From an uncultured Haloferula sp. (GTDB lineage: Bacteria > Verrucomicrobiota > Verrucomicrobiia > Verrucomicrobiales > Akkermansiaceae), in the NCBI GenBank assembly GCA_965652295.1, contig CBFGTS010000002.1:288001-352000 (forward strand): a DNA stretch of 64,000 bases, read 5' to 3'. This document shows, in pieces, positions 1-64,000 of this stretch. Within the stretch, counting starts at the first letter, position 1. Each line of letters starts with the position of its first letter. A program made the position numbers and the translations under genes. The notes beneath the pieces are model-generated. The model saw nothing but the letters and a program-made list of their open reading frames with translations. It had not been told where the DNA came from and made no database searches.

Positions 1-900
1 CACCGTGAAAGCCCGCTTGTCGACCAACACGCGACTCTCCGTGTCGAAAGCCAGATCCACCCGGCCACAGTGAATCCCATAGTAGCTGGCCTGGCTGCCG
101 AGCGTCTTCCCCACGTAGAATGCCCCCCTGTCCTGATGGCTATGTCCTGCCAGATAAACATCGACGCCCGGGACCGCCTCCAGCATCGCCCGCACCGGAT
201 TCGCGAAATCATCTTCAAACCGCCAGCCCATGTGGCCGATCGCCACCACCGCATCCACCCCCTGCGCTTTGAGTTCCGCCACACTTCGCCGCAGCGACTC
301 AATCGGATCCGTCACCGCGATCCCGTCCAGCGTCTCCGGTGCCAGCCAGAACGGCATCCCCGGCGTGGTCAGGCCCACCAGACCGATGCGAAACCCGCCG
401 ACTTCCTTGATCTGCCACGGTTTCACCTTGCGCCACGGCCCGCCAGCGTCGTCCGACGACTTCCCATCGACCGTCAGATTTCCCGTTAAAATCGAAGCGT
501 TCGAGCGATCCAGCGCTCCCTCGATCACCCCGCGACCCCAGTCCAGATCGTGGTTGCCGATCGTCCAAGCGTCGTAGCCGAGCCGGTTGAAAAGGTCGAT
601 CATCACCGCTCCATCCGTTTCAAAACCGACCGCCGTGCCCTGATAGACATCGCCGATGTCCACCAGCAGCATGTCCGGATTCGCCTGCCTCCAGCGGCGG
701 ATCTGCGTCGCACAGCGGGCGAGCCCGCCGAGATCGCCGATGCCATCGTAGTTCAGGGTCGGGAGGATGTGCCCGTGAAGGTCGGTCGTGAAGGCGATCG
801 AGACCGTCTTCACCCGCCGTTCGTCCTTACCGAATCCCACGGCAGCCGCGCCGAGCCACGCTCCGCCCGTCAACAACCACTCGCGTCTCGTCCAATCCAT
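1..900 (-). CDS. Tat-exported bifunctional metallophosphoesterase / 5'-nucleotidase family protein, N-terminal part (runs off the window edge)
   Basis: Absent from the ORF track; translated manually from ATG at 900. It begins MDWTRREWLL (twin-Arg signal) and carries calcineurin-like motifs FTTDLHGH, DIGDVYQG, IGNHDLD and AGHSH. Confidence 0.85.
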   Translation of the reverse strand, partial: MDWTRREWLLTGGAWLGAAAVGFGKDERRVKTVSIAFTTDLHGHILPTLNYDGIGDLGGLARCATQIRRWRQANPDMLLVDIGDVYQGTAVGFETDGAVMIDLFNRLGYDAWTIGNHDLDWGRGVIEGALDRSNASILTGNLTVDGKSSDDAGGPWRKVKPWQIKEVGGFRIGLVGLTTPGMPFWLAPETLDGIAVTDPIESLRRSVAELKAQGVDAVVAIGHMGWRFEDDFANPVRAMLEAVPGVDVYLAGHSHQDRGAFYVGKTLGSQASYYGIHCGRVDLAFDTESRVLVDKRAFTV

Positions 901-1042
901 GATGCCCACCAGCATCTCCCGTTCCGTCCGCGTGACAAGCTCGCGAATCGTGTCGGAAATGCCCCAACCGCACAGATCCCGCACGGATCACCCGGCACTA
1001 CCGCAACCCTCACCCGACCTTCGACAGTCCTTCAGGACCGGC

Positions 1043-1226
1043 TCAGGGCTCCTACGTTAGGGAGAAAGCGGAGACCACTGGCTGTTGGTGGACCAGTGAT
1101 GGATGGGATATTTTGAGGCTGCCGGGTGCGGTTTCTATGCATTTCCATCCTATTCATCCCATCCATCCTGAGAACCATTTTTGTTCCAAGCAGGGCCCGG
1201 CTCGCTCCCTACTGGAGGAGCCCTGA
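1043..1226. repeat. Long imperfect palindrome (MITE/REP-like element)
   Basis: Outer arms TCAGGGCTCCT..TAGGGAG (from 1043) and CTCCCTA..AGGAGCCCTGA (to 1226). Inner perfect 12-bp arms GATGGATGGGAT (1098-1109) and ATCCCATCCATC (1156-1167). Confidence 0.6.
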
Positions 1227-1294
1227 CTACCAGCCAAGTGATCTTACTGCTTGACTTGAAACCCGCCTGTTATCCATCAATTGAATAACAACGG

Positions 1295-1939
1295 ATGCAA
1301 CTTCATTACGTCACCAACAAAAGCCACACACGCCTCGAAAAAGACTACTTTCTCCCCAGCCTTCCGGAAGGACTTGTCCCGGTCGAACATGTTTGCTCGA
1401 TTTCCAACGACAGCGGAACCTTCATGAGTTCTGATTTCCTGGAAGTCATCCGCTGGAAAATCAGACAGGTCCTTCAATCACTCGACACCAACGAGGTTCA
1501 GGTGTGGTCGGATGTCGATATCGTCTTCAACTCCTCCCATACGAGAATCGTGCATGAGCTGCAGGGCATGGTGGCGGGAGGCAAGCCACCTCTGGCTTTC
1601 CAACAGGAACACGCCGGCAACCATCGTTTGATCAATGCAGGATTTGTCATCATCCGACCGTGCCCCGAAGTCCGGAATTTCTACCGGATCGTCGATAAAC
1701 TCCTCTCCCTTTCACCCAACAAACACGATCAAGACATCATCAACGATATTTTTCTCGGCGGGGAGTATCTCCACAGCCTCTACGCAACCCTCCCTCCGAA
1801 CTTGTACGCCGCTGAATCCAATCGCGGCCTCGCGCCGGGAAGCCGAATCTACCACGCCAACTGCACCGGGCGTGTCGAAGACAAATATCAGCTACTCGAA
1901 AAAGCCCGCGCCTGTTTCCATAGCATCACGCCACCTTAA
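1295..1939 (+). CDS. Nucleotide-diphospho-sugar transferase (GT77/Nucleotid_trans-like glycosyltransferase)
   Basis: WSDVDIVF (DxD motif), INAGFVIIRP, HDQDIIN and a C-terminal YHANC motif, typical of this GT-A family. Confidence 0.7.
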   Translation: MQLHYVTNKSHTRLEKDYFLPSLPEGLVPVEHVCSISNDSGTFMSSDFLEVIRWKIRQVLQSLDTNEVQVWSDVDIVFNSSHTRIVHELQGMVAGGKPPLAFQQEHAGNHRLINAGFVIIRPCPEVRNFYRIVDKLLSLSPNKHDQDIINDIFLGGEYLHSLYATLPPNLYAAESNRGLAPGSRIYHANCTGRVEDKYQLLEKARACFHSITPP

Positions 1940-1967
1940 AACCAAGCGGATCTCGGAGCACAGGCTG

Positions 1968-2564
1968 TCAGCCGTCGTCAGCAACTCCCTCCCTCCAGAT
2001 CGCAAGCACCCGCGGGTCTCCCTTAATCTCTGAACGCAAGTACTCGTCGGGTTCTCCGAGAAATCTGTCGCAGCAGCTCCGCTCCCAATCGCGCTCGTAA
2101 TCATGCACGAGCACCGCCGCCCCTGAGCGGGCCCGAAACTCGGCCGCAGCGTAGATGCTCTCCTCACGTCCGGGATGACCCGCAGCGTACCCCCGGGGCC
2201 CGTCGACAAGGATTGCATTCCAATCTCGATTCAGATGCTCGATTTGCTTCAGGATCGTGTCGGGATGATCAAGAGGAAACCCTATGCAGCCCCGGTAGGA
2301 CACTTGGATCGTCTCTACCTCACCGTGATGGACCCATTCCGGATCGTCCTCCAAGATGGTAAGGTGTCTGGTGACCTTTTCCCAAAAAGGAGCATCGAAT
2401 CCAGCTCCAAAGACCAACATGTTCCGGTCCCTGACGATACCGGCAACGCGCGCGTATTAATGCGGCGTCATGCTGACTTCGCTCCGGTCTTGGCAAAGTT
2501 TCAGGAACGTCATGAGCTGGACCTCGAATGATTCCATTGGGCTTGGGCTGGATGATTCCTTCAT
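1968..2564 (-). pseudogene. DUF579 (GXM/IRX15, Polysacc_synt_4)-like polysaccharide methyltransferase with an in-frame stop codon
   Basis: ORFs 2457..2720 and 1968..2420 share a frame and are separated by a single TAA at 2457-2459 (...SMTPH*YARVAGIVRDRNMLVFGAGFD). Motifs LVFGAGFDAPFW, WNAILVDGPRGY..PGREESIYAA and LVHDYER resemble plant GXM/IRX15 proteins. The start is ATG 2564 or 2537. Confidence 0.6.
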
Positions 2565-2603
2565 GCATTCTTCAGGAGATTCACCTTCTAAAACGAGGCG
2601 ACA

Positions 2604-2854
2604 CGCTGGCTCGCGAGGTTGTAGCCTTGCTTGATCTGTTCGATCTCCCCCGACCCCTTCAGCCAACGCATGTTCCAGTGCGCCCGAAACGGTCCCAGCC
2701 GATGTAGGGGACCCCCGCATCGCCGCCGTTCTGGCCGTTGGCGCTGATATAACTCAGCTTCACCCCCGGGTGGGCGTAATTGATTTCCACGGAACGATTC
2801 AAGCCCACGTATTCGTAGGCCGCAAGAACGGAAAGATCATCGGTCCGAAGACGC
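2604..2854 (-). pseudogene. Orphan degenerate copy of an internal RHS core segment
   Basis: Near-identical to 5272..5523 of the RHS gene (RLRTDDLSVLAAYEYVGLNR..GDAG.PYIGWDRFGRT), with scattered substitutions and a 1-bp deletion near 2676. Confidence 0.85.
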
Positions 2855-3037
2855 CCAGCGGAATCCCGGGCCTTTCCAGGCGAGGGCCGGGTGTTGAAAC
2901 GTTCGGATGAATGATCACGATCTACTTTCGGGGGCTCTCGCGACAAGAAGCTCCGAGCCGAAACTTGGCATCATTCCCGGATGGCTCGATCATTGCGGTT
3001 GGCTGAAACTATTGGTCGCGTACAGTCCACTTGTAAA

Positions 3038-3559
3038 TTACTTGTCGAAATCTTGATGGGAGCCTCTGTTCTTAATTTTTCCCCGCAACTCGTTTGCCCA
3101 TCGATTTAAATCAGTCCACCATCGGTCCAAATCGGAAGCTCCGTCGATGAAACCAAAACATTCAAAATAGGCATCAATTGCATTTTTTTGATTTTCGCTC
3201 AATCGAACATATCGGTTTGAAGGACCATTTTTTTTAATCAGACAATCCTCCCACCATGCTCGAAAATTCTCCATCCATGTTGCGGTAACGCAATCATAAT
3301 TTTCAAGAGCATACTCTGCAAGAGCAGGCATAAAATACCTTCGCCCATTCGAACTAAGCAAATCCATAAATAGCAATGCCCTTTCATCTTTGCATCTTCC
3401 TTCCACCACATCCTCCCGACTTAATGTTTGCAGGAATTTCTCACCTTCCAAGGACAAAACGCCGCTAACGCTCGTCATTCCTTCTCCAATTGGACGTTCG
3501 CAATCCGAAAAACTTTCTTTCATTTTGCGAATTACTTCTAAATTCGAAATTGCGCTCAT
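3038..3559 (-). CDS. Putative immunity protein for the RHS toxin (DUF6714-like)
   Basis: 173-aa ORF 40 bp downstream of the RHS, on the same strand, and visibly AT-rich like the toxin tip. GRRYFMPALAEYAL resembles the 'F.YYLPA' motif of immunity-like proteins. Confidence 0.65.
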   Translation of the reverse strand: MSAISNLEVIRKMKESFSDCERPIGEGMTSVSGVLSLEGEKFLQTLSREDVVEGRCKDERALLFMDLLSSNGRRYFMPALAEYALENYDCVTATWMENFRAWWEDCLIKKNGPSNRYVRLSENQKNAIDAYFECFGFIDGASDLDRWWTDLNRWANELRGKIKNRGSHQDFDK

Positions 3560-3599
3560 TCTATATTAAAAAATCTCTGACCAGGATTTAGGTACACTT

Positions 3600-6500
3600 T
3601 CACCAAATATCTTTATACAAATCTTGCACAGATTCCTCCTCTCCACAGCACTTTTTGAGTACCACCTCACCACATTTTTTGATTTGATTGGCAGTTCGCC
3701 CCAAGGGCTCTTGGTGGTTCTTGTTGCCACTACCCCAGGGAATCTGATCACAATTCATTGCCATGTATATTGAACGGTTTGCGTTCTCCAAAAGAGCCTT
3801 ACCCATTTTCGCTAAGGCCTCCTTGCATGAGTCCGTTGGACTGCAACCAGAGCTTTTATTACTATCATATTTCTTATAAGCTTCTCTGCAGCTTGCAACG
3901 CGTTTGGCTCGAGCGAGCACTTCAGTAGCATCCCGTCCCTTTTTAATCCAGTCCATTACCTTATCTTTATCAATGCCGGGAACACCATCGATGGCATCAC
4001 TGGCCTCATCAACCGCTGATCGAGCAGCATGTATGGCTCTTGCCCTATTAAAGGCTTCAGATGCTTCGCTGGAAGGTGGATAGTGGGTCGGAACTCTAGC
4101 TTCAAGGGCGTCTGCCCACTTTTCACCGGCCTTGTATCCAAGGTATCCTGCAGCTGGGACTGCAGCCACCCCAGCGGCAACTGTTGCACCGGCTCCTGCT
4201 GCAGCCGCACCTGCGCTGACTGCAGGGAGAGCAATTGTACTCAGCCCGTACTGATCATTCTGGTTAGCCGGCGAATTTTCCACGAATCTGTAAATATTAA
4301 CTCCGCCCTCTTCCCCAATAGGATCCCTGCTCAACCACCTCCCAAGGAACACGTTCAAATACCGGAATCCAAAGTTGTAGTAGCCCGTCTCCCCATCCCG
4401 GAACTGCGCCTTGTAAAGCACTTCCCAATCGTAAGCACTCTCCACCCGCGCATCAAAGCTCCCGCTCAGGAACCTCACATCGCCAAACGCGCTATAACCG
4501 TACCGCTCGACCACTACTCCCGCAGCGTTGGTGATGCCCGTCACGTTGTAGTAGTCATGCAGCGCGTAGTGCGCCTCGGTCACGGGCGTGGTGGAGCCGC
4601 CGCCACCGCTGCTTCCGCTTGACGAGCCGGAGGACGACGAAGGAGGCTCGGGCGTGTGCGTCCACAGCCGCCGCACCAGATCGTCCCGGTAGCGGATGCC
4701 CCAGTCGTAGGTCTTCGACGGTTCGATGGAGCTGCCTTCGCGCTCTTCGACCGGACGCCACTGCTGGTTGTAGTAGCTGTGCGTCACCTGGCCATTAACT
4801 GTTTTGGTGGTGCGGCGGAACAGGCCGTCGTAGTCGTAGCGGATGGTGTCGCCACCACCGGTCACCGTGCTCAGGCGGTTCCATGCGTCCCACTTCAGGA
4901 TCTGCCTGATCGACCAGTTGCCACCGGCCGAGGGCGGGCATTTGGTGACATTCCCTGAGGCGTCGTGGCTCATCCAGGTGCTCGACGGGCTGCCGGGTGG
5001 GTAACCGATCTGGGTGATCTGGTTGGAGGTGTTGTGCACCCGGTCCTGATTGAAGGTCGGGCTGCCGTTCTGGAAGACCTTGTAGTTCTCCCAGTTGCCG
5101 ATCGGATCGTAGTCGAAGGCCTCACCACGGAGCGGCACACCTCCGATGGCGTCGCGGTTCTCGTTGAGCGTCCCGCGCTGACGGCCCACCAACTGCCTCA
5201 GGCCGTCGTACTGGTAGCACTCGTCCTCCTTGGCCAGCGCTGCGGTGGCCACCGGGTTCTCGCGCCACGTCCGCTGGCTCGCCAGATTGTAGCCGTACTT
5301 GATCTGCTCGATCTCCCCCGCGCCCTTCAGCCAACGCATGTTCTGGGTGCGCCCGAAACGGTCCCAGCCGATGTAGGGGTCCCCCGCATCGCCGCCGTTC
5401 TGACCGTTGGCGCTGATGTAACTCAGCTTCACCCCCGGTTGGGCATAATCGATTTCCACGAAACGATTCAAGCCGACGTATTCGTAGGCCGCAAGAACGG
5501 AAAGGTCATCGGTCCGGAGGCGCTCGATCCGCCCGAGCTTCCAGTTCGCTGCCGTAGCGGAACCGTAAACGTAGTCCAGTCTCCGCGCCGAGGGATAAGT
5601 GATCCGGGTCGGCAGGATCCGGTTGTTGAAGCCACTATGGTAGCTGTAGGCAACCTTGGGCGTGCTGCCGGTGACCGCTCCACCGTGGGCCTGCCGGTCA
5701 GCCTCCACCTGGCTCCACGGCGTGTATTCGAAGGCGACCTGGTTGGCGACCGACCCTGCTCCCACCGTGGCGCTGGTGTGGCTGGTGACCTGATGAGGTT
5801 GCCCCTTGGGGGTGTAGGTGGTGCTGATGCGCCGGATCGCGCCATCGATACCCGATGCCAGCGTCGTCACCCGGTCCTGGGTCAGGCGGCCCAGAAGGTC
5901 GTAGTCATACTCGTGCACCGTCGAATTCGGGTCCTCATATCGGACGACCTGCGACTGCCAATTGTAGCGGTACTGGTACTTCCCGTTGTCGGGCATCTGC
6001 TTCTCCTTGAGCAGGCGGTTGCTCGCGAGATCCACACCCGGGGTGCCGCTCACGCCGTAGATCCAATCGGTCACCTCATCGGTCAGCGTGCCGCCGACCC
6101 TCACGGCATTGACCAGCGTCAGCTTCTTGAGCTGGGAATCCGCGTGGTACTGGTAACGGGTGGTCCGGCTTTCGTCGTCGCTGCTGGGACTGGCCTTGTA
6201 GTTCTCGATCAGTTCGGTGCGGCGCCCCATCGCGTCTTCCTTCCAGATCGATTCGATGCCCTGCGGATCCACCATGCCCGAGGGGTCGCCATCGGCCGCG
6301 AAGTTGTAGGTCGTCACCAGCACGGTGCCGCCGCTCGCCGGCGGCTGGGCCGGGCGCACCAGATCGGCTCCGCCGTGGGTGCCGTAATCGGCTTCTTTCC
6401 TCCTCCGCCCGATCCCATCGGACCAGTAGGCGGTGTAGGAGCGTCGTCCTTTTGCCGTACCTACCGGCGCGTTGGGCCCGCCCAAGGGCCCCTTGCCTAC

Positions 6501-9500
6501 CGTCGAATGAAATCGCTCGGTGCGCGCGTACACGGTCAGATTGCTCGCCGGATCGTAAGTGTAGTCCTCCTGTTCATACACCTCATCCCAAGTCACGTCG
6601 TTGGGCGGATTGGTCCCGCCGCCGCCGGTTTCGCCCGACGAACCTCCTCCGAAGAAGGTGTAGCCTCGGCCAATTCTTGAACTCGTATTTTCCGAGGTGA
6701 ATTTCTGGCTGCTGGTCATCGGATAGATCGACATCCCGGACCCGGAGGCATGCGAACCGTAATCATACGACTCCAAAATGAGGGGGATGCCGAGCCTGCC
6801 GTCAGAGACCGTGACCTTCCGCAGCAAATTCGGTCCAGCAGGGTCGGTCGGCGGGTTGTACGTGTAACGCTTGACCTCGCCCTCGCCATCCTTGAGACGG
6901 ACAATGAGATCGCCCGTCGCTTCGGTCGGCGAAACCACCACCGGCTCCGTGAGCATCTCGCCGTTCACCGCGGCCGAGCTTGCGCGGAGCGTGGTGAGGA
7001 AGGCGCTGTTGAACTGACGAAAGCGGTACCAGCGGGCTCCGTTGGAGGTCTGCTCCAGGATGGAGAGAATGGTTTTGCCGCCGGGGTTGCTGTAAATGAT
7101 CTTCTTGTTGCCGTCCGGCCGGGTCTCGACGGTCTTGACCGCCCACGTGTTGACCTGGAAGAGGCTGGGATTGGCGGTGTTCCGGAAATACTGGTAGCCG
7201 TACGGCTTGGCTCCTCCCTGCACCTTCTCCAAGGTGACCCGCCGCTCATCGTCGTACTCGAAGTAGTAATCGCTGTAAGGCTCGAGTTCGGCATCGGTGA
7301 GTAGTTCCGGATCCTCGCCATCCGCCGTCAGCCTGCGGCACCCCTGCGGCCCGACCACGAACTTCAGGCCGTGGAGAAAGCCCTTGGACTCCCCCGTTTC
7401 ATAGTAGCGGTAGAAATTCCGCCGGATTTCCTGGAACGCCGTGCCATTCCACTCTTCCACGATCACGTGCTTGAGGTCGCCCTCCGTGCCTCCGCTCTCA
7501 CCGCTCACGTAGTAGTTGTAGCGGACCCGGCGCAACACCGTGCCGTCCATAATCTGGGTGATCACGGACATCAGGCCGGCTTCTCCCCCGGTGGTATGAT
7601 AGTCGTAGTCAAAGGACACCGTCCGCGTGCCGTCCGACCACGTCACCAGATCCACGCGACCGTCGCCATAGTAGGTCACCAGGCCCTCGTTGCCATACCG
7701 GTTGCTGAATTTCCAGATCTTGCCCCGGAGGTTCTCCGACGCTCCCTGCCCGTAGTAGGTTTTCCTGCTGCCGTCCCCGAGCTCCAAGGTGACCCCATCC
7801 GTGTTGCTCACCAGGCGGCTGCGTCCGCCGAACTGGTTGTCCGCCACACCACCGCTGAAAGGAGCGAACCATTCGCTGGTGTCGGCTCCGGTGACCACCA
7901 CCGACATCTCGCCGGACTCTCCCTGGCCGGTTTGGAAATGGGACAACTGTTCGGAGAGCCAACGCGCCCCGTTGTAGCCGGTGCCGTTGCCGTTCATCCC
8001 ATTGGAGTAGCTGCGCTTCTGCCCCCAGCGAAATCCCAAGCCTTTCCAGGCGAGGTCCTCCACTTCGTACAGCAGCTCGCCGGTGAAATACCTCACCGGG
8101 TTGTTGCTAGCCTCATCCTGGTTGCAAGAAGCATCACCGTCCGATCCATTTTCGGTTCCGTTCTCGCTTGAGGTCTCACTGACCCCGCCACCCTGCCCGC
8201 CGCACTTGCACCGGGGAGAGGCGGGTTGGCCATAGGATGAGCCTGCGGAACCGCTGCTCCAACCACTGCCCGAGGAACCGCCACTGCCCGAGGAACCGCC
8301 ACTGCCCGAGGAACCGCCGCTGCCCGAGGAACCGCCGCTGCCCGAGGAGCCACCACTGTCCGAGGAGCCGCCGCTGTCCGAGGAGCCGCCGCTGTTCGAA
8401 GAGCCGCCGCTGTCCGAAGAACCGCCGCTGTCCGAGGAGCCACCGCTGGATGAATCCGAGCTGCCGCTGGAACCCGGGTCGGGCGGCTCGTCCGACGACG
8501 AAGAGCCGTTGGTACTTCCCGAGCTGGGCGGGCCAGGAGGAGCCTCTCCTTCCAAGACGACGTAGCGGGCTTTGTTGCGCTCCACTCCGTCATAGAGATA
8601 CTTCACCGCGGCGTCTGTGTTCGGGCCCGTTTCTTTGATCAGATTCCCGCTCGCGTCATACCAGCGGCGGGTTTCGAGGGCTGCTGCGGTCAGCTCCCCC
8701 GTGGTTTCATCCGCACCCTGCACTTCCTCAAGGTACACCTGGCCCTGCTCGTTGTAGTGAGTGACCTGGCGTCCCAGATAATGGCCGGCCCCGACTTGAT
8801 CCCGATAGCGCACCACTTCGGTCAATTGACCCTGCCGGTCGTGTACGTAGGTCGTGAGCAGATCCACGGTCCCGTCGGTCGTCTGGCTCAGCCTCAGACG
8901 GTCACGGAAATCATACTCCATGATCTCGATCCGGTCTTCCGCATCGTCCGAACTGACCTTCCGCGTCACCCGGGTCAGGTTCCCATTTCCTCCCGGCACC
9001 CCGTTGTCGTACTCGTATTCCTCCACCGGGAGCATGTTGTTGGAAGTGCTTGAGCCTCCCGCCGGATCGGAATCGGTCGCGCCGTCGTCGTCGGTGCCCA
9101 CCCACTTCGAGGTCACGAGCCCGCGCGCATCATAGACACTCCGGGTGATGGTTCCCGTCTCGTCCTTGACCCGGACAAGACGGTCCATTTCGTCGTATTT
9201 GTATTCAACGAGTTCGTAGTTGTCGTGCTGCGTTCCCTCCCCGCTGTCCGGGATCTTGTGGTAGATCTTCCTGCTCAGCAGCTTGCCCCAAGGGTCGTAG
9301 TGGTTGGTCGTCCACTTCCTGCGGTTGGAGTAAGCTTTGAGGTTCGAGGCTTCACTGGGAGAAAGAGGGCCGTTGTTCGACTGCCTGACGGCACCGATTT
9401 CCTCCACCACCCGTCCAAACGCGTCCGTGCGCGTGATCGTCACCAAGCCGACCGTCGTGTAGTCGTAGGAACTTCCCGATGCCACCGCGTAGCCGCGCGC

Positions 9501-9911
9501 TTCCCAACGCTCCAAGCTCGGGTCGAAATAGAGATAAAGCTGCACCTGCCGGACCTCCTCCACGACATCCATCACCTCGTGGGGCGGCCCCATTTCAACG
9601 AGAATCCGCCCGAGGTCATCGCGTTCGTAAAGCGTTTCCAAATTCAAGCCTCCGCCAGCCGGGGTGACCCAATTGCCGGGAGCGCCATCCCCATACGGTG
9701 ACGACGTATCCACATCCTCCACCCTCCGCGTCAGGGCACCGGTCAGCGGATCATACTCGTAACTGGTGATGAAGCCACGGGGGGACTTTTCCCAGTTCAG
9801 ACGACCGGACACTCCGAACACCTGCTGCACCTGATCCTGCACCCCGGTTCCTCCTGACCCGGGCGAAACCAAAGGCATCGAAATCCACTTCTCTTGAATC
9901 TGGTAACTCAT
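3600..9911 (-). CDS. RHS/YD-repeat polymorphic toxin (apparently permuted core, Ser/Gly linker, Cys-rich C-terminal toxin)
   Basis: Many YD repeats (YDxxGR), the RHS core end [34 protein letters not shown] (DQYGL at 4242-4256), a DUF6531-like [10 protein letters not shown] at ~8106 and an AT-rich tip. The likely start is ATG 9911 (MSYQIQ); the ORF track extends to TTG 9935. Confidence 0.9.
   Translation of the reverse strand: [2103 protein letters not shown]
8263..8442 (-). repeat. Ten tandem 18-bp units encoding (GGSS[GDN]S)n inside the RHS linker
   Basis: The + strand consensus CC(A/G)CTG(C/T)CCGAGGA(A/G)CC(G/A) is repeated 10 times from 8263. Confidence 0.95.
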
Positions 9912-9947
9912 TTGCTTTAAATCGGTTGAAATCAAAAATCTCCGTTT

Positions 9948-11012
9948 TCAGGCTGCCGAGGAGCTCCTCAGCTCGGCGCATCCCATGGTTCCTTCATTCA
10001 GGGCATGGGCGAACAAACCGTTGAAAGGGTAGCCGATCAGCTCATCGAGCTTCGCTTGACCCACATCCAGCACCGAACTGGACCAGCACGATCGCACCCT
10101 GCCCATCGGAATGGCCTCGTGTGAAATCCCCGGCACCAATTGCATGTCCATTGCTTCGCGCGCGATCAGCTGAAGCCACTTGCGCAGCTCCTCGTCACTT
10201 CCCACGCACGCATCGAGACCGATGTCCTCAAGGGTTCCTTCCTTCAGGTTGTTGCCGAAATGCACGAACTGCTTCAGCCGCTCCGCATCGTGCGAGCCCG
10301 GCTCCACCACAACGAAAGGCAGCCGCGAACTGAACCCGGAGAAATTCCACCACAGGCGAGGGTTGGTGCGTCCTGAAATGTTGCTCGAACCGGCTTCCTG
10401 GCCCGCCATCCACCACGTGGGCGCATAGGTCCGCCATCTTCCGGCCTCATGCGCCAACCCAAGCTGGTGGTCGATATGCCACCCGCCCCTCGCGATGTAG
10501 TCCGGCGCATAGCAGACGTGCTGCTGAAACTCCACCATGGCCCGCCGGTGCAGCGCGAACGCGTGGGTCCGGTTCACATTCGCGCAGCGAAACACGTAAG
10601 AGCTGCCGAGCACAGGATCGGGATCGCGCAGGTGCTGGCCACCCAGATAGATCTGCCCCCAGTCCCCGGGAACCTCGTGCATCAACCGCCAGAGAAGCTC
10701 CGGCGAGCGCTCGTGGAACACCACGTCATCCTCCAGAACCAGATAATTATCAATGCCATCCATGATCGCATCCTGGACGATTCTGACATGCGTCTGAAGA
10801 CATCCCCAGGCTCCGTTCCCGCCCTTGAAATACGCCGGCGGGGGACTCCAATCGCCCGACAGGGCACGGACCCAATGCAACCGGCTCACGTCCGCAATAT
10901 CCACTTCCGCCAGATGCTTCTCCAGTCTCGCGCGACGATCCTTCTTATAGGGAAGGTTGATCACGTACACCCGCTCGAAGTAGTCCGTAAGCCTTCCTCT
11001 TCTTGACATCAT
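9948..11012 (-). CDS. Glycosyltransferase family 25 (Lex2A/LPS-type) with C-terminal extension
   Basis: VYVINLPYKKDRRARL, GAWGCLQTH, LVLEDDV and THAFAL motifs. The stop lies 36 bp upstream of the RHS ATG. Confidence 0.8.
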   Translation of the reverse strand: MMSRRGRLTDYFERVYVINLPYKKDRRARLEKHLAEVDIADVSRLHWVRALSGDWSPPPAYFKGGNGAWGCLQTHVRIVQDAIMDGIDNYLVLEDDVVFHERSPELLWRLMHEVPGDWGQIYLGGQHLRDPDPVLGSSYVFRCANVNRTHAFALHRRAMVEFQQHVCYAPDYIARGGWHIDHQLGLAHEAGRWRTYAPTWWMAGQEAGSSNISGRTNPRLWWNFSGFSSRLPFVVVEPGSHDAERLKQFVHFGNNLKEGTLEDIGLDACVGSDEELRKWLQLIAREAMDMQLVPGISHEAIPMGRVRSCWSSSVLDVGQAKLDELIGYPFNGLFAHALNEGTMGCAELRSSSAA

Positions 11013-11148
11013 GCTCCACCCTCTATTGGACTTCGCTGCGTAGTGGCAAGAGTTTTTGATGAAGCCACTGAGATTTCATCATCCTGACCCACCACCATCA
11101 CCTCGGCACAAGCCCGCCGTCTTCCTCATAACTCTCGATTTATCAATC

Positions 11149-12051
11149 ATGTTTGAAAGTTACAAAATTGTTGCAGTCACCTGCTACGGGCGCCGCCGCT
11201 ACACCGAGCTTTTGACCCGCTACACCCGCAGCTGCCCCCTCATCGACACCCATCAGCTTTGGATCAACACCCGGAACCCCGACGATCTGGCAGAAGCGGA
11301 GCTCTACTGCAAGCAAGACCCTGGATTCTTCGAGCTCGTTCATTGTGAAGTGCCTTACGACCAGCTTTCCGGGTCGCACCGGCTCGCCTGCTTCTATCCT
11401 CTGCTCCCCTCCGCTCCGGACACCATCTACCTCCGGTTTGACGACGATATCGTCTGGATGGCGGACGACGCCGTTGAAAAGCTTCTAACCGCGAGGTTGG
11501 CAAACCCTCTGCCGCTCCTTGTGTACGCCAACACGATCAACAACTCGCTTTGCTCGCACCTCCATCAACGCCGGGGAGCACTGCCAGCGGTCCCGCACCT
11601 TGAATACGACTGCCTCGGCGCGAATTCCTGGCGAAACGCCGAAACCGCGAAGGTGATCCATCGCCTCTTCCTCGATCGTTTGGAATCCGGAGAACCCCCG
11701 ACGGACTTCCTTTTCGACAACCATTCCCTGGAATCCTACCAACGATGCTCCATCAACTGCATGGCTTGGTTCGGACGCGACAATCACGCCCTGAGATCCG
11801 GCGTCGCCCGGGACGAGGAGCACGAGCTTTCCTGTGTCATCCCGAGGCTGCTATGCCGGCCGAACCTCATCGCAGGCGATGCTTTGGTCAGTCACTTCGC
11901 CTACCACACCCAGAGGGCGTCGTTGGAACAGGATTCCTCGTTCCTCGAACGATACCGGGCTCTTGCGCCACCCCGGGCACCTGCCGGTCCTCGTCCGAAA
12001 CCTCGGAACCATCCCACGCTCCCTCTTCGTCGCGAAAGCGCCGCCGCCTGA
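11149..12051 (+). CDS. Putative GT-A-fold glycosyltransferase-like protein
   Basis: GRRRYTELL, YLRFDDDIVW (DxD-like), ANTINN, SINCMAW and VSHFAY motifs. Start placed at ATG 11149 (MFESYKIVAV). Confidence 0.55.
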   Translation: MFESYKIVAVTCYGRRRYTELLTRYTRSCPLIDTHQLWINTRNPDDLAEAELYCKQDPGFFELVHCEVPYDQLSGSHRLACFYPLLPSAPDTIYLRFDDDIVWMADDAVEKLLTARLANPLPLLVYANTINNSLCSHLHQRRGALPAVPHLEYDCLGANSWRNAETAKVIHRLFLDRLESGEPPTDFLFDNHSLESYQRCSINCMAWFGRDNHALRSGVARDEEHELSCVIPRLLCRPNLIAGDALVSHFAYHTQRASLEQDSSFLERYRALAPPRAPAGPRPKPRNHPTLPLRRESAAA

Positions 12052-12096
12052 GAGGGGCGATCCCCGTGTCATTCGTTCATTCTGTCTCCATCCATC

Positions 12097-13551
12097 ATGC
12101 AACACGTCGTCGTCCAGCAGCACCGGGGAGCCCGAACCTACCAATTCACCCACTGCTACGAAAACCGGGGCGAGGCGGTTCGCAACCTCGTCGAGGACAC
12201 GGTCGAGCGGTTCAATATCCGCGATGATTTCGAATTCTCGGTCTGCACCGAGGACCACTCGCATCCCGGCTGCGACTACCACTTTTCGGTCAGAAAGGGC
12301 GAGTATGCCGTCTCCTTTCCGCAGTTCCTTTTCGATGGCTGGCCGCATTGCGGGATCGCTAACTACGAGGAGGTCCGGAAATCGCTCACCGATGGTCCGC
12401 CGGACAGCAACAAGCTGGGATGGATCGGCAATCCCACCACTCATTGGAGACGCCGCAAGTTTCTGAACGATTTCTCCAACGCTGATTTCGCCGAAGGCAT
12501 TTCCAACATTTGGAACACCAGGGAAAGGGACGCTCAGTGGAGGAACACGCCGACCTACCTCTCGCTTCCCCAACAGATACAGCGCTGGAAATACCTCCTC
12601 GACATTGAAGGAGTCGGCTGGTCAGCCCGCCTCCCTCTTCTCCTGTCCTCCCCCAGGATCGTATTCATCGTCGAGCGGGACTGGGTGGAATGGTGGCATG
12701 AGCACTTGGTGCCGTGGAAGCATTTCGTTCCAATCGATCGCGATCTATCTTCGCTCGAAGAGGCCTACCACGCCGTCGAGTCGGACGAGGCACTCCAGAA
12801 GCACATTTCGCTCCATCAACGTGAATTCGCCCTGCGGCACCTCACCCGCGATGCGGCCCTTGAGCGGATCCGGCACCTTCTGTCGCAACGACTACAACCG
12901 CCGAGCGCCAAGGCGGCCACGTCCAAGAACGGTCAACCGCGAAGGAACCGGCTTACTCCTCGCAGCGTCGACACACGGGTCCGCTCGTGGAAAGATGTGC
13001 TGGAAGAGCAAGCCAAACCCTTCCGACTCGTCGTCGCATCCTACTCGGAGAATCTGGATTGGACGCAGGCGGTCCAAGGGCGTGTTTGTATTTATGATGC
13101 CTCGGGTCGATCTGATTTTCCGGGGGCCATCCCAATCGAGAACCGGGCAAGGGAAGCCAGCCAATACCTGCACCACATCATCACCCACTACCCTGATTTC
13201 CACGAGTGGGAGATCTTCGTGCAGGGAAACCCCTTCGATCACTGCAACGATCCCATCCTCCGTGGTGAGCCATTGCCGGAGAACTGGACACCTTTTCAGC
13301 CCTTGGGAAGAATGGCGGTGTTCAATCCACACCACTGTGCGCACGACCGGTTCGCGGCGCAATTCGCGCGCGAATGGTTCGGTGGGATACCGCGCAACCT
13401 CCACTGGGTGGTCGGCGCGCAGTTCGCGGTTCACCGGAAGGTGATCTTGAACCGCTCCCTCAGCTATTGGCAACGCCTTCATGCCAAGACCTGTGAGGAA
13501 CACAAAACGTCGCCATGGGCTTTGGAGCGCCTCTGGTTCCGGATTTTCTGA
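12097..13551 (+). CDS. GT90/CAP10-like glycosyltransferase fused to a DUF3431 domain
   Basis: N-half: LGWIGN, WKYLLDIEGVGWSARL, LVPWKHFVPI (CAP10/GT90). C-half: LVVASYSENLDW, NRAREASQYLHHIITHY, IFVQGNPFDH, GAQFAV, ALERLW (DUF3431). Confidence 0.7.
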   Translation: MQHVVVQQHRGARTYQFTHCYENRGEAVRNLVEDTVERFNIRDDFEFSVCTEDHSHPGCDYHFSVRKGEYAVSFPQFLFDGWPHCGIANYEEVRKSLTDGPPDSNKLGWIGNPTTHWRRRKFLNDFSNADFAEGISNIWNTRERDAQWRNTPTYLSLPQQIQRWKYLLDIEGVGWSARLPLLLSSPRIVFIVERDWVEWWHEHLVPWKHFVPIDRDLSSLEEAYHAVESDEALQKHISLHQREFALRHLTRDAALERIRHLLSQRLQPPSAKAATSKNGQPRRNRLTPRSVDTRVRSWKDVLEEQAKPFRLVVASYSENLDWTQAVQGRVCIYDASGRSDFPGAIPIENRAREASQYLHHIITHYPDFHEWEIFVQGNPFDHCNDPILRGEPLPENWTPFQPLGRMAVFNPHHCAHDRFAAQFAREWFGGIPRNLHWVVGAQFAVHRKVILNRSLSYWQRLHAKTCEEHKTSPWALERLWFRIF

Positions 13552-13605
13552 CCCACCGTCCTCCTCATTCGCCGGGTTGGAAGCCCCGGATCAGCTCCCG
13601 CCACC

Positions 13606-15258
13606 ATGAATTTCGCGATCATTCTCCACGGGCTCGTTCACCGGAGCCTTCCCCTCGTCGCCAGCAGCTTCAACGACAACCTCCTGAACCCGTTGCAGCC
13701 GCTCGGTTCCACCGACGTTTACTTCCATTCATGGGATACGGACCGGCTCGACAATCCACGGACAGGCGAGAATGACGTCCGCATCGAGCCTGGCTCGATC
13801 GACCGGTTTTTGGGAATGGCACAAGGTCGTCTCGAATCTCGATCGGCTTTCGACGCCACCATCGATTGGCAACCTTTGCTCGAGAGAAACCCGATGCGTC
13901 ACTGCACCGATAGTGAGGCAGCCGCACGAGTCACCTTGATGAACTACGTTCGGTCCCTCGAATCGCTACGCCGAGCATGGGAAATCTACCTGGAGAGGCG
14001 TGAAGTCCGACACGACTGGATCATCGTCACCCGGGCAGATCTCCGCTTTCTCCACCCTGTCTTTCTCCCAACTCTGGATGCCGGATTTTGCCCACCACCG
14101 GGAAGAGCCGACAGCGCCCCCCAAGACTCCACTCTCTGGGTCCCCGCATTTCAGGATTGGGGAGGTTTCAATGACCGGTTCGCGATCGGGCGGGAGCGGG
14201 AAATGGCAACCTATTCCCGCCGCTTTGATTTTGCCTTGCAATGGATCCGGGAAGGAAAAGGAGGGAATCCCCAAAGAATCCTGAAGCACTACCTTGAGTC
14301 GAAGGCCATTTCGACCCAGCAGATCGACCTCGCTTTCCAACGGGTCCGCGCCACAGGAGAAATCGCAGGATTCGACCGCGAGCTGAGTCCTGCCGACATT
14401 CCAGCGCCTGAACCTGCATCTTCCACAAAGAAGCAGCACCGAACCCACATTCCTGAATCCTTCGGCGACGCCATGGGCAAAACTCCACCGCAAACCCGGG
14501 ATCGATTCATCGTTCTCGCTCGTGAAGCCGGCCCGGCTGCCGGAAAGCTCGCGCGGATGTTGGCATACTGGGGAAAGGCGGAGATCGTCATTGATCGAGT
14601 AGAGGACCCTCCACCGTGCCCGGCCCCGTCTTCCCACGAGCCGGAGATCGTGTGGATCCCAGATGCCGAAGCCCGGGGGTTCGAGGGGCTGATGAGCGAC
14701 TCCGGTCCTTTCCCTGCCGTGACCGCTTGGTCCCGGGCTCTCGCTCACCTCAACCGCACCCTTTCAGACGGAGAATCGGTCTGGTTCGTTGAAGACGATG
14801 TCGCAGGGGACACGGAATCCTTCGACTGCCTAATCCGGCAAACCCAGGCATCGCTGCCCGATCTTGCCGCAACCACCATCAGGAGGCAGCAAGAAGACCC
14901 GGACTGGCCCTACTGGGGTTACTGTGAGGAGTTCTTCGACCATCATGTCCGCGCGTTCCAACCTCTATGCCGTCTGAGTTCACGCCTAATCCGGAAGGCA
15001 CTCGATTTTCGCGCACAACACGGGAGGTTCACCTTTCACGAGGTTCTTTTCCCCTCCGTCGCTCTCGAGCATTCCATGAGCCTCTTCTGCTGGGAAGATC
15101 ATCCCAGCCTGAAGCCCCTGCTTCACTCATTCCAGTATCGCCCCCTCGTCTCATCGATCTCCCGTGGGATCAGTCATCCCGTAAAGGACTCTTCAACCCT
15201 CTCAGCGATCTGCGATCTTCCATCCCCAAAGATGACTGTCTCTGGATGCGTCAGTTGA
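13606..15258 (+). CDS. Two-domain glycosyltransferase-like hypothetical protein
   Basis: Domain 1: AIILHG..RSL, DVYFHSW, IIVTRADL, NDRFAIG. A Pro-rich linker follows. Domain 2: WFVEDDV, CRLSSRL, FHEVLFPS, HPVK. Confidence 0.5.
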   Translation: MNFAIILHGLVHRSLPLVASSFNDNLLNPLQPLGSTDVYFHSWDTDRLDNPRTGENDVRIEPGSIDRFLGMAQGRLESRSAFDATIDWQPLLERNPMRHCTDSEAAARVTLMNYVRSLESLRRAWEIYLERREVRHDWIIVTRADLRFLHPVFLPTLDAGFCPPPGRADSAPQDSTLWVPAFQDWGGFNDRFAIGREREMATYSRRFDFALQWIREGKGGNPQRILKHYLESKAISTQQIDLAFQRVRATGEIAGFDRELSPADIPAPEPASSTKKQHRTHIPESFGDAMGKTPPQTRDRFIVLAREAGPAAGKLARMLAYWGKAEIVIDRVEDPPPCPAPSSHEPEIVWIPDAEARGFEGLMSDSGPFPAVTAWSRALAHLNRTLSDGESVWFVEDDVAGDTESFDCLIRQTQASLPDLAATTIRRQQEDPDWPYWGYCEEFFDHHVRAFQPLCRLSSRLIRKALDFRAQHGRFTFHEVLFPSVALEHSMSLFCWEDHPSLKPLLHSFQYRPLVSSISRGISHPVKDSSTLSAICDLPSPKMTVSGCVS

Positions 15259-15401
15259 TAGATCGAGGGCATCACGGCTCCATTTGGCACGCATCAGATG
15301 AACATGGATCTCTTGCACAGAGAAACGCAGAGGATTGAGACGATCCCTCGACCTCAACTCTTCCACGATTTCGTCACCACTTCAGCTGCCAGGGGGGAAA
15401 G

Positions 15402-15488
15402 AAGAGCGGCGGAATGTGTCCGCCGTGAGTGGTCCCTGTCGGCTGTCTTTCCCGGTGACTCCCGGCGAACGCGTTTCGCCGCTCCTTT
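15402..15488. repeat. Inverted REP-like doublet
   Basis: AAGAGCGGCGGAATGTGTCCGCCG ... CGGCGAACGCGTTTCGCCGCTCCTT. Each unit is a hairpin and the two are inverted relative to each other. Confidence 0.5.
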
Positions 15489-15652
15489 TAGCGATCCGCG
15501 ATCTCCCCCTCCTGCCGAGCGAGTTCGCGGCGAATTCGTTGTCATCCGGAGGCTGACGGATAGAGAATCGAACCAAGGCGTTATCTAGGATGCCGGAGGT
15601 CCTCTTCGACTCAAAAGATTGACCCAGCGTGAACGTTGAGGGATCACAAGCC

Positions 15653-16090
15653 ATGCAACTCCGACCCTACCACCCGGCCGACGAATCAGCAGTGATCGCG
15701 CTTTGGCGCGAATGCGGGCTGATCGTCCCCCAAAATGATCCGCACAAGGATATCGCCCGAAAGATGCAGGTGGCTCCGGAGCTCTTCATCGTCGGAGAGG
15801 CTGATGGGGAGATCGTTGGATCCTGCATGGCTGGATATGAAGGACATCGGGGATGGATCAACTATCTGGCGGTCCACCCTTCCCGGCAGCGCCGTGGCTA
15901 CGCAACGGATCTCATGCGGGAAGCGGAACGATTGTTGCGCTTGGCGGGATGCCCGAAGATCAACTTGCAGGTCCGCTCCTCGAATTCCCAGGTGATCGCC
16001 TTCTACGAGAGCCTTGGCTTCTCCAAGGATCCCGTGGTCAGTTTGGGGAAGCGTTTGGAGGACGAACTGGCGGAATCGAGCAAGGAATGA
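15653..16090 (+). CDS. GNAT family acetyltransferase (YpeA-like)
   Basis: MAGYEGHRGWINYLAVHP, QRRGYA (acetyl-CoA motif A), GCPKINLQVR and FYESLGF. Confidence 0.9.
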   Translation: MQLRPYHPADESAVIALWRECGLIVPQNDPHKDIARKMQVAPELFIVGEADGEIVGSCMAGYEGHRGWINYLAVHPSRQRRGYATDLMREAERLLRLAGCPKINLQVRSSNSQVIAFYESLGFSKDPVVSLGKRLEDELAESSKE

Positions 16091-16425
16091 CAGAACACCC
16101 TACCAGCGAGAACTCGACGACGTGGCGTTTCGGCCTCGCAGCTTGGATCGGCATTCCGCTGCTTCACCTCGTTTGGATAATGATTGACTGGAATCTCCGA
16201 GATCCGGAAAGACCGGTGCTTGGAGGGGTCCCTGCGGTGGCCACGACGGCATTTCAGTGGATCTCATTGACGGTGTTCTGTGTGTTGGTGGCAGCTTCGA
16301 CAGCCGGATTCCGGTCGAAACTGCTCCGAGTCCTCATCACCATCGCAGCCACGGGAGTGGCGGGTTTGGGGATGATTTTCGCGTGGCTATCCTACGTGAT
16401 CGGTGAAGGCATCGATACCTTGTAG
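16087..16425 (+). CDS. Small membrane protein
   Basis: ATGA overlap with the GNAT stop codon; three hydrophobic segments. Confidence 0.6.
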   Translation: MTEHPTSENSTTWRFGLAAWIGIPLLHLVWIMIDWNLRDPERPVLGGVPAVATTAFQWISLTVFCVLVAASTAGFRSKLLRVLITIAATGVAGLGMIFAWLSYVIGEGIDTL

Positions 16426-16535
16426 AACAAGGGAATGAACAAACCTGATGATTCGAAACAGGGCATCAGATTGTTGGTTTCGGGACGAGTGCTTCGTGGG
16501 GAGGCTCTCTAAAGAAGTAGCGGGCTGCCGGGGTT

Positions 16536-16659
16536 GTGGGACGGGGACGTCCCACCTCCTATGCGGCCCGAGGCTCCCTATCGCAAGGTTGAGACGCGGT
16601 GCCGGTTTCGTCGTTGGGCGCCCGGCGCGACCGACGGAACGCCCTGAAGGGCGCACTAC
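16536..16659 (-). repeat. Cluster of REP-like palindromes between convergent genes
   Basis: Minus strand GGAG+GTGGGACG-TCCC-CGTCCCAC (16536-16559) and GTAG-TG+CGCCC-TTCA-GGGCG (16640-16659): a tetranucleotide followed by a hairpin, as in REP sequences. Confidence 0.55.
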
Positions 16660-16730
16660 GAACCGAGGTGGCCGACTTCCGATGGATTTCAGCATCGGCG
16701 CGGCGCTCCGACGAGGCCGCTCCCCCACCT

Positions 16731-18059
16731 TCACGCCAGCTCTTCGAGCAGCGCCTGATTGAGACGGATGCCGGCTTCGAAGTTCTCGACGGGGAAGTTC
16801 TCGTTGGGCGAGTGGATCTGGGCATCGGCCAGGGCGAGGCCGAGGAGCAGGGTATCGGCACCGAGGATTTCGCGGAAGCTCTGGATGATCGGGATGCTGC
16901 CGCCTTCGCGGATCAGGACGGGCTCCTTCCCGAAGGACTTCCGCAATGCCTGCTGGGCCGCCTTTCCAAAGACGCCGTGAGGGTCGGTGTGGTAGGGCTT
17001 GCCGTCGTGGCCGGGGATGAAATCCAGCGTCACTCCCGGCGGGCAGTGGGCCTCGAAGTGAGCGCGGACCTTGTTGAGGATGTCGGCGGGATCCTGATCG
17101 GGCACGAGCCGGAAGGAAAACTTGGCCATCGCCTCGGCGGGCAGGACGGTTTTCGAGCCCTCGCCCTGATAGCCACCGCCGATGCCGTTGACCTCGGCGG
17201 TCGGGCGGGCCCAGGTCTGCTCGGCGGGGGTGTAGCCCCGCTCGCCGAAGAGCGAGGGCGAGCCGGTGACCTCGAGGAAATCCCGCTCCGAGGTGCCGGG
17301 CACCTTGGCCCACATCTCGCGCTCCCAGGGTTCGAGCGGCTGGACGTCGTCGTAGAAGCCCTCGATCAGGACCTTGCCCGCGGCGTCGTGGAGGCTGGCG
17401 ATGAGCCGCGCCACGGCGGTCGCGGGATTCATCACCGCTCCGCCGAAAAGCCCGGAATGCAGGTCGCGCGCCGGACCGCGGACGACGATCTCGCAGCAGG
17501 AGATCCCGCGCAGTCCGTAGCCGAGGGTCGGGGTGCCGGGGGCGACCATGCCGGTGTCCGAGACGGCGATCACGTCGCAGGCCAACATTTCGCGATGCCG
17601 CTCAAGGAAGGGGGCGAGATTCGGGCTGCCGATCTCCTCCTCGCCCTCGAAGAGGAAGGTGAGGTTGACGGGCAGGTCGCCCGCCGCCGCCATGGTTTTC
17701 CCCACGCCCAACAAGTGAGCGAACATCTGGCCTTTGTTATCGGTCGCCCCGCGTGCCCAGATCCGACCGTCGCGGATTTCCGGCTGGAAAGGATCGGAGG
17801 TCCAGAGGTGGAGCGGATCCACTGGCTGGACGTCGTAGTGGCCGTAGATGAGGACGTTGCGGCGGCCGGCCCGATGGACGTTGCGGGCGATCACCACCGG
17901 GTGTCCGGGCGTCTCGTGCAGCTCGGCGGAAAGGCCGAGTTCCGTGGCCTTGGCCACCAGCCACTGCGCGCAGGCCCGGACATCCCCGACGTGGCGGGAG
18001 TCCGTGGAGATGCTGGGGAAACGAAGGAAGGCGAACAACTGCTCCAGCTCGGGCGTCAT
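16731..18059 (-). CDS. M20 family dipeptidase (ArgE/DapE/Dug1-like)
   Basis: YGHYDVQP, ARGATDNKGQ, EGEEEIGS, DLHSG, GGSIP and HSPNE motifs. Confidence 0.92.
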   Translation of the reverse strand: MTPELEQLFAFLRFPSISTDSRHVGDVRACAQWLVAKATELGLSAELHETPGHPVVIARNVHRAGRRNVLIYGHYDVQPVDPLHLWTSDPFQPEIRDGRIWARGATDNKGQMFAHLLGVGKTMAAAGDLPVNLTFLFEGEEEIGSPNLAPFLERHREMLACDVIAVSDTGMVAPGTPTLGYGLRGISCCEIVVRGPARDLHSGLFGGAVMNPATAVARLIASLHDAAGKVLIEGFYDDVQPLEPWEREMWAKVPGTSERDFLEVTGSPSLFGERGYTPAEQTWARPTAEVNGIGGGYQGEGSKTVLPAEAMAKFSFRLVPDQDPADILNKVRAHFEAHCPPGVTLDFIPGHDGKPYHTDPHGVFGKAAQQALRKSFGKEPVLIREGGSIPIIQSFREILGADTLLLGLALADAQIHSPNENFPVENFEAGIRLNQALLEELA

Positions 18060-18202
18060 GCTCCGCTTCTTGCCCGCCCGCCCCGGCAGCGACAAGGCGA
18101 AACCCCACGGCAATTTCGCCTGCTGGCACCTTTAGGCTTTGCCCCTATCCGGAAGCGGCCCTACTTTCGCAATCAAAACACCCTATCATCTTTTTTCGCC
18201 TC

Positions 18203-19774
18203 GTGAGCACAGCCCCCGCCGATCCGAAACGTCCGCGCATCCTCGTCGTCACCCCGGAGATCACCTATCTTCCGGAGGGGATGGGGAACCTGGCGCAGCG
18301 TCTTTCGGCGAAAGCCGGGGGCATGGCCGACGTCTCGGCCTCGCTGGTGAAGGCGCTCTACGACCAGGGGGCCGACGTCCACGTGGCGCTGCCGAACTAC
18401 CGGCGGATGTTCCACCTCGATGTCGCCAGCGTGCACGACTACGAGTTCGGAAAAGTCAGCCGGGCCCTGCCGGAGCAGCGCATCCACCTCGCCGAGGACC
18501 GCGTTTTCTACCATCGCTCGCGGGTTTACAGCTCCACGGAGAACCACACGCTGGCCCTCGCCTTCCAGCGCGAGGTCATCAACCACATCCTTCCCCAGGT
18601 CCGGCCCGACCTGATCCACTGCAATGACTGGATGACCGGGCTGATCCCCGCCGTGGCGAAGCGCTTCGGCATCAAGTCCCTCTTCACCCTCCACAACATC
18701 CACACCGAGCGGACGACCATGGAGGCGATCGAGGACCGCGGGATCGACGCCGCCGAGTTCTGGCAGCACATCTTTTTCTCCCGCCCGCCCCAGAGCTACG
18801 AGGAAAGCCGTACCACCAACGTGGTCGACCTCCTGACCACCGGCATCTTCGCTTCCGATCACGTCAACACCGTCAGTCCCACCTTCCTCAGCGAGGTGGT
18901 GGACGGCCTCCACCAGCACATCCCGGGACACATCCGCCACGAACTGTGGTCGAAGTGCCAGGCCGGCTGCGCCACCGGCATCCTCAACGCGCCGGATCCG
19001 TCCTATAACCCGCTCAAGGACCAGTACATCGAGGACCACTACTCGGTGGAAACGGTCATGAACGGCAAGCGCGCCAACAAGCTCCGCCTCCAGCAGGAGC
19101 TCGGACTCGAGCTCAACCCCGACGCGCCGATGCTGTTCTGGCCCTCGCGTCTCGATCCGGTGCAAAAGGGCTGCCAGCTGGTCACCGACATCCTCCATTC
19201 GATCCTGCGCGACTACGAGGACATCGGCCTTCAGGTCGCGGTCGTCGCCAGCGGCACCTTCCAGCCGCATTTCCACCACATCGCGGATCTGCACGGCATC
19301 CGCCACCGTCTCGCGGTCACCGATTTCAACGAGCGCCAGTCCCGCATCGCCTTCGCCGGCTCGGATTTCATCCTTATGCCTTCGTCCTTCGAACCCTGCG
19401 GCCTGCCCCAGATGATCGCGCCGAAGTACGGCTCGCTGACCATCGCCCACGACACCGGCGGCCTGCACGACACCGTCGAGCCACTTCAGGCCGCCCACGA
19501 CCGCGGCAACGGCTTTCTTTTCAATGTCTTCAATGCCGAGGGTCTGCGCTGGGCCATCGACCAGGCGATGCATTTCCACCGCCTGCCCTACGACGTCAAA
19601 GAGGCGCAGATCCAGCGGATCATGCGCGAGGCGAGGAACCGCTTCAACCACATGGCTACCGCCGCCGAATACATCCGCACCTACGAGCGGATGCTCGGTC
19701 GCCCGGTCTCCGGCCCGGTTTCCGCCCCAGCGGAAACGGTCAAGGCGCTCAAAGGCGTTCCTTCTCCTCCTTGA
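18203..19774 (+). CDS. glgA: Glycogen/starch synthase (GT5)
   Basis: KAGGMADV (KxGG motif), IHCNDW, TLHN, GILN, SRLDPVQKG, MPSSFEPCGLPQM and TGGLHDTV. Confidence 0.85.
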   Translation: MSTAPADPKRPRILVVTPEITYLPEGMGNLAQRLSAKAGGMADVSASLVKALYDQGADVHVALPNYRRMFHLDVASVHDYEFGKVSRALPEQRIHLAEDRVFYHRSRVYSSTENHTLALAFQREVINHILPQVRPDLIHCNDWMTGLIPAVAKRFGIKSLFTLHNIHTERTTMEAIEDRGIDAAEFWQHIFFSRPPQSYEESRTTNVVDLLTTGIFASDHVNTVSPTFLSEVVDGLHQHIPGHIRHELWSKCQAGCATGILNAPDPSYNPLKDQYIEDHYSVETVMNGKRANKLRLQQELGLELNPDAPMLFWPSRLDPVQKGCQLVTDILHSILRDYEDIGLQVAVVASGTFQPHFHHIADLHGIRHRLAVTDFNERQSRIAFAGSDFILMPSSFEPCGLPQMIAPKYGSLTIAHDTGGLHDTVEPLQAAHDRGNGFLFNVFNAEGLRWAIDQAMHFHRLPYDVKEAQIQRIMREARNRFNHMATAAEYIRTYERMLGRPVSGPVSAPAETVKALKGVPSPP

Positions 19775-20024
19775 TCACCGCCAGCGCATCAAAGAGGGCG
19801 AAGAGCATCACGAATAGGCACAGCCCCCCGCAGGCGACCCAATAAAGGGCAAAGCGGACGATCGAACCCGCCAGCCACTCATCGATCACGAACAGCCCGA
19901 TGAGGAGCATCGCGATCATCACGGCGGCAAAAATCCCCAACGCGCGACGCCGCTTCCCGCGATCGGCGAGGATTCCCGCCGCCACCGCCTTGTCGATTTC
20001 CCACTGATTGGGCCCCTTGGACAT
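19749..20024 (-). CDS. Small two-TM membrane protein
   Basis: MSKGPNQWEID... with two hydrophobic helices; convergent with glgA. Confidence 0.6.
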   Translation of the reverse strand: MSKGPNQWEIDKAVAAGILADRGKRRRALGIFAAVMIAMLLIGLFVIDEWLAGSIVRFALYWVACGGLCLFVMLFALFDALAVIKEEKERL

Positions 20025-20154
20025 GCTCGGAACCTGTGGCCATCTCCGGAGAGCGGCCAGCGGGAAATACTTCGCACAATATGACAATTCAGCCCTGTGA
20101 TGGAGACGGGGCCCCAGGAATCCGATTGGTGGAGTAAGGGCCATCCGCTCCGCC

Positions 20155-23100
20155 ATGCGTTCACCGTCTTTCCTTCTCGCTTTTCCGGCTCTGCTGCTTG
20201 GCTCGCTGGTGCTGACTCTCGTCACCCGCGAAAGCGCCCTTTCCCCGGAATCCGCCGCCGAGGTTTCGGTGGTCCGGGCACATCCGTGGCACGTCGGTGC
20301 CCTTACGCGGGAGGAGGCCGGATCGGAAATCGAACTGCCCTTCGAGCTCGACGGCATCCGGCATGCCCGGGTGATTTCCCGCGCCCAGCTTCCGGACGGC
20401 CGTCAGACCGCCAGCCTGCGCTTGGCCGGCGGCAGCGACCTTTTTCTCGTCGCCCGCGGTGACCGCTGGGAAGCCCGGGCTCTACCCCGGGGGAATGGCA
20501 ATGGTTGGCGGCTGGAGGGTGATTCCACAGGCAGCTCGCTGACCCGACTGCCGAAGTCCGCGCTGATCTGCCACAGCGATTTCGAGGTCGCCGGCCTGCC
20601 GCCGATGCTCGGCTACGAGGACGAGAATCCGGCCCCGCGGACCAAGGCTGCTGCGGCGGCAGCCGCGCCCCTCTTCCACAGTCTGGAAGGAGCCACGGCG
20701 GTGATCTACCTCGACTTCGACGGGGAAACCGTTAGCGGCACCCAGTGGAATTCGTCCTTCACCGGCGGAGCTCCGATCGTCGCCGGCGGCGCTCCGTTCA
20801 GCTCCAGCCAGATCGAGGAACTCTGGCTGGGCGTCGCCGAGGACTTCTCGCCTTTCGACATCAACGTCACCACCGACCGCGCCGCCTACGACGCCGCGCC
20901 GCTCAATCGGCGCGTCATGGTGATCTTCACGCCCGACAACGAATGGTATGGCAGTGCCGGCGGCGTGGCATACGTCGATGTTTTCGGCAGCTCCTTGATG
21001 GATCCGCCGGCCTGGGTCTTCACCGACCAGCTTTCGAACTCCGTCTCCTTCGCCGCCGAGGCCGCATCGCACGAAGCCGGCCACACCCTTGGGCTCCGGC
21101 ACGATGGCGATGCCGCCAGCGACTACCATCTGGGAAGCAGCCAATGGGCCCCCATCATGGGAGCCGCCTACAGCGCCGCCGTTTCCCAGTGGAGCAAGGG
21201 CGAATACGCCGGGGCCACCAACACCGAGGACGATCTCGCCATCATCTCCAGCTCGCGCAACGGCTTCGGCTACTATCCCGACGACCACTCGGAAACGTCC
21301 GCCGGCGCGACCGCGCTGGAGCTGGTCGGGCTCGATACGCTCGAGGGCTGGGGTTACATCGAGCGCGACTCGGACACCGACGTCTTCATGTTCCAGACCA
21401 CGGGCGGGCCGGTGGAGATCAGCGCCGACAATGCCGAGCGCGATCCGAACCTCGACATCCGCCTCGCGCTGCTCGACCAGGCCGGGAATGAAATCGCCGT
21501 CAGTGATCCTTCGTCTTCGCTCGACGCCACCTTGGCCACCTCGCTGGCCTCCGGTTCCTACTTTCTGGCGGTCACCGGCGTCGGAAACAACACGTCGGGA
21601 TATACAGGATACGGCAGCCTCGGCGAATACGAGCTACGCGTCACCGCCCCGCAAAGCACCAATCTCGCCGCGGAGATCGTTTCTCCCGCTGCGGCGGAAA
21701 TCAGCCTGCCCTACGGGACCGGCCTGCGTCTCAAAGGTCTCGCCAGTGGCGGCAGCGCCTCGTGGCTGGTTGTCCAGACTCCTTCCGGTGCCACCGTGAC
21801 CCTGTCCGATCCCAATGCGTCGGCCACCGACGCGACCTTCTCCCACGCCGGCCTCTATCAAGTCCGCTTTTCAAGCACACTGGACAGCCAACAGGAGAGC
21901 GATCTGATCACGATCGCCGTGGACGACGGGGCACCCACCTATACGACGCGCGCACCCGCCGTGGTCCTCGGAGCGGACAGGGATGTGTATGGGAACCGCA
22001 TTCAGCTCGACCCCCTCGTCACGGATGACTCTCCCTCCGGGGCGCTCACGTTTTCATGGACCGTGCTGTCGGGTCCCGCCCAGCTCACCTCGCCGAATGC
22101 TCCCACGTCCGAGCTGCTTTTCAACGCCGCCTACAGCGAGGTGCGGCTGAGGCTTGAGGTCAGCGACGGCTCGCAGATCGGCTTCGCCGAGGTCAGCCTC
22201 ACCGCTCATTTCAAAAACGCCACCTTCGCTGTCGACGGAGCCTACGCCCGGGTGCTGGTCCCCTCCTCCGCCCCTCCGGCCGGATGGGACACACCGCTTT
22301 TCAATGATTCCGCCTGGGCCGCCGGAAACCTCGGAGCGGGCTACGACACCACCCCGGGAGGAAATCCCAAGAACCCCTCGCGACGCATCCTGCTGCCGGA
22401 GATCAACCTCGACCTTGCCAGCGCGATGGATGGTTCCCGCACCACCTGCTACGTCCGCATTCCCTTCCATCTCGTGGTCGCTCCTGAAGATGTGCTCTCG
22501 CTCCAGCTCCGGATGAAGTACGACGACGGCTTCGTGGCATCCATCAACGGCATCGAAGTCGCCCGCGACAATGCCGGCAGCGGCACCCCCGCCTGGAACG
22601 CCACCGCGCCGGCGGACCGGCCGGACGAGGAAGCCCTCTCGTCGCGCACCTTCACCCTCGACCTCCCGCCCGGGACCCTCTCCGCCGGCTCGAACGTTCT
22701 TGCGATTCACGCGCTGAACTCGTCCACCGGCAGTGCCGACCGCCGTTTCCTCGTCTCTGCGGAAATGGACGGCGTGATCGCCGATCCCGATCCGGGCCTT
22801 CCCCCTCTCACTCCCTTCGTGGATCTCGTCTCGGGCATTGCCGACCCGGAGCTTCGGGGCATCGATGACGACCCCGACGGTGACGGCCTCACCAACCTTT
22901 ACGAGCACGCCACCGGCACCTCGCCCACCTCCGCCGATCCCGGCGGCCAGGTCATGCGTGCCTCCGGTCAAACCGCCTCCGTCGTCCTGCCCGAACCTCC
23001 GCCGGACGACGTTCTCTATTTCCTCGAGTATTCCGCCACTCTCGGCGGAACCTGGGACGTGCTCGCCGGGAAATCCGGCACCGGTGCGTGGACCGGCATC

Positions 23101-23208
23101 ACGCCGATCACCTCCGTGCCCGACGAAGAGGGCCACGCACGGCACAGTTTCCCCACCGGCAGCGGAACCGCCGGCTTCTACCGCCTGCGGATGGAGCTGG
23201 CGCCCTGA
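20155..23208 (+). CDS. Secreted zinc metalloprotease (metzincin) with PPC, PKD-like and galactose-binding-like domains
   Basis: N-terminal hydrophobic signal, IYLDFDG, HEAGHTLGLRH zinc motif, APIMG Met-turn, PPC-like NLDIRLALLD, and C-terminal DPDGDGLTNLYEHA...FYRLRM. Confidence 0.85.
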   Translation: MRSPSFLLAFPALLLGSLVLTLVTRESALSPESAAEVSVVRAHPWHVGALTREEAGSEIELPFELDGIRHARVISRAQLPDGRQTASLRLAGGSDLFLVARGDRWEARALPRGNGNGWRLEGDSTGSSLTRLPKSALICHSDFEVAGLPPMLGYEDENPAPRTKAAAAAAAPLFHSLEGATAVIYLDFDGETVSGTQWNSSFTGGAPIVAGGAPFSSSQIEELWLGVAEDFSPFDINVTTDRAAYDAAPLNRRVMVIFTPDNEWYGSAGGVAYVDVFGSSLMDPPAWVFTDQLSNSVSFAAEAASHEAGHTLGLRHDGDAASDYHLGSSQWAPIMGAAYSAAVSQWSKGEYAGATNTEDDLAIISSSRNGFGYYPDDHSETSAGATALELVGLDTLEGWGYIERDSDTDVFMFQTTGGPVEISADNAERDPNLDIRLALLDQAGNEIAVSDPSSSLDATLATSLASGSYFLAVTGVGNNTSGYTGYGSLGEYELRVTAPQSTNLAAEIVSPAAAEISLPYGTGLRLKGLASGGSASWLVVQTPSGATVTLSDPNASATDATFSHAGLYQVRFSSTLDSQQESDLITIAVDDGAPTYTTRAPAVVLGADRDVYGNRIQLDPLVTDDSPSGALTFSWTVLSGPAQLTSPNAPTSELLFNAAYSEVRLRLEVSDGSQIGFAEVSLTAHFKNATFAVDGAYARVLVPSSAPPAGWDTPLFNDSAWAAGNLGAGYDTTPGGNPKNPSRRILLPEINLDLASAMDGSRTTCYVRIPFHLVVAPEDVLSLQLRMKYDDGFVASINGIEVARDNAGSGTPAWNATAPADRPDEEALSSRTFTLDLPPGTLSAGSNVLAIHALNSSTGSADRRFLVSAEMDGVIADPDPGLPPLTPFVDLVSGIADPELRGIDDDPDGDGLTNLYEHATGTSPTSADPGGQVMRASGQTASVVLPEPPPDDVLYFLEYSATLGGTWDVLAGKSGTGAWTGITPITSVPDEEGHARHSFPTGSGTAGFYRLRMELAP

Positions 23209-23290
23209 TCTCCACCAGAGAACTCCGGTGGATTGACAGATCGTTCTGTCATGCGGGAAATGACAGCCGTTCCAACCCCGTAACCGCTCC

Positions 23291-24583
23291 ATGTTCCGCA
23301 CCGCCCTTCTCGCACTTTCCTTCTCCGCCGTCCTCGCCGCCCGCGAGGCACCCTCCCTCCCGGCCGATCCTCATTTCGCCCCCTACTCGCTGGACCCGGC
23401 ACCGGTCGCGGCAGAGCTGGTGTTGAAAAAGGGCGACCGTCTTGCGATCTGCGGCGACTCCATCACCGAGCAGAAGCGTTACTCGCTCATCATGGAGGCC
23501 TACCTCACCGCCTGCGTGCCGGAGCTGGAAGTGACCTGCCGCCAGTATGGCTGGGGTGGCGAAACCGCGGAGGGTTTCCTCAAACGGATGGAGAACGACG
23601 TCCTCCGCTTCGAGCCGGACGTCGCCACCACCTGCTACGGCATGAACGACTTCCGCTACGTGCCCTTCGAGCAAACCATCGCCGACGCCTACGTGCGCAA
23701 TCAGACCGAGGTCGTCCGCAAGTTCAAGCAGGCCGGCTGCGAGGTCGTTCTCGGTTCGCCGGGCATCATCGATGGCGTCCCCCACTGGCAGAACCACCCC
23801 GGCTCCACCCCGCTCAGCCTGAATCAGTCCCTTTCCGAATTCCGCAACCTCGACGTGGCCCTCGCCGCCCGCGAGGAAACCGGCTTCGCCGATGTTTTCC
23901 AGCCCATGCTCATCGCCGATTGGCAGGCGAAAAAGGCGCACGGCCCCGACTTCAAGGTCGCCGGCAAGGACGGCGTCCACCCCGGCTGGGCCGGCCACCT
24001 CACCATGGCTTACGCCTTTCTCAAGGGTCTCGGTTTCGACGGCGACCTCGGCGGCATCACCCTCCACGGTGATCGCGCCCAAGGCAGCGGCGGCCACCAG
24101 GTGAAAGAGTCGGACGGCGGGACGGTCACCATCGTCAGCACCCGTTTCCCCTTCTCTGCCGGCCCCGGCGATCTCGCCAATGACGACAGCCTCCGCGCCG
24201 GTCTCGCGCTCGTGCCCTTCGACGCCGAGCTCAACCGCTTCACTCTGCGGCTCGAGCAACCGTCCGCCGCCCGTTATGCCGTGACCTGGGGTAAGGAAAC
24301 CCGCGAATACGACGCCGCCGAGCTTGAGCAAGGCATCAACCTCGCAGCCGATTTCGTCGAGCACCCGCTGCTCGAACCCTTCCGCAAGGTGTGGGCCGCC
24401 GCCGAGCGGAAGCAGAACTACGAGACCCGCCAGATCAAGGATCTCTTCCACGGCCCCGAGGCCGCGATCGAGATGGAAACCATCGCCGATCTCACGGAAA
24501 AAGTTCACTCGAAACTCGTCGCGCAACTCGCCGAGTCCATGCAACCCGTCGAGCACCAGATCACCGTCAAGGCCCTCCCTTGA
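23291..24583 (+). CDS. Secreted SGNH/GDSL hydrolase
   Basis: Signal peptide; GDSITE, GWGGET, YGMND and DGVHP (blocks I, II, III, V). Confidence 0.85.
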   Translation: MFRTALLALSFSAVLAAREAPSLPADPHFAPYSLDPAPVAAELVLKKGDRLAICGDSITEQKRYSLIMEAYLTACVPELEVTCRQYGWGGETAEGFLKRMENDVLRFEPDVATTCYGMNDFRYVPFEQTIADAYVRNQTEVVRKFKQAGCEVVLGSPGIIDGVPHWQNHPGSTPLSLNQSLSEFRNLDVALAAREETGFADVFQPMLIADWQAKKAHGPDFKVAGKDGVHPGWAGHLTMAYAFLKGLGFDGDLGGITLHGDRAQGSGGHQVKESDGGTVTIVSTRFPFSAGPGDLANDDSLRAGLALVPFDAELNRFTLRLEQPSAARYAVTWGKETREYDAAELEQGINLAADFVEHPLLEPFRKVWAAAERKQNYETRQIKDLFHGPEAAIEMETIADLTEKVHSKLVAQLAESMQPVEHQITVKALP

Positions 24584-25091
24584 CCCGCGACAGCAGCTCC
24601 TCCGCCCGTCCCTCGGACTTCGAGATCACGCTGAACGCGCCATTCGTTTCCAGAATCACGGAGCCGGCCCGGTCGAGACCTCCCAACCCACTCGACCGCA
24701 CGGCCTGGAGGATTTCGTCGCGACTCACCCGCTCACGTTTCATCGTTTTCTCCACGAAGCTGCCGTCGTGAAAGAGCAGCGCCGGCTCGGCACGCGCCAG
24801 CTTCCGCACTGCGGCGGAGCGGACGGAGAGCCAGGTGATCAGGAACTGCAACGCGAGCAACAGGACCAGCGCGGTCACCCCCTCGGCGAGCGAGGTTTGT
24901 TTCGAGAGCATCGTGGTGGCCATGATCGAGCCCAGCGAGATCGTCACCACCAGATCGAAGGCGTTCATCTGTCCCAAACTCCGTTTGCCGGAAATCCGGA
25001 GGGAAAGGAGCAGGACGAGATAGATCGGCAGTCCGATCGCGATGGTCCGCAGGATCGCGCTCCCACTTGAGAAAAACGTGTCGTCTGGCAT
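24567..25091 (-). CDS. DUF421/YetF family membrane protein
   Basis: RISGKRSLGQMNAFDLVVTISLGS and ILETNGAFSVI. Confidence 0.85.
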   Translation of the reverse strand: MPDDTFFSSGSAILRTIAIGLPIYLVLLLSLRISGKRSLGQMNAFDLVVTISLGSIMATTMLSKQTSLAEGVTALVLLLALQFLITWLSVRSAAVRKLARAEPALLFHDGSFVEKTMKRERVSRDEILQAVRSSGLGGLDRAGSVILETNGAFSVISKSEGRAEELLSRVKGGP

Positions 25092-25376
25092 GAGGGCTTT
25101 TCTTCATGGCAGCGCGGATGCCAGCTCGTCGCGGCCCCCGAAAAGGGACCGACGCGGATGCCGTCATCCCACGGATCGTGCAACCTGCGCTTCCCGCGGC
25201 GCGGGCTGCGCCCTGACCGGTCCTCCGGCATCCCGCTTTTCCCTTGGCGCTGCGGGCACGCCTGCTGCGAAGCCGCGGGCACATCCGATGCCCGAAAACC
25301 AGTCTTCCGAAGCCACTTCCTTTTCGCAGCTCGCACGGCAAGATTTGCTTCGGGGCGGGCACTAGCGCGTGGAACG

Positions 25377-25411
25377 AAAAAGGGTGCCGACGAGCAAGCC
25401 GTCGACACCCT
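25377..25411 (-). terminator. Rho-independent terminator of the BMC operon
   Basis: Minus-strand hairpin AGGGTGTCGACG-GCTTGCT-CGTCGGCACCCT followed by TTTT, just after the dehydrogenase stop. Confidence 0.7.
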
Positions 25412-25437
25412 CTGATGCGTAGGAAAACCTCGGCCGG

Positions 25438-26364
25438 TCAGCGCGCCACCTGCGCGAGCATGTCCTGCAGCGCCTTGGCCGAAGCCTTGAGCGCCTGCTC
25501 TTCTTTCGGCCAGAGCTTCAATTGCAGATGCTTTTCCGCGCCGCCGCGGCCAACGATGGTCGGGACGCTGAGACAGACGTGACGCAGGCCGTAGCAGCCG
25601 TTCTGCAGCGAGGAAACGGGGAGCAACTGCTTGCGGTCGAGCACGATGGCATGGACGGTCTCGGCGATGGTCGCGCCGACGGCCCAGCCAGCACCTCCCT
25701 TGCGGCTGATGACTTCCGCTCCGCTCTTCTTGGTGCGCTCGAAGACCTGGCGCTGGAAATTCGCATCGCAGCCGGGCACCTCGGTCAGCGGCAGGCCACC
25801 GACGGTGGCCGACGACCACACGGGCAACATGCTATCGCCGTGTTCCCCGAGGATCAACGCCCGGACCTGCGTCGGCGCGAGTTGCAATGCCTCGGCGATG
25901 AGTGAGCGGAAGCGCGACGTGTCGAGCATGGTGCCCAGCCCGATGACCTGGTTCGACGGCAGATCGAGGAAGCTGGCGGCAAGGTGCGTGAGGATATCGA
26001 CCGGGTTCGAGACGACGAAAACGATCGCGTCCTTCTTCATGCCCGCGGACTTGATGTCGGCGATGATCTGCGAAAACAGCCCGACGTTGCGCTGGATCAG
26101 ATCGAGGCGGCTCTCGTCGGGCTTGCGCCGCAGCCCCGCGGTGATCACGAAGATATCCGAATCCTTCGCGCGCTCGTAGTCGCCCGAGTAGATCCGTTGG
26201 TCGGCCAGCGCCGCCGCACCGTGCATCAGATCGAGCGCTTCGCCGTCGGCGAGGTCCTTGTTGGCATCGAGAATCTGGATTTCGGAAACGATGCCGGCGC
26301 ACTGGAGACAGAACGCGGCGTTCGATCCGACGCGGCCTCCGCCGCCGATGATGGTCACTTTCAT
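25438..26364 (-). CDS. Lactate/malate dehydrogenase family protein (PV-BMC associated)
   Basis: KVTIIGGGGRVG Rossmann fold, ITAGLRRKPDESRLDL, VSNPVD, LDTSRF and GEHGDS. Confidence 0.9.
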   Translation of the reverse strand: MKVTIIGGGGRVGSNAAFCLQCAGIVSEIQILDANKDLADGEALDLMHGAAALADQRIYSGDYERAKDSDIFVITAGLRRKPDESRLDLIQRNVGLFSQIIADIKSAGMKKDAIVFVVSNPVDILTHLAASFLDLPSNQVIGLGTMLDTSRFRSLIAEALQLAPTQVRALILGEHGDSMLPVWSSATVGGLPLTEVPGCDANFQRQVFERTKKSGAEVISRKGGAGWAVGATIAETVHAIVLDRKQLLPVSSLQNGCYGLRHVCLSVPTIVGRGGAEKHLQLKLWPKEEQALKASAKALQDMLAQVAR

Positions 26365-26372
26365 GAAAAAAA

Positions 26373-27443
26373 CTAGCTGTTGAGTTGTTTGAGGATCTCC
26401 TGCGTCACGGCCGAAACCATGGCCTCGGCATCGGGATTCGGAGCCGTGGATGAAGCGGGCGCGGCGGTCGGCACCTGGCAGACGACGCCCGGACGGAATT
26501 CCGAGTTGTCGCAGAGTTCGCATTCCTTCCAGCCCGCGCGTTTGTCTTCCATGCCGAGCTGGCCGCGGAGGTCGATGAGTTCCTTGGCCTGACTGCCGGT
26601 GATGGTAAGCAGGTCGCGGCCCTTGAGCTGGGTGGCGAGCAGCACCGTCTGGCAATAGGCGTCGGTGTTCTCCATTTTCCAATACGCATCCTCGATGTCC
26701 TTGCCCCAGCAAATCACGCCGTGGTTGAGCATCAGGACGGACATGTGGTTGACGGCTTCCTCACCGATGATGTCGGCATTCGCCGGAGTGCCGGGCGTGC
26801 GGTATTCAGCCATGCCGATTTCCCCGAGGAAGACCTCCGCTTCGGGAATCATGCAGGTCGGTGGGCGGACGCCGGCCACGGCGAATGCCCCGGCGTGCGG
26901 CGGGTGGGCGTGGCAGCAGGCCTTGGCCTTCGGCTGGCGCTTCATGATGCCGAGGTGGGTCAGACACTCGCTGGTGCGCTTGAATTTCCCGGCGAGCTGG
27001 TTGCCGTCCATGTCGATCAACGCCATCTGCTCGGGCTTCATGAAACCCTTCGAAACGAGCGTGGGCGTGCAGAGCACGAGGTTGTCGCCGACGCGGACGG
27101 TGAGGTTGCCGCCGTTGCCATCGGTATAGCCACGTTGCCACATCCGCTGGCCCATCTCGCACATCCGGACCTTGATCGCCTCGATCTCCGGGGAACGGAA
27201 GAACGCCTGGATCTCCGCCGGTGTCTTCGGGTCCTGTCCGGGCGCCCAGCGGAACTCGTAATCAGGTACGACGGGTGCCGTATTTTCCACCGGGCTGGCG
27301 GCCGATCGGCCCGCCGGTTTCTTCGCCCCGCGCAACGCGTCCCGGGCCGAGGGGGTGAGGACCGCGCCGGCGGGGATCGCCTCGGCTCCCTTGCCCTGCC
27401 GCAGCAGCGTTTCCACGTCCTTGCCTGTGAATACCTTCTTCAT
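26373..27443 (-). CDS. Class II aldolase (fuculose/rhamnulose-1-phosphate aldolase-like; PV-BMC signature enzyme)
   Basis: GNGGNL, TPT..SKG, TSECLTH, HAHPPHA and NHGV, plus a C-terminal amphipathic encapsulation-like helix AEAMVSAVTQEILKQL. Confidence 0.9.
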   Translation of the reverse strand: MKKVFTGKDVETLLRQGKGAEAIPAGAVLTPSARDALRGAKKPAGRSAASPVENTAPVVPDYEFRWAPGQDPKTPAEIQAFFRSPEIEAIKVRMCEMGQRMWQRGYTDGNGGNLTVRVGDNLVLCTPTLVSKGFMKPEQMALIDMDGNQLAGKFKRTSECLTHLGIMKRQPKAKACCHAHPPHAGAFAVAGVRPPTCMIPEAEVFLGEIGMAEYRTPGTPANADIIGEEAVNHMSVLMLNHGVICWGKDIEDAYWKMENTDAYCQTVLLATQLKGRDLLTITGSQAKELIDLRGQLGMEDKRAGWKECELCDNSEFRPGVVCQVPTAAPASSTAPNPDAEAMVSAVTQEILKQLNS

Positions 27444-27454
27444 GAGTGTTCGTT

Positions 27455-27760
27455 TCAGCCCGCGTGCGGGCGGTGATGGATTTGATCGAAAATCGCCACG
27501 GTGATCGCATCGACCGGGGTCGGCCGGTCGAATGGAGCGGTGGCTTCCGCGCCCTCGACGAAGCCGACGATGTCGTGAAGTCCCGCTCCGAGCTGGTCGT
27601 AGACGATGAGCGAGGGGAGCTTCGAGAGCGGCGGCGGGGTGTCGCAGGCGGTGTTGAGATGCGTGGCATCCACCGGGCTGATCACGAGCCAGCGCGCGCC
27701 TTTGAACCCGGCGTCCTGGCGGTTCATGGTGGCCTTGCCGATGACTTGTCCGATGCGCAT
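27455..27760 (-). CDS. BMC vertex protein (EutN/CcmL, BMC-P)
   Basis: MRIGQVIGKAT, DQLGAG, EGAEA and PVDAITVAIFD. Confidence 0.85.
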   Translation of the reverse strand: MRIGQVIGKATMNRQDAGFKGARWLVISPVDATHLNTACDTPPPLSKLPSLIVYDQLGAGLHDIVGFVEGAEATAPFDRPTPVDAITVAIFDQIHHRPHAG

Positions 27761-27761
27761 A

Positions 27762-28022
27762 TCAGTCGTCGAGGACGCCTTGGATGAAATTGCGGATCGG
27801 CGAGTGTTCGTCATGGACGATGCCGCGGGCGGCGATGCCATCGGTGCTGACGAAAACGCGCTGATGCAGTCCTGCGTTGAAATGATCGATCGCCACGAAG
27901 GGCGGCTCGGAGGTCGCGGTGCCATCGGCCTCCTCACGCTGACACAGCTTCAGGGAAGAACCCTTGAGGCTGGGATGGGCGCATGTGGCCACGGCATTTC
28001 CCACGATCCGGCAGAGCAGCAT
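27762..28022 (-). CDS. BMC vertex protein (EutN/CcmL, BMC-P)
   Basis: MLLCRIVGNAVATCAHPSL, AIDHFNAG and SPIRNFIQGVLD. Confidence 0.85.
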   Translation of the reverse strand: MLLCRIVGNAVATCAHPSLKGSSLKLCQREEADGTATSEPPFVAIDHFNAGLHQRVFVSTDGIAARGIVHDEHSPIRNFIQGVLDD

Positions 28023-28027
28023 GGCGA

Positions 28028-29524
28028 TCAGATGATGCGGAGGTTTTCCACCATCACGCAGCGCCGGATGCGGGTGAAGGTCTTCGGGGTGGTGATGCCC
28101 TCGCCGGTGGTGGTGGCGATCGAATAGCTCAGGTAGCCCTCGCCGCCGAGGCCGAGGCCGGTGACGCATGCGCCGTTCTTGACGAAGATGGTGGTGTCCA
28201 TCTCGCGCGCCATATGGGTCATGTGATCGACGTTGGTCGAGTGGATGATCGCCGAGTGGCGGTAGTTGTGCTCGGCGCGCTTCGCTTCGCGGACGGCGGT
28301 CTCGAAGTCCGGCACTGAAACGATCGGCAGCATGGGCATCATCTGCTCCTTCTGCACGTAGGGGTGATCCGCATCGGTTTCGGCGAAGAGCAGCTCGCAC
28401 TTGTCGGCGACGCTCGCGCCGGCCTTTTGAGCCAGGACGGTCGCATCGGCACCGATGAGTTCGCGGTTGAGCACCGCTTGGGCACAGCCGCCACCTTTGC
28501 CTTCCTTGATCGTGAAAGCCTCGGCCGTGAGGCGGTCGAGCTGGGCCTTGTTGAGGCGGGCGGCTCCTGCCTTTTCCAGCTCCTCCATGAAGCGGCTGAA
28601 CACGGAGCCGACGACGAACACGACCTTCTCGCCGATGCACAGCAGGTTGTTGTCGAAAGCCGCGCCTTCGATCACCGCGCGGGCGGCCTTGGCGAGATTG
28701 GCGGTTTCATCGACGACAACCACCGGGTTGCCGGGGCCGGCACAGATCGAGCGCTTGCCGGACTTCATCGCCGCTTGCACGACGGCCGGACCACCGGTGA
28801 TGGCCATGATCGCGATCTGCTCGTTCTTGCAAATCAGGTCGAAGGACTCGAGCGATGGCTCCTCGATCGTGCAGATGAGGTTTTCGATGCCCAGTTCGCG
28901 CTTGATGGCGCGGTTGTATTCGCGGACGGCCAGGGCGGCGCTCTTCGCACCACCGGGGTGCGGGTTGAAAACGACCGAATTGCCGGCGGCGACCATGTTG
29001 ATGACGTTGCCGGTCAGCGTGGGCACCGAGTGGGTCACGGGCAGGATCGCGCCGACGACGCCGAAGGGGGCGTATTCCTCGAGCATGATGCCGGAGTCGC
29101 CGCTCATCGCGTCCGGCCGCAGCCACTCGACGCCGGGCACGCGGTCCATGATGTCGAGCTTGGCGATCTTGTGGTCGAGCCGGCCGATCTTCGTCTCGGC
29201 GAGTTCGAAACGGCCCCACTCCTCCTTGTTGGCGGCGCAGACGCCCTTGACGATATCGATCGCGCGGCGGCGGCCTTCGACTCCGAGCTTGCGGAGTTTC
29301 AGGAAGGCATCGTTGGCGGCTTCGGCGGCGAGATCGACACAGCCGAACACGCCCTCTTTTCCCGAGCCGCTGCCATTGCAGGCGCAGCCGCAGGATTTCC
29401 CGTCGGCGGGCTTGGCGGCAACGCGGGCGGGCGATGGAGCAGGTGCGGGCGCGGGAGCCTTGCCGAGATCGGCAAGCACCCTTTCCACCACGCCGCGCAG
29501 GGCGTCTTGATCGAGAGTTTTCAT
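28028..29524 (-). CDS. CoA-acylating aldehyde dehydrogenase (EutE/PduP-like) with N-terminal encapsulation peptide
   Basis: APFGVVGAILPVTH, TGGPAVV, AGPGNP, FDNNLLCIGEK, EQMMP and TTGEGIT; N-terminal LDQDALRGVVERVLADL. Confidence 0.93.
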   Translation of the reverse strand: MKTLDQDALRGVVERVLADLGKAPAPAPAPSPARVAAKPADGKSCGCACNGSGSGKEGVFGCVDLAAEAANDAFLKLRKLGVEGRRRAIDIVKGVCAANKEEWGRFELAETKIGRLDHKIAKLDIMDRVPGVEWLRPDAMSGDSGIMLEEYAPFGVVGAILPVTHSVPTLTGNVINMVAAGNSVVFNPHPGGAKSAALAVREYNRAIKRELGIENLICTIEEPSLESFDLICKNEQIAIMAITGGPAVVQAAMKSGKRSICAGPGNPVVVVDETANLAKAARAVIEGAAFDNNLLCIGEKVVFVVGSVFSRFMEELEKAGAARLNKAQLDRLTAEAFTIKEGKGGGCAQAVLNRELIGADATVLAQKAGASVADKCELLFAETDADHPYVQKEQMMPMLPIVSVPDFETAVREAKRAEHNYRHSAIIHSTNVDHMTHMAREMDTTIFVKNGACVTGLGLGGEGYLSYSIATTTGEGITTPKTFTRIRRCVMVENLRII

Positions 29525-29559
29525 GCTATCAGGAACGATCTAACCGTAGATGACTTCGC

Positions 29560-29871
29560 TTAGCTGGATTTGCCGTGGATGCGTTTGCCGAGGACGTCGA
29601 CGCTGTCGACGATGGCGACCACGGCCGCATCGACGGGGAGCGTTTTCATGCCCTCGGCCTGCCTTGCGGAGCTGCCCTGGCAGAACATGACCAGATCGCC
29701 CTCGCCGGCACCGACCGTATCGACGGACACGATCGTATTGCTGCCGGGCCTGAAACGCGCGGGGTCGCTCTCGTCCACCAGCATCGGGCGCAACAGGAGG
29801 AGCTTGCGCCCCTTCATGCTGTCGTCCTTCCGGGTGGCCACGACCTGGCCGATGACTTCCGCCAGAAACAT
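29560..29871 (-). CDS. BMC vertex protein (EutN/CcmL, BMC-P)
   Basis: MFLAEVIGQVVATRKD, DTVGAGEGD, QGSSAR and PVDAAVVAIVD. Confidence 0.92.
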   Translation of the reverse strand: MFLAEVIGQVVATRKDDSMKGRKLLLLRPMLVDESDPARFRPGSNTIVSVDTVGAGEGDLVMFCQGSSARQAEGMKTLPVDAAVVAIVDSVDVLGKRIHGKSS

Positions 29872-29883
29872 TTTCCGAGCGGG

Positions 29884-30183
29884 TTATTTCTTCGCGGCGG
29901 GCTTCTTGGGACCCGAAACGATGCCATCGGTGGCGTCGTCGGGACGGGCGATGACGTGCGCGCTGACCACGTCGCCCAGCTGGGCGGCGGCGTCGGCGGC
30001 GGCATCGATGCCGGCCTTCACCGCTGCGACGTCGCCGACGATGACGGCGTTGCAAAGGGCGGAGCCGACGTTTTTCATCGGCCCGGCGAGGCGGACGTTG
30101 GCGGACTTGAGAGCCGCGTCGATGCCGGTCACGAGGCAGCAAAGGCCGCGCGTTTCAATGAGTCCGAGTGCTTCTTTAGCCAT
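29884..30183 (-). CDS. BMC shell hexamer (BMC-H)
   Basis: EALGLIETRG, DAALKSANV, GDVAAVKA and HVIARP. Confidence 0.92.
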   Translation of the reverse strand: MAKEALGLIETRGLCCLVTGIDAALKSANVRLAGPMKNVGSALCNAVIVGDVAAVKAGIDAAADAAAQLGDVVSAHVIARPDDATDGIVSGPKKPAAKK

Positions 30184-30219
30184 GGTGGTATTCGGTTGGA
30201 GGTTCGTTGAGAGTTGGAT

Positions 30220-31392
30220 TCAGGAAAGTTTGCGGAAGACTTCGCGGGCGAGGACAAGTTCCTCGTTGGCGGGGATGACGAAGACTTTGACGCGGGAATC
30301 GGCGGCGCTGATCTCGGCTTCGGTGGCGCGGCAGGCGGCGTTCTTTTCCGGATCGAGTTTGAGCCCGAAGCCTTCGAGTCCCCGGCAGACCGCCTCGCGG
30401 AGAGGTGGGCCGTTTTCGCCGATGCCGGCGGTGAAGGTCAGGGCATCGAGCCCGCCGAGATCGAAGAGAAAGGAGGATGCCCAGCGACGGATTTCGTGGA
30501 CGAGGACATCGAGTGCGAGCTGGGCGTCGGCATTGCCGGCATGCGCGGCTTCGTTGACATCGCGGATGTCATTGCTGACGCCGGAGATTCCGAGCAGGCC
30601 GGACTCCTGGGTGAGCTGGCGCTCGATTTCCTCAAGGTCGAGACCGAGGGTTTTCTGGGCATAGGGAATCGCGCCGGAGTCGAGGTCGCCCACGCGGTTG
30701 TTCTGCGGGAGGCCGCTCTGGGGCGAGAACCCCATGCTGGTGCCGATGGCGACGCCATCGCGGATGCCCGTGACCGAGCTGCTACCACCGAGGTGGCAGG
30801 AGATGACGCGCAGCGGATTCTCCACCGGCCGCGGGCCGTCCTGATAGAGCGAGCGGACGGATTCGGCGACGTCCCCGCGGCCGAGCAGCTCGGCGGAGCG
30901 CTCGGCGACGAATTTGTGGCTGGCACCGTGGAAGCCGTAGCGGCGGATGCCGGCTTCGTGCCAGGCCTTGGGCACCGCATAGCGCGAGGCAGCCTCGGGC
31001 ACCCACTGGTAGAAGGCGGTTTCGAAGAGTGCAATCAGCCGCGCCTTCGGCAGCAGTCGCGAGAACTGACGGATACCCGCCGCGTAGGGCGGGTTGTGCG
31101 CGGGTGCCACGGCGGCGAAGCCATCAAGTGCGTCGAGCACCCGCTGGTCCGCCTCCACGCAGCCGCTCAGGTTCCGGCCGAGCACGGTTTTGAAACCGAC
31201 GGCATCGATGTCCTCGCGGGACCCGATCACACCGCCGGACTCCAGCTCGGACAGCGCGGCCTCGATCGTTTCGCCATGATCAGTGACCCGCTCGAATCCG
31301 CCCTGCGCCAACACGCGACCGTCCCCCGCCTCCATTTCGAAGAGGCGGTATTTGAACGAGGTCGAGCCGAGGTTGGCGATCAGGACGAGCAT
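30220..31392 (-). CDS. ackA: Acetate/propionate kinase (BMC associated)
   Basis: NLGSTSFKY, APAHNP, RRYGFHGASH, CHLGGSSS, FTAGIGEN and IPANEE. Confidence 0.9.
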   Translation of the reverse strand: MLVLIANLGSTSFKYRLFEMEAGDGRVLAQGGFERVTDHGETIEAALSELESGGVIGSREDIDAVGFKTVLGRNLSGCVEADQRVLDALDGFAAVAPAHNPPYAAGIRQFSRLLPKARLIALFETAFYQWVPEAASRYAVPKAWHEAGIRRYGFHGASHKFVAERSAELLGRGDVAESVRSLYQDGPRPVENPLRVISCHLGGSSSVTGIRDGVAIGTSMGFSPQSGLPQNNRVGDLDSGAIPYAQKTLGLDLEEIERQLTQESGLLGISGVSNDIRDVNEAAHAGNADAQLALDVLVHEIRRWASSFLFDLGGLDALTFTAGIGENGPPLREAVCRGLEGFGLKLDPEKNAACRATEAEISAADSRVKVFVIPANEELVLAREVFRKLS

Positions 31393-31413
31393 GAGCCGGG
31401 AAACCGATCGAGG

Positions 31414-31689
31414 TCAGGCGAAGGGAACGAAGCCTTCGAGGTCGTCGTGCGGACGCGGAAGGACCTGCACGGAGGTCACCTCGCCGACTTGCGCGGCGGC
31501 TTCGGCGGCGGCATCGATGCCGGCCTTCACCGCGGCGACGTCGCCGGCGAAGAAGCCGGTGACCATGCCGGAGCCGATCTTGGTCCAGCCGACCATGGTG
31601 ATGTCGGCGGACTTCAGCGCGGCGTCGGCGCCTTCGATGAGGGACACGAGGCCCTTCGTTTCGAGAATTCCAAGTGCTTGTTTGGCCAT
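31414..31689 (-). CDS. BMC shell hexamer (BMC-H)
   Basis: QALGILETKG, KIGSG, GDVAAVKA and PRPH. Confidence 0.92.
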   Translation of the reverse strand: MAKQALGILETKGLVSLIEGADAALKSADITMVGWTKIGSGMVTGFFAGDVAAVKAGIDAAAEAAAQVGEVTSVQVLPRPHDDLEGFVPFA

Positions 31690-31718
31690 GATGATGGGGT
31701 GGTTGGAAAGTTGCGGGA

Positions 31719-31991
31719 TCAGGAGAGACCGAACTGCTTCAGCAGGTCCGTGTGCGGGCGGGCGATGACGTGGGCGGAGACCAGTTCGCCGACGCGGCCG
31801 GCAGCTTCGGCTCCGGCATCGACGGCGGCCTTCACGCCTCCGACGTCCCCTTGCACGAGGATGGTCAGGAAGCCGCCACCGATCTGGACTTGCTTCACGA
31901 CGGTCACGTTGGCGGCTTTGGCCATCGCATCGGCGGCCTCCACGTTGCCCACGTAGCCCTTCGTCTCAATCATTCCGAGTGCTTGGCTCAT
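31719..31991 (-). CDS. BMC shell hexamer (BMC-H)
   Basis: [37 protein letters not shown] and HVIARPH. Confidence 0.93.
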
Positions 31992-32023
31992 GTTGTTTGG
32001 TTCGTTGGTTGGATGGTTCGGGA

Positions 32024-32698
32024 TTACTTGGTGAGTTCGCAGAAAGTGTGCGGGCCGAGCGCGCAGGCGTTGCCCTCGTCGGTGTCGATGTGGACCTCGA
32101 GTTTGAAGCCGGGATCCACGCGGACCAGCAGGTTGTCGAAGGTCACCGGGCAATCGCCGTGGACCTTGAGCTTCATCATGTCCTTGTGCTCCACGCCGTA
32201 GTGCGCGGCATCGTCCGGATGCATGTGGACGTGCGGCATCGCGCGGATCACGCCCTGCGGCATTTCGAAAAACCCGGCCGGCCCCATCAGCATGCAGCCG
32301 GGAGTGCCCTCGATATCGCCGGACATCTTGATCGGAATGTCGAAGCCGAGCGCGATCGCGTCGGTGAACGCCAGCTCGACCTGATCGAAGTCGCGGCACG
32401 GGCCGAGGATGCGGAGGTTGGAAATGACCCGGCTGCGCGGGCCGACCAGCGTCACCGTTTCCTTCGCCGCATACTGGCCGTCCTGATAGAGCCACTTCAT
32501 CGGCGTCAGCTCGTGACCGGGGCCGAAAAGCGCTTCCACCGCGGCCGGGGAAAGGTGGCAGTGGCGGGCGCTGACATTGACGACCAAAGCGTTCGGCGCG
32601 GACGCGCTCGGTGGCAGCGGAAGGCCCATCGCCCGGTAAACCTGCTCCCGAACCTTGTGCTCGACGACGGCCTTGGGGATGTTGGAATAAGTCGCCAT
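32024..32698 (-). CDS. pduL: Phosphate propanoyltransferase (PduL)
   Basis: [27 protein letters not shown] and HIDTDEGNA. Confidence 0.92.
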
Positions 32699-32713
32699 TT
32701 CGTGAAAACAAGG

Positions 32714-32788
32714 CGGGATTTACTTGGCATTCACGGTAATGTCAAATAAATCCCAAGCAAGTTCCGGTAATTCCCAAGTTTTCCCAAC
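32714..32788. promoter_or_regulatory. Divergent promoter region with repeated TCCCAA motifs (candidate DeoR operator)
   Basis: TCCCAA at 32751, 32772 and 32782, with a degenerate TTCCGG at 32762, giving roughly 10-bp phasing. It lies between pduL and the DeoR gene. Confidence 0.4.
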
Positions 32789-32795
32789 CCACGTC

Positions 32796-33557
32796 ATGCT
32801 CCCGCCCGATCGCCACCAACACATCCTCGAACGGCTCGCCGCCGAGGGCTCGGTCCGTACCATCGGCTTGGCGACGGAGCTGGGGGTGACGGACGAAACG
32901 ATCCGCAAGGACCTTGAGGTTCTCGAGCGGCGCGGCGAGCTGATGCGCGTCCACGGCGGCGCCACTCGGCCGGAAAAACCCCGCCTCGACCTCTCGCTCA
33001 CCGAGCGCCAATCGGTCCGGCTGGACGCCAAACGTGCGATCGCCCGCGCCGCCGCCGCCCGCATTCAACCGAACGAGACCGTTTTCATCGACGCTTCCTC
33101 GACCGCGCTGACCTTGACCGAGTTTCTGCCCGACTTCCCCCTCACAGTCCTGACCAACGCCCACAACGTCGTCACCGCCCTGGGCGGCCGGTCGAACATC
33201 GAGGTCTTCAGCACGGGCGGCCTCTACGAACAACGCTCCAGCTCCTACGTCGGTCTCTCCGCCGAAGCGGCTCTGCGGCGCTACCACATCCACCGCATGT
33301 TCTTTTCCGGCAGCGCCGTGGAACTCGAACGCGGCGTTTCGGAAACCAACCCGCGCCAAGCCGCCTTCAAGGAGCGCGTCATCCCCTGCGCTTCGGAGAT
33401 CTGCCTGCTCGCCGATTCCAGCAAGCTCGGCCACAAGGCATCCTTTTTCTTCGCACCCATCGACCAGCTCACCACCTTCGTCACCGATCCGGACGCCGAC
33501 GCGTCCTTCCTCCGTACGGTCGAGCAGGCGGGGGTGAATGTCATCGTCGCCGACTAA
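32796..33557 (+). CDS. DeoR/GlpR family transcriptional regulator
   Basis: HTH LGVTDETIRKDL, RVHGGA, IDASST and ADSSK. Confidence 0.93.
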   Translation: MLPPDRHQHILERLAAEGSVRTIGLATELGVTDETIRKDLEVLERRGELMRVHGGATRPEKPRLDLSLTERQSVRLDAKRAIARAAAARIQPNETVFIDASSTALTLTEFLPDFPLTVLTNAHNVVTALGGRSNIEVFSTGGLYEQRSSSYVGLSAEAALRRYHIHRMFFSGSAVELERGVSETNPRQAAFKERVIPCASEICLLADSSKLGHKASFFFAPIDQLTTFVTDPDADASFLRTVEQAGVNVIVAD

Positions 33558-33567
33558 TCGAAAACCC

Positions 33568-35040
33568 ATGCCCACCTTTCTCTCCATCGACCTCGGAGCC
33601 GGCTCCGGCCGTGTGATCGCCGGCACGCTCGCCGCGGAGAAGCTGACCCTTGAGGAAATCCATCGCTTCGACAACCCGGGGACCGATCTCCCCGGAGGCT
33701 CGTTCTGGAACATCCTCGGCCTGTTCCGCGAAATCCAAGAAGGCCTGCGCCTCGCCGCCGCGGCCTTCGGCGACGATATCGTCGCTCTCGGCATCGACAC
33801 CTGGGGCTGCGATCACGCGCTGCTCGACGCGCAGGGGCGTCTTCTCGGTCTGCCGCATCAATACCGCGATCCGCGCCACGAGGGCATGCCCGAGCTGATG
33901 CACGGTCTGATGCCCGAGGAGGAAATTTTTCGCCACACCGGCGTCACCACGAATTTCTACAATTCCTCAGTCCATCTCCTCGCCGAGAAGCAGCACGACT
34001 CCCCCGCCCTCGCCCACGCCGCCACACTCCTTTTCACGCCCGATCTCCTCGCTTACTGGCTTTGCGGGAAAAAAAGCGTGGAGCGCACAATTGCATCGAC
34101 TTCCCAGCTTCTCAATCCCGCCACCGGCGAGTGGGCGTGGGAGGTCATCGACGCCCTCGGTTTGCCGCGGCGGATCTTCGGCGACATCGTCTCCCCCGGA
34201 ACCGTGCTCGCTCCGCTGCGCGATGAAGTCCGGCGCGTGACCGGGCTCGGCCCCGTCCCGGTGATCGCCTCGGCGTCGCACGATACCGCCTCCGCCGTCG
34301 CCGGGATTCCCATGGAGGGTGAAAGCCCCCTATGGCTCTCCTCCGGCACATGGTCGATCATCGGCATTGAGGCCCGCGAACCGATCCGCAGCACCGAGGC
34401 TTTCACCGCCCGCTGCTGCAACGAACTCGGAGTCGATGGCACCGTCCGGTTCCTGAAAAACATCTCCGGCCTTTGGATCATTCAGGAGTGCAAGCGTCAA
34501 TGGGCGCTGGATGGCGAGGACCTCAGCTACGCCGAAATGGCGGAGCTGGCCGCCACCGCCACCGCACACACCGCGTTCATCGATCCCGACGACCCGGCTT
34601 TTGCCGTGCCGGGTGAGATGCCGGCGAAGATCCGCGATTTCTGTCAGCGCACCGGTCAGCCCGCCCCCGAAAACAAAGGTGCCATTCTCCGCGTAGCCAC
34701 CGAGTCGCTGGCGCTGAAATACCGCGTCGTGCTCGACTCCTTCCGCCAGCTCTCCGGGCGCGATTTCCCCCGCCTACACGTCGGCGGCGGAGGCATCCAG
34801 AACGAGTTCCTCGCCCAAGCCACCGCGGACGCCTGCGGACTGGAAGTCGTCGCCGGCCCCGTCGAGGCGACTTCCTGCGGCAACCTCATCGTCCAGATGG
34901 TCGCCACCGCGCACCTGCCCGATCTCGCCGCCGGTCGGCGGCTGATCCGCTCCTCGTTTGATTTCCGGACGTATCAGCCCCGCCAGACCGAGAAGTGGAC
35001 CGACAAACTCGCCCACTTCGAAAGTCTGCAGGGCGCTTGA
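33568..35040 (+). CDS. rhaB: Rhamnulokinase (FGGY family)
   Basis: IDLGAGSGR, GIDTWGCD, YRDPR, ASTSQL, SHDTASAV, SSGTWS, NELG, LKNISGLW and GPVEAT..GN. Confidence 0.85.
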   Translation: MPTFLSIDLGAGSGRVIAGTLAAEKLTLEEIHRFDNPGTDLPGGSFWNILGLFREIQEGLRLAAAAFGDDIVALGIDTWGCDHALLDAQGRLLGLPHQYRDPRHEGMPELMHGLMPEEEIFRHTGVTTNFYNSSVHLLAEKQHDSPALAHAATLLFTPDLLAYWLCGKKSVERTIASTSQLLNPATGEWAWEVIDALGLPRRIFGDIVSPGTVLAPLRDEVRRVTGLGPVPVIASASHDTASAVAGIPMEGESPLWLSSGTWSIIGIEAREPIRSTEAFTARCCNELGVDGTVRFLKNISGLWIIQECKRQWALDGEDLSYAEMAELAATATAHTAFIDPDDPAFAVPGEMPAKIRDFCQRTGQPAPENKGAILRVATESLALKYRVVLDSFRQLSGRDFPRLHVGGGGIQNEFLAQATADACGLEVVAGPVEATSCGNLIVQMVATAHLPDLAAGRRLIRSSFDFRTYQPRQTEKWTDKLAHFESLQGA

Positions 35041-35076
35041 GCCTGCGGCTTGACCACCGCCGGCAGCCCCCGGAGG

Positions 35077-35643
35077 TCAGACCTTCATCACCTCGGCTTC
35101 CTTCGCCGCGACGAGTTCCTCGATCTTCTTCACGTGGGCGTCGGTGAGCTTCTGCACCTCCGTCTCGTGATCCTTCTGGCCGTCTTCGGTGAGCACGTTG
35201 TCGGCTTTCATCTTCTTCGCGGCGTCCATGCCTTCCTTGCGGATGGCGCGGATGCGCACCTTGGCCTCCTCACCGAGCTGCTTGACCAGCTTCACCATCT
35301 CGCGCCGCCGTTCTTCGGAAAGCTCCGGGATCGGCACCCGGATCGAACGCTCGGCGGCGGCGGGGTTCAGGCCCAGCTTCGATTCGCGGATCGCGCGCTC
35401 GATTTCCGGTGTGGTCGCCGGGTCGAAGGGCGAGACGTTGAGCATGCGCGGCTCCGGCGAACTGATCACCGCCAGCTGCTTGAGCTTCATCTGGCTGCCG
35501 TAGCTGTGAACGTAAACGTCGAGATTTTCGATCAGCGCGGGCGATGCCTTGCCAGTGCGCACCGTCACGAATTCGTGCGAAAGGTGCTCGATGGTTTTGT
35601 CCATCGCGTCTTCCGTTTCGAGCAAAGATTCCTCCGGGTCCAT
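35077..35643 (-). CDS. frr: Ribosome recycling factor
   Basis: VRTGKASP, IERAI..S.LGLNP and PELSEERRREMVK. Confidence 0.96.
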   Translation of the reverse strand: MDPEESLLETEDAMDKTIEHLSHEFVTVRTGKASPALIENLDVYVHSYGSQMKLKQLAVISSPEPRMLNVSPFDPATTPEIERAIRESKLGLNPAAAERSIRVPIPELSEERRREMVKLVKQLGEEAKVRIRAIRKEGMDAAKKMKADNVLTEDGQKDHETEVQKLTDAHVKKIEELVAAKEAEVMKV

Positions 35644-35674
35644 GGCGGGAAGATGGGTAGGGTCTCGGGAACGG

Positions 35675-36409
35675 TCAACCCGCATCCACGACGGTGCCGA
35701 CATCGTCGCCCAGCAGCGCCTTGACCACGTTGCCCTCCGGCGCGAGGTCGAAGATGACGATCGGAATGTGGTTGTCCATGCACAGACTGAAGGCGGTGGA
35801 GTCCATCACCTTCAGCTGCTTGCCCAGGCACTCCTTGTAGGTCACGCGGTCGTAGCGCTTGGCTTCCGGATTCTTCTTCGGGTCGCAGTCGTAGACGCCA
35901 TCGACCATGGTCGCCTTCAGCACCACGTCGGCTCCCATTTCGCTGGCGCGCAGCGCCGCGGTCGTATCGGTGGAAAAGAACGGACTCCCAGTGCCTGCGG
36001 CGAAAATCACCACCCGGCCGTCGCTCAAATGCCGGTCGGCCTTCCGGCGGATGAACGTTTCGGCGACGTTCTTCATCTCGATCGCCGATTGCACCACGCA
36101 GGAAACCCCTTTGTCCTCCAGCGCACCTTGCAGCGCGAGGGCGTTCATCACGGTGGCCAGCATGCCCACGTAGTCGGCGGTCGCTCGATCCATCCCGCGG
36201 GCGCTGGCGGCGGCTCCGCGCCAGAAGTTCCCCCCCCCGACCACGATCCCCAGCTCGACCTTGTCGGTCGCCATCGCCTCTTTCACCTCACATGCCATGC
36301 GATCCAGGATCTCCGGCGAAATGTTGTCGGTGCTGCCCCGCTCGCGGAGGGCCTCACCACTCAGTTTCAAGATGACACGACGGCGGGATTCGGAAGATCT
36401 GGAACTCAT
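35675..36409 (-). CDS. pyrH: Uridylate kinase
   Basis: [35 protein letters not shown] and VMDSTAF. Confidence 0.97.
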
Positions 36410-36594
36410 GTGGCGCTGCGGCTGATCCAATCAGCGGGCCCGGGGGGAAGGAAAGGCAAAATCCGGCGGAACGCCCGCCTTGCCCGGGCCAGTAACCCGA
36501 ATGTCCGCTTGGTGAGCCGGGGTCTCCGATTCCAGCATCCGGCTGATCGGTTTCGCCCCGCGCCCGCCGCCCGCGAGCCCGTCCATTCCACGCC

Positions 36595-37863
36595 ATGAAA
36601 GCCCTGCTTCTCCCTCTCTGCCTCATTTCAGTCCTCCACGCCGCGACCCGCATCTCCATCACCGATCACGGCGCGACGACGGAATCCCTCTGCACCAACA
36701 AAATCCAGGCCGCCATCGACGCCTGCCACCAACAAGGCGGCGGCACAGTGGTCGTGCCTCCAGGCGTCTTCCTCACCGGTTCGATCTTTCTGAAGCAGGA
36801 CGTGGCCCTCCATTTGGAGAAAGGAGCCGTCCTCAAAGGCTCGAATAACATCGAGGACTACCCGAAACGCCCGACCCGCATCGAAGGCCACACCGAGCCG
36901 TGGCGCATGGCTCTGCTCAACGCCGCCAACCTCACCGCCCTGCGCATCACCGGCGAAGGCACGCTGGATGGCGACGGCGAGGTGTTCTGGAAAGCCTTCT
37001 GGAAGCGCCGCGAGGAAAACCCGAAATGCACCAACCTCGAGGTCGAGCGCCCGCGGCTGGTGTTCATCGACACCTGCCGGGAGGTCCGCATCGAGGGCAT
37101 CCGGCTGCGCAACTCCGGTTTCTGGAACCTCCACCTCTACCGCTGCCAGGATGTCGTGATCGACGGCCTCGATATCCAAGCACCCGGAAAGGACGATCCG
37201 GTCCGGGCACCGAGCAGCGACGGCATCGACATCGACAGCTGCCAGCGCGTCACTGTCAGAAACACCCGCTTCGCCGTCGATGACGACTGCATCGCCATCA
37301 AAGGCTCCAAGGGTCCGCTCGCCGATCAGGACAAGGACAGCCCGCCGGTGGAAAACATCCACGTCGAGGACTGTGAGTTCGTCCGCGGCCACGGCGTCGT
37401 CACCCTCGGCAGCGAGGCCACCCGCGTCCGCAACGTCTTCGTCCACCGCTGCAAGGTCGGTCCCGGCAACAACCTGGTCCGCCTCAAGCTCCGCCCTGAC
37501 ACGCCGCAGCTCTACGAAAACCTGGTTTACGAGGACATCGAACTCAGCGGCGACAGCGGGGCGATCTTCGCCGTCAAACCCTGGACCCAGTTCTTCGATC
37601 TCAAGGGCCACGAGCCCCCTGCCTCGATCGTCAGCAACCTCGTCCTGCGCAACATCCGCGGCAGCTACGGCGGTCTTGGAATCTTGGTCGGAAACGAAGG
37701 CGACACGATTCGCAATCTCGTGCTTGAGGACATCGGACTTTCCCTCCAGGACCTCGATTTCCGCACCGATGGAGTTCGCAGCGCCTCGGCGGAAAATGTC
37801 ATTCTCAACAACCGCAAGTGGCATTTCCCCGGCACGCCCAAGCCCGGATCATCGTCCAAATGA
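36595..37863 (+). CDS. Secreted GH28 glycoside hydrolase (polygalacturonase/rhamnogalacturonase-like)
   Basis: Signal peptide; IQAAIDAC, SSDGIDID, DDCIAIK, GHG...LGSE and RLK. Confidence 0.88.
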   Translation: MKALLLPLCLISVLHAATRISITDHGATTESLCTNKIQAAIDACHQQGGGTVVVPPGVFLTGSIFLKQDVALHLEKGAVLKGSNNIEDYPKRPTRIEGHTEPWRMALLNAANLTALRITGEGTLDGDGEVFWKAFWKRREENPKCTNLEVERPRLVFIDTCREVRIEGIRLRNSGFWNLHLYRCQDVVIDGLDIQAPGKDDPVRAPSSDGIDIDSCQRVTVRNTRFAVDDDCIAIKGSKGPLADQDKDSPPVENIHVEDCEFVRGHGVVTLGSEATRVRNVFVHRCKVGPGNNLVRLKLRPDTPQLYENLVYEDIELSGDSGAIFAVKPWTQFFDLKGHEPPASIVSNLVLRNIRGSYGGLGILVGNEGDTIRNLVLEDIGLSLQDLDFRTDGVRSASAENVILNNRKWHFPGTPKPGSSSK

Positions 37864-37866
37864 GCC

Positions 37867-38787
37867 ATGAAATTGCTGTTGCTTCCCCTCCTCGCCACCC
37901 TGCTCCAGGCCGCCCGCCCGGATGCGGTCGTCGCGCCCGACGGCTCGGGGGATTTCACCTCGATCCAGGAAGCCGTCATGGCCGCCCCCTACCGGCCCGG
38001 CGCGCCCCCGTGGGTCATCGAAGTGAAACCCGGCACCTACGACGAGCGCGTCTATGTCCAGCGGGAGCGCGGATACGTGAAGCTCGTCGGCGAGGACCCC
38101 GCCACCACGATCCTCACCGGCGACCTGCACGCCAACCTCCCGGGCGCCGACGGAAAACCCATCGGCACTTTCGCCACCGCCACGCTGCAGATCGATGGCG
38201 ATGGCTTTGAAATCGAGAACCTCACCATCCGCAACACCGCCGGCAACGTGGGCCAGGCCCTCGCCCTGCGGGCCGATGGCGACAAGCTCGTCTTCCGCAA
38301 CTGCCGCTTCCTCGGCTGGCAGGACACCGTGCTCGTCAACCGCGGCCGACATTACTTCGAAGACTGCCGCATCGAGGGCCATGTGGATTTCATCTTCGGT
38401 GCCGCCACGGCATGGTTTGAAAACTGCACCATCCACTGCCTCGCTCCGGGCTTCATCACCGCCGCCTCGACCCCGGCGGAGCAGCCCTACGGCCTCATTT
38501 TCCACCGCTGTAAAATCACCGCCGAGCCGGGCGTGCAAACCTACCTCGGCCGGCCGTGGCGCGAGCATGCCATGACCGCCTTCATCCACTGCGAGATGGA
38601 CCGCTCCATCCGCCCCGAGGGCTGGCGCGAGTGGAACGCCACCGACCACGCCAAGACGGTCCGCTACGGTGAGTATCGTAGCTCCGGGCCGGGAGCCGCT
38701 CCGGAGAAGCGGGTCGCCTGGGCCCACCTCGAAGTCCCCTGGAACCTCTCCACCGAAAAGGTCTTCAACAACTGGGACCCGAACTGA
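37867..38787 (+). CDS. Pectin methylesterase (CE8)
   Basis: VAPDGSGDFTSIQEAV, GQALAL, QDTVL, VDFIFG and YLGRPW. Confidence 0.93.
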   Translation: MKLLLLPLLATLLQAARPDAVVAPDGSGDFTSIQEAVMAAPYRPGAPPWVIEVKPGTYDERVYVQRERGYVKLVGEDPATTILTGDLHANLPGADGKPIGTFATATLQIDGDGFEIENLTIRNTAGNVGQALALRADGDKLVFRNCRFLGWQDTVLVNRGRHYFEDCRIEGHVDFIFGAATAWFENCTIHCLAPGFITAASTPAEQPYGLIFHRCKITAEPGVQTYLGRPWREHAMTAFIHCEMDRSIRPEGWREWNATDHAKTVRYGEYRSSGPGAAPEKRVAWAHLEVPWNLSTEKVFNNWDPN

Positions 38788-38800
38788 CTCCCTTTTCCCG

Positions 38801-41329
38801 ATGAAACCCCTGGTCTTCGCCGCCCTCACCACCGCGGCTCTCGCCGCCCCTGATTTCCACGGAGCCACGCCCCTCGAATGGTCGCGCCGCATGGCGGACT
38901 CCGAGATGCAGCGGCTCGGCAGCTCGCTTTTCCACGAAAACCCCGACGCCAAGTGGACCTACACCACCGGTCTGCTGGGTGAAGCCTGCCTGAAGCTCGC
39001 GGATGCCACCGGCGAAGAAACGTATGCCGCGTTCGGAGCCCAGGCCGCCGAGAGCTTCATTGAAACCGACGGCACCATCGCGCGCTACCAGCTGGAGGAC
39101 TACAACATCGACCTCATCACCCCGGGCAAGGTCCTCCTTTACCGCTGGGAAAAAGGCCACCGCCCCGAGTCCCATCGCACGGCCATCGAAACCCTCCGCC
39201 GACAGATGCGCGAGCACCCGCGCACCTCGGAAGGCGGTTTCTGGCACAAGAAGCGGTATCCCCACCAGATGTGGCTCGACGGCCTCTACATGGCCTCGCC
39301 CTTCCTCGCGCAATACGCCGGCATTTTCGACGAGCCGGAGCTTTACGACGAGGTGGTGAAGCAGATCACTCTCATCGATCGACATACCTACGACGCGGAC
39401 AAGGGCCTCCACTACCACGGCTGGGACGAGGCCCGGGCGCAGGACTGGGCCGACGAGGAAAGCGGGCTTTCCTCCAACTTCTGGGGGCGCGCCATCGGTT
39501 GGTATGCCATGGCCCTCGTCGATGACCTCGCTTTCCTCCCCGCCGACCACCCCGGCGTGCCTCGGGTCCGGGAAATCCTGACCCGCGTCGCCCGTGGCAT
39601 CGCCCGCTATCAGGATCCCGAAACCGGCCTCTGGTGGCAAGTCGTGGATCACCCGGGAGCCGAAGGCAACTATCTCGAAGCCACCGCCTCATCGATGTAT
39701 GTTTACTCGCTCGCCAAGGCGATCCACCACGGCTGGCTGCCAAGGGAGGAATACCTGCCCGTCGTGCTCAAAGGCTACCAAGGCATCCTCGACCACTTCA
39801 TCGACGAGGACGCCCAGGGCCGCATCTCCCTGACTCAATGCTGCGAAGTCGCCGGGCTCGGTTTCACCAATTCCGCCGGCATTCCCCGCGACGGCAGCTA
39901 CGAATACTACATCTCCGAACCCATCGTTGAAAACGATCCCAAGGGCGTCGGGCCCTTCATCCTCGCCGGCATCGAACTCACCGCCCTTCTCAACCCTGCC
40001 GCGGCTGCGCAGGGCTGGCAGGACGTCGATGCCGTGCTCGCCCGCATCAAGCCACCCGTTTTCCCGGACCGGGACTTCCCGATCACCGACTTCGGCGCCA
40101 CCCGCGATGCGGACTCCACCACCGCGATCCGCGCCGCCATCGAGGCCTGTCATGAGGCCGGCGGCGGCCGCGTCGTCATCCCCGAAGGCCGCTGGCTCAC
40201 CGGTGCCATCACCCTCCTTTCCAACCTCGACCTCCACGTCAGCGAGGGTGCGACGCTCGAGTGGATCTTCGATCCCGGTCTCTACCCGATCGTCTTCACT
40301 CGCTGGGAAGGCATGGAGTGCATGAACTTCTCTCCGCTCATCTACGCCTTCGACCAGGAGAACATCGCCATCACCGGCAAGGGCACTCTCGATGGCGGAG
40401 CCACCGAAACAACCTGGTGGGCGTGGAATCTCAAAGGCGACGGCGACCAACGCCTTCAGATCCCCGCCCGCGACCGTCTCGGCGAAATGGTCGAGCAGCG
40501 CGTCCCCGTCGAGCAGCGCGTTTTCGGGAAAGGCCATTTCCTCCGCCCCAACTTCATCCAACCCTACCGCTGCCGCAATGTCCTCATCGAAGGCGTCACC
40601 CTCCATCGCTCTCCGATGTGGAACCTCCATCCGGTGCTCTGCGAAAACGTCACCGTCCGCGGCGTCAGCATCGTCACCCACGGGACCAACAACGACGGCT
40701 GCAATCCCGAGTCCTGCCGCGACGTACTGATCGAGCACACGCTTTTCGACACCGGCGACGACTGCATCGCCATCAAGTCCGGCCGCAACGAAGACGGCCG
40801 CCGCATCGGCGTGCCTTCGGAAAACATCATCATCCGTCACTGCACCATGAAGGACGGCCACGGCGGCGTCGTGCTCGGCTCCGAGTGCTCCGGCCACATC
40901 CGCAACGTCTGGGTCGAGCACTGCGTCATGGACAGCCCGAACCTCGACCGCGCCCTGCGTTTCAAAAACAACGCCGAGCGTGGCGGCATCCTGGAAAACG
41001 TCTTCATGCGGAATGTGAAGATCGGCCGCCTCGCCGAAGCCGCGCTCACCATCGATCTCCTTTACGAAGAAGGCCCCGACGGCGACCACCAAGCGATCGT
41101 CCGCAACGTCGAGATGTCGAACATCACCAGTTCCGCCAGCCCCCGCGTCCTGTTCGTCCGCGGCTACGAGGGCGCCGTCATCGACGACATTCGCATCCTC
41201 GACTCCAAGTTCCACGGCGTCACCCACACCGAGGTCGTCGAATACGCCGGCTCCATCCACATGGAAAACGTCGAAATCGTCCCCGCCAAGGGCCTCCGCC
41301 CCCGCAACTCCGTCCCGAAGAAAGAATAA
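38801..41329 (+). CDS. GH105 unsaturated rhamnogalacturonyl hydrolase fused to GH28 polygalacturonase
   Basis: N-half: YNID, GGFWHKKRYPHQMWLDGLYM, YHGWDE, WGRAIGW, NDPKGVGPFI. C-half: IKPPVFPDRDF, LRPNFIQPY, NNDGCNPE, GDDCIAIKSGR, GHGGVVLGSE. Confidence 0.9.
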   Translation: MKPLVFAALTTAALAAPDFHGATPLEWSRRMADSEMQRLGSSLFHENPDAKWTYTTGLLGEACLKLADATGEETYAAFGAQAAESFIETDGTIARYQLEDYNIDLITPGKVLLYRWEKGHRPESHRTAIETLRRQMREHPRTSEGGFWHKKRYPHQMWLDGLYMASPFLAQYAGIFDEPELYDEVVKQITLIDRHTYDADKGLHYHGWDEARAQDWADEESGLSSNFWGRAIGWYAMALVDDLAFLPADHPGVPRVREILTRVARGIARYQDPETGLWWQVVDHPGAEGNYLEATASSMYVYSLAKAIHHGWLPREEYLPVVLKGYQGILDHFIDEDAQGRISLTQCCEVAGLGFTNSAGIPRDGSYEYYISEPIVENDPKGVGPFILAGIELTALLNPAAAAQGWQDVDAVLARIKPPVFPDRDFPITDFGATRDADSTTAIRAAIEACHEAGGGRVVIPEGRWLTGAITLLSNLDLHVSEGATLEWIFDPGLYPIVFTRWEGMECMNFSPLIYAFDQENIAITGKGTLDGGATETTWWAWNLKGDGDQRLQIPARDRLGEMVEQRVPVEQRVFGKGHFLRPNFIQPYRCRNVLIEGVTLHRSPMWNLHPVLCENVTVRGVSIVTHGTNNDGCNPESCRDVLIEHTLFDTGDDCIAIKSGRNEDGRRIGVPSENIIIRHCTMKDGHGGVVLGSECSGHIRNVWVEHCVMDSPNLDRALRFKNNAERGGILENVFMRNVKIGRLAEAALTIDLLYEEGPDGDHQAIVRNVEMSNITSSASPRVLFVRGYEGAVIDDIRILDSKFHGVTHTEVVEYAGSIHMENVEIVPAKGLRPRNSVPKKE

Positions 41330-41341
41330 GCAACGAATCAC

Positions 41342-41479
41342 CTATCAGTGGCGTGACCGCGTGCCCCGATAAGTCGGAGGTCCCGGTCATGAACGGTTGA
41401 GATCGAGATTGTCAGGAGATGGATGCAGGAGTGCTTTGGGCTCCTGCGTTCATGATCGGGACGGTCATGCCACTGACAG
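41342..41479. other. Multi-stem intergenic palindromic element (candidate structured RNA or MITE)
   Basis: CTATCAGTGGCGTGACCG pairs with CGGTCATGCCACTGACAG, and GTCCCGGTCATGAACG pairs with CGTTCATGATCGGGAC. Side hairpins are CCGA-TAAG-TCGG and GCAGGAG..CTCCTGC. Confidence 0.5.
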
Positions 41480-41551
41480 ATCGCGCCACTTCCGCTGCCC
41501 ACTTTTTACTTTTTACTTTTTACTCGGCACTGCCGCGGAGCAGCCAAACCC

Positions 41552-43693
41552 ATGAAAGCCCTTCTTCTCCTCACCGTCGCCACCCTCCAAGCCGCGCCCA
41601 TCGACCGCGAGGCCGTCGTCTCCCGCCACAACCCCGTCATCGAGAAGCTCAACCCCGACGCCCCCGTCACCGTCGGCAACGGCGGTTTCGCCTTCACCGC
41701 CGACGTCACCGGCCTGCAATCCTTCGCCGCCCACCACCACCGCCACGGCGTCCCTACCGAAACCCTCTGCCGCTGGGCCTGGTATTCCGAGCCGAACCCC
41801 CACGGCTACCAACTCTCCGACGCGTTCGAAGACTATACCGAAGCCGACGGCCGCACCGTCGCCTACCCCACTGATGCCAACACTGACGCCGGCCAGTGGC
41901 TCCGACGAAGCCCACGCAGTCATCCGCTCGGCCAGCTCGCCTTCGTCCATGGCGATGGCTCACCCCTCGACATGACGGAAGTCGCCGATGTCCACCAAAC
42001 CCTCGACCTCTGGCGCGGCGTCATCACCAGCCATTTCACCGTCGATGGCGAGCCGGTCGAAGTCATCACCACCTGCCATCCGGACCTCGACCTCGTCGCC
42101 GTCAGGATGAAATCCGGACTCTTCACCGACGGCCGCCTCGCCATCAAACTCGGCTTTCCCCGTGGCCACGACGCGGCCAACAAACTCACCCCCGCCCTCG
42201 ATTGGTCGGAGCCGGAAAGCCACACGACCACCACCAAACAAGGCGACCACCGCCTCGACTTCGAGCGCCGCCGCGACGCGATGACCCACCACAGCGCGCT
42301 CGCCTGGACCGGCGATGCCACGATCGAAAACCCCGGGGCCCACCAGTTCCTTCTCAAGCCCTCTTCCGAAACCCTCGCCGTCACCCTGTCCTTCGCACCC
42401 GACGCCCTGCCGGCCGCCCTCCCCGATTTCGAGACCACCCTCACCGCCAGCGGAAAACACTGGAACGCCTTCTGGGAAAACGGCGCCGCCGTCGATTTCT
42501 CCGGCAGCACCGATCCCCGCGCCGCGAAGCTGGAAGAGCGGATCATCCTTTCCCAATACCTCACCGCCGTCCAGATGGCCGGCAAGGTTCCGCCTCAGGA
42601 AAGCGGCCTCACCTGCAACACCTGGTACGGCAAACACCATAGCGAGATGATCTGGTGGCACGCCGCCCACTTCGCACTCTGGGGCCACGACGACCTGCTC
42701 GCCAAAAACCTGGCGTGGTATGTGAAGCAGCTCCCCACCGCCCGCGAGCTCGCCGCCAGCCGCCAGCTCAAGGGTGCGCGCTGGGCGAAAATGGTCGGCC
42801 CCGACGGCCGCGAGAGCCCCGGCGGCAATCCACTCATCGTCTGGAACCAACCCCACCCGATCTATCTCGCCGAGCTGCTCTACCGGAACACGCCCACACC
42901 CGCGACCCTCGCCCGCTACCGCCAGCTCGTCCTCGACACCGCCGACTGCCTCGCTTCGATGGTTCATTTCGACGAGAAAACGCAGGCCTACGTCCTCGGC
43001 CCGCCGCTCTGGATCGCTCAGGAAATCCACGACCAGCGCACCAGCCAGAACCCCGCCTTCGAACTCGCCTACTGGCACTGGGCGCTCGCGACCGCCCAGC
43101 AATGGCGGGAGCGCCTCGACCTGCCTCGCGAGGAGAAATGGGACCCCATCATCCAGCACCTTTCGCCCCTCCCGCAGAAAGACGGCAAATACGTCGCGCT
43201 CGGCTCCGCGCCCGACACCTGGGACAACCTCGACAGCCGCCACGACCATCCCTCCATGCTCGCCCCGCTCGGCGTCCTGCCCGGCGGCCCGATGGTTGAT
43301 CGGGAAACCATGAACCGCACCCTCGACGCCGTGCTTTCCGAGTGGGACTGGGAAACCAAGATCTGGGGCTGGGACTACCCCATGATCGCCATGACCGCCA
43401 CCCGCCTCGGTCGACCCGGAGATGCCGTGGAGATCCTGCTGCGCGATGGCCCCAACAACCGATACCTGCCCACCGGCCACTGCCCCCAGCGCGGCGACGA
43501 AGCCCTGCCCGAGAACGCCCCTCCCGGTATCCCCAAGCGCGAAATCGCCACCTATCTTCCCGCCAACGGCTCGTTCCTTTCCGCCGTCGCCCTCATGATC
43601 GCCGGCTGGGACGGCTGCGAAATGGAGACCCCGGGCATCCCCAAGGACGGAACCTGGAGCGTCCGTTTCGAAGGCGTACGGCAACTCCCGTAG
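41552..43693 (+). CDS. Secreted six-hairpin (alpha/alpha)6 glycosidase-like protein (GH65/GH95-like)
   Basis: Signal peptide; IDREAVVSRHNP, VGNGGFAFTADVTGLQ, PPQESGL, WYGKHH.EM, WNQPHPI, NPAFELAYW, WGWDYP and YLPANG. Confidence 0.7.
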   Translation: MKALLLLTVATLQAAPIDREAVVSRHNPVIEKLNPDAPVTVGNGGFAFTADVTGLQSFAAHHHRHGVPTETLCRWAWYSEPNPHGYQLSDAFEDYTEADGRTVAYPTDANTDAGQWLRRSPRSHPLGQLAFVHGDGSPLDMTEVADVHQTLDLWRGVITSHFTVDGEPVEVITTCHPDLDLVAVRMKSGLFTDGRLAIKLGFPRGHDAANKLTPALDWSEPESHTTTTKQGDHRLDFERRRDAMTHHSALAWTGDATIENPGAHQFLLKPSSETLAVTLSFAPDALPAALPDFETTLTASGKHWNAFWENGAAVDFSGSTDPRAAKLEERIILSQYLTAVQMAGKVPPQESGLTCNTWYGKHHSEMIWWHAAHFALWGHDDLLAKNLAWYVKQLPTARELAASRQLKGARWAKMVGPDGRESPGGNPLIVWNQPHPIYLAELLYRNTPTPATLARYRQLVLDTADCLASMVHFDEKTQAYVLGPPLWIAQEIHDQRTSQNPAFELAYWHWALATAQQWRERLDLPREEKWDPIIQHLSPLPQKDGKYVALGSAPDTWDNLDSRHDHPSMLAPLGVLPGGPMVDRETMNRTLDAVLSEWDWETKIWGWDYPMIAMTATRLGRPGDAVEILLRDGPNNRYLPTGHCPQRGDEALPENAPPGIPKREIATYLPANGSFLSAVALMIAGWDGCEMETPGIPKDGTWSVRFEGVRQLP

Positions 43694-43777
43694 TTGCGGC
43701 GTCCTTTCTCCCAACGGAACGGCCGCCTTCTTCGAAAACCCCTTGCCTCACTCACGTCCGCTTGTGCTAATCACGCC

Positions 43778-44674
43778 GTGGCACTGCTGGCGAAAGGAGA
43801 GGACTACTTCGGCAAGGGCGGGTTTCCGCTCACGGCCCGGGTCGTGCGCACCGAGCCGGGCGGCAAGCCTTCCCATGCTCACGACGTCACCGAACTCGAT
43901 CACTTTCACGATTTCTGCGAACTGGTCCTGGTGCTCTCCGGTCGCGGTCGGCACATCCTCGAAGGCGAGTCGTTTCCCGTCGCTGCCGGCAATGTCTTCG
44001 TCGTCCAGGGCAGCCAGGTCCACGCCTTCCGCGAGCGCGACGAGCTTGTGCTGGTGAATGTGATGTACGACCCCGACCGCCTGCCGCTCCCGGAAAACCT
44101 GCTCCGCCGCCTGCCTGGCTACAGCGCCCTGTTCAAGCTCGAACCCAGCTTCCGGAGCGCCCACCGGTTTTCCAGCCGCCTGCAGCTGGACCGCGAGTCG
44201 CTGGGAACCGCGCGCTCGCTCGCGGCCGAGATCGGCCGGGAAGCCACCGAGGAGAAGCCCGGCCACGAAGCCGCCCGGCTGGGAACGCTCGTCCAACTGA
44301 TGGCCTTCCTCTCCCGTCACTACGGCCGTAGTGAAGCAGGTGAAAGCCGCGCACTGCTGCGGGTTGGGGGGCTCATCAGCACGTTGGAGCAGCGCTTCAA
44401 CGAGCCATGGACGCTCGAGGATCTCGCCATAGCCGCGGGCTTTTCACGCACCAGCTTCCTCCGGATCTTCCGCCGTGCCACGGGCGAGTCGCCCATCGAA
44501 TTTCTCATCGGTCTCAGGGTCGAGGCCGCCAAGCGCATGCTGCGGGAAACCACCCTGAGCATGACCGAGATCGCCCATGAGTGCGGCTTCGGCGACTCGA
44601 ACTACTTCTCCCGCCGCTTCCGGCAAGCCACCGGCAGGACGCCCGGCGGGTTCCGTCGAGGCGAGTGGGAATAA
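43778..44674 (+). CDS. AraC family regulator (RhaR/RhaS-like, cupin plus double HTH)
   Basis: HFHDFCELVLV cupin and IAHECGFGDSNYFSRRF. The start is uncertain; GTG 43778 was chosen. Confidence 0.88.
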   Translation: MALLAKGEDYFGKGGFPLTARVVRTEPGGKPSHAHDVTELDHFHDFCELVLVLSGRGRHILEGESFPVAAGNVFVVQGSQVHAFRERDELVLVNVMYDPDRLPLPENLLRRLPGYSALFKLEPSFRSAHRFSSRLQLDRESLGTARSLAAEIGREATEEKPGHEAARLGTLVQLMAFLSRHYGRSEAGESRALLRVGGLISTLEQRFNEPWTLEDLAIAAGFSRTSFLRIFRRATGESPIEFLIGLRVEAAKRMLRETTLSMTEIAHECGFGDSNYFSRRFRQATGRTPGGFRRGEWE

Positions 44675-44756
44675 TTGCGACCGATCGTCCTAATGGATTT
44701 TGATTTTGGCCCGATTGTCATGGCCCGGCCCATCCGCTTCGTGGCAGGGTCTCCGC

Positions 44757-46094
44757 ATGTCCACGAACCCAACCCTCGGCAGCAAAGCCTATTTTCCGAA
44801 CATCGACCGGATCGCCTATGAAGGTCCGGAGAGCACCAATCCGCTCGCATTCCGTCACTACGACGCCGACCGCATGGTCATGGGCCGGCGGTTGGAGGAC
44901 TGGATGCGTTTCGCCGTCGCCTATTGGCACAGCCTGTGTGGCAACGGCGGCGATCCCTTCGGTGCGCCGACCCGCCCGATGCCGTGGCTGGAGGCCACGG
45001 ATCCCGTGCAGCGTGCCAAGGACAAGGCGGACGCCGCCTTCGAGTTCATCACCAAGCTCGGCGTACCTTACTATTGCTTTCACGACACCGACCTGATCGA
45101 CGAGGCCGGCACCACCCTGGCCGGGTTCGAGGAGCGGATGGCGGCCATCGTCCCCTACCTCAAGGAAAAGCAGGAGGCCTCCGGCGTGAAGCTCCTGTGG
45201 GGCACCGCGAATCTCTTCAGCAACCCGCGCTTCATGAACGGCGCTTCGACCAATCCCGAATTCGGCATCCTCGCCCGCGCCGGCGGCCAGCTCAAGGGAG
45301 CGATCGATGCCACCATCGCCCTCAACGGCGAAGGTTACGTCTTCTGGGGCGGCCGCGAGGGCTACCTTTCGCTGCTCAACACCGACATGAAGCGCGAGCG
45401 CGAGCACTTCGCCCGCTTCCTCACCATCGCCCGCGATTACGCCCGCGCCCAGGGATTCACCGGAAAGTTCTTCATCGAGCCGAAGCCCTGTGAACCCACC
45501 AAGCACCAGTACGACTACGATGCGGCAACGGTGCTCGGCTTCCTTCGCGAGTTCGACTTGTTGGACGACTTCGCGCTGAACATCGAGGTCAACCACGCCA
45601 CCCTGGCCGGCCACACCTTCCCCCACGAGCTTCAGGTTTCGGCCGATGCCGGACTGCTCGGCAGCGTCGACGCCAACCGGGGCGATGCCCAGAACGGCTG
45701 GGACACCGACCAGTTCCCGATCGACCCGATCGAACTCGCCGAGGCGATGATGGTCATCTTCCAAGCCGGCGGTTTCACCCACGGCGGCATCAACTTCGAC
45801 GCCAAGATCCGCCGCAACTCGACCGATCTCGACGACCTCTTCATCGCCCACATCGCGGGCATGGACGCCTTCGCCCGCGGTGCGATCGCCGCCGAGCGGA
45901 TTCTGACGCAGTCGGAGATCCCGGGGCTGAAGAAAGGTCGCTATGCCTCGTTCGACGAAGGTGAGGGCAAAGCCTACGAACAGGGTCAGCTCACGCTCCA
46001 AGACCTGCATCGCATCGCCCACGCCCAGGGCGAAATCGAAGCCGCCAGCGGCAAGCAGGAACTCTACGAGAGCATCCTGCTGCGTCACATCTGA
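44757..46094 (+). CDS. xylA: Xylose isomerase (class II)
   Basis: RFAVAYWHS, FHDTD, LWGTANLF, FWGGREGY, IEPKPCEPTKHQYD, NIEVNHA, GWDTDQF and NFDAK. Confidence 0.97.
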   Translation: MSTNPTLGSKAYFPNIDRIAYEGPESTNPLAFRHYDADRMVMGRRLEDWMRFAVAYWHSLCGNGGDPFGAPTRPMPWLEATDPVQRAKDKADAAFEFITKLGVPYYCFHDTDLIDEAGTTLAGFEERMAAIVPYLKEKQEASGVKLLWGTANLFSNPRFMNGASTNPEFGILARAGGQLKGAIDATIALNGEGYVFWGGREGYLSLLNTDMKREREHFARFLTIARDYARAQGFTGKFFIEPKPCEPTKHQYDYDAATVLGFLREFDLLDDFALNIEVNHATLAGHTFPHELQVSADAGLLGSVDANRGDAQNGWDTDQFPIDPIELAEAMMVIFQAGGFTHGGINFDAKIRRNSTDLDDLFIAHIAGMDAFARGAIAAERILTQSEIPGLKKGRYASFDEGEGKAYEQGQLTLQDLHRIAHAQGEIEAASGKQELYESILLRHI

Positions 46095-46112
46095 GGTTTC
46101 AAAGAAGTTTGC

Positions 46113-46220
46113 GGGGAGCGCCGGCTTCGAGCCGGTAGCATCCGGCACCCCGCCGGGTGCTTCTGAAGAAGAGGGTTCCGCAGGATGCGAAACCCGGCCG
46201 GCAAGATGCCGGCGCTCCCC
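46113..46220. repeat. Inverted REP-like doublet downstream of xylA
   Basis: GGGGAGCGCCGGCTTCGAGCCGG ... CCGGCAAGATGCCGGCGCTCCCC: 13-bp perfect terminal inverted arms, each carrying its own hairpin. Confidence 0.65.
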
Positions 46221-46313
46221 CGCCCTCCCCCCCAACCGTGACGTCCCGGATTTTCCTCACCGAAATGGGTGAGTTGGACGAGGACGGCTTTCCGCGCTTA
46301 GCTCGGGGTCGTC

Positions 46314-47279
46314 ATGATCCGTCTCGTCCTCTGCCTGCTTCTCGCCCATCCCGCTGCCGCCGCAGATCTACTCCTTTTGTCGTACTTCCGCGGCAATGGT
46401 GAGACCGGCGTCTATCTGGCGGCCAGTCCGGACGGTCATCAATTCACTGCGCTGAACGACGACCAACCGGTCTTCATCCCGCCCCGGTGGCCCGACCAGT
46501 CGTTGACCCGGGACCCCTCGATCGTCTTCCACGACGGCACCTTCCACATGGTGTGGACCAGCAACTGGAAAGGCCGCGTCTTTGGCTACGCCAGCTCGCC
46601 CGATCTGAAGCAATGGTCCGAGCCGCTGATGGTGCGGCCGTTTCCCGCATCGCTTCCGGAAGAAGACCAGCCGGTCAACGTCTGGGCTCCGGAGATCCAC
46701 CGCGATCCCGTCCATGACGATTTCTTCATCCTCTTCTCCTCCACCACGCCCCGCGAACTGAAGGACGGTGACTCGATCGTCGCCCACAACCTCGACCACC
46801 GCAGCTACATCACCCGCACCAAGGACGGGAAAAATTTCTCCGACGCCCGGCTGTTCTTCGACCCCGGGTTCAGCGTGATCGATCCCGTGATGCAGCTCCA
46901 CGGCGACCGCTGGGCGATGGTTTTCAAACACGAGCTGCAACCCGGGAACGGCGGCAAGAACCTGCGACTGACGTTTGTCCCCAAGGATTTCGAGAGCCCG
47001 TTTCCTCCGAAGATCGAGCCCCCCTTCACTCCCATCCTCGGACCCGGCTCGGAGATCCGCCCCAATGAACAGGTCGAAGGACCCAGCCTGCTGCGTCACA
47101 ATGGACGCTGGTGGCTGTACTGCGACGCCTTCCGCAATCATCACTACACCCTGATCACTTCGCCCGACTTGCAGACCTGGTCGGATGAAACCGACCAGCT
47201 GGAGATGCCCGAAGACCTCCGTCACGGCACCGTTTTCCTCGCGCCTGAAGCCCGTGTCGCCTGGGCCGATGAACCCTGA
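46314..47279 (+). CDS. Secreted GH43-like five-bladed beta-propeller glycosidase
   Basis: Signal peptide; TRDPSI, FHMVWT, VWAPE, SVIDP, VEGPS and RHGTV. Confidence 0.8.
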   Translation: MIRLVLCLLLAHPAAAADLLLLSYFRGNGETGVYLAASPDGHQFTALNDDQPVFIPPRWPDQSLTRDPSIVFHDGTFHMVWTSNWKGRVFGYASSPDLKQWSEPLMVRPFPASLPEEDQPVNVWAPEIHRDPVHDDFFILFSSTTPRELKDGDSIVAHNLDHRSYITRTKDGKNFSDARLFFDPGFSVIDPVMQLHGDRWAMVFKHELQPGNGGKNLRLTFVPKDFESPFPPKIEPPFTPILGPGSEIRPNEQVEGPSLLRHNGRWWLYCDAFRNHHYTLITSPDLQTWSDETDQLEMPEDLRHGTVFLAPEARVAWADEP

Positions 47280-47305
47280 CCGCCAACCAACCTTCTTCCA
47301 TCCCT

Positions 47306-48190
47306 ATGAAACCCTCCATCCTCGTTCCTCTCATCGCCGCCGTACTGGTGCCCATCGCGTCCGCCCAAGGCATCGCCAAGCCCAAGCTGGAGCCGGACGA
47401 CATTCCGCGGGAAACCCAGACCGGCAAAGGGCCGGGCCGCTATGTGCCGCCGGTTCCGGCCAGGAAGAAACTCCCGACCCTGTGGCTGATCGGAGACTCG
47501 ACCGTGCGCAACGGCTCATCGGGCGACAACGGTCCCGAGGGGCAATGGGGCTGGGGCGCACCGATCGCCGCCTACTTCGACCTGAAGGAGGTCAATCTGG
47601 TCAACCGTGCACTCGGCGGGACGAGCAGCCGGAGCTTTTACAAGGACCTGTGGCAGGACATGAAACCGCTGATCAAGAAAGGCGATTTCGTGATGATCCA
47701 GTTCGGCGCGAATGACCATGGCGGCGCCAAAGGCAAAGGCGGCCTGAGGGGCACCGGGGAGGAAACCGAAATGAACGGTGACGAGACCGTGCACACCTTC
47801 GGATGGTATCTCCGGAGATATATCGAGGAAACCCGCAAACAGGGTGCGACACCCATCCTATGCTCGCTGACCCCGCGCAAGGGCTGGACCGAAGACGGCG
47901 AATTCAAGCGTGGTGGAGGTCATGCCGAATGGGCAGAGCAGGTCGCTGAGCAGACCGACACGCTCTTCGTGCCGCTGAATGAGATCATCGGCGCACGCTA
48001 TGAGAAGCTTCGCGAGCGGAAGGTGGACAAGCTCTACGTTCCCTCGCCGAAGGAAAACCTGCATACCGGTTGGGACGGTGCGGTGGTCAATGCCGAGTGC
48101 GTGATCGCCGGGCTGAAAGCCCTGCCGCAGAACCCCCTGGAGGAGTTCTACAGCAAACGCGCCAGCGCGATCAAAGCCTGGAAGCCGTGA
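47306..48190 (+). CDS. Rhamnogalacturonan acetylesterase-like SGNH esterase (CE12)
   Basis: LIGDSTV, GWG, NRALGGTSSRSF, IQFGAND and ENLHT..GA. Confidence 0.85.
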   Translation: MKPSILVPLIAAVLVPIASAQGIAKPKLEPDDIPRETQTGKGPGRYVPPVPARKKLPTLWLIGDSTVRNGSSGDNGPEGQWGWGAPIAAYFDLKEVNLVNRALGGTSSRSFYKDLWQDMKPLIKKGDFVMIQFGANDHGGAKGKGGLRGTGEETEMNGDETVHTFGWYLRRYIEETRKQGATPILCSLTPRKGWTEDGEFKRGGGHAEWAEQVAEQTDTLFVPLNEIIGARYEKLRERKVDKLYVPSPKENLHTGWDGAVVNAECVIAGLKALPQNPLEEFYSKRASAIKAWKP

Positions 48191-48221
48191 TCCGCACCGG
48201 GGTCGGTCCCACACGGGCCTT

Positions 48222-50099
48222 TCACCCTCCGATGTCCGCGAGGAAGGCGTCGTAGGAGGTGTAGCGATCAAGCTTCGACTCCGCCGCCTTGCAGGTTTCC
48301 GGCGCGACGATCCCGGTGGTTTCACACAGGAAAATGATATAGCGGGCGACGTTTGCCGCGAAGTTCAGCCGGCCTTCCGGACTGATCGAATAGAACCGCT
48401 CGCGCTGCCGGTAGCCTGCCGGCGAGTGATCGCCCAAGGCCGATTTCTCCGCCCTTCCTTCCGCGGCGAGGACATAGAGGAAGTTGTATTCGAACCAGAA
48501 CATCGATTCCGGGTCCGGTGCCAAGCCGCCCAGCGCTTCGCGCACACGGCCTTCGGAACCGAACAGATCCTCCGGCTTTTCCACGCCCGCGGTCTTGAAG
48601 GACTCGCTGATGAAGGTCCGCGCCATCGAACGTTCGGTCTCGCTTTCCGCAAACGCTCCGGCCACCGCGAGCTCCAGCGTGAAGGCATACCAGTCCCGCC
48701 ACAGAGCCTGATCGCCGGCATCCTTCGAGGCGAAGAGTGCCCTGCCCATCTCGTAGGTGTAGCGGCCGCTGGTCTTGATTTCCAGACGTCCGCCGGTCAC
48801 CTCGCCCATCACCCGGTAATTTTCCGCGGACTTCCCGGACCCTGAGTGGAAACCGATGCTGACGCCGAAGGCCCGGCACACGTCCCACTGGCGGGCGATC
48901 ATCGTACGCAGCCCGCCATTGTCCGGATACGGCATGTTCTTTTGGAAACCGAAGGCGGGTGCGATGAAATTCACCGGCATGTCCATGGCCTCACACAACG
49001 CCAGCATGATGCCCGTCGTCCCGGCGGTTGTGAGTCCCGGCAGCTCATCGATCGAGAGCTCCCGCAGATAGCCGCAGCCGACTTCGGTGGTGAAGTGCTT
49101 TTCACGGATCGCACGGTATTTCCCATCGCGGATCTTCATCTTCTTCATCGAGGGCCACACCCGGCACAGCAGCTCGTTGAACTCCGCCTCGTTCAGCGAA
49201 AGCCCGGCCTCCGCGACCCGGGTCTTCACCTTTGCCACCAGAGCGGAGTCGATCTCCTCAGAAACGTAGGAGGCCCGGGCCTCGGCCCCTTCAGGCAACT
49301 GGGTGACCGTAAGTTCCGGTGAGAGATCGAAAGTGATGTAGGACGCCAGCAGGCAGCCTTGCACCAGCTGGTCCTCCCGCTCGTCATACCACCCACCGAT
49401 CGGCTGGTGATCGGCATTGAAGCTCCAGGCGATCTTCCGGTGATGGAATCCGTTCTTCAGTTTCGCCAGCACGCAGCCGTGGCTCATGCCTTCGACACTC
49501 TGACCCTGATGCCCCTCCGGCACGTCGGTGCCGATGAAGGGAAACGGCACCTTGGCGAGCTTGTCGGCGAGCATCGCCTCCACATCGAACACCAGCTCGC
49601 GCGGGATGCTGTTCTGGTTCGCCGTCACCCCGACGCCGAGCTGCGCCATGGTCCAATCGACACCGGGCCAGTGAAGGGTCGTGAAACGCGCGCCGACGCC
49701 GATCGTCGATTCCCCCAAACGTTGATTCGCGGTGGGAAACACGGTCGCCTCCGCATCGTGTTCCTGAATCGCGTTCTTCATTTCCAACAGGTGCTGGAAA
49801 CTCGCCGGGAACGCAATGCGGCCGTCCGCCAGGGTGGTCGAATCGCCCGAAAGCGCATCAATTCCCTTTCCTCCCGCAGTCGGCGTCAGCACCCAGGCGT
49901 GATCGCCCTTGGCGTTCTCCACGATCTGCCACTCGCCATCGGCGGTCGGCACCGTGCTGCGCGGATACCCGGTGATGCCCGTGCCTTTGGCGAGGTCCGC
50001 GGCCAGCCCCTGCCAATCCAGGCAGAAGTCGGGGCTGACACAGGGGTTACTGGCAATGCGGAGGTCGTTGGCGAGGAGGAAATCGTTGATGGCGCTCAT
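48222..50099 (-). CDS. Tagaturonate/fructuronate epimerase (UxaE)-like protein, long form
   Basis: GVGARF, NQNSIPRE, NADH, ELSIDE, FIAP, HSGSGK and KTSGRYTYE parallel the UxaE motifs (GxGDR, QQS.RE, DADH, EVSVDE, HSGSDK, KTAG). The start is ATG 50099 or TTG 50138. Confidence 0.65.
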   Translation of the reverse strand: MSAINDFLLANDLRIASNPCVSPDFCLDWQGLAADLAKGTGITGYPRSTVPTADGEWQIVENAKGDHAWVLTPTAGGKGIDALSGDSTTLADGRIAFPASFQHLLEMKNAIQEHDAEATVFPTANQRLGESTIGVGARFTTLHWPGVDWTMAQLGVGVTANQNSIPRELVFDVEAMLADKLAKVPFPFIGTDVPEGHQGQSVEGMSHGCVLAKLKNGFHHRKIAWSFNADHQPIGGWYDEREDQLVQGCLLASYITFDLSPELTVTQLPEGAEARASYVSEEIDSALVAKVKTRVAEAGLSLNEAEFNELLCRVWPSMKKMKIRDGKYRAIREKHFTTEVGCGYLRELSIDELPGLTTAGTTGIMLALCEAMDMPVNFIAPAFGFQKNMPYPDNGGLRTMIARQWDVCRAFGVSIGFHSGSGKSAENYRVMGEVTGGRLEIKTSGRYTYEMGRALFASKDAGDQALWRDWYAFTLELAVAGAFAESETERSMARTFISESFKTAGVEKPEDLFGSEGRVREALGGLAPDPESMFWFEYNFLYVLAAEGRAEKSALGDHSPAGYRQRERFYSISPEGRLNFAANVARYIIFLCETTGIVAPETCKAAESKLDRYTSYDAFLADIGG

Positions 50100-50175
50100 G
50101 GCTTGCGGCAACTCTGACCACTCGAAGCTGTCCGACAAGTCCCCTGAAGCGACTAGTTTGTCCTAATCGGGAAAA

Positions 50176-52569
50176 TCAGTCTTCCGGGCGCATCAGCCTT
50201 ACTTCAAAGATCCCGCCTGCGACCCATTTCGTGGCCTCGAAGCGGACCTTCAGCCCGCCGTCCTTGGCCTTCGCAAGCACCGCAGAGGGAATCGGATAGC
50301 GTCGCGTGATGAACTCGCCGGGTCTTTCCGCATCCAGCGAGACCTGTGCGATCCGCTCCTCGTTGGCGAAAATGTCAAAAGCGCGGTCGCGGTCGCCGCC
50401 CCAGTAGGTGATCGCCAGCTCGGCCTCGCCCGCGCCCTGCGTCTTGAGCGTGTATTGAAATGACTTACCATCGCGCCAACGCCGTCCTCGGTGCTCGCCG
50501 GTGCTGCTCTCCGTCGCCTTGAATCCGTGCTCAACCTCCGGCTGCTGCTCGCCCACGGCCACCCAGTCGAGCGTCCTCTCCTCGAGTGCCTTACGCGCCT
50601 TCTCCTCTGCGGCCAGTTCCTGCTGGCGCTTCTCCAGTTCATCCTCGGGAACAAGGCTCCAATACATCTGATAGCGCTGGTCGTGCAGGCTGAAGAACGG
50701 CACCAGCGGCTGACCACCCTCCACCGGTGGACTGACCACATCGACGATCCGGAAGTGCAGCGGCTCCCCATCTGGATCCGCCTTCACGTACTGCGGCAGC
50801 TGGTCGGCGGTGGTCACCAGCGAGGGCACCTGATCGAGCGGGACCAACGGCCCGCCCGCGATATGATCTCCCCTTCCGGTGCCGGCACGAAGACCTACGA
50901 GGTCCTTCGTACCGCAGGGTGCCGCCATCACGATCGGACCGTGCAGGATCGCGTGCCAGTCCGACCCGTCCGGAAGCGGCTCGGCGCGGGTTTTCATCGG
51001 CAGCGTCAGCTCGATGGTATCGCCGGATTTCCACTCGCGCCGCACGCTGAGATATGTGCCGGGCTCCGATTCCCCATCGACCGCCTCGCCATTCACCTTC
51101 ACCGCGAAGCCCCCGCCCGCCCAACGGGGATGCCGCAGGTGGATCGTGAATTTCTTCGGTTCGGGCAGATCCACCGTCAATCGACTGGATTCCTCGTAGG
51201 GAAAACCGGTCTCCTGCCGGAGCGTCAGCCCCTGGGCCGAGGTCTTCAGCTCCGAGGCGATGAAGAGATTCACGAACACGCCATCCTGAGCCCGGGCGTA
51301 GACGAACTGCCCGTATTTTCCGGGATTTTCCATGCCGCTCCCGACGCAGCACCAGAATGCCTTCTCGGGCTCCGAATAGACGCGGTAGTGAGCCGGACGA
51401 AGAGGGGTGAAATAGACATAGCCCGGGTCATGCGGATGGATGACCGAGAGGATGTGATTGAACAGCGCACGCTCGTAGTAATCGGCGTACTCCGGCTTCG
51501 GTTCGTCCTCGAAGAGCTGCTCGGTGAGGCGCAGCATGTTGTAGGTATTGCAGCTTTCCGGGCCTTCGCGGTGTTCCAGCACCCTGCGGAAATCATGCAC
51601 GTCATTGAAGTGCTCCGAAACGCTGTTTCCGCCGAAGGCGACCGAGCGGTCGCGCGTGACCGTCTGCCAGAAGAACTCGGCACCGCCGTGCGCCGCCTCA
51701 TCGCCGGAGAGCGCGGCGATCCGCTGGAGGCCGATCACCTTGGGGATCTGCGTGTTGGCATGCTTCCCTGTGAGTTCATCACGCTCCGCCACGAGAGGAT
51801 CGAGGATCGCGTGATGGTTGAAGCGCTTCGCCAGAGCGAGAAACTTGTCGTTTCCCGTGATGGCATGAATGTCAGCCAGCACCTCGTTCATCCCGCCGTG
51901 CTCGGACCGGAGCATGTCCTGGAGTTGCGCGTCGGACAGGCCAGAAACGAGATCCTCCACCCATTCGCCGTAATCCACCAGCAGGGTCTTCGCCTTTTCC
52001 CGCCCCGCCATCAGGTAGGCATCGCGCAGTCCGGCAAAGGTCTTGTGAAGGTTGTACCAGGGTACCCACTTGTCATTGAGACCGAATCCGTGGGCGTTGA
52101 TTTTTCCCGCCGCGATGTCCTTCCACAGCTGCTTGCTGCCCGGCACCCCGCCCAGATAGCCATCGCCGTTCTTCTTCTGGACGCGCTCGAGTTCGTCGAG
52201 CATGTGGTCGAGCCGTTTGGCCAGCTTTCCGTCCGGCGTGTCCGCACCAGAGGCCACCATCATGGCAAGCGCCGAGAGGTAATGGCCGGCCGTGTGACCA
52301 TCCAGGCCCATGCTCTCCCAGTTGTCGTAGGGCGGTTTCTCCGTCTTCAGTCCGGCCTCGCGCAGGAACGGAGCCAGCAAGCGGTCGGGATCGTGGGCAA
52401 GAAGGTAGCTCCGGTTCGCCTCCACCGCTGCGGTGAAAGGTCCATGACCCGTGAGCCGCACCGCCGAGAGCGGGAACAGCTTCGCTTCGGCTGGCTCGGG
52501 CGGAGCCGCAGCGAGAACCTGCGTGAGGGACAGTGCGGCTAGAACGGGCAGAAAACACGATTGCTTCAT
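50176..52569 (-). CDS. Secreted beta-L-arabinofuranosidase-like glycosidase (GH146/GH127) with C-terminal accessory domain
   Basis: DPDRLL, GHTAGHYLSA, PWYNLHK, EHGGMNE, HANTQIPK, ESCNTYNM and FWCCVGSGMEN. Confidence 0.88.
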   Translation of the reverse strand: MKQSCFLPVLAALSLTQVLAAAPPEPAEAKLFPLSAVRLTGHGPFTAAVEANRSYLLAHDPDRLLAPFLREAGLKTEKPPYDNWESMGLDGHTAGHYLSALAMMVASGADTPDGKLAKRLDHMLDELERVQKKNGDGYLGGVPGSKQLWKDIAAGKINAHGFGLNDKWVPWYNLHKTFAGLRDAYLMAGREKAKTLLVDYGEWVEDLVSGLSDAQLQDMLRSEHGGMNEVLADIHAITGNDKFLALAKRFNHHAILDPLVAERDELTGKHANTQIPKVIGLQRIAALSGDEAAHGGAEFFWQTVTRDRSVAFGGNSVSEHFNDVHDFRRVLEHREGPESCNTYNMLRLTEQLFEDEPKPEYADYYERALFNHILSVIHPHDPGYVYFTPLRPAHYRVYSEPEKAFWCCVGSGMENPGKYGQFVYARAQDGVFVNLFIASELKTSAQGLTLRQETGFPYEESSRLTVDLPEPKKFTIHLRHPRWAGGGFAVKVNGEAVDGESEPGTYLSVRREWKSGDTIELTLPMKTRAEPLPDGSDWHAILHGPIVMAAPCGTKDLVGLRAGTGRGDHIAGGPLVPLDQVPSLVTTADQLPQYVKADPDGEPLHFRIVDVVSPPVEGGQPLVPFFSLHDQRYQMYWSLVPEDELEKRQQELAAEEKARKALEERTLDWVAVGEQQPEVEHGFKATESSTGEHRGRRWRDGKSFQYTLKTQGAGEAELAITYWGGDRDRAFDIFANEERIAQVSLDAERPGEFITRRYPIPSAVLAKAKDGGLKVRFEATKWVAGGIFEVRLMRPED

Positions 52570-52681
52570 GATCAGGAAACGGTTCATTCGACCTCGGCTT
52601 GTCACGCCTTGCAACCGAAACCCGATCCGCGTTTGTCACCTTGCCGCTGCGGCCGATTCACCACCCGATTCCTTCACCACC

Positions 52682-55414
52682 ATGATCCCACGAGGCAAAG
52701 CACTTCTTCTCTCGGCTGCCTTGAGTTTCCCCGGTGCTTCCGCACCAGCGCAGGACGTCAACCTCGCCCTCGTCGCAAGCCCGTCAGCCTCTGCGGTTTC
52801 CGGCGACACTTCGGTGGGATCCCTCAATGACGGCAATTCCCCCGCCAACTCGCTTGAGCGGGGAACCGGCTCCTACGGCAATTGGCCCCATACCGGAACC
52901 CAGTGGGTGCAATACGATTGGACCCAGCCGGTCAGCACCGGGCGGATCGAGGTCTACTGGTGGGACGACCACCAGGGCGTCCGCCTGCCCGCGGCCTGCC
53001 GGGTCAAGTTCTGGGATGGCGATTCGTTCGTCGAAGTCGAAAACATCGGACACGCTTTGGTGAAGGCCGATCAATTCAACACGCTCACCTTCAAGCCCGT
53101 CACCACCTCGAAGCTGCGCCTCGAAATGGATGGCAACGGGACCTTTTCCACCGGGATTCTGGAGTGGCGGGTCATCGACAACGGCGACTCTCCGGCATTC
53201 CCCCCGACGATCGAGGCCGGCATCGATCGTGTCGTCATGCTCGATGGAAAAACCTACCTTCTCGGCATGGCCAAGGCGCTCAAGAATGCCGGCGCGATGA
53301 AGCTGACCTGGGCCAGGCAGAGCGGCCCCGGCGAAGTGACCTTCGCCGATCCCCACGCCGCCGAGACCACCGCGACCTTCACGCAGCTCGGCGACTACAC
53401 GCTCTCGCTCACGGGCGAAATCCAGGGCATGGAATCCAGCGATTCCCTCACCGTTTCCGTCCTCTCCCCGCCCGCGGAACAACGCCTCGATGTGGTTTAC
53501 ACCACCCCTTATCAGATCGACAACCCGCTCTGGAACGGCCGGGCGAAGGCCCTCATCGCGAGCTGGATCCCCCACTGCATCGACGTCATCGAGGATCGTT
53601 CGCTGAACACCGGCGGCATCGACAACTTCGAGGAAGCCGCCAAGGCCCTGCGGGGTGAGCCTCATCAAGGCCACAAGGGCTACGTTTTCGCCAACGCCTG
53701 GGTCCTGCAGACCATCGAATCGATGTGCATCGCGTTGATGGTCGACGCCCGGGGAGACCGGGAAATGCTCGCCGCGCAGGAGCGCTTCCGCAAGACGTTG
53801 GAAAACTGGATTCCAACCATCATCGCCGCGCAGGAGCCCGATGGCTACCTCCAGACCGCCTACACCCTGGCCGACCGCAGCCAGTGGCCGGAACGCTGGA
53901 ACCCCGCCAACCGCGAGAACCACGAAGGCTACATCGCCGGCTACTTCATCGAGTCCGCGATCAATCACTACATGCTCACCCAAGGCAGCGACACCCGGCT
54001 CTACGACGCCGCGAAGGAGCTCGCCGATTGCTGGGTGGCGAACATCGGCCCGGAACCCGGAAAGAAGGCCTGGTACGACGAGCATCAGCAGATGGAACAG
54101 GCGCTGGTGCGCTTCGGCCGCTTCGTCAACGACATGGAAGGCGGCGGCAAGGGCGACGCCTACATCCGGCTCGCCCGGTTCCTGCTCGATCAACGCGGCG
54201 GCGGTCACGAATACGACCAGAGCCACCTGCCCGTGCAGCAGCAATACGAAGCCGTCGGCCACGCCGTACGGGCGTCCTACACCTATTCCGGCATGGCCGA
54301 CATCGCCGCGGAGACGGGCGATTCCGACTACGAAAGCGCGGTCATGTCCCTGTGGGACAACATCGTGAATCGGAAGTACTACGTCACCGGTGGCATCGGC
54401 AGCGGCGAGACCTCCGAGGGCTTCGGGCCGGACTATTCGCTGCGCCATCACGCCTACTGTGAGTCCTGCTCCAGTGCCGGGATGATCTTTTTCCAATACA
54501 AACTCAACCTCGCCTACCACGACGCGAGATTCGTCAACCTCTACGAGGAAACGATGTACAACGCGCTGCTCGGCTCGATCGACCTCCCGGGCGAGAACTT
54601 CTACTACCAGAACCCGCTCATCACCCACAGCGCCCGTTACCCCTGGCACGGCTGTCCCTGCTGCGTCGGCAACATCCCCCGCACGCTGCTGATGGTGCCG
54701 ACCTGGACCTACGTGAAGGGCGAGGAGGGCCTCTACGTGAACCTCTTCATCGGCAGCACCATCCAGGTCGGCGAAGTCGCCGGGACCGAGGTCGAAATGG
54801 TGCAGGAAACCGACTATCCGTGGGATGGAAAGATCGCGGTGACCGTCAATCCCGCCGAGAACACGAAATTCGCCCTCAGGATCCGCGTTCCGCGGCGCGA
54901 TGTCAGCGAGCTTTATTCGGCCGATCCTGAAGCCGATGGCATCCAATCGATGACTCTGAATGGCCAGCCGATCGAGCCGAAGATCGAGAAAGGCTACGCC
55001 GTGATCCTCCGCGAGTGGAAAAAGGGCGACCTCGTGGAGTTCGAGGTGCCCATGAAGCCGCAGATCGTGAAGGGCAGCGACAAGATCGCCGCCACCAAGG
55101 GCCAGGTCGCCCTCCGCTACGGCCCGCTCGTTTACTGCGTTGAACGCGCGGATCAGAACATCGCGCGCGCCATCGATACCAGCGCCCCGCTGACCATGGA
55201 GTGGAAGCCTGACCTTCTCGGCGGGGTGAAGGTGATGCGCGGCCAATGGACGGATGGCAGGGATCTACTGGCGATCCCTTACTACGCCCGCGCCAACCGC
55301 GACGGCACCAAGGGAGATGGAAGCTTCGGGGGGCCCGGAGCCACCGGCGGCGGCGACGGTGCCAGGCGGCAGGAAGGGCCCAGTTCGACGGTGTGGATCA
55401 AGGCCAAGCCCTGA
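52682..55414 (+). CDS. Secreted GH127 glycosidase with N-terminal discoidin-like and PKD-like domains
   Basis: Signal peptide; DVNLAL..QWVQYDW (F5/8-like), SGPGEVTFADP (PKD-like), QEPDGYL, HEGY, AVGHAVRA, TGGIGS, ESC, CPCC and YGPLVYC.E. Confidence 0.85.
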   Translation: MIPRGKALLLSAALSFPGASAPAQDVNLALVASPSASAVSGDTSVGSLNDGNSPANSLERGTGSYGNWPHTGTQWVQYDWTQPVSTGRIEVYWWDDHQGVRLPAACRVKFWDGDSFVEVENIGHALVKADQFNTLTFKPVTTSKLRLEMDGNGTFSTGILEWRVIDNGDSPAFPPTIEAGIDRVVMLDGKTYLLGMAKALKNAGAMKLTWARQSGPGEVTFADPHAAETTATFTQLGDYTLSLTGEIQGMESSDSLTVSVLSPPAEQRLDVVYTTPYQIDNPLWNGRAKALIASWIPHCIDVIEDRSLNTGGIDNFEEAAKALRGEPHQGHKGYVFANAWVLQTIESMCIALMVDARGDREMLAAQERFRKTLENWIPTIIAAQEPDGYLQTAYTLADRSQWPERWNPANRENHEGYIAGYFIESAINHYMLTQGSDTRLYDAAKELADCWVANIGPEPGKKAWYDEHQQMEQALVRFGRFVNDMEGGGKGDAYIRLARFLLDQRGGGHEYDQSHLPVQQQYEAVGHAVRASYTYSGMADIAAETGDSDYESAVMSLWDNIVNRKYYVTGGIGSGETSEGFGPDYSLRHHAYCESCSSAGMIFFQYKLNLAYHDARFVNLYEETMYNALLGSIDLPGENFYYQNPLITHSARYPWHGCPCCVGNIPRTLLMVPTWTYVKGEEGLYVNLFIGSTIQVGEVAGTEVEMVQETDYPWDGKIAVTVNPAENTKFALRIRVPRRDVSELYSADPEADGIQSMTLNGQPIEPKIEKGYAVILREWKKGDLVEFEVPMKPQIVKGSDKIAATKGQVALRYGPLVYCVERADQNIARAIDTSAPLTMEWKPDLLGGVKVMRGQWTDGRDLLAIPYYARANRDGTKGDGSFGGPGATGGGDGARRQEGPSSTVWIKAKP

Positions 55415-55427
55415 ATTCCGATCTCCC

Positions 55428-57779
55428 ATGACGATGCGTTCTCCAATCCTCTTCCTACCCATCGCAATGACGCTTTCCGTCTCTGCCCGGGAGCCCGCGG
55501 TTCCGATCGCCGCCGAGCCCCTGCCGCTCACAGCGGTCCGTCTGACCGGCGGACCTCTCAAGGAAGCCCAGGATGCGGATGCTAGATACCTGCTCCAGCT
55601 CGAGCCCGACCGCATGATGGCCGGCTATCGCATCCGCGCCGGCTTGGAGGCAAAGGCGGAAGGCTACGGCGGGTGGGACTCCGTCGAAGGCCGCCAGATC
55701 ACCGGACACATCGCAGGCCACTACCTCTCCGCCGTGAGTCTGATGCATGCCGCCACCGGAGATAAAGAGTTCAAGCACCGCGCCGACGATCTGGTGGCGG
55801 AGATGAAGGAGGTGCAGGAAGCGCGCGGCACCGGCTATATCGGTGCGATCACTGATGCCACCGGCCGCGATGGCGGTGAAATTTACGAACAGGAAATCGC
55901 CAAGGGTGATATCCGCTCGGGCGGTTTCGACCTCAATGGCATGTGGGCACCGTGGTATGTGCTGCACAAGACCTTCGCCGGTCTGCGCGATGCCTACCGC
56001 CATACCGGCAACCCCACCGCCCTCGCGCTGGAGGTCGGCTTCGCCCGCTGGGCCGAAAGCATCCTCGCGCCACTGAACGAAGCGCAGGTGCAGAAAATGC
56101 TGGAGACCGAGTTCGGCGGCATGAACGAGGTGCTGGCCGACCTTTATGAGGACACCGGCGACGACCGCTGGCTCACGCTGGCGCGGCGCTTCGAACACCA
56201 CGCGATCACCGGGCCGCTCAAACACCACGTCGATATCCTCCCCGGAAAACACGGCAACGCCCAGGTGCCCAAGCTGATCGGTTCGGCGGATCTCTACGCC
56301 TATGCGGGAGCCGCCGAAGACCTGATGGCCGCCGGCTTCTTCTGGGATCGAGTGGTCCATCACCACAGCTTCGCTACCGGCGGTCATGGGAAAGACGAGT
56401 ATTTCGGCCCGCCCGACGAGTTCAACGATCGGGTGGACGGCCGCACCGCCGAATCATGTAACGTTTACAACATGCTCAAGCTCACGCGTCGCATGTTCGG
56501 CTTCCATCCCAGCGCCCGCTACGCCGCCTTTCAGGAACGTGCGCTGTTCAATCATGTGCTTGCGTCGATCGATCCCCATAGCGGCCGGACCTGCTACATG
56601 GTTCCCGTCGGACGCGGCGTGGAAAAGGAATACGCCGACATGTTCGAGAGCTTCACCTGCTGCGTCGGCAGCGGCATGGAAAGCCACGCGCTGCACGGAC
56701 TTGGCGTGTATTTCACCTCGAAGGACAAGCTGTGGGTCAACGTCTACGCGCCCACCCGGGCGACTTGGGCGGAGGCCGGGGTGACGCTGGAAACCGCCAC
56801 CGATCTGCCGGAGGGAGAATCCGCCCGCATCACCCTCGGCATGGCCCGCCCGGCCACCTTCACCCTCGCCCTGCGGAAGCCGGAATGGGCGGGCGAGGGA
56901 TTCGCGCTCCGTCTCAACGGCGAGGTGCCAGCGGTCACGGAAACGGCAGGCTACCTTGAGCTGAAGCGGGAGTGGAAAAACGGAGACAAGATCGAGCTGA
57001 CCCTACCGAAGACCCTCCGTCTCGAACCTCTTCCCGACAATCCGGACCGGGCTGCGATCCTGTGGGGACCGCTGGTCCTCGCCGGCGATCTGGGGCCGGA
57101 GCGCATGGAGCGAAAGCCCGGCGAGGAGCTGCAAGCCGTGCCCGTCCTTGTCGCCTCGGGACGTCCCGTTTCCGAGTGGCTCAAACCCGTGGACGGGAAA
57201 CCCGGCACCTTCCGCACCGCTGGCGTCGGCCGCGAGCGCGATGTCGAGCTGCTTCCGTTCTACCGCCTCCACCATCGCACTTACGCAGTCTATTGGGACT
57301 TCTACACACCCGATGACTGGGCCGCGAAATCCGCCGAGGTCTCGGAGACACGCAAACGCCAGGCCGAGCTTGAAAAGGCGACCATCGCCTTCGTTCAACC
57401 CGGCGAAATGCAGCCCGAGCGGGATTTCCACCAGCAGGGAGAGGAAAGTTCACCGGTCCGCACCATGGGCCGGCCCGGCAGGCGCGCTTCGAAGTGGTTC
57501 TCCTTCGAGCTTCCTGTCGATGCCGGAGCCGCCATGAAACTTCTCGTCACCTACAACAGGGACGAATGGCGCGAGCGCGTGTTCTCGATCAAAATCGATG
57601 GCAGAAAGCTCGCCGACGAAACCGTCAAAGCCCGCGGACCGCAGGAATTCTACACCGTCGAATATCCCGTCCCCGCGGAGTGGTTCTCCGGAACGAAGAA
57701 GGCAACGATCAAGTTCCAGGCCGCCCCAGACAGCGAGACCGCCGCCGTTTACGGCATCCGGCTGATTCGTTCCGAGTAG
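55428..57779 (+). CDS. Secreted beta-L-arabinofuranosidase-like glycosidase (GH146/GH127), paralogue of 50176..52569
   Basis: GHIAGHYLSA, PWYVLHK, EFGGMNE, HGNAQVPK, ESCNVYNM and FTCCVGSGMES. Confidence 0.88.
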   Translation: MTMRSPILFLPIAMTLSVSAREPAVPIAAEPLPLTAVRLTGGPLKEAQDADARYLLQLEPDRMMAGYRIRAGLEAKAEGYGGWDSVEGRQITGHIAGHYLSAVSLMHAATGDKEFKHRADDLVAEMKEVQEARGTGYIGAITDATGRDGGEIYEQEIAKGDIRSGGFDLNGMWAPWYVLHKTFAGLRDAYRHTGNPTALALEVGFARWAESILAPLNEAQVQKMLETEFGGMNEVLADLYEDTGDDRWLTLARRFEHHAITGPLKHHVDILPGKHGNAQVPKLIGSADLYAYAGAAEDLMAAGFFWDRVVHHHSFATGGHGKDEYFGPPDEFNDRVDGRTAESCNVYNMLKLTRRMFGFHPSARYAAFQERALFNHVLASIDPHSGRTCYMVPVGRGVEKEYADMFESFTCCVGSGMESHALHGLGVYFTSKDKLWVNVYAPTRATWAEAGVTLETATDLPEGESARITLGMARPATFTLALRKPEWAGEGFALRLNGEVPAVTETAGYLELKREWKNGDKIELTLPKTLRLEPLPDNPDRAAILWGPLVLAGDLGPERMERKPGEELQAVPVLVASGRPVSEWLKPVDGKPGTFRTAGVGRERDVELLPFYRLHHRTYAVYWDFYTPDDWAAKSAEVSETRKRQAELEKATIAFVQPGEMQPERDFHQQGEESSPVRTMGRPGRRASKWFSFELPVDAGAAMKLLVTYNRDEWRERVFSIKIDGRKLADETVKARGPQEFYTVEYPVPAEWFSGTKKATIKFQAAPDSETAAVYGIRLIRSE

Positions 57780-57794
57780 CCGCTTCGCGCTTCG

Positions 57795-58165
57795 GAGTTC
57801 ACCCAATCGTTGAATGGGGAGTGGCGGTTCAAACATCTCACCTCGCTTCAGAACGAGGATGCGGCGGGCTTCCAGCAAGTCGATCTCGACGGATCGGGCT
57901 GGGACAGCATCCGCGTGCCCGGCAACTGGGAAATGCAGGGATTCTCCGATCCGCGCTACGCGCAGTGGGATAGCTTCCAGCGGGACATCAGGGCGAAGCA
58001 CGGACTCTACCGCCGCAAGTTTGAAGTGCCTGCTTCATGGCGCGAGGGACGCCGGGTGATCCTTCGTTTCGAGGGCGTGCAGAATGGCTTCGAAGCCTGG
58101 GTGAACGGCCGGCAGATCGGCAAGTCGATCGCCAGCGCCTACAATCCCCACTCGTTCGACAGGCT
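57795..58165 (+). pseudogene. Remnant of a GH2 N-terminal sugar-binding domain
   Basis: QSLNGEWRF, IRVPGNWEMQGF, GLYRRKFEVP and LRFEGV..WVNGRQIG. There is no signal peptide or TIM barrel, and similarity stops at ~58165 next to the convergent gene end. Confidence 0.7.
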
Positions 58166-58173
58166 GTCGCCAC

Positions 58174-59775
58174 TCACGGGGTCACGAGACGGAAGAATAA
58201 AACCCCTCCCTCTACCTCCGGATCAACCAGGGTCAACCCATCCCCTCCGGTCGCCGTACCCGCTCCGATGTTCCACGCCGTCCAGGCACCGGTCAGGTCG
58301 CTCGCCTTCTGAAGCGTCACCCCGGAAGGTTGCAGAAACCAGTCGAGCCAGAGTTTCCCGCGTTGATTCTCCAAGGCGAAGATCGGCCTCGGCACGGGGA
58401 GGCCGCGATCGATGTCCGCCGCATGCTGCGCCAACACGCTGCGGCGAAGATACTGGCTCAGCTCGGCCGTCGGCACCGGAGCGGTCGGAGTCGGGAACAT
58501 CGTGGCGACTCCTCGCGCGACCAGAGCAGCCATTACCGTGGCACCCTTGCGGTTCCAGTGGGTGACGTCGCCAGGTTGAAGCAGGGTGATGCACTCGTCG
58601 TTCCCGATGGCCTGCATGAACGCTCCGCTGCTCGTGAAAAGATCGATGAAAGGAACATCCTCGTTGCCGGAGGCCACCGCAACTTCCGCCATCGCTGCAG
58701 CGTAGGGAGCGAGATCGTTTTGGCCCGGCGAAGGGTTGTAGGAAACCAAGGTGCCGTTCACGAAGTTGCGTCGGTACATGGGCGAGACCAACACCGGATT
58801 CGCTCCCTTCGCCTTGGCCTCGTCGATGAAAGCCTGGAGATAGCCTTTGTATTCGGCTGGCGGTGTCGCTTCCACGTTGGTCGGCTCGTGCGAGTCATTG
58901 TGACCGAACTGCATGAGCAGGTAGTCGCCTTCCGCGAGGCTCGCTTTGACCACGGGCCAGAAGTTGGATCCGTTGTAGAACGTCTTGGTGCTTTCTCCCG
59001 GGTCGGCATGATTGTGGATCTCGACGCTGTTTTCGAAGTAGTGAAAGAACACCTGGCCCCACCCGGTTTGCGTCGTGGAGGAGGGATTGTAATTCGAAAC
59101 CGTGGAGTCCCCGATGATGAAGACCCGGGCGGTGACCTCGGGCACGAATGAGTCATCCACCGCAGCAGTCAGCTGCCCGTCACTGAACGTTTCGATCGAG
59201 GCGCCGAACGCGAAGGCATCGATCCGGAGCCCGTCTTCCCGTCCACCGATTTGGAGGGTATAGGTTCCCGCGCTGGGAACCGTGAAGGTGACCCCGGTTT
59301 CGTTCTGGGTCCATTCGGAAAGGTTGATCCAGGCGTAGCTCCCGGAGCCGATCGCTTTGCCACTGTCCGCATCGTAGATCCGATTGACGTGGATCCAGTC
59401 CGCATTGGAGGTCGGGCTCTTCGTTCCGAAACCATTGCCGTAGAACAGGCTGTCATCCGCCCCATCGACTTCCACCAGCACCCGCGCGTAAAGATCGTAG
59501 GTACCAGCTTCGGGGAAGTTGACGGTATAGGTGGCCGTCCGCGCCGCCGAACCCGGACTGTCACCTCCGCCGGTCGTTTCCGCAGTGATATAGGCTCCGC
59601 CCACGGACGTCGATGCGTCGCCCTGGGGCGGGTTGAAATCGTCACCAAGCGAGGCGGTCACGGTGGTGGTGACGGAAGAGCCGTCCTCCGCGTTAAAGCC
59701 GATGAGGGCGGCGTGAGCCGACAAGGCAAACGCCGGAAGCGCGCAGATAATCGGGAATGGATGGGGCGTTTTCAT
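58174..59775 (-). CDS. Secreted modular protein: CBM-like domain, CE12-like SGNH esterase and C-terminal tail
   Basis: Signal peptide; GTYDLYARV..DDSLF..REDGLRIDAF (CBM-like), IIGDSTV, GWGQ, QFGHND, DVTH, and C-terminal LQKASDLTGAW..FFRLV. Confidence 0.75.
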   Translation of the reverse strand: MKTPHPFPIICALPAFALSAHAALIGFNAEDGSSVTTTVTASLGDDFNPPQGDASTSVGGAYITAETTGGGDSPGSAARTATYTVNFPEAGTYDLYARVLVEVDGADDSLFYGNGFGTKSPTSNADWIHVNRIYDADSGKAIGSGSYAWINLSEWTQNETGVTFTVPSAGTYTLQIGGREDGLRIDAFAFGASIETFSDGQLTAAVDDSFVPEVTARVFIIGDSTVSNYNPSSTTQTGWGQVFFHYFENSVEIHNHADPGESTKTFYNGSNFWPVVKASLAEGDYLLMQFGHNDSHEPTNVEATPPAEYKGYLQAFIDEAKAKGANPVLVSPMYRRNFVNGTLVSYNPSPGQNDLAPYAAAMAEVAVASGNEDVPFIDLFTSSGAFMQAIGNDECITLLQPGDVTHWNRKGATVMAALVARGVATMFPTPTAPVPTAELSQYLRRSVLAQHAADIDRGLPVPRPIFALENQRGKLWLDWFLQPSGVTLQKASDLTGAWTAWNIGAGTATGGDGLTLVDPEVEGGVLFFRLVTP

Positions 59776-59881
59776 CTTTCAGTGAGCCACGGCGTCGAGC
59801 CCGATGCGGGTTCCGATGGAGGGAATCGTCATGCTTGCACCCTTCTCGTCCAAACCCGCACGGGTGCTGGAATCCGGTGTT

Positions 59882-61435
59882 TCAGGGGGAGTGGTTCTCC
59901 GTATACAAGCGGTCGATGGCTTCGCCGGTGATCGGGTATTCGAAGATGTAGAGTTCATCCATCTCGCCGCGGAATCTGTATTGATCCGTGACGGCGGGCT
60001 CACCGGAATTGGAAATGGCGGTGCCGATCGCAAGCGGCGTCTGGCTGAGGGTATTCACCCGATAGCGGCCGTCGCGGTCGGGAGAATCGGTGTCGTCGCT
60101 GAAAGTGAGGGCACAGGGCTTGCCATCGACATACAAGCTCACGGGGATGTCTTCCGTGCCGAGAGGGCCACCGCGATAAGTGCAGGCGAGGTGATGCCAT
60201 TGGTTGTCCGCGACTTTCGCATCGACTGCATAATAGCGGGTGCCCCCGAAGCTCACGACCGGCACGAGCCCCTCCATCCGCGAGAGCCCCAGCTTGAACT
60301 TCAGGTTGAAGCGCTCGGAAGACGGCAGGCGGGTGCCCCAGCTGAGAATGTCCGCGTCGGATTCTTGATCGGTGGGAACCTTGATCCAGATAGCGACCGA
60401 CCGGGGCGCATCACCAAGGATCCCCGGCCAATCGGTCAGGAGATCGTTGTGGCTTCCATCGAAACCCAGGCCCTGGCCGAAGCGCCCGGGCACCATCGCG
60501 GGCATGGCGGCGCTTTCGCTCGGCGCGAGACGGGAGCATGCCCGCCCGGCCGCAGGATGTCCGCCATCGGACGGAAAGGTTCCCTCCTCCGTGCCATCGA
60601 ACGACCAGTGCAGGCAGGTGAGTCCCGCTGGCAGCGATTGCAGGAACTCCTCCGGACGGAGTTTGACCGGGTGGAGCCGGCCGATGAAGTCGCCTTGGAA
60701 GGCTTGGTTTCTGACGAGCGGTTTCTCCTGAACGCGCGGGCCCAAAGTCCGGGCAAGCACCTTGCCCTTGAAGCAATGGACCTCATCGGGAGCGTCGTCC
60801 GAAGCGATGACTCCGAACTCGGTGCCCAGGTCGGTGATCTCAAGTTCGTGGGTCACGACATGGAATCCGCGTCCCTTTTCCTCCACCTGAAACCAGGCAC
60901 TGCCGCGTGCGAGGAACACCCGCTTGTCACCACGGACAGCGAGCGTAGCCGGCCCGCGAACGATCCCGGTGACTCCGCAGGCGAGGGTGAGTTCGGCGTT
61001 ACCGCGCTCCAAGTCCAGCGTGGAGCCCACGCCGAGCGCTCCCGGTGCGGGCTTTTCAGCCGTCCGGCCCGTGTTGTGGGTGACGGTGAAAACACTGCCC
61101 TCGGAGGTCCGGAATGCGGCTGTTGGCGGCACGGCAGGACTGAGAATAAGGCGGAGCGAGACCACGAGGATGATCACGGCCGCCGTCGCGAGCAGCGCGG
61201 TGTGCCTGAGAATCCGCTGTTGCTGCGCGGAGCGAATCAGAGAACCGAGCCCCTGCCGGCGATCACTCCCGGCGCGCCGGAAGGATAGCGCCTGATGGAG
61301 GCTCGCATATCCGTAGAAGCGTTTTCGAAGCTCCGGGTTTCCGATCAGTTCCTCCTGCAAGCGCTCGAAATCCCCCTCCTCGATTTCGTCATCAAAAAGC
61401 CGCTGGATCAAAATCTCCTGCTCGCGCCTATTCAT
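59882..61435 (-). CDS. FecR-like anti-sigma factor with LamG/concanavalin domain
   Basis: N-terminal anti-sigma helix, one TM segment, GFHVVT..ITDLGTEFGV (FecR), and HWSFD, QWHHLA, GEMDELYIF (LamG). Confidence 0.85.
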   Translation of the reverse strand: MNRREQEILIQRLFDDEIEEGDFERLQEELIGNPELRKRFYGYASLHQALSFRRAGSDRRQGLGSLIRSAQQQRILRHTALLATAAVIILVVSLRLILSPAVPPTAAFRTSEGSVFTVTHNTGRTAEKPAPGALGVGSTLDLERGNAELTLACGVTGIVRGPATLAVRGDKRVFLARGSAWFQVEEKGRGFHVVTHELEITDLGTEFGVIASDDAPDEVHCFKGKVLARTLGPRVQEKPLVRNQAFQGDFIGRLHPVKLRPEEFLQSLPAGLTCLHWSFDGTEEGTFPSDGGHPAAGRACSRLAPSESAAMPAMVPGRFGQGLGFDGSHNDLLTDWPGILGDAPRSVAIWIKVPTDQESDADILSWGTRLPSSERFNLKFKLGLSRMEGLVPVVSFGGTRYYAVDAKVADNQWHHLACTYRGGPLGTEDIPVSLYVDGKPCALTFSDDTDSPDRDGRYRVNTLSQTPLAIGTAISNSGEPAVTDQYRFRGEMDELYIFEYPITGEAIDRLYTENHSP

Positions 61436-62010
61436 GCACTTCGTTCCTCCTGGAGAAGCCCCTTCTCAATGCAGGCCCGCAGCGCCGCGCGCACCCGGAA
61501 AAGCGTGACCGAGAGCGAGGCGGCGCTTCGTCCGACCCGGCGGCCGTATTCCTCCAGCCCGCCCTCCTCCTGGTAGCGGAAGCGGACCAGTTCCCGATCA
61601 ACGGGCCGGAGCTTCTCAAGGCAGGTTTCCAGCCACTTGAGTCTGCTGTTCCCATCGCGAAATGCTGCCGGAGCCTCCGCCGAAATGATGTCCAGCAACT
61701 CGTCCCGGAACACCAGCCGGTTCGACGAACGCTTGTCCTTCTTGAGGTGCTTGAGGATGACGAATTTCGCCACCGTGAACGACCACGCAATGAAGTCGGT
61801 CCCCAGCTCGAATTTCTGCCGGTTCGTCCAGAGCGCCACATTCGTCTCCTGCAGCATGTCCGCCACATCCGGATGCCCCGGTGCCTTGGAAAGAATGAAC
61901 GCCCACAGGTCCGCTTGATGGCGGGTCAGGAGGTTGACGAACTCGGACAAGCTGCTCGCCTCGCCCGCACCGCCCTCTCCCCCGCAACCTGTTCGTTCGG
62001 CTGATTTCAT
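61432..62010 (-). CDS. ECF RNA polymerase sigma-70 factor (Verrucomicrobia/Planctomycetes type)
   Basis: FVNLLTRHQADL..DMLQETNVALW..FELGTDFIAW and CLEKL..RY..LFRVRAALRACI; 4-bp overlap with the anti-sigma gene. Confidence 0.9.
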   Translation of the reverse strand: MKSAERTGCGGEGGAGEASSLSEFVNLLTRHQADLWAFILSKAPGHPDVADMLQETNVALWTNRQKFELGTDFIAWSFTVAKFVILKHLKKDKRSSNRLVFRDELLDIISAEAPAAFRDGNSRLKWLETCLEKLRPVDRELVRFRYQEEGGLEEYGRRVGRSAASLSVTLFRVRAALRACIEKGLLQEERSA

Positions 62011-62123
62011 TCGCTCCCGTAACGACGATAGCCGCAGGCCCTCCGATCTTAACGGAAAAACGCCAGCATGCCGGGCACGGCATCACTTCCGGGCGGTTCT
62101 CGTCGCGGTGGGGCTGGAACGAC

Positions 62124-62861
62124 TCACGCCCCGCGCATCAGCGAGATCTCGGCGAGGCTGATCATCGCCTTGAAGAGATCCTCCCGCGGCGCGGTTTTCA
62201 GCGTTTCCACGGAAATGGCGCGATCGAGCGTGAAGCGACCGGAGCGGATGCGGCGCAACGCGCTGAGGTGCGCACCGCAGCCGAGCTTCGCCCCGATGTC
62301 ATGGGCGTAGGTACGGACGTAGAAGCCCTTCGAGCAATCGACGGAGAAATCCACCTCCGGCAGCGCGATACGGCGGATGTCGTATTTGGTGACGTAAACC
62401 GGCCGCGGCTGGCGCTCCACTTCCTGGCCCTTGCGCGCCAGCTTGTAGAGCGGCACGCCGTCCTTCTTGATCGCGGAAACCATCGGCGGGATCTGCTCGA
62501 AATCGCCGGTGAATTCACCAAACGCCGCATCAAGCTGCTCGCGCGTGAACTCCGGCACGTCCTTCTCCTCCAACACCTCGCCCTGGCGGTCCTGAGTGGA
62601 GGTGGTCGCGCCAAGCGTCAGCGTGCCCTCGTACTCCTTGTCCTCGCTCATCAGCAGGTCCTGGATCTTGGTCGCGCGCTCCACCACCAGCATCAGCAGG
62701 CCGGTGGCCATGGGATCGAGCGTGCCGCAGTGGCCGATCTTCTTGGTGCCCAGCGAGCGGCGGGCGATCGCCACCACGTCGTGCGAGGTCATGTCCGGGG
62801 CTTTGTCCACCACCAGCACGCCGGAGGGAACATTCGAAACTGCAGGATTGGGTCGGCTCAT
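62124..62861 (-). CDS. truB: tRNA pseudouridine(55) synthase
   Basis: VDKAPDMTSHDVV, GHCGTLDPMATGLL, QIPPMVSAIK and CSKGFYVRT. Confidence 0.96.
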   Translation of the reverse strand: MSRPNPAVSNVPSGVLVVDKAPDMTSHDVVAIARRSLGTKKIGHCGTLDPMATGLLMLVVERATKIQDLLMSEDKEYEGTLTLGATTSTQDRQGEVLEEKDVPEFTREQLDAAFGEFTGDFEQIPPMVSAIKKDGVPLYKLARKGQEVERQPRPVYVTKYDIRRIALPEVDFSVDCSKGFYVRTYAHDIGAKLGCGAHLSALRRIRSGRFTLDRAISVETLKTAPREDLFKAMISLAEISLMRGA

Positions 62862-62874
62862 TCGTGGGAAAAAA

Positions 62875-63864
62875 TCAGTTTTCGATCGCGGCAAGCTCGG
62901 CGTCCACCGCTGCGAGCACCTTGGCTTTGGCCTCGTCCATCGGCCCGGGCATGCGGATCCCGGCCGCCAGCGAGTGCCCTCCTCCACCGAACTGCATGCA
63001 GACTTTGCAGGCATCGACGCGGGCATCCTTGGAGCGCATGGAAACGCGGATCTTGCCGCCGGGCAGCTCTTCGAAAAAGAGGGCGACGATGACGCCCTGG
63101 ATCGCGCGGATGATGTCGATGAGGCCCTCGCTGTTCTCCGGCTTCACACCGAGGCGGTGGACGGTTTCCTGATCGAGCTGCCAGTGCGCCACCCGGCCGC
63201 AGGCGCGGGTTTCCAGCGTATTCAGCAGCGCGCGCATCAGCTCGACGCGGCGCATCGGATGGTTGTCGTAGATCAGGGAGTTGATTTTCCCGACCTGGGT
63301 GCCGCGGCGGACGAGATCGGCGGCCATTTCATAGGTGGCGACGGTGGTCCCGCTGTATTGCCAGGAGCCGGTGTCGGTGGAAACGGCCACGTAGATCGCA
63401 TCGCGGGTCTCGGCCGGCATCGGCAGGCCGAGCGCAAGAATCAGGTCGTAAAGGATCTGGCCGGTCGCAGGGCTTGAGGAGTCGATGAGGTTCAGATCGC
63501 CGTAGCCGGGATTCGACTTGTGGTGGTCGATGTTGATCCAGCGCTGGCAGCCGGACACCGCGGCAAGCGCGTGGTCGCCGAGGCGCGGCTGCGTGGCGGT
63601 GTCGAGGGCGATGACCACATCGACCTCGATCGGCTCGGCCGGAGGAGTCTCGATCAGTTCGGCACCCGCCATTAAAGCGAGGTTGTCGGGCAGCCCGTCC
63701 TCATTGATCAGCCGGACGGATTTCCCCGCGGCCTTAAGTGCGAAACCGAGCGCGATCTGCGAGCCGATCGCATCGCCGTCCGGACGGACGTGGCTGAGCA
63801 GGGCGAAGGATTCGAACTCGTTCAACCAGGCACCGATTTCTTGAATGACGGGATGTTCGCTCAT
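62875..63864 (-). CDS. nrnA: DHH/DHHA1 phosphoesterase (bifunctional oligoribonuclease/PAP phosphatase NrnA-like)
   Basis: HVRPDGDAIGS, NIDHH, TDTG and FGGGGHSLAAG; directly upstream of truB. Confidence 0.88.
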   Translation of the reverse strand: MSEHPVIQEIGAWLNEFESFALLSHVRPDGDAIGSQIALGFALKAAGKSVRLINEDGLPDNLALMAGAELIETPPAEPIEVDVVIALDTATQPRLGDHALAAVSGCQRWINIDHHKSNPGYGDLNLIDSSSPATGQILYDLILALGLPMPAETRDAIYVAVSTDTGSWQYSGTTVATYEMAADLVRRGTQVGKINSLIYDNHPMRRVELMRALLNTLETRACGRVAHWQLDQETVHRLGVKPENSEGLIDIIRAIQGVIVALFFEELPGGKIRVSMRSKDARVDACKVCMQFGGGGHSLAAGIRMPGPMDEAKAKVLAAVDAELAAIEN

Positions 63865-64000
63865 GATCGCGGGGCCCCCGGGCTGCGGGGGCCGCGGATT
63901 CTCCCGATCCCCCCTCGTCGGGCAAGGACAAACCGACGAAGGATGGGTGGCCGAAGTGCCCCTCCGCCAGGGGCCGTGGAGAAAGGCCCGGGCTTTTGCG

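Follow-up and report, generated by a model that had tools for sequence, protein, structure and literature searches.

Probable glycosylation of a serine-rich, permuted RHS shell by linked glycosyltransferases in an uncultured Haloferula

Introduction

Why would a predicted RHS toxin be encoded in the midst of glycosyltransferase (GT) genes that resemble eukaryotic protein-modifying enzymes? The question is raised by an island within the window, that is, the whole 64,000-nucleotide stretch of DNA from an uncultured Haloferula sp. that was analysed here. Adhesins and flagellins are known to have glycosylation loci of their own. For polymorphic toxins, no such locus was found described in the literature available as open-licence full text. 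A first-pass annotation had proposed either that the GTs glycosylate Ser/Gly loops of the RHS protein or that the toxin is linked to a surface-glycan module, and both proposals are examined below.

Results

Layout of the island

The island consists of the following genes:

1295..1939, plus strand: GT77-like nucleotide-diphospho-sugar transferase (Pfam PF03407, E 9e-9)
1968..2420, minus strand: GXM/IRX15 (DUF579) glycan-methyltransferase-like ORF, probably truncated (Pfam PF21729, E 1e-15)
2604..2854, minus strand: degenerate orphan RHS remnant, frame-changed and lacking a toxin tip (92% identity to 5272-5523)
3038..3559, minus strand: putative immunity gene, 173 aa, DUF6714-like, just under the Pfam cut-off; GC 41%, 40 nt past the RHS stop
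3600..9911, minus strand: RHS protein, 2103 aa, without signal peptide; permuted shell B-linker-A-linker-C, then core and C-terminal domain (ORF; Pfam; TIGR03696 at aa 1806-1890)
9948..11012, minus strand: GT25, soluble, of an RHS-linked clade (Pfam, E 2e-7; profile search; tree)
11149..12051, plus strand: soluble 300-aa protein, GT2-like by language-model features only (0.98)
12097..13551, plus strand: GT90 plus DUF3431, soluble (Pfam, E 1e-21 and E 1e-12)
13606..15258, plus strand: 550-aa two-domain protein with 789 relatives and no named family; a conserved EDD motif and the genes around it suggest a GT role

The ORF calls agree with the first-pass annotation in the order of the minus-strand genes (GT25, RHS, putative immunity gene, RHS remnant, DUF579/GXM-like ORF) and in their spacing: the GT25 gene stops 36 nt ahead of the RHS start codon at 9911 on the shared strand, and the GT77-like gene converges on the RHS unit. 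Its observation that flippase and polymerase genes are missing also stands, no such family being matched by Pfam among the island ORFs. Three divergent genes had been called GT-like, which holds for the GT90/DUF3431 gene but finds no backing in Pfam or NCBIfam families for 11149-12051 and 13606-15258; for the latter, PDB profiles likewise returned no family. The GXM-like gene is probably truncated, since an in-frame stop (2457-2459) lies four codons past its likely upstream ATG.

Paralogues of three island genes occur elsewhere in the same genome without RHS, among them a 56% paralogue of the 11149-12051 protein in a second GT cluster, which faces a small 112-aa ORF of GGSS repeats. Promoter and terminator scans of the locus gave chance-level results only. 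The core genes that flank the island are not syntenic within the genus, and thus no empty site can be defined.

A permuted shell with serine tracts

The RHS protein has a YD-repeat shell and an RHS-associated core, as indicated by PF05593, TIGR03696 and a fold match to RhsA. Its parts, all on the minus strand, are, from the N-terminus:

8547..9911, minus strand: shell segment B, aa 1-455; middle segment of canonical relatives, probably about 1.1 ring (segment comparison, model)
8106..8549, minus strand: 148-aa Ser/Gly tract, aa 455-602, ending in a Cys motif; predicted disordered (composition, model)
6663..8105, minus strand: shell segment A, roughly aa 603-1083, with the first ring and an N-terminal plug that is DUF6531-like (Pfam, superposition)
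6603..6650, minus strand: 16-aa Gly-rich linker, aa 1088-1103, connecting A with C; the site of B in canonical relatives
4242..6602, minus strand: shell segment C and RHS-associated core with autoproteolysis-like motifs DPIG...DQYGL (aa 1863-1890)
4575..4658, minus strand: 28-aa Ser/Gly loop insert, aa 1752-1779, within segment C
3600..4241, minus strand: predicted toxin, a 213-aa low-GC (50%) C-terminal domain, weakly similar to Ntox16, that has a hydrophobic stretch of Ala/Gly and a tip rich in Cys

The canonical order in this PVC RHS family is A-B-C with a leader before A, and it is found in 105 of 120 homologues; the window protein departs from it with the order B-A-C, which is shared by only 3/120. 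The B-A-C proteins form one clade within the A-B-C relatives, and a second metagenome scan (45 loci) added no further example. This permutation of the shell had gone unmentioned in the first-pass annotation. Misassembly as its source is ruled out, because the order B-A-C is present in four other proteins or genomes. Contigs of run X2 bridge the passage from A into C and that from GT25 into RHS; among those listed, none crosses the repeat linker. An origin by gene conversion between A and B was dropped, as the two segments are not detectably duplicates (hhalign probability 14%), and one mixed alignment, in which fragments of A had been placed on B, was discarded. The model of segment A superposes on residues 273-690 of RhsA 7Q97 (Z 25.4, rmsd 3.0, 375 aligned), and modelling suggests that the permuted shell retains its ring stacking.

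All three Ser/Gly inserts described earlier are present, but the first two are permutation junctions rather than insertions into a normal shell. The 148-aa tract, composed of 56 Ser and 43 Gly besides other residues, is the counterpart of the N-terminal serine leader of canonical relatives, now placed internally; it contains the most Ser-rich 20-residue window among the 3336 ORFs called in the genome, and the structure model has pLDDT values below 50 across aa 456-559. It is the main candidate glycan acceptor. A Ser-rich insert occupies the loop equivalent to the 28-aa insert in the homologue P0009, and many relatives carry poly-Ser inserts at several hairpin loops of one shell.

Ahead of the tip lie two motifs of the DPxG(L) type, DPIG (aa 1863) and DQYGL (aa 1886), of which the latter has Gln in place of Pro. 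The C-terminal domain matches Ntox16 at E 0.024, under the Pfam cut-off, and a further score of 0.78 serves as a lead only. The tip varies among relatives, and the window RHS is predicted to be an antibacterial toxin.

Glycosyltransferases of the island

By hydropathy, none of the island GTs has a signal peptide or a membrane helix. The GT25 protein reaches 31.4 bits against PF01755 (cut-off 24) and carries an EDD motif, E94-D95-D96, that is invariant in 15/15 sequences; in profile searches its best solved match is procollagen galactosyltransferase 1 (COLGALT1) at E 5e-12, whereas a bacterial GT25 is reached only at 0.02. It is the best candidate for a dedicated transferase. A single-sequence AlphaFold model (pLDDT 32) was set aside, and annotated phages yielded distant partial GT25 matches only. 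The best solved match of the GT90 protein is protein O-glucosyltransferase 1 (POGLUT1), with E 1e-10 over about 100 aa.

Linkage of RHS and GT genes across genomes

Window-type RHS genes were found in 18/301 genomes, and GT genes lie beside them in 12 of 13 related genomes, the 13 being those of the 17 genomes other than its own that give a full RHS gene with flanks. In a genome scan of Verrucomicrobiota and Planctomycetota, a GT is located within 8 kb at 22/30 assessable loci (21 by Pfam alone), in contrast to 3/17 loci of other RHS types (2 by Pfam alone); the Fisher p of 3e-4 is overstated because kin are not independent. The GT background of the window's own genome, 3.6%, is drawn from seeds at RHS loci and understates general GT density, and therefore the loci of other RHS types were used as the control. 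The neighbourhood survey that the first-pass annotation had suggested thus comes out in favour of co-occurrence, the relatives being flanked by GTs at a far higher rate than RHS genes of other types.

The association is strongest where serine is concentrated. In the genome scan, GTs are present at 14/15 loci with at least 10 Ser in 15 residues and at 8/15 of the remainder; in metagenomes, they are present at 6/6 distinct poly-Ser loci compared with 3/9 loci without poly-Ser. A single-protein metagenome scan found nothing. At one strongly poly-Ser locus, L066, no Pfam GT was detected at E 1e-5, the only hit being a weak MptE-like match.

Among the companions, only GT25 directly adjoins RHS across relatives, the other GTs being variable. 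Each of the five top-ranking full-length matches to GT25 (42-61%) adjoins window-type RHS, the three GT25s next to permuted RHS form one clade (95% SH-aLRT), and one GT25 clade adjoins RHS genes from three different RHS subclades. In the two relatives with permuted RHS the GT25-RHS spacing is 125 and 241 nt, and operon coupling is therefore looser there. The families at different loci include GT4, 9, 25, 31/32, 41, 60, 71, 90 and GalNAc-T-like enzymes, so that there is no single conserved priming enzyme. The earlier expectation that RHS relatives should have GT neighbours is borne out, with the limits that the paralogues occur without RHS and that a sister GT25 clade (8 genomes) resides in an operon with kinase and sigma-factor-like genes and no RHS.

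Fusions and serine-tract partners

In 12 proteins a polypeptide-GalNAc-transferase-like domain, whose best solved matches are indeed polypeptide GalNAc-transferases (E 2e-20), is fused to an A-B(-C) shell, in 11/12 via a Ser-Pro tract. The same kind of domain is also fused to proteins with cadherin-type or subtilase Pfam domains.

A conserved GT4 cassette, whose GT4 is multi-copy in one genus, lies no more than 10 kb from a poly-Ser ORF at 8/18 further loci (six large RHS/YD-rich proteins, one non-RHS protein and one ORF cut by a contig end) and has neither an RHS nor a poly-Ser neighbour at 5/18. Related GT cassettes also occur next to poly-Ser RHS genes of a distant family and next to genes for Ser-repeat proteins other than RHS, and thus appear to be tied to the serine tract rather than to the toxin.

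GT9-like genes accompanied by ADP-heptose-synthesis-like (HldE/GmhA-like) genes flank many relatives; the window has no GT9. Two of these neighbours weakly match LPS heptosyltransferase models, and, given these matches and the HldE/GmhA-like companions, a role in LPS fits as well. The NCBIfam results of seven GT9-like proteins contained no match to the TibC/Aah model at E 0.001, one GT9-like neighbour had no PDB match, and TibC membership of the GT9 neighbours is not supported by either resource.

Discussion

Since sugar-adding enzymes adjoin related toxins in two phyla, or form fusions with them, the toxin of the window is likely to be sugar-coated by its neighbours. We consider it probable that the GTs of the island O-glycosylate the serine tracts of the RHS protein in the cytoplasm, as in serine-rich adhesins; the original glycosylation proposal gains support from the recurrence of RHS-GT pairs, the RHS-linked GT25 clade and the GT-RHS fusions. 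The soluble GTs, the adjacent GT25 foremost, would add O-linked sugars to the serine-rich tracts, whose predicted position is on the outside of the shell. If normal ring stacking is kept, the former N-terminal Ser leader would consequently be an external loop tethered at both ends. The serines might be primed by GT25 or GT90, and the glycan extended or capped by the other GTs and the methyltransferase-like gene. The core protease would cleave after L1890, the tip remaining caged. The most plausible use of the glycan would be to shield the particle, to solubilise it or to direct it to target cells.

Alternatively, the GTs could make or alter a surface glycan (LPS or capsule) that serves the toxin as a receptor, a shield or a kin tag, and the serine tracts would then be plain flexible spacers. 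This is unlikely, though it accounts for the many neighbours of LPS-type families (GT9 with its HldE/GmhA-like companions, GT25), for GTs at loci whose RHS has no long Ser run, for an island with more GTs than a short O-glycan requires and for a cassette variation that resembles serotype loci. It leaves unexplained the GalNAc-T-like domain joined to RHS via a Ser-Pro tract and the greater GT frequency at poly-Ser loci, and the best matches of GT25 and GT90 are protein-acting enzymes. Glycosylation of the serine tract is favoured over a surface-glycan module because GT cassettes also adjoin Ser-repeat proteins that are not RHS.

It is improbable that RHS and GT genes are functionally unlinked mobile cargo that gathers at common variable sites. 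The island has a lower GC content than the rest of the window (GT genes 53-60% versus 64%) and is bordered by multi-copy repeats, and many loci have transposases, integrases or phage-like genes nearby; however, other RHS types of the same phylum are also near transposases or integrases and yet rarely have GTs, one GT25 clade accompanies three RHS subclades, and the fusions are recurrent. Little weight can be given to a general glycosylation system for many cellular Ser-rich proteins, with RHS as one substrate or incidental, which would fit the non-RHS Ser-repeat neighbours, the multi-copy GT4 and the cadherin-type or subtilase fusions, but at least 10 Ser in 20 residues are found in only 2/3336 called ORFs (a count that misses ORFs with low coding scores) and every cassette adjoins its own candidate acceptor.

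Like the T6SS Rhs effectors RhsA (7Q97) and Rhs1 (7PQ5) and Rhs toxin-immunity pairs, the window protein has a YD-repeat shell with an N-terminal plug, a core with two DPxG-like motifs, a variable low-GC tip, a downstream candidate immunity gene and an orphan remnant; in contrast to them, its shell is longer, its segments are permuted, and it has serine tracts and linked GTs. T6SS-delivered Rhs proteins are recognised by a PAAR/VgrG adaptor together with a T6SS in the genome, whereas the four contractile-injection markers PF05591, PF04717, PF05488 and PF04984, which between them cover PAAR, VgrG, VipA and tail sheath, had no match in the 98%-complete genome, control genomes being matched. Cleavage of Rhs1 requires an Asp before the N-terminal Pro (PMC8636562), where the window RHS has Asn.

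The serine-rich repeat proteins (SRRPs) of Gram-positive bacteria are large serine-tract proteins encoded beside a variable set of soluble GTs (PMC6973325). The island resembles SRRP systems (Fap1, GspB, L. reuteri SRRP; GtfA/B, accessory Sec) in that a serine-rich candidate acceptor lies beside several soluble GTs, but here the shell of a toxin takes the place of an adhesin anchored to the wall as the candidate acceptor, and the candidate priming enzyme varies by locus. The hallmarks of SRRPs (long signal peptide, wall anchor, SecA2/SecY2, GtfA/B) were not found among the island ORFs, and the RHS N-terminus is not hydrophobic. In autotransporter systems, an adjacent cytoplasmic heptosyltransferase (TibC/Aah) coats the serines of a large exported protein, and in the present proposal one adjacent cytoplasmic enzyme would likewise coat the serines of one large exported protein. 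Among solved structures, COLGALT1, POGLUT1 and the polypeptide GalNAc-transferases are the best matches of GT25, of GT90 and of the domain fused to RHS in relatives, respectively. These matches are remote and cover only part of each protein, and the proteins in question are soluble bacterial ones whose acceptors are predicted.

Bacterial teneurin-like proteins are toxins with a YD shell that come with immunity genes but lack any obvious machine for delivery (PMC13018210), a combination also seen here with a candidate immunity gene. Most of them, unlike the window RHS, carry a signal peptide and N-terminal domains of other kinds, and the strings 'glycosyl', 'Verrucomicrob', 'Planctomyc' and 'permut' do not occur in the main text of that study.

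More tentatively, Verrucomicrobiota and Planctomycetota, probably including gut Akkermansia, may make glycoprotein polymorphic toxins, that is, leaderless RHS shells whose serine loops are coated with strain-specific glycans by swappable, co-encoded or fused mucin-type transferases. The glycan, and not an injection spike, might then be the label for export, targeting or kin recognition, tip and glycan coat would be two independently shuffled codes, and one lineage would have moved a whole ring segment to the front. This natural non-circular permutation suggests that synthesis of an RHS cage need not follow ring order, which bears on how the shell folds around its cargo. If glycosylation of RHS shells proves true, it would give a role to many orphan eukaryote-like GTs of these two phyla, provide small enzyme-substrate pairs that lend themselves to testing, among them the self-contained GalNAc-T-RHS fusions, and offer a handle on how RHS toxins exit and find cells without a T6SS.

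Organization of the island

The minus-strand gene order described in the first-pass annotation was confirmed: the GT25 gene is followed, after a 36-nt gap, by the gene for the 2103-aa RHS protein, and then, after a further 40-nt gap, by a low-GC gene of 173 aa, a degenerate RHS remnant and a GXM/DUF579-like ORF. The GT77-like gene indeed converges on the far end of the island. The three genes divergent from GT25 also lie as described, but the glycosyltransferase (GT) label of all three held only in part: one is GT90/DUF3431 by Pfam, the 300-aa ORF is GT2-like by language-model features only, and the 550-aa ORF has 789 relatives but belongs to no named family. Pfam cut-offs were passed by GT25, GT90/DUF3431, GT77 and GXM. 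The GXM-like gene, probably a pseudogene or a gene with an internal restart, carries an in-frame stop soon after its likely upstream ATG, in the region 2457-2471 of the window.

Two multi-copy repeats lie near the island. The 200-bp repeat at 1042-1241 is related to sequences on five or more other contigs and looks like a MITE-like insertion missing from some strains, because a contig of sequencing run X8 skips it exactly; the second (15353-15495), at the right edge, recurs in about ten related copies elsewhere in the genome.

All GT-type proteins of the island are soluble by hydropathy, and the RHS protein, whose gene is single-copy in its own genome, has no signal peptide. The 148-aa Ser/Gly tract is the most Ser-rich window of the 3336 called ORFs of this genome, and therefore a genome-wide serine bias was ruled out as its source.

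The C-terminal tip is weakly Ntox16-like, a label that denotes an RNase. Core motifs predict its release after L1890, by the mechanism of PMC8636562. In the genome, which is 98% complete, models of VipA, VgrG, PAAR and the sheath had no match. Type II secretin genes lie near two members of the family that have no GT neighbours (L102, L108), and the start of the L108 protein resembles a signal peptide; these features suggest a second export route. Upstream of an RHS fragment at L097 lie a TPR gene and two genes of the tubulin family (BtubA/B/C-like; L097:6200-8940).

A permuted shell

DUF6531, the usual entry of an RHS protein, is found here at aa 604, behind 455 residues of shell. The protein was split into segments B (1-455), A (600-1083) and C (1104-1880), which were mapped on the 120 homologues listed out of 128; of these 120, 105 have the order A-B-C, three B-A-C, and 12 are partial. 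A further B-A-C protein comes from genome G025, and P0002 is encoded by genome G158. A quick tree built from 41 B segments places the five B-A-C proteins in a single clade (98% SH-aLRT), and their sisters (87%) are two A-B-C proteins whose N-terminal leaders are long and poly-Ser. In canonical relatives, the N terminus is commonly a stretch rich in Ser, with a Cys motif, directly ahead of A; the 148-aa tract has this same anatomy, and a Ser-rich tract occupies the same junction in P0001, P0002, P0009 and the G025 protein. We infer that B was relocated once to the front of the old leader, perhaps by tandem duplication plus deletion. The 16-aa tract is the new bridge from A to C.

It should be noted that the alignments behind the structural models came mostly from canonical relatives, so that the models lean toward canonical stacking. 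The model of residues 1-1200 (pLDDT 78, pTM 0.79) predicts disorder at 456-559, and, in superposition, its residues 562-1096 match the plug plus first ring of the effector RhsA (7Q97, 273-690; Z 25.4, rmsd 3.0, 375 aligned). Sequential end-to-end alignment to Rhs structures gave an rmsd of about 41 A, the expected outcome for segments that follow one another differently in sequence and in space. Folded as two chains, A and B scored 0.73 versus 0.00 for the best control, with contact agreement of at least 82% and partner pLDDT of at least 86, passing a mark reached by 116/157 solved and 2/215 mismatched pairs, although A and B, as halves of one canonical protein, may have passed through their resemblance to solved shells. 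The modelled contacts are in register (A377-B308, A410-B335) and point to a ring repeat of about 410 residues; B would thus span about 1.1 ring, its ends near enough for a 16-aa bridge, with the long tract outside the cage.

Linkage of glycosyltransferase and RHS genes

The RHS type is present in 18 of 301 genomes. Four genomes other than its own hold it as fragments or on short contigs, and GTs adjoin it in 12 of the 13 others assessed; in G063, no GT was found beside RHS within the 12 kb examined. The neighbourhood survey proposed in the first-pass annotation was extended by a genome scan, in which 69 loci were obtained from the best 80 of 579 stretches. The 29 loci kept had enough RHS gene sequence together with a visible GT or no less than 4 kb of upstream DNA; L133 was added and three duplicates were dropped. 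Of 347 neighbouring ORFs, 143 were run against Pfam and all were compared by BLAST with confirmed GTs. Co-occurrence recurs: among loci from these best 80 stretches, a GT lies within 8 kb at 22/30 (21 on Pfam evidence alone), versus 3/17 (two by Pfam alone) of the controls, which are RHS/YD loci of other types in the same phylum (18 loci, 17 with flanks, 72/125 neighbours run against Pfam). One control GT locus resembles a polysaccharide cluster with a flippase-like gene.

Within the family, GTs accompany 14/15 poly-Ser loci and 8/15 others (p 0.035, with kin not independent). In the metagenome set, BLAST homologues of GTs were found at 6/6 distinct poly-Ser loci with flanks versus 3/9 without poly-Ser; two L155 genes that are GT homologues by BLAST had no Pfam match at 1e-5. 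Poly-Ser tracts occur in 35/147 proteins collected, often inserted in several hairpin loops of one shell.

At L030, L031 and L063 (G158:C11), an array of GT25 and permuted RHS with several orphan tips lies amid phage-like genes, with further GTs about 14 kb downstream. A TPR-GT41 (OGT-like) gene (L187:4554-6428) lies immediately upstream of a family RHS gene.

Enzymes beside or fused to the RHS protein

Full-length relatives of GT25 number 13 in 300 genomes. The five closest all adjoin this RHS type; the other eight lie, without RHS, in an operon of genes that read as kinase-like and sigma-like. A quick tree splits the two groups at 100% and unites the three GT25s beside permuted RHS (95%). 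The RHS-free operon is conserved at L047-L054 (G038, G176, G061, G218, G233, G135, G167, G182), reads from its sequence as kinase-like, peptidase-like, GT25, small ORF and ECF-sigma-like, and is possibly a glycosylation-linked signalling module.

The GT25 profile matched procollagen galactosyltransferase 1 at E 5e-12 versus 0.02 for a bacterial GT25, and GT90 matched POGLUT1. Neighbours at other loci include GT9 with HldE/GmhA-like genes, GT71, GT60, GT41, GT4 with GT31/32/92, and methyltransferases; several of these GT families include protein-priming enzymes.

The best solved matches of a domain of P0035 are polypeptide GalNAc-transferases (E 2e-20), enzymes that prefer Pro-flanked Ser/Thr. 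Of its 28 hits, 18 proteins are close to it, and 12 of these run via a Cys-rich spacer into an A-B(-C) shell, the two parts being joined by a Ser-Pro tract in 11 of the 12 fusions. At locus L096, a Ser-Pro leader occurs unfused, with a homologue (30%) nearby. P0124, P0125, P0130 and P0131 join the GalNAc-T-like domain to proteins carrying Pfam domains of the subtilase or cadherin type, in place of an RHS shell.

Cassettes beside other serine-rich proteins

An RHS-free second GT cluster of the own genome includes paralogues of three island genes. It is divergent from a small ORF with an RRRFL leader (Tat-like), GGSS repeats like those of the RHS tract and a CxxC tail, a candidate small glycoprotein:

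L025:14798-15136 (G000:C1 near 366.8-367.1 kb), 112-aa GGSS-repeat ORF, beside the second GT cluster (DUF707, two GT14-like, GT90)

The GT4 that is divergent from poly-Ser RHS genes in several relatives occurs in 28/301 genomes, including 19/52 of genus g3, which we infer to be Akkermansia. Among the 18 of 54 GT4 matches whose neighbourhoods were examined, a poly-Ser ORF lies within 10 kb of eight (six large RHS/YD-rich proteins of a distant type, one non-RHS, one cut by the contig end); of the other ten, three have RHS pieces, two lie at contig ends and five have neither. Next to a GT4 and GT31/32 cassette in g3, L205-L208, L211 and L212 encode large RHS/YD-rich proteins whose long leaders combine poly-Ser with Cys. 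The GT cassette would thus appear to follow serine tracts, beyond RHS alone.

Possible role of the glycosyltransferases

The most likely reading, and in our view a probable one, is that the co-encoded GTs would O-glycosylate the external serine tracts in the cytoplasm. That the GTs instead form a surface-glycan module is rather unlikely, but this alternative draws some support from the LPS-type neighbours, from the GTs at short-leader loci and from the GT9 neighbours, which failed the test for TibC, an autotransporter heptosyltransferase. Mere hitch-hiking of RHS and GT genes is opposed by both the control of other RHS types and the GT-RHS fusions, and is very improbable; a general glycosylation system is about as improbable.

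Searches of the open-licence literature yielded no paper on a GT-RHS link of this kind or on a permuted RHS; the supplementary material of the polymorphic-toxin survey may record gene neighbourhoods of this sort. GTs appear as toxin domains in PMC3482391, in the searched text of which "serine-rich" does not occur, and RHS and GT genes of Akkermansia are mentioned separately in passages of PMC8920140 and bioRxiv 2024.08.21.608814. Cytoplasmic glycosylation of the tracts remains the putative chemistry of what is a real and recurring toxin-plus-GT system, with a shell that is permuted in this lineage.
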